A stretch of DNA of 16,350 nt from Ascoidea asiatica JCM 7603 (GCA_001600695.1 BCKQ01000016.1:38800-55149), one strand, 5' to 3'; counted from the stretch's first letter, positions 1-16,350 are shown. The notes: generated by a model not told the origin, from the sequence alone. Program-made: numbers and translations.

Positions 1-730
1 TTTGAAATAGAAAAATTATCAAAGTAACTATTACTTTTTATTAATAAGTATAATTTATATATTGTATCTTAAACAGAAGCATAAACACAATAAGTAAATA
101 AGTATATAGACAAATAAACAATTCTATCTTTCACCAATATCAATTCCTCTTTTCAACCAATATCAGTTACCACTTTAAAATTCAAACTTACCAAAGTCGC
201 GAGAGGAAATGGTTGCAGGAAATACAAGACCAATTTGATCAAGATTGACAGAACAGTATTGCAATAAGGAAAATACCAGTTTGTAAATTGGAACCAATAT
301 TAGATCAAACTGATTGATTTCTTATTCTAGGATATTTATTCTTATTTTTCCTTTTAAATGTGTTTCCCCAAAATTGATTTATTTTATTAAGCTGAATCCT
401 ATTAAGTTCCAATTTTTATTGTATCAGGTGGAATCCTATTGAGTCCCAATTATTGATAAAGAAGTGAGTAAATATTATATTTATATGGCTTTTAACCTGC
501 TAATATGAACTGCTTTGTTTTATTAAACTAAAGAAAAGAAAGTGTAGAAAGAAAAGGTTTTTAAATAAACATGAACGAAAGAAAAAGAGAAAACGAAAAT
601 TTGCCACCTTGACGGAAAACAAAGGACACGACCTACGGAAAATAGGACGGACACGGAAAGGAACGGAAAACCAAAATGAAGGATAATCTCATAAATAGAA
701 AGATTTACTAGGGTGAGTTTAACAGCTTTG

Positions 731-1767
731 TGTTGTGAATGTTCATTCATTTTACAAAATCGAATATATAAATTTTAGGTACTTACAAACTATCTATTAA
801 TCAATTAACTCGTGCTAATCGATGATCTCACAAGAAAACTAAATAAATTATATAAAAAATAAGAGGAAATCGATTCCTTTTATATTAATTAAGGATTCCT
901 ACGGGGTCCCGCAGAACTATCGAGAATTCTCGGGAATTCCCAAAAGTCCCAGGATTCCTTCGTAGAATCAGGGTGGGAATCAAGTTTACCTTGTAAATAG
1001 GGATGAAAACTTGATCAGAAATCAATTGAAATTCACATTTCAATTTGACCATAGTAAAACCAATCAGCCCACGTTCCAGTGGGGTAGATAATCCACTAAT
1101 TTCCGTGAATAATCTTTAAACCCGAAGCCGTACTCGGAGTAGATCCCTTACGTGACTATCTCCACTAGTCTTCTGTTTACTCCGAGACAATTCGGTATAC
1201 GCAGTGAAAATTATACCTTATCTCAGATGAAACTAGGCTTAGCCAATCTAGCCATCCAGAAGGCGTCCCTGCCTGGATCCGATTGGCCTTTCGGATTAAA
1301 CTTCTATCCGTATACACGCTAAATCCTAACTCCTCTTTAATTCTCCTCGTACCGAGTCGCTTAGCTTTAATATGCTCTTAAAGGTTGTACGACTATGGCT
1401 GGTACCAATCTCAAGGTCATTTCTACTTTGTACGCTATACCAGACGTAAGCACACATGACCTATTATATGTGACTAGAATATCACATGATATCCGACTAT
1501 CTGTGCACCTGTACACAGACTCATGCAAGGTCATGTAAATTGATGTATTTTTTGTGCCACTTCATGCGACTTTACGCAACAATATGTTTATTTATGCCTA
1601 ATTATGCATCTCTATGCATAATTATACATAGTGTACACACATTATTGTATAATACATAATTCTTTTACGTTTACGATAGATAGGTGTCTGTCTTTTAGAC
1701 CTTCACCACCTATGGTGTTAGTACCAATATATGCCCTAGCATATATAGATCTCTATTATTTCCAACA
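731..1767 (-). mobile_element. Solo LTR of an LTR retrotransposon (Ty1/copia-like termini), 1037 bp
   Basis: Starts TGTTG (731) and ends CAACA (1767), flanked by an identical 5-bp TSD CTTTG at 726-730 and 1768-1772. GC-richer than the flanks, non-coding, with internal short repeats. The minus-strand 5' end TGTTGGAAATAA resembles the Ty1 delta start, and a minus-strand TATAAAAG at 884-877 suggests minus orientation. Confidence 0.85.
877..941 (-). promoter_or_regulatory. Putative LTR promoter: TATA box plus step-type HSE-like element
   Basis: TATAAAAG on the minus strand at 884-877. GAA at 914, 924 and 934 (10-bp spacing), overlapping the palindromes CGAGAATTCTCG (921-932) and GGGAATTCCC (932-941). 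Confidence 0.4.
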
Positions 1768-2174
1768 CTTTGGGTAGTATTTTTTTCAGTGTTTGTATAG
1801 TCACAAATTTTAAAACTTGTTTAGAGGAAAACCAAATTGGAATCAAGAACCATTACCTTCCACGAACCATTGATGAGTATTTGCAGTCTCAAAAAGTTGA
1901 GTAATTGCTGAATTATGCAGTATATTGAAATAACGTTTATATAACTATATAAGTATTTAGATTATTAAACATTCATTTAAGTTTTGTACATGTTTTTTCA
2001 GCTTTTTGTGGAGAACACTACTCTAGAATTGTATAATTTGGATTTAATAAAAATGTTAAATGATTACTAGTTCTTTCTAGTTGCAACATGTAAAATAATC
2101 AATTTATTATCCAATAACTGAAAACTCACAGTACCTCCAGAAACTCCAGAAAAATAAGAATGTCATAGGTAGAT

Positions 2175-2591
2175 AAATTAGTTAAATTTGAAAAATCATT
2201 ATTACTATCATGAATTAAAATTAATTGATCCAAATTAAAGTCATACTCAAATATTTTTAATTTTACCAAAAAAAATATATGATAAAACACCTTCAACATC
2301 ATTACCTTTCATAATATTTTCAAATCGAGCCATTAAAATTCTATGTAATTCTTGTACATCAGGATCGATGAATGCATCACAATTAACCCAAAAAAAAATT
2401 CGTGTTAAATCAGAAGTAGCAACAGAGGCTTGTCAAGTTAGTAATTGAAAAGCTAATCCTTGCAAAGAAATTCTATTAGAATTATCATCATTAGAAGGCA
2501 TTTTATAAAGAATGGTTCTAAAATATATTCAATAAAAATAAGCTTGTAATACCAACTTTAAATCAAATTTTGCTCCTTGAATTAGTTAACT
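2175..2591 (-). pseudogene. UBP15: USP7/Ubp15 ubiquitin-specific protease, catalytic-domain N-terminal fragment
   Basis: Reads (KLTN/fs)QGAKFDLKLVLQAYFY*IYFRTILYKMP...DLTRIFFWVNCDAFIDPDVQELHRILMARFENIMKGNDVEGVLSYIFFGKIK. This matches recalled Ubp15 NQGATCYLNSLLQSYFF...ELTRSFGW...[37 protein letters not shown]. Contains stops and frameshifts, and the catalytic Cys is lost. Confidence 0.88.
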
Positions 2592-2649
2592 TTGATAACT
2601 CATCAGTATTTTTATTATTATTAGTTTTCTTATTGGAATTCATCGTGCT

Positions 2650-3630
2650 ATTATCATCAGTGAATAAAGATTAGACAGTTATTAGAGAAAATAATCGACC
2701 ACGTGTTTTAACTTCATTTAATAAATGATATTTTTGATTATTTAATAAAACAGATTCATCATTATTATAATTATTATTTACACTAGAATCTAAATTGTCA
2801 TTAAAAATGTCATTAGATTTGCCATTGAACTTTTGATTTGAATTGTTGTTGTTATTATTATTATTTTTAAAATTTTCAATTTTATTAAAAAAAAAATTAA
2901 TTGTACCTTCAATAATAGTTGGGAAACTAATAGAAGTAACTAAAAATCAAATTTTATTTTTATCTAATTTTTGAATAGATTTTGTTAATTCATGAAATTC
3001 AGGTTTTTCCAAATAACCCAATAATTTAATAGCATATTTAAATTCATTTGAGAAATTTGAAAATTGAGGTTGATTTACACCATTTTTATCATTATTATTA
3101 TTATGATTATTATTATTATGATTGTTATTATTATGATTATTATTATTATAAAAATCATCGATAACATCAACTGCGAAACTTTTTTTTGAATTTGAATTAT
3201 GAGAATTTGGTAAGATTATTTGATTATCTAATGGTAAACTCGAATATTTTGTTCAATACTTATATCTTACAAATGAATAAATTAAAGCAGTGATAATTAT
3301 CAATATCAATAATAATGAAGTGAACGGTAAAGTTATTGAAATAGTTGTTGATAATAAAGGTATTATAGATATTATAAATTAAGATACACAATATACTAAA
3401 GTATTAAAGAACCATTTAAATGGCCAAAGAATTATCTAAAATATAGATATTGGAATTTTTGAATTTTTTGATTATAATTATTATTAATTATATTTATATC
3501 AACATTTGAAGGTGAATAAGTTTCTTCATTAAATATTGACGATGAACTTAAATTTGTGAAAATATTACTCACAACTGATATAATGAGATTGGTAAAAGGT
3601 GGATAAGATTCAAAAATATTTATGATTTTA
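2650..3630 (-). pseudogene. NTE1: Lysophospholipase Nte1 (neuropathy target esterase) N-terminal fragment: TM region and start of the first cNMP-binding region
   Basis: Hydrophobic ITLPFTSLLLILIIITALIYSFVRYKY*TKYSSLP, then NEFKYAIKLLGYLEKPEFHELTKSIQ and YHLLNEVKTRGRLFSLITV*SLFTDD. These match recalled fungal Nte1 VRYRYLxxYSRLP, [26 protein letters not shown] and YQLLTEVKNGxxxSSLFSILSLFTED. Confidence 0.85.
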
Positions 3631-3834
3631 TTTATATTTATGTTTATCTATGATACTTATTATATTTAATAATAAGTCATTAAATGAATTGAAATGAACC
3701 AAATGAATTGAAATAAAATATTATTTTAGAAAATTTAGTATTAATTTAAATTTAAAAGTTCTAAAAACATTTGACAGATTTTTTAAAATGAATAAAATTA
3801 AATTGGTTAGGTTAAACAAACCTATCCAATTTTT

Positions 3835-4036
3835 GTTTCTGAATCATAATTTAAAACGTATCCCATTAAACACCAATTGAATGTTGAATAACATTTATAA
3901 ATTCAGTTAAATTTAAATTCTTATTAGAAGATAAATAACCTGCATTAAACTTTTGAACTTTTGATAAACTTCTTATATTGCCCAAGAAGTTGCGGGAGGC
4001 TTCTGAATTGGCTGTACAGATCAAGATATTGAACAT
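3835..4036 (-). pseudogene. Decayed 5' gene fragment, possibly a mitochondrial precursor (weakly homoaconitase Lys4-like)
   Basis: ATG at 4036: MFNILICTANSEASRNFLGNIRSLSKVQKFNAGYLSSNKNLNLTEFINVIQHSIGV*WDTF*. NLTE...IQHSIGV loosely resembles the Lys4 N-terminus QNLTEKIVQxxxVGL. Confidence 0.3.
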
Positions 4037-4529
4037 GATGATGATTCTTAATTATATCTAATATGATTACTAATCAGCTAAAATAACTAAAAAATATTAA
4101 AAAATAAAAGTAAAATGTGTATTTGAGACGTAGATTAAAAAATAAAAACTATGTAGTAGGTTTTTGTATAAAATCTTCGCTAAGAAAAAAAAGTAAAACT
4201 TGAAGTTTTTCTAAAAGAAAATTTTAAGCTACTTATAGTAATCAAAAAAGACTGAAAATACAGTGAAGATCAAATAAAAATTTGTTAAAACAAATATGTG
4301 TGTATCGAAATAATGACAACCTATAATTTTTTTTAAAAAATAAAATTGCATGTTCTTGCGGAAAGTAAAAAATAAATTGAAAAAAAAATAATATTGGAAA
4401 AAATGCAGGACTGCATTTTTGGTTAGTAAAAAAATATTTCAGGAAATTATTTAACTTGTAATTGTTTAGTTGAATATTGAATATGTATTTTAAAAGATAA
4501 ATAATTCGCTTCGTATGTTAAAATATAGT

Positions 4530-5518
4530 ATTATATCCGGTTGACTGGATCCATGTAAACTAGTTCTTTTTACATATATGTACAAACAGTGTTGTACTTG
4601 CTGCCAACTGCCTTTGGAGGGTACAACTTTTGTTTTGGATTTATAATTTGTTTAGTCATCAGCATGATTTATATCCAAAATGTACTCGTTGGATGTTCCA
4701 TAATGACACTGGAAAATATATGATTCTTCGAGCAAAATCCTGTTCCATTTGTAATTCAGCTAATGAACAGGTACAAGTTTTAGAGGTTGTGGATGTTGCT
4801 CTTTAGTTGTTCGGCAATAATTAAAATGACAAATTTGCTGTGAATCTTCAAACTCATTTGGTCAGAGAAAATCAAATTGTAGTCTTGGCTGTTAGTGTTG
4901 AAATGTGTTGATAAGTGTTAAAACGTGATAAGTAATTTAAACGCTGTAGAAGGATTAGCTGTCGTAGCTGTATTATTGTTTGCAATAATAGTATCAGACG
5001 TAGTAGGTGTTATTTGATTTGAAGCTGACTTAGTCAAATTAGATGAATGCAATGATGTAGCTGGGTTAGACAAATAAGGTGGCGTAGATGCGTTCAAGGA
5101 ATTAGATGAAGTAGTTGAATTTCAAAAATCAATTCCCCTAGTTGTATTAGTTGTATTATGTTGACTTTTTTGACTTAGTTAATTTACTTATATCAGTTTA
5201 ATTAGTTCAATTAGTAGTATTAGTTGAATTACTTAAGTTTACTTTTTTAGTTGAGTTAGTTGAGTTAGTTGAGTTAGTTGTGTTAGTTAATAATATTAAC
5301 TATTGTTGACTGAGATTAACTTATTCGATGGTTTTAATTGATTCTTGGAGTGATTGTTTAAATTGTTTTGTTTGATTTGGTTTGTTGTTTTGGGAACCTT
5401 TTGCAGTGGATGCATATGTGGTACATTTAAATTATATTGTTATGGAAATTGAATCACGGGATCTTTCGTTTTGGGGTTGGAAAAGGAAAGTTTGAATGAT
5501 CATGTTAGAGGTTACTTA
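4530..5518 (-). pseudogene. Decayed Ser/Thr/Asn-rich low-complexity ORF followed by an unidentified domain fragment
   Basis: Broken frames give TNSTNSTNST, ASTPPYLSNPATSLHSSNLTKSASNQITPTTSDT and CHFNYCRTTKEQHPQPLKLVPVH*LNYKWNRILLEESYIFQC, with several stops and frameshifts. Confidence 0.4.
5247..5288. repeat. 9-bp tandem repeat (TTAGTTGAG) x ~4.7
   Basis: Directly visible; encodes Asn-Ser-Thr repeats on the minus strand. Confidence 0.9.
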
Positions 5519-5524
5519 TTGACA

Positions 5525-6039
5525 ACTCATAAACGAGAGTCAAATGGTTTAAGTATGGAACTTAAACCTGGAGCAGGTTCTGCTACAATATGAACAAAAT
5601 TTGTAAAACCTCAGTAAGTTTTGTTTTTATAAAATTTATGATGAGTTTGATTAGAAAATTTTTTATTTATATCTTTTTTTAGATCGGGTACTGGTTGCAA
5701 ATACATTGCCACCGAATTATTATTATTACCATTTGGAAAAAATAAAATATTATAATTAAAATTACCAACATTATAAATTGGAGAAGTAAATTTTGAATCT
5801 TTAATAATTGTAGAAATTATAATTTTCCATGTAAAATATTTTGAATCTTTAATTTTATAATTTTTAATTTCAGTTGAATAATTTAACCAAAATTTAAAAT
5901 CAGTTGCAGGAGTTATATTTTTTATTTCTAAAATTTCAGATTGCCACTTAAGCTTATGATAATTATTATTCTTAATAACTTGAGGACTATTATTTTTATT
6001 ATTATTAGTTGGGATGGTAGTTGAATTATTTGATTTAGA
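5525..6039 (-). pseudogene. UBP15: USP7/Ubp15 N-terminal MATH/TRAF domain fragment
   Basis: YFTWKI...KFTSPIYNVGNFNYNILFFPNGNNNNSVAMYLQPVP...NQTHHKFYKNKTY*GFTNFV...ILKPFDSRL*. This matches recalled Ubp15 FTWNI...KYNSPRFRIGDFEWDILLFPQGNHNKGVAVYLEPHP...NKSHHRF...DWGFANL...ILKDPTGVLW. Confidence 0.85.
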
Positions 6040-6112
6040 GTATATAAGAAAAGAATATAAAAGATAAGAATATAGAAGATAAGATTAAATAAAGGACTTG
6101 TTTTTTGGGTTT

Positions 6113-6742
6113 TTAACTAGAGGATTTGAAAAACTCTTCAATTTCTTCTATAAATTTTTCATATATATCATTATTATCATCAGTTTTAGAATAATCATAA
6201 TAGCTATCTGAACAGTTTGATTCAGTTGACCTATTACAATCATCATAATCATTATAATCATCATGATCATAATCCAAATCATAATCATCAGCTTCATTAC
6301 TGACATCACTAATATTATAGAAATTATTTGGTTTATTTAAACTTTGTGAATGATTAATATTAATTTCAGTATCAAATATATCTAAAGTATTGATAAAAAA
6401 ATCAAAATTATTAAATTCATTAATATTATTCATATTCGGATTCAGATTCATCAAATCTAATGAATTATTATTAAAAAAAGTATTGATATTATTTTCATTT
6501 GTACCATCTAAAGTCATTAATGTAACTATACCATTATTATTAACATTTAAATTAGAGTCAAAAGAATTTATTAATTCATCAATTACATTTAAATAAATTG
6601 GATTAGTATTATAAAATTGTAATAATTCATCTGTATTCATACTAATTATTTCATTCGTATTCACAGAAGATGAATAATCTGACATTTTATCAGAAAATAA
6701 ATTATCATCACAAGATAAATTATTATCATTTTTATAATTCAT
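6113..6742 (-). CDS. Hypothetical Asn/Asp-rich protein, 209 aa
   Basis: Uninterrupted ATG-to-stop ORF of 630 nt in very AT-rich DNA; low complexity, no recognisable domain. Confidence 0.5.
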   Translation of the reverse strand: MNYKNDNNLSCDDNLFSDKMSDYSSSVNTNEIISMNTDELLQFYNTNPIYLNVIDELINSFDSNLNVNNNGIVTLMTLDGTNENNINTFFNNNSLDLMNLNPNMNNINEFNNFDFFINTLDIFDTEININHSQSLNKPNNFYNISDVSNEADDYDLDYDHDDYNDYDDCNRSTESNCSDSYYDYSKTDDNNDIYEKFIEEIEEFFKSSS

Positions 6743-6984
6743 TACTACTACTGATTTGTAAATGACATAGCGATTATATAAAGAAAGGAAAAATAAATTT
6801 AAAGTTAATTAATCAAAAATTAAAGAAAAAATATGTATATTTATATTATTTTTTTTTTGAATGAGAATCTACTTGAAAATAAAGGTAGGAAGTATGAAAA
6901 ATCATTGAAAAAATGAAATTTAATAATATTTGTTATATTTAAATAGATTTAAAGTAATGAAATTCATTCAAGAGGGGTTTTATG

Positions 6985-7378
6985 TTAGAAAATGAATAGT
7001 AATAATAATTTTATAATTGGTATAAGATACAGAATTGAAATTAATATTAATATGAGCATCAAAATTTTCCTAAGGTTTTTTAAAATAAGAATATGAAGAA
7101 GAATAATTAAAGAAGGCATATATTTCGTTATCGTTATCAAACTTCTTGATATTTGGATTATTTATATTATTATGATTGATATCAATATTCTTATCTACAT
7201 CAGTATGATCAATTTGAATAAGGTCACGTTCATCATCATCATAGTTATCCTCATTATCATCAATATTTTCGTCAAACTTTATATGGAATTGTCATTATTT
7301 GAAGGAGCAGAATTATCAGTTAAATCAATATTATTTATAATTTTATTAATATTATAAATAATATTGCTATTATTATTT
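6985..7378 (-). pseudogene. Decayed Asp/Asn-rich coding fragment
   Basis: Frameshifted reading ...FDENIDDNEDNYDDDERDLIQIDHTDVDKNIDINHNN...KKP*ENFDAH with codon-like periodicity. Confidence 0.4.
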
Positions 7379-7499
7379 TTTTTTCTAATAATATTTCTAT
7401 AAGTTAAATTCAATTAAAAAGTTTAATTATCTATTTAGTATTTAAATAATTTAATTTATTTCATATTAATAACAAATCAAAATTTTTAAAATTGTAAGA

Positions 7500-7801
7500 G
7501 AGTGTTATTAATAACATTTTAAAATAATTTAATTGAAATTTTGAAAACTTATTTCAATGTAAAATGTTTAAATAATAAATTTTTTACTGATAAGTTTTCA
7601 TCTATTTATAAACTATTTGATGATATTATGGATTTTGCTATCCCTCAGGTTGCTGCTTGTCAAACTTAGAATAAATATATTAAATTAACAAAATCAAGTT
7701 TCATTTCATCAAATAAGAATAATAACACAATTAGTGACTATGATCAATATGATGAATTTTATAATCAAATATAAAATAACAATAACAATATTAACAATAA
7801 C

Positions 7802-7837
<36 letters not shown>

Positions 7838-8235
7838 TCAAGATGTTAAATGGTTTATACTAATAAAAATCAATTAGAAATTGAAATTTATTCAAAAATT
7901 ATTAAACTTTAATGATAATAAATATCTTGGAGAAGAAAAAGTATATTTTATAAAGAAAATAAACAACAAAGATTAACTTTTATTTCTGGTTCAAATGTTT
8001 GTGACTCTTCTCTTTATCTTGCTTGCTTTTTATAAAACGTTATACAAAACAAAAAGAAAATATTTCTCCTAATATGTTATTACAATTATTTAATGATTTA
8101 TTAATTGTTGATAGTTTTGATAAAGGTTTACTAACTAGAATTGCTGCTAGTGCAGTTATTCAAGAATTATTTAAAAGATATGGTTTAATAGTTCGGTCCA
8201 ATATTATTGAATAAGCCGCGATATTATATGTTTTT
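7500..8235 (+). pseudogene. Laa1/HEATR5-like (AP-1 accessory HEAT protein) N-terminal fragment
   Basis: SIYKLFDDIMDFAIPQV...poly-N...LLQLFNDLLIVDSFDKGLLTRIAASAVIQELFKRYGLIV resembles recalled Laa1 AKDIACTILVQLFENFG and HEATR5 TKLAAVACVGAFYEKMG. Contains stops and frameshifts. Confidence 0.45.
7802..7837. repeat. (AAT)12 microsatellite
   Basis: Directly visible; a poly-Asn relic. Confidence 0.95.
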
Positions 8236-8261
8236 ACTTAATTTTTATTATGATAATTATT

Positions 8262-8829
8262 TGATACCAATTTGGACCATGATTAACAGTAAGAATCAAA
8301 GCATTAATCAGGTAGAAAAACTAATTTTATTAAAAGAAATTTCAAAAGAATTTTGAAAAGGAGTTGTATTTTCTTCTGGAGCCCTTCAAGGATCAGATTC
8401 TACTATTATTAATTCTTCAGATACTATGGTCTGGTTTTTTAATAAAAAAATGTCAACAGCCAAATTTATTATAAGTAATATTATGAATCATTTAAATAAT
8501 GAAGATTATAAAATGGTAGAAGAGATTGAATTAAATAATATTAATAATATAAAAGAGGAATCTAAATCCACTGTTGTTACAGATTGATTATCCATATTAA
8601 AAATTTCTTCTAACAACGTTGTGAACTCTAAAATCAGAGGAGGCAGAAATACTTCTGGAAGAACCCCTCGTATTGATTTAGCTAGTAAGGATTTTTGAAT
8701 AATTGATTGGTTAAAAGACAACTAGGTTGTTCAAATTTATTAGCAAAATTATTTGATGCAAATATCAAATTACTAAATTACAAAAATGAATTAAAATATA
8801 AAATGAACTTACTGATAAATCATTTTTAA
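8262..8829 (+). pseudogene. Unidentified decayed coding fragment
   Basis: Long frame broken by three TGA codons: ...KEISKEF*KGVVFSSGALQGSDS...TD*LSILKISSNNVVNSKIRGGRNTSGRTPRIDLASKDF*IIDWLKDN, then a frameshift and LLINHF* at 8829. Confidence 0.55.
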
Positions 8830-9063
8830 GGAATGTGAGCCTATCAAATCCTGTTTTTCAATTATTATTGTTTTAATCTATTTTGAATTTTATAAATATT
8901 CAAACGTTTAAGCCATCCAAGCGTTTTAATAAAGTCTTTTAAGTATTAATTTTAGTACAATAAAAGCATTACAACTCCTAAATATGTAATCACAAAAGGT
9001 AAAGCTACTAATGAACTTACTATATTTACTATAAATGAAAAAATGAATTCCAATTAAAATTAC

Positions 9064-9909
9064 CTAGAGATTTGTTTCTGAGTTTTGTACCAGGACTTGT
9101 AGAAGTTCTTTCATATCGTGAATGGATTTTTCAAGCTGCTCCGCCCTTGTTAATAAATTATCACTTAGTAGTTCAGGTTGGTGTTCATTCACAATGCTGA
9201 CAGGTGTCTTTATGGCGTCTAAAAAAAGATCTAAATCGTTTTTTGTTTTATCGGTTTTTCGTCTTTTAGGTGTTTGCATTTCTAATCTATCAGATAATCT
9301 GAGAGGTCTTCAACATCAAGCATTCATTGGGTATTTCCAAAGTTGTCTGACATGGGCTTTGGTTCTTTTTGAATTTGTTTTGCCAATCGATTGGTTAGTG
9401 TTTTGGATTCCATTTTTTTGATAGCAAACAGTTTTATTTGCAATCACCTATTTTTCTTATTTGCTTTTCCTTTAATAAATTTTGCTTCATATCGACATTC
9501 TCTTTTTCTTTTTCAAATAATAATAAATAAGTTTGAGTAATTTCGGTTTCTGAAAAAAAGTCTTGCCCCACCACCTGTACCAGATCCATTCTTATTTTCT
9601 TTTGGAAAAAGTTTAAACTCATTGTATTCTTTTGTAAAACGTTGCTTAAACGTTTTGGCTAAAACAAATGAGGTTATTATATTTTTGTTAAACATGGCAT
9701 GCAATGTTTTCCTGTTTTTTTTTTGCGACTCGTCTGCTAAAGTCAAGTATTTCTGGCATTAGATTTAAAACCAACTTTGCTAGTGCTAAATCTGTCATTG
9801 GTAAAAATTTATATTTTCTGATTTCATCAAAGTTTTCTATTTCAGTGATTAAGAGTATTAAAATGGAAAAGCATTTTATTCAATAGTTTGTTAAGATATC
9901 TTGACGCAT
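9064..9909 (-). mobile_element. Degenerate Myb/SANT-like accessory ORF, PIF/Harbinger-type
   Basis: Joining the ORF-track frames gives ...LHAMFNKNIITSFVLAKTFKQRFTKEYNEFKLFPKENKNGSGTGGG...TPKRRK...coiled-coil end. A basic helix ending in SGxG, an NLS and a C-terminal coiled coil are typical of Harbinger Myb/SANT proteins. No DDE transposase of that family was seen. Confidence 0.4.
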
Positions 9910-10739
9910 TACAAAAATTGTTTTTTTATAACCTTATTTTATTGTACAACTTAGTTTATTGTAATTTTTTATATATAATAATTTTAATTTAAAACCGTTA
10001 TGTCGTTAGTGAAGTGCGTGGGACTCGCAGGGTCCGAGCTTTAGTTTTGTAAACAAACTTCTTTGAAAAATCAAAACATCAGTTACAAAATGGTATGTTG
10101 TTGCGTGCTAAAAAAACCCAAATGTAAATGGATCAGGGAATGCCAGCTATAAAATAAATGGAGCTGATAGCTCCCTTTATCTTGTAACTGGAGCTCAAAG
10201 TGGCTTCCTCTTATACCTGCAGTTCACGTGCTGTTGAGTTATAGCTGCACTTATGCATATCAAAACTTTTGCAAAACTGCTTTTTGTCTCATAACTAGTT
10301 CTCTAACTGTCTTTCAATTATAACAGTAAGTCACGAGACTTCTTCCTATAGGTCCACATATTAAACAACAATTGTGGAAGATTGCGCGAGTAAATCCCGG
10401 CAAAAGTTTGATAGAATAATTGAAAATGAGGACGAATTATTGAATATTACTATCCTCTAAATTAGAAATTATCAAATTTGAAATTGACGAAAAATGTTTT
10501 GATGAACCAACCCATTAGATTGAATATTAATCATATCAAATACAAAAATATCTGTTATTGTAATAAACTATTAACTTATTAATATATATTATAATGATAT
10601 TTTTCTTGATTGTTCTTCCTGTGATTTCTAATATATTCTAGTTTAATAAATGTTTTGTTCTTTTTCATCTTTTTCAGACCAATCGTATTACATTGATAAA
10701 AGTAATGTTTGAATAATAAATTCAAACTTTTCAGATTTT

Positions 10740-11600
10740 CGTCACATTGCACAAAAACATTAGCCCTCTCATACAAACGGCACCCAAACACAGTTTCTAC
10801 ATTTGTGGTGTGTTGATAAAATTGAGCTTATTAAGATGTTTTTACTTTTGTACAACCATGCGGAATTCGATTCATGTATAATAAATCCTTTTGTAATTAT
10901 TTCCAAGCTTCTTAGGATAATTGTATCTTATTAAAAACTTTGTAATTGTTTTACCAGGATGGGGAATCTTGTTAATATTTTGAAAAAACTTTCCAATTAA
11001 TAGAAAGTCCTTAGAAACAGTAACAAGTTTCTGAGAAATTTTATCTTTTCACAAAAATGCAAAGTTCCGTGCGTGATTACATAAGAACTTTGTAACTATT
11101 AGAAAGTTTTTGAACATTATCATTTTGCACTTGGAACACCATAACAAATATCCAGTAGTATTACCCGTGATGCCAGGTTATTTTCAATTTCTGTCCCCGA
11201 ATTGATAACACGAACTAATGAGCAAGACTTTTGCTAGCTAATTTATGTTCTACACACGGCGCACCATGTTTTTGGAAACGATTGCCAAAAAACTTAGGTT
11301 TATATTTTAGTGCCCAAATCATTATTAGTTTATGAACACCTGGCATATGCAACAAGAATTTTATCAACGCTTAGTTTTAGCATACAAAGTTGTGGGAATT
11401 AATGCAGGTGAAATGAATATTTCTGCTGAAAAAAAATATGATTGAGAAGCTTGGTTTCCATTTACACTGGAATATAAGGAATTACTTTCATGTTTCGATT
11501 TTACTACATATCAAGGAAGAAATTAAAAAATTAGATGTAATATTAAGAAAGGTCCTGCAGATAAAACGAAAAACGGCCATTGTTTCAATTCTACATTTTG
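10740..11600 (-). mobile_element. Degenerate, internally deleted piggyBac-like transposase
   Basis: Motifs occur in the expected order across frames: ETMAVFRFICRTFLNI (cf. xTMSRNRF...FLH), LSVDKILVAYAR (cf. LSVDExMVxFxGR), YKPKFFG (cf. KPxKYG), TTGYLL, AFL*KDK...LVTVS (cf. WKDxxxVxxLST) and C-terminal ETVFGCRL...C (Cys-rich tail). No TTAA-CCC termini found. Confidence 0.55.
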
Positions 11601-12496
11601 TGCCACCGCAAGATGTTTTAATTTGCTTTATAAAGCAAATTTGTGGCAGACAATAAAGTATGTTTTCCTGCAAAATCTGAAACAAGCATTTCAAAAACAC
11701 AGTTAGGTGCAAAACGTTATCTAAAATAGCGCTTTAATTTCTTAATCAAATAAATTAATTAAAGTAATAAAAATAAAATAATATTAATAAATGTAGATAA
11801 TATCATCAACGGTTATATATAATAAACTAAGATAACTTAAATTAAAATATAAATAAATAAAATAGGATGAATAAAGAGTATTCAACTTATTTATATTAAC
11901 TTGAAAATAAAACTAATTTTTAAAATAAAATCAGAAACTTAATTTGTAAACCTAAATCGCGTACAAATTAATAGCAAAAACATAAAAAGAATTTAAGAGG
12001 AATTGAGTTTTGATTAAACAAAATCCGCAAATCAAACAAATTCAAAACGCAATTAAACATTACATTAATTAAGACAACAGTTCAATCCAACAACAGAATC
12101 GCTAACTTATCAAATCAGTTAATAACAAGAGCTCTGCAAGTTAACCAATTAATTATAACTAATTAAAATTTTAAATGGTTCAACTAAACTAAAAACCCAA
12201 TTTCATTTTGCAGCCAAATATTAAACTTGCCTTTTATACAAAAAGGCACTTTAACTAAAACACTACCAACTTTAATTAATAAGAATAATTTTACCATATA
12301 ATATTTAAATTGCCTTTTGAAAGTTAAGGCAACTTAAATTTATTACCATCCAAAATAATGGTTGAAATTTCAAAACCAAATATGTGGAACACCTTTAAAA
12401 CATATGTTGGTTGTAACAAAAACATGTGACATAAACAAATAGAAAAACAAAAATAAAACAAAACATAAATCAAAAACAAATTATAATTGAAAATTA

Positions 12497-12664
12497 ATAA
12501 TTGCCAAGGATGCAATATTCATCACTTTAAAAAATTATCCAAATGAAGATGGTTTAGTTGTTCCTGAAGTTTTAAGAGAGTAAATTCCAGGTGAACCAGA
12601 ATTTTTACCTTTTGTTAAAGAACTTCCTAAAAATTCTATTAGTAAGAAAGTGGGTAAAAAATAA
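12497..12664 (+). pseudogene. SES1: Cytosolic seryl-tRNA synthetase C-terminal fragment
   Basis: TLKNYPNEDGLVVPEVLRE*IPGEPEFLPFVKELPKNSISKKVGKK* versus recalled yeast Ses1 ILENYQTEDGLVVPEVLRKYIPGEPEFLPFVNELPKNS. Internal TAA at 12581. Confidence 0.9.
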
Positions 12665-12699
12665 GCTTTTAGCTCTTTTAAATTTTGAATACAGGAATT

Positions 12700-13156
12700 G
12701 AAATCTTTTATAGTAATACAAAAAATCAAATTTCAATTATATGAACTTGGAAGTTGTAGCATGTTTTTGTTTAAACGTTTATTGATTCTATAAAAGTTCT
12801 TGGAATATAGAATTTGGTACATCAATTTCATATTCTTTTGTTCCTTTTATAAGCAATGGAATTAGTTCTCCTTTTCCTACAAAAAAACTATAATGACAGG
12901 CTATTTTCAATACTTCTTAAATCACAGTTTATATGGATATAAGAATCTGTTTGATAATGATTTAGCCTATAACTTTTTTCAAATACTTCAAAAGTTATAA
13001 ATTTTTTTATTTTTTCATGAAATTGTTCAGAAGTTTCATTTATAAGTGTCTTATTATTGTTGTCTGAAGAATCATCTTGAAAAACTATAGGGGGATAATC
13101 TTTTTGTTATTGTGATTTCGAAGATCATTTTCATCTTTTTGACCTTTAAGGTCCAT
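12700..13156 (-). pseudogene. Unidentified decayed 5' gene fragment
   Basis: ATG at 13156, MDLKGQKDENDLRNHN..., then a frameshift to ...HINCDLRSIENSLSL*FFVGKGELIPLLIKGTKEYEIDVPNSIFQELL*. Confidence 0.4.
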
Positions 13157-13469
13157 AAATTTTAAAATAATAAGATAAATTAATAATGTAACGTAATAAT
13201 AATCAGCAAAATATTAAATAAAATTAAAATAAAACTATCGATAATACAAATGAGCTTGTGAATCAATCTTTAACTAAGCATCTAAATTATTATGTAAATC
13301 AGTTTCTGAATAACTGTCGTTATCATGTTTTAAATCATTAAAAATAGAATCAAATTTTCTTTTAAGATTGATACCTTTTTAATGATTTTGATTTTGATTA
13401 TAATTACTAATTAATTGAATATTGGAAGTTGATATGAAATTTTTAACAATTAACGAATTTATATTGTTA

Positions 13470-14131
13470 TTAATATTTTTAATAAAAAAATTGAATAAAA
13501 TTAATCTAATATTATTAAATTTTTTTAATTTTGATTAGTTTAAGTATTGAATTTGTCTAACGGGTAAATTATAAAAAAGATTATTAATAATAATTATTGT
13601 ACCAGAACATGGAATTAAATCACCAATTGAATTAAAAATAAAAGAAATTGGAATATTAGATTTATTTTTAAAATATTATTTATAATTTTATTATGAATTT
13701 GAAATCAAATTTACAAAAGGATCATTATTAGAATATTGAACTGAGTATATGGTAATATTGTTATTTGGTAATAATTTTGTAAATTTTCCATTAATAAAAG
13801 ATTTTATATGAGTTGAATTGGGATCTTTTGATTTTGAAATTATGAACAAATTTTCAGAATATTTTATAATTGAATGTAATAAAGTATATGAAGTTTCTAA
13901 ATTTGCTAAGATTATTGGAAATCTTCCAATTCAATCATCTTTTAGAATAAAACTTAAGTTATTTAAATTTGATTTTAATTTCAAATTCAAATTTGTATTT
14001 GAGCTTGAATTTAAATTTATAATGAAATTTTGAGAAAAATTTACAATTTCTTTAATTACAATATTAATTGAATTTATTTTATCTTCCGAAGTTATTAAAG
14101 AAGCTAAATCATCATCCAAAGATTTTATATA
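13470..14131 (-). pseudogene. MLH3: MutL-family Mlh3 N-terminal GHKL ATPase fragment
   Basis: IKSLDDDLASLITS...IVIKEIVNFS...NLSFILKDD*IG...LHSIIKYSENLFIISKSKDPNS...DPF...SGTIIIINNLFYNLPVR...KKFNNIR. This matches recalled Mlh3 IRKLDSNV...AVREIVQNS...NLSFAVYDDGIG...LYSISNVSNLFVCSKKKDYNS...DPF...SGTVVIVEDMLYNLPVR...KTFNTIK. Confidence 0.85.
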
Positions 14132-14925
14132 AATGAGAAATCGTAAATTTTGTAGTTCGAAATATTTGTGCACTTGAAAATGGTGTAAATTTGTTGATCT
14201 AAGGAGACTTGTTTGATTTGTTTTTATTAAAAATGAGTTGAATCTTTTTGATGCCTGTATCAATCTTTTGAGAAATAGTTGGTATTATTGAATTTTTCTT
14301 CACCAGTTATAAACATTTGAACAGGTTCTGTTGCACTTTAAGCAGTTAAGAATTTATTTTCAATGGACAAATTTAATCATTAAATTTTTGTACTATAAAT
14401 TGAAGTTTCAAACTAATATAATTATTAACTAGATTTTGTTAAAAATTTTCATTATAGTTCATTGTTATATAATTATTATTATTTTTATGATAGCAAATGT
14501 TTATTTAAAAACCTAACATATTTACATGCTGATATTTTAGAATTATGAATAAAATTAATTTCCAAGCACTGGTTTGCCAAATGGGATTTTTATTGTTTTT
14601 AAAGATACTCGGGAAAGTTCCAATAATATTAGTGGGCCACGGGTTTGCTGAAATTTCCCAATGTTGATTTTCAGGATTTCCCGACAAGAAAAAGTAGTAC
14701 CGCAAAAAAATAAGCAATTTATCCTTGCCCTGGAAATGGTGAAGTGAATACGAAGTGAGCACTTGCGTTTGGTGCTGGCGCACATTCCCTTGTTCAGTTT
14801 ACAGAGGGTCCCCGAGTATTTTAACAAATTTTGATCAAGTCTGCATATAATTATAAGTATATAGTTCTACAAAGATGGGTGACTCAATATAAAAGGAGCT
14901 AAAAGGTTCACTTTGTTTTTATGTG

Positions 14926-15333
14926 TCATTTGGCATCTCTATGATCATTATTATCGCTAATTAGCTTAACATCTTCTTTTAAAATGCTTCTACCAATTTC
15001 ATTGAAACTTGAAGGATTTGTTTTATCCATTTTAGCATACGCATTTGTTGTTTCGATGGTTGGTATTGAATGTCCTGGAATCTTTAATGATCCTGGTAAC
15101 GGTAAAATATGCTTTTGATTACTTGAGGTTGAACCTGCAATATTGATAGATGATTTATTGTAATCGTTATAATTATTTGATATGTTTAATGTTGACTTTT
15201 TATAATTTGATGTTTGGGATCCATAACTACCTACATAATCTCTAGAATTATTATTATAATTACTAACATTAGAAATGTTATTAGTGAAAGATTGACTATT
15301 AGTGTGGTAGCTATAATTTTTATTATTATTATA

Positions 15334-15402
<69 letters not shown>

Positions 15403-16350
15403 GTTATTATTGTTATGATTAGTAGCAGTAGTAGTATTATTATGTTTATCACTATAATTATTAACTAAAGTAGTACCGGCAGCAGGAAATTCCTGGTTCA
15501 AATTCAATCCAGAGGAGTTGGAGTTATTTGAGTAGAAAGGGAATGGTAAACTACTAAATGATCCATTATTATAATATATTTGATTACTACCATAATTGTT
15601 ATTAAAATTATTGTTATAATAGTTATTGTAACTGTTATTAAGATTAGAATGAGGATTATTGTTGAAAGTACTGTTGAGATTATTATTCGATAATCTTGAG
15701 ATATAACTATTATGAAAGTTTGGGGATCCAGATAATAAATTATAATTACTCATTGGTGATGGTGAACTAAAGCTTGAGCCCCTACTATGACTTACATTAA
15801 CATTTTGAGAATGATTTTGTTGAGAATATTGACTATGATGAATTATTTGATTGACTTGTATTGCTGGATTTTGGTGATTTATGCTGTAACTAGACTCAAC
15901 AGGATTTTGATTCTGGCTCTTTTCTGCGTTAGCATGATGATTTGGTAGTAGCATACTAACGGTTAAGCTTTCAGTTAAAGCCTCATTGAAAGATTTCATA
16001 GAATTGAATTTTTTCAATGGATTCTTTTCCAAAATAAACGAGGCAGAATTATTAATCATTTTACTCTGAGCAATATTATCAGTAGCATTAATATTATTCA
16101 GGTGATTTAACTGATTGTTGACATTATTAATAGTATTGCTATTAATGATAGTGTTACTATTATTTTTGGATATATTACCTCTTAGAATACTGCCATTATT
16201 TGGAGATAATGAAGAAGAATTATTGAATCGAGATTGAGACACGTTATCGATCATTTTCAATAATTGGGGTATATCATCATCTGGATAAGAAGAATTGCTG
16301 AGAGCATTATTGTTTTTGGTTCTTTTATTATTATTATTATTATTATTATT
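14926..16350 (-). CDS. 3' part of an Asn/Ser-rich low-complexity protein, probably regulatory; truncated by the window edge
   Basis: The frame stays open from 16350 (NNNNNNNNKRTKNNNALSNSSYPDDDIPQLLKMIDN...) to the TGA at 14928-14926, at least 474 codons without stops. No folded domain falls inside the window. Confidence 0.85.
15334..15402. repeat. (ATT)23 microsatellite encoding poly-Asn
   Basis: Directly visible inside the CDS. Confidence 0.95.

Follow-up and report, generated by a model that had tools for sequence, protein, structure and literature searches.

Two fossil pack-type DNA transposons, probably filled stepwise with host gene pieces, in the yeast Ascoidea asiatica

Gene pieces and later insertions in the window

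The window analysed here is a stretch of 16,350 nucleotides on contig C16 of the Ascoidea asiatica JCM 7603 assembly (G000; GCA_001600695.1, BCKQ01000016.1:38800-55149). Between positions 1985 and 14446 it contains ten or more coding pieces, all of them incomplete and decayed (Table 1). Parents and sister copies were sought elsewhere in the same assembly; for C16 upstream of the window, all sisters of element B and several of the parents, the data consist of coordinates and short pattern matches, and the retroelement stretches in the window are described only. For nine pieces the assembly contains a separate donor locus, the donors being spread over six contigs, and to these one orphan ORF is added. 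Long open frames were observed for six parents (UBP15, NTE1, AP-mu, MLH3-like, SES1 and TBCD-like). This agrees with the initial annotation, made from the sequence, which had described pieces of many unrelated genes and had proposed to look for their intact parents in the same genome. That annotation treated the region as a single 12-kb mosaic, but some 4.4 kb of this length are not cargo and consist of ordinary insertions (3977-5589, 10438-11354, 11627-12525) or transposon ORF2 (about 9021-9909), and element A begins 6.6 kb upstream of the window. The stretch is made up of two adjacent pack elements, A and B.

Table 1. Features of elements A and B and of later insertions (window positions unless a contig is named)
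Feature	Position	Strand	Remarks
Element A, left TIR and transposase	C16:32152-33619		outside the window
LTR retroelement, 3' part, in left arm of A	1..724	.	LTR (TG..CA) 498-724
Solo LTR, TGTTG..CAACA, later insertion	731..1767	.	5-bp target duplication CTTTG
Element A, 3' end of transposase region/inner left arm	1768..1985	+	83% to C1 copy, continuous with C1 transposase
A cargo 1, PDR5/CDR1-like ABC transporter remnant	1985..2157	-	parent C2:2308116-2308470 and 2307122-2308010
A cargo 2a, UBP15 piece	2165..2616	-	parent C12:197.5-199.6k, frame of at least 1090 aa
A cargo 3, NTE1 5' part, inside UBP15	2578..3799	-	parent C5:1181172-1182475, at least 899 aa
A cargo 2b, UBP15 resumes	3812..3976	-	86% to parent
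TA-flanked repeat element	3977..5589	.	in this copy only; ca. 2.55 kb elsewhere, at least 11 copies
A cargo 2c, UBP15 MATH-domain region	5590..6043	-	84-88% to parent
A cargo 4, orphan insert inside UBP15	6044..7012	-	this copy only
A cargo 2d, UBP15 5' region	7013..7418	-	82-85% to parent
A cargo 5, adaptor-complex medium (mu) subunit, 5' part	7412..7963	+	parent C11:35506-36028, 654 aa
A cargo 6, TBCD/CIN1-like, internal part	8001..8812	+	parent C12:76446-76672 and 78877-79478, 88-90%
A cargo 7, short unnamed-locus piece	8795..8938	.	C10:314969-315240, 82-84%; common to both C15 sisters
Element A, broken second ORF, convergent with transposase	~9021-9909 (approximate limits)	-	relatives: two C15 sisters only
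Element A, right arm and right TIR	10153..10286	-	end common to C15:378228, C3:1423230, C38, C43
Probably strongly decayed SES1 coding	10287..10437	+	in frame, across the LTR, with 11355 onward
Solo LTR-like repeat, TATTG..CAACA	10438..11354	.	target duplication CGAAT/AGAAT
B cargo 1a, SES1 catalytic-domain piece	11355..11625	+	fungal seryl-tRNA synthetase, E=1e-5
0.9-kb high-copy repeat, probably solo LTR, in SES1 piece	11627..12525	.	at least 17 copies
B cargo 1b, SES1 3' end and ca. 0.5 kb downstream flank	12526..13173	+	C5:286743-287396, 92%
B cargo 2, MutL-family 5' part (MLH3-like)	13251..14129	-	parent C3:1362278-1363765, 87%, 930-aa frame
B cargo 3, unnamed-locus piece	14257..14446	.	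C2:2406391-2406579, 78%
Element B, right arm and right TIR (14792-14808)	14447..14808	-	similarity to sisters ends exactly at 14808

Seven pieces lie between the transposase and the second ORF of element A, in the order PDR5-like, UBP15, NTE1, orphan, AP-mu, TBCD-like and one unnamed, with UBP15 nested within the PDR piece and both NTE1 and the orphan nested within UBP15. The names NTE1, UBP15 and SES1 given initially are retained; UBP15, then counted as two pieces, lies in four. The PDR5/CDR1-like cargo is longer in the C1 and C15b copies described below, and the C1 copy matches CDR1 (E=3e-12). The first UBP15 piece has lost an internal segment at an imperfect microhomology of 11 bp (2255-2265). 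The locus at C12:197-199k was considered as a further mosaic copy but proved to be the UBP15 parent, which is intact. The NTE1 piece differs from its parent by 12% substitutions and includes ca. 220 nt upstream of the first ATG. AP-mu is identified by PF00928 (E=2e-32) and overlaps UBP15 by 7 bp at their joint. A LAA1-like piece was also proposed initially, and none was found; at 8001-8812 there is a HEAT-like piece for which Pfam gives ARM_TBCD_2nd (E=0.002, a score below the cut-off) and the PDB and Atlas give no match, and whose parent (C12:76446-79478) has an 1822-aa frame. The piece consists of two parts separated by a 2.2-kb deletion, of which C15a retains 0.84 kb.

The cargo of element B (SES1, an MLH3-like piece and a third piece) occurs at four sites, on C16, C3 and twice on C10, and sisters of the SES1 piece are found at the latter three. 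The SES1 piece was expected to be a copy of a gene elsewhere, and its parent lies at C5:286460 with a 498-aa frame, the captured locus including the downstream flank being C5:286464-287396. The stretch 10287-10437 is probably strongly decayed SES1 coding, to judge by the continuity of its frame across the LTR and a similarity to SES1; no DNA or PDB match was obtained for it. The name MLH3 is that of the initial annotation, including its choice among the MutL paralogues, the present analysis having given a weak PMS1/MutL match (E=0.24) and the parent of 930 aa. Among the named pieces five of seven are 5' parts, as the annotation had noted for most of them, SES1 being a 3' end and the TBCD-like piece internal.

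Four ordinary mobile insertions break up the two pack elements in the window. The left arm of A is interrupted at C16:33619 and picks up at window position 1768; the LTR at the left edge of the window has a copy at C16:33611-33806 and an LTR pair at C3:48026/55216, and the solo LTR following it has at least 33 other copies at 85-93%. The site of the TA-flanked repeat is empty in the parent and in both C15 sisters. For the solo LTR-like repeat at 10438 at least 10 copies exist at 69-83%, and the repeat within the SES1 piece is absent from the sisters, which join 11625 to 12526.

Ends and classification of the two elements

A self-comparison of the window revealed no long terminal inverted repeats (TIRs) or direct repeats. 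Element A has a left TIR at C16:32152 (1 mismatch) and a right TIR at 10272-10286 (12/15 to the family consensus), the family TIR being the 15-bp sequence AG[G/A]GCAATTTTGCAC. Its transposase matches PF13359 (DDE_Tnp_4) above the cut-off at C16:33193-33456 (37.4 bits, with a stop), as does that of the C1 copy (C1:5833-6192, with a stop); the profile search found no intact transposase for this element. The broken second ORF occurs in three copies. A Pfam search of its stop-free pieces gave no match, and by eye it may be Myb/SANT-like, as in true Harbingers.

MITE pairs with the TIR of element A are present on C1, C3, C14 and C15. The TIR motif with an ANT flank gave 23 matches as against 3 in the control, the N of ANT is complementary at both ends in four MITE pairs, and AGT flanks both ends of the MITEs C3:1450467 and C15:250220. 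The window copy is flanked by TTT and TTG, with no clean ANT duplication. When the ends are read as 14-bp TIRs, the TWA target duplication of PIF/Harbinger occurs in 3 of the 12 TA-flanked ends, and in that reading the flanks within a pair differ (e.g. GTA vs TAG). A DDE_Tnp_4-type transposase and short TIRs at both ends are features of PHIS elements. An ANT target, seen at the family level, and a TIR in the range of 11-40 bp starting with AG are those of the Pangu group. From these sequence features we assign element A as a two-ORF PHIS element that is Pangu-like (ANT target). The candidate full element at C3:1423226-1428090 was rejected, as its two flanks show no duplication and it has no transposase match.

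Judged by its terminal sequences, element B belongs to another TIR family than A. Its 17-mer TIR (1 mismatch) recurs as three inward pairs, at C3:254991-258146, at C10:660307-663415 and in the MITE C26:47642-47782; on C16 no left end was found. The TIR starts with CCC, as in piggyBac. Of the TTAA (or ATAT) duplication there is no sign: no B copy has an ATAT flank, the window flank is GGGA, and the alignments to C3 and C10 end before an adjacent A, which excludes TTAA there. PF13843 gave six matches, none near a B TIR copy, and PF03184 likewise had no match near one. With these flanks and profile placements, a classification of B as piggyBac or pogo is unsupported. The TIR pair 8829/14789 was dismissed as an element boundary since the sisters extend to 14808 and 8795-8938 is cargo. 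A presumed piggyBac relic at 10740-11600 is solo LTR and SES1, C16 having no PF13843 match.

Copy history and the origin of the cargo

Sisters of element A are two copies on C15 (C15a and C15b) and one on C1, each with a subset of the cargo, and TIR-bounded sisters of B lie on C3 and C10. Sister similarity begins and ends at the TIRs, and the flanks differ at each A copy. Copy numbers are low, four each for A and B, and most copies are truncated. Since donors, intermediates and sisters are found in one small genome, the capture order in A can be read directly: the PDR5-like piece (C1, C15b, C16) was followed by UBP15 inside it (C15b, C15a, C16), then by NTE1 inside UBP15 (in C15a, absent from C15b) with AP-mu and the TBCD-like piece (C15a, C16), and lastly by the orphan (C16 only). 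The UBP15 tree is (parent,(C15b,(window,C15a))), with 32 shared derived sites for window and C15a against 4 and 4, and all copies are 15% from the parent. This sequence pattern indicates that UBP15 was captured once. The cargo decays neutrally, ca. 15% from the parents, with pN/pS of 0.5-1.2 and many stops and frameshifts.

The copies are probably best explained by two fossil pack-type DNA transposons that were filled stepwise with host gene pieces and then copied. Host DNA filled the spacer between the convergent ORFs of A step by step. Genomic DNA presumably served as the source of each piece, which would have entered the element at an internal double-strand break or gap through end joining or through template switching guided by microhomology, as in the gap-filling model. 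Transposase acting on the TIRs would spread the copies, to which gap repair or replication may add; afterwards the cargo decayed neutrally and took up LTR insertions. Element A may perhaps have inserted into the SES1 piece of B. The proposal of a copying of pieces from dispersed loci, with their joining at this site, is upheld by the six donor contigs, the nesting, the sister copies and the TIRs bounding both mosaics; the DNA-transposon relics, taken initially for neighbours, are the carriers. Short homologies or filler occur at the joints, which are 15% decayed and AT-rich, so that a role of microhomology is tentative. Points against this explanation are the low copy numbers, the TTT and TTG flanks of the window copy, the failure to find an intact transposase, the lack of a known transposase for B and of a left end of B on C16, and the position of most donors on other contigs, given the cis bias of animal single-copy Pack-TIRs.

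The capture step is common to an alternative in which the part played by the transposon is the sole difference: host-driven templated insertion would frequently patch breaks anywhere, the TIR elements being passive sinks and the patches surviving nowhere but in regions that are dispensable and rich in repeats. In its favour, cargo is present in two TIR families that are unrelated, yeast mutants are known to acquire complex templated insertions from distant DNA (PMC11724301), and capture continued once the elements had started decaying. Here the mosaics are TIR-bounded and reached other contigs by being copied as units, and capture steps alternate with copying steps, so that we consider this alternative unlikely. 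Far less probable is an RNA template, i.e. mRNAs co-packaged in retrotransposon particles and reverse transcribed, with the cDNA entering the elements where these were broken. LTR elements abound in the region, coding sequence makes up most of the pieces, and yeast is known to insert cDNA at breaks (PMC11724301), but the bias is to 5' rather than 3' ends and no poly(A) was seen. Moreover, non-coding flanks were captured, ca. 0.5 kb downstream of SES1 and ca. 0.2 kb upstream of NTE1, and these indicate that the template was DNA.

Two simpler readings had been named in the initial annotation itself. A decayed segmental duplication of one locus, with parents adjacent and in the same order, is refuted by nine donors on six contigs and by pieces inside pieces. 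An assembly artefact has a negligible probability, even though the contigs are from short reads only and no single contig crosses the whole stretch: the pieces are 8-25% from their parents in the per-piece comparison that had been suggested, and the same joints are found in sisters with a divergence of 14-23%. Both junctions of the orphan, 6043 and 7013, as well as 7963-8001 lie within contigs from two studies, one study bridges 7412, and 89-93% of words are present in three runs.

Relation to known systems and the orphan ORF

Plant Pack-TYPE transposons (Pack-PIF, Pack-MULE) are defined as non-autonomous, with no transposase match (PMC8903248). Similar to these, our elements hold host coding fragments between TIRs (seven in A, three in B), occupy several sites to which cargo was copied, and gained cargo stepwise (PMC8903248). 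Element B, with no PF13843 or PF03184 match, fits the definition, whereas A retains relics of both ORFs with cargo between, and its broken transposase makes it autonomous-derived under that definition. Further differences are the budding-yeast host, the few copies, and nested fragments from distant loci instead of gain from neighbouring DNA, the nesting being an argument against the latter. A Pack-MULE-like process, as suggested initially, is thus retained, and a MULE or Helitron as the vehicle is not, as far as tested: Pack-MULEs have TIRs of >100 bp and 8-10 bp target duplications, compared with 15 bp and 3 bp in A, and Helitrons lack TIRs, with a 5' TC and a 3' hairpin-CTRR, while both elements here have TIRs.

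For animal Pack-TIRs, a cis bias of the single-copy cases and two models, gap-filling and FoSTeST, are described (PMC8277862). Internal capture in a TIR element, short homologies at joints and later amplification are shared, whereas here an element may have as many as seven donors, most of which lie on other contigs. In the filamentous fungus Pyrenophora tritici-repentis, transduplication involves a hAT with a histone H3-like gene and a Tc1/mariner with a second ORF (PMC3538342). These are likewise fungal DNA transposons with a transposase gene and host-like cargo between TIRs, but with one captured gene per family and young, near-identical copies, in contrast to the many genes, old and neutral, the PHIS superfamily and the donors in the same genome observed here. 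The Pangu group of PHIS (PIF/Harbinger-related) elements has an ANT target and TIRs of 11-40 bp starting with AG or GG (PMC4482050). It shares with A the ANT target, the AG start, and a DDE transposase with a second ORF lacking a detected motif; cargo, present in A, is not mentioned for Pangu in the available part of that source. S. cerevisiae dna2, rad27 and RPA mutants acquire complex templated insertions at breaks (PMC11724301), with distant-locus pieces joined at one yeast site as here, but these are single laboratory events with no transposon carrier and no amplification.

According to PMC4316626, budding yeasts very rarely contain class II elements. A literature search on Saccharomycotina, with most subscription papers outside its reach, returned no gene capture by class II elements and no PHIS elements. 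Fungal transduplication is already known from Pyrenophora (PMC3538342), so that what is new here concerns no more than budding yeasts, the superfamily and the nesting depth. Gene shuffling by transposons, known from plants, animals and one mould, is extended to the budding-yeast subphylum with two carriers. As the elements are dead and the cargo is neutral, no adaptive role is shown. The readable capture order makes cargo acquisition by pack elements testable (gap filling, neighbour capture, RNA), and since the Harbinger-type mPing transposes in S. cerevisiae (PMC2836001), an experimental capture assay appears within reach.

No donor of the orphan insert was found in the assembly by DNA or protein, and a comparison of its ORF with Pfam, Atlas, the genome and 1.8 billion proteins gave only a spurious bacterial TPR-repeat match. 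It is conceivable, though improbable, that through a propensity for DNA capture at the host level in Ascoidea several transposon families become loaded, genome-wide, with 5' pieces of genes, and that this has already led to a retained gene, the orphan being a moved or newborn functional gene inside a pack element; such a propensity would correspond, in nature, to the templated-insertion phenotype of Dna2/Rad27 type. The ORF comprises 209 open codons at 6113-6742, compared with at most 127 in shuffled sequence, and is open while all the surrounding cargo is broken.

Donors and order of capture

The locus is judged to be a real, fossil and new variation on known pack and transduplication systems, valuable as a readable record left by serial gene capture. 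As the initial annotation had proposed, its pieces were copied from dispersed loci: a search of the assembly (20,313,720 bases in 71 contigs, here C1, C2 and so on; the window is C16:38800-55149) placed the donors at nine loci over six contigs, two each on C2, C5 and C12 and one each on C3, C10 and C11, with long open frames in six of the nine. The window separated into high-copy repeats, such host-gene pieces and low-copy arms; all copy counts are lower bounds, and the upstream part of C16, the sisters of element B (the second element, to the right) and five parents are known through coordinate tables and short pattern matches. Names follow matches to CDR1/PDR5 (PDR), a cNMP-binding domain (NTE1), the AP-mu domain and seryl-tRNA synthetase (SES1); the closest relative of the UBP15 parent is Ascoidea rubescens UBP15 (76%). 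For the proposed MLH3 piece the MutL family is retained, by a weak match, and the piece first read as LAA1 is most likely the TBCD-like one, named from a weak TBCD match.

Element A, the decayed transposon on the left, has sister copies on C1 and, twice, on C15 (C15a and C15b), and its cargo was gained stepwise. A PDR piece follows the transposase in the C1 copy; in C15b this piece is split into C2:2308470-2308116 and C2:2308010-2307122 by 2.1 kb of UBP15; in C15a and the window NTE1 lies within UBP15, whose two sides are nearly contiguous in the parent, and the AP-mu and TBCD-like pieces come next; the orphan insert and a TA element occur in the window copy only. In an alignment of 1060 UBP15 columns, the window, C15a and C15b are each 15% from the parent, and window and C15a have 32 derived sites in common (other pairs 4 and 4) and differ by 17%, against 23%. 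These shared sites, the divergences and the cargo content of the copies show that UBP15 was captured once, with captures and copying in alternation. The pieces are nested, and nesting cannot result from a decayed segmental duplication of one locus, the alternative posed at the outset, nor from capture of flanking DNA alone. Further tiny captured pieces occur in the C1 copy (57 bp, L058:1176-1232 in the stretch holding that copy, matching C3:152053) and in C15b (about 110 bp); C7:390-501 and C5:1117429-1117482 belong to the same set of matches.

The joints are also found outside the assembly. Three DNA runs from two studies contain 89-93% of the words of 2100-9000, and in both studies 5918-7178 and 7846-8090 are each contained whole in a Logan contig, so that the two joints of the orphan and that between AP-mu and TBCD are crossed. 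The UBP15/AP-mu joint (7340-7573) is bridged in one study; contig cover of the two NTE1 joints is marginal, and both recur in C15a.

Elements A and B

Positions 1768-2088 continue a C1 sequence whose start is a short TIR and which contains a broken transposase. The left end of A recurs at C16:32149-33619 (83%) and C15:366981, both alignments starting at the TIR; on C16 an LTR retroelement and a solo LTR stand between it and position 1768. In profile searches PF13359 exceeded the cut-off at C16:33193 and C1:5833 only, both hits carrying a stop. The right end (10272-10286) is common to C15:378228, and a second, broken ORF (about 9021-9909) is present only in the window copy and the two C15 sisters. 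A TWA target was rejected, as the TIR flanks do not read so. The TIR also borders MITEs of 0.1-0.35 kb; with a 15-bp TIR starting AG, the flanks read ANT, N being complementary between the two ends in four MITE pairs, and two of the four MITEs listed below have clean AGT target duplications. Such a TIR with such flanks agrees with the Pangu group of PHIS (PMC4482050). At the window copy itself the flanks are TTT and TTG and fit ANT imperfectly. One LTR-like family lies inverted on both sides of A (C16:31248-32140, 9 bp off; 10438-11354, 151 bp off). A high-copy 0.7-kb repeat, probably an LTR, adjoins the truncated end of two A copies (L058:476-1175 and, in another compared stretch, L035:2783-3305) and contains a TATA box as well as arrays of the heat-shock-element-like TTCTAGAA.

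Without its 0.9-kb repeat, 11355-14808 is found again, at 83-94%, at C3:254991-257019 and C10:660307-662334, with a partial copy at C10:622255-623188. Similarity stops exactly at 14808, and the final 17 bases, with one mismatch, form inward pairs at C3:254991-258146, C10:660307-663415 and C26:47642-47782 and occur at C10:602262. This exact end and these pairs make B another TIR element, whose cargo is a SES1 piece, an MLH3-like piece and a third one. Its TIR begins CCC, as piggyBac TIRs do; piggyBac is not supported, since TTAA and ATAT flanks fail and its transposase lies beside none of the TIRs, nor is pogo, whose transposase a profile search found beside none of the copies. The left TIR was looked for on C16 and not found. 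The 151 bases directly after A's right TIR gave no match in database searches; because they carry the SES1 frame on across the LTR and presumably resemble SES1, they suggest that A inserted into B. Decay of B is uneven: 10260-11625 is at 80-84% to sisters and parent, versus 90-94% for 12526-14808, and 10287-10437 is unalignable to either.

Mapped repeats, MITEs and transposase sequences (bare coordinates: window)
Feature	Location	Remark
Solo LTR	731-1767	high-copy; target duplication CTTTG
Unclassified TA-flanked repeat	3977-5589	high-copy
Solo LTR-like repeat	10438-11354	high-copy; target duplication xGAAT
0.9-kb repeat	11627-12525	high-copy
Pangu-like MITE	C1:2517266-2517371	
Pangu-like MITE	C3:1450467-1450776	
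Pangu-like MITE	C14:351167-351513	
Pangu-like MITE	C15:250220-250564	
piggyBac-type relic	C29:74056-75198	PF13843
piggyBac-type relic	C32:6544	PF13843
piggyBac-type relic	C15:182850	PF13843
piggyBac-type relic	C13:390470	PF13843
DDE_1 (pogo-like) domains	C1:1077310, C5:830339, C2:769946, C5:212440, C2:237288	open frames 825-1245 aa

Orphan insert and neighbouring sequences

The orphan ORF (6113-6742, minus strand) is Asn/Asp-rich and surrounded by broken cargo; its 209 open codons exceed all of 2000 shuffles, and within the insert it is preceded by about 270 nt and followed by about 70 nt. Neither a donor in the assembly nor relatives were found, the ORF giving a single weak, low-complexity match there (C1:2109055-2109295). 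The insert is either recent with a donor absent from the assembly, or was moved rather than copied, or is under selection. The TA-flanked family (about 2.55 kb, at least 11 copies, including L036/L041, L037/L044 and L039/L048 among the compared stretches) has very short, imperfect inverted ends and a decayed ORF, by eye without a recognised motif. A host ORF, single-copy and Asn-rich, is represented by its 3' part (14926-16350, minus strand; zero matches in a Pfam scan), which ends 118 bp from B's TIR.

Mechanism and known systems

The UBP15 deletion has an 11-bp imperfect repeat at its joint, the UBP15/AP-mu joint 7 bp of short homology and the right NTE1 joint about 12 bp of filler; the TIR-bounded copies stand at different sites, and cargo decay is neutral (pN/pS 0.5-1.2; 4-11 new stops per piece). 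Genomic DNA was probably copied into breaks within the element, along the lines of the gap-filling model proposed for Pack-TIRs (PMC8277862) and of the templated insertions seen in yeast repair mutants (PMC11724301); transposase would then have spread the element with its cargo. We favour DNA as the probable template because non-coding flanks were captured too. The main rival explanation is that transposons were merely passive in capture.

In its working the locus is comparable to the Pack-TYPE elements of plants, Pack-PIF among them, although element A fails their definition as lacking transposase (PMC8903248); A is closer to the transduplicating elements of Pyrenophora (PMC3538342). No budding-yeast case of such gene capture turned up in the literature searched, and PMC4316626 and PMC13469147, which treat class II elements of yeasts, contain neither the word "capture" nor "Harbinger". 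Elsewhere in this budding yeast, the PF13843 relics are of piggyBac type, and the five DDE_1 frames would be either intact or domesticated transposases.
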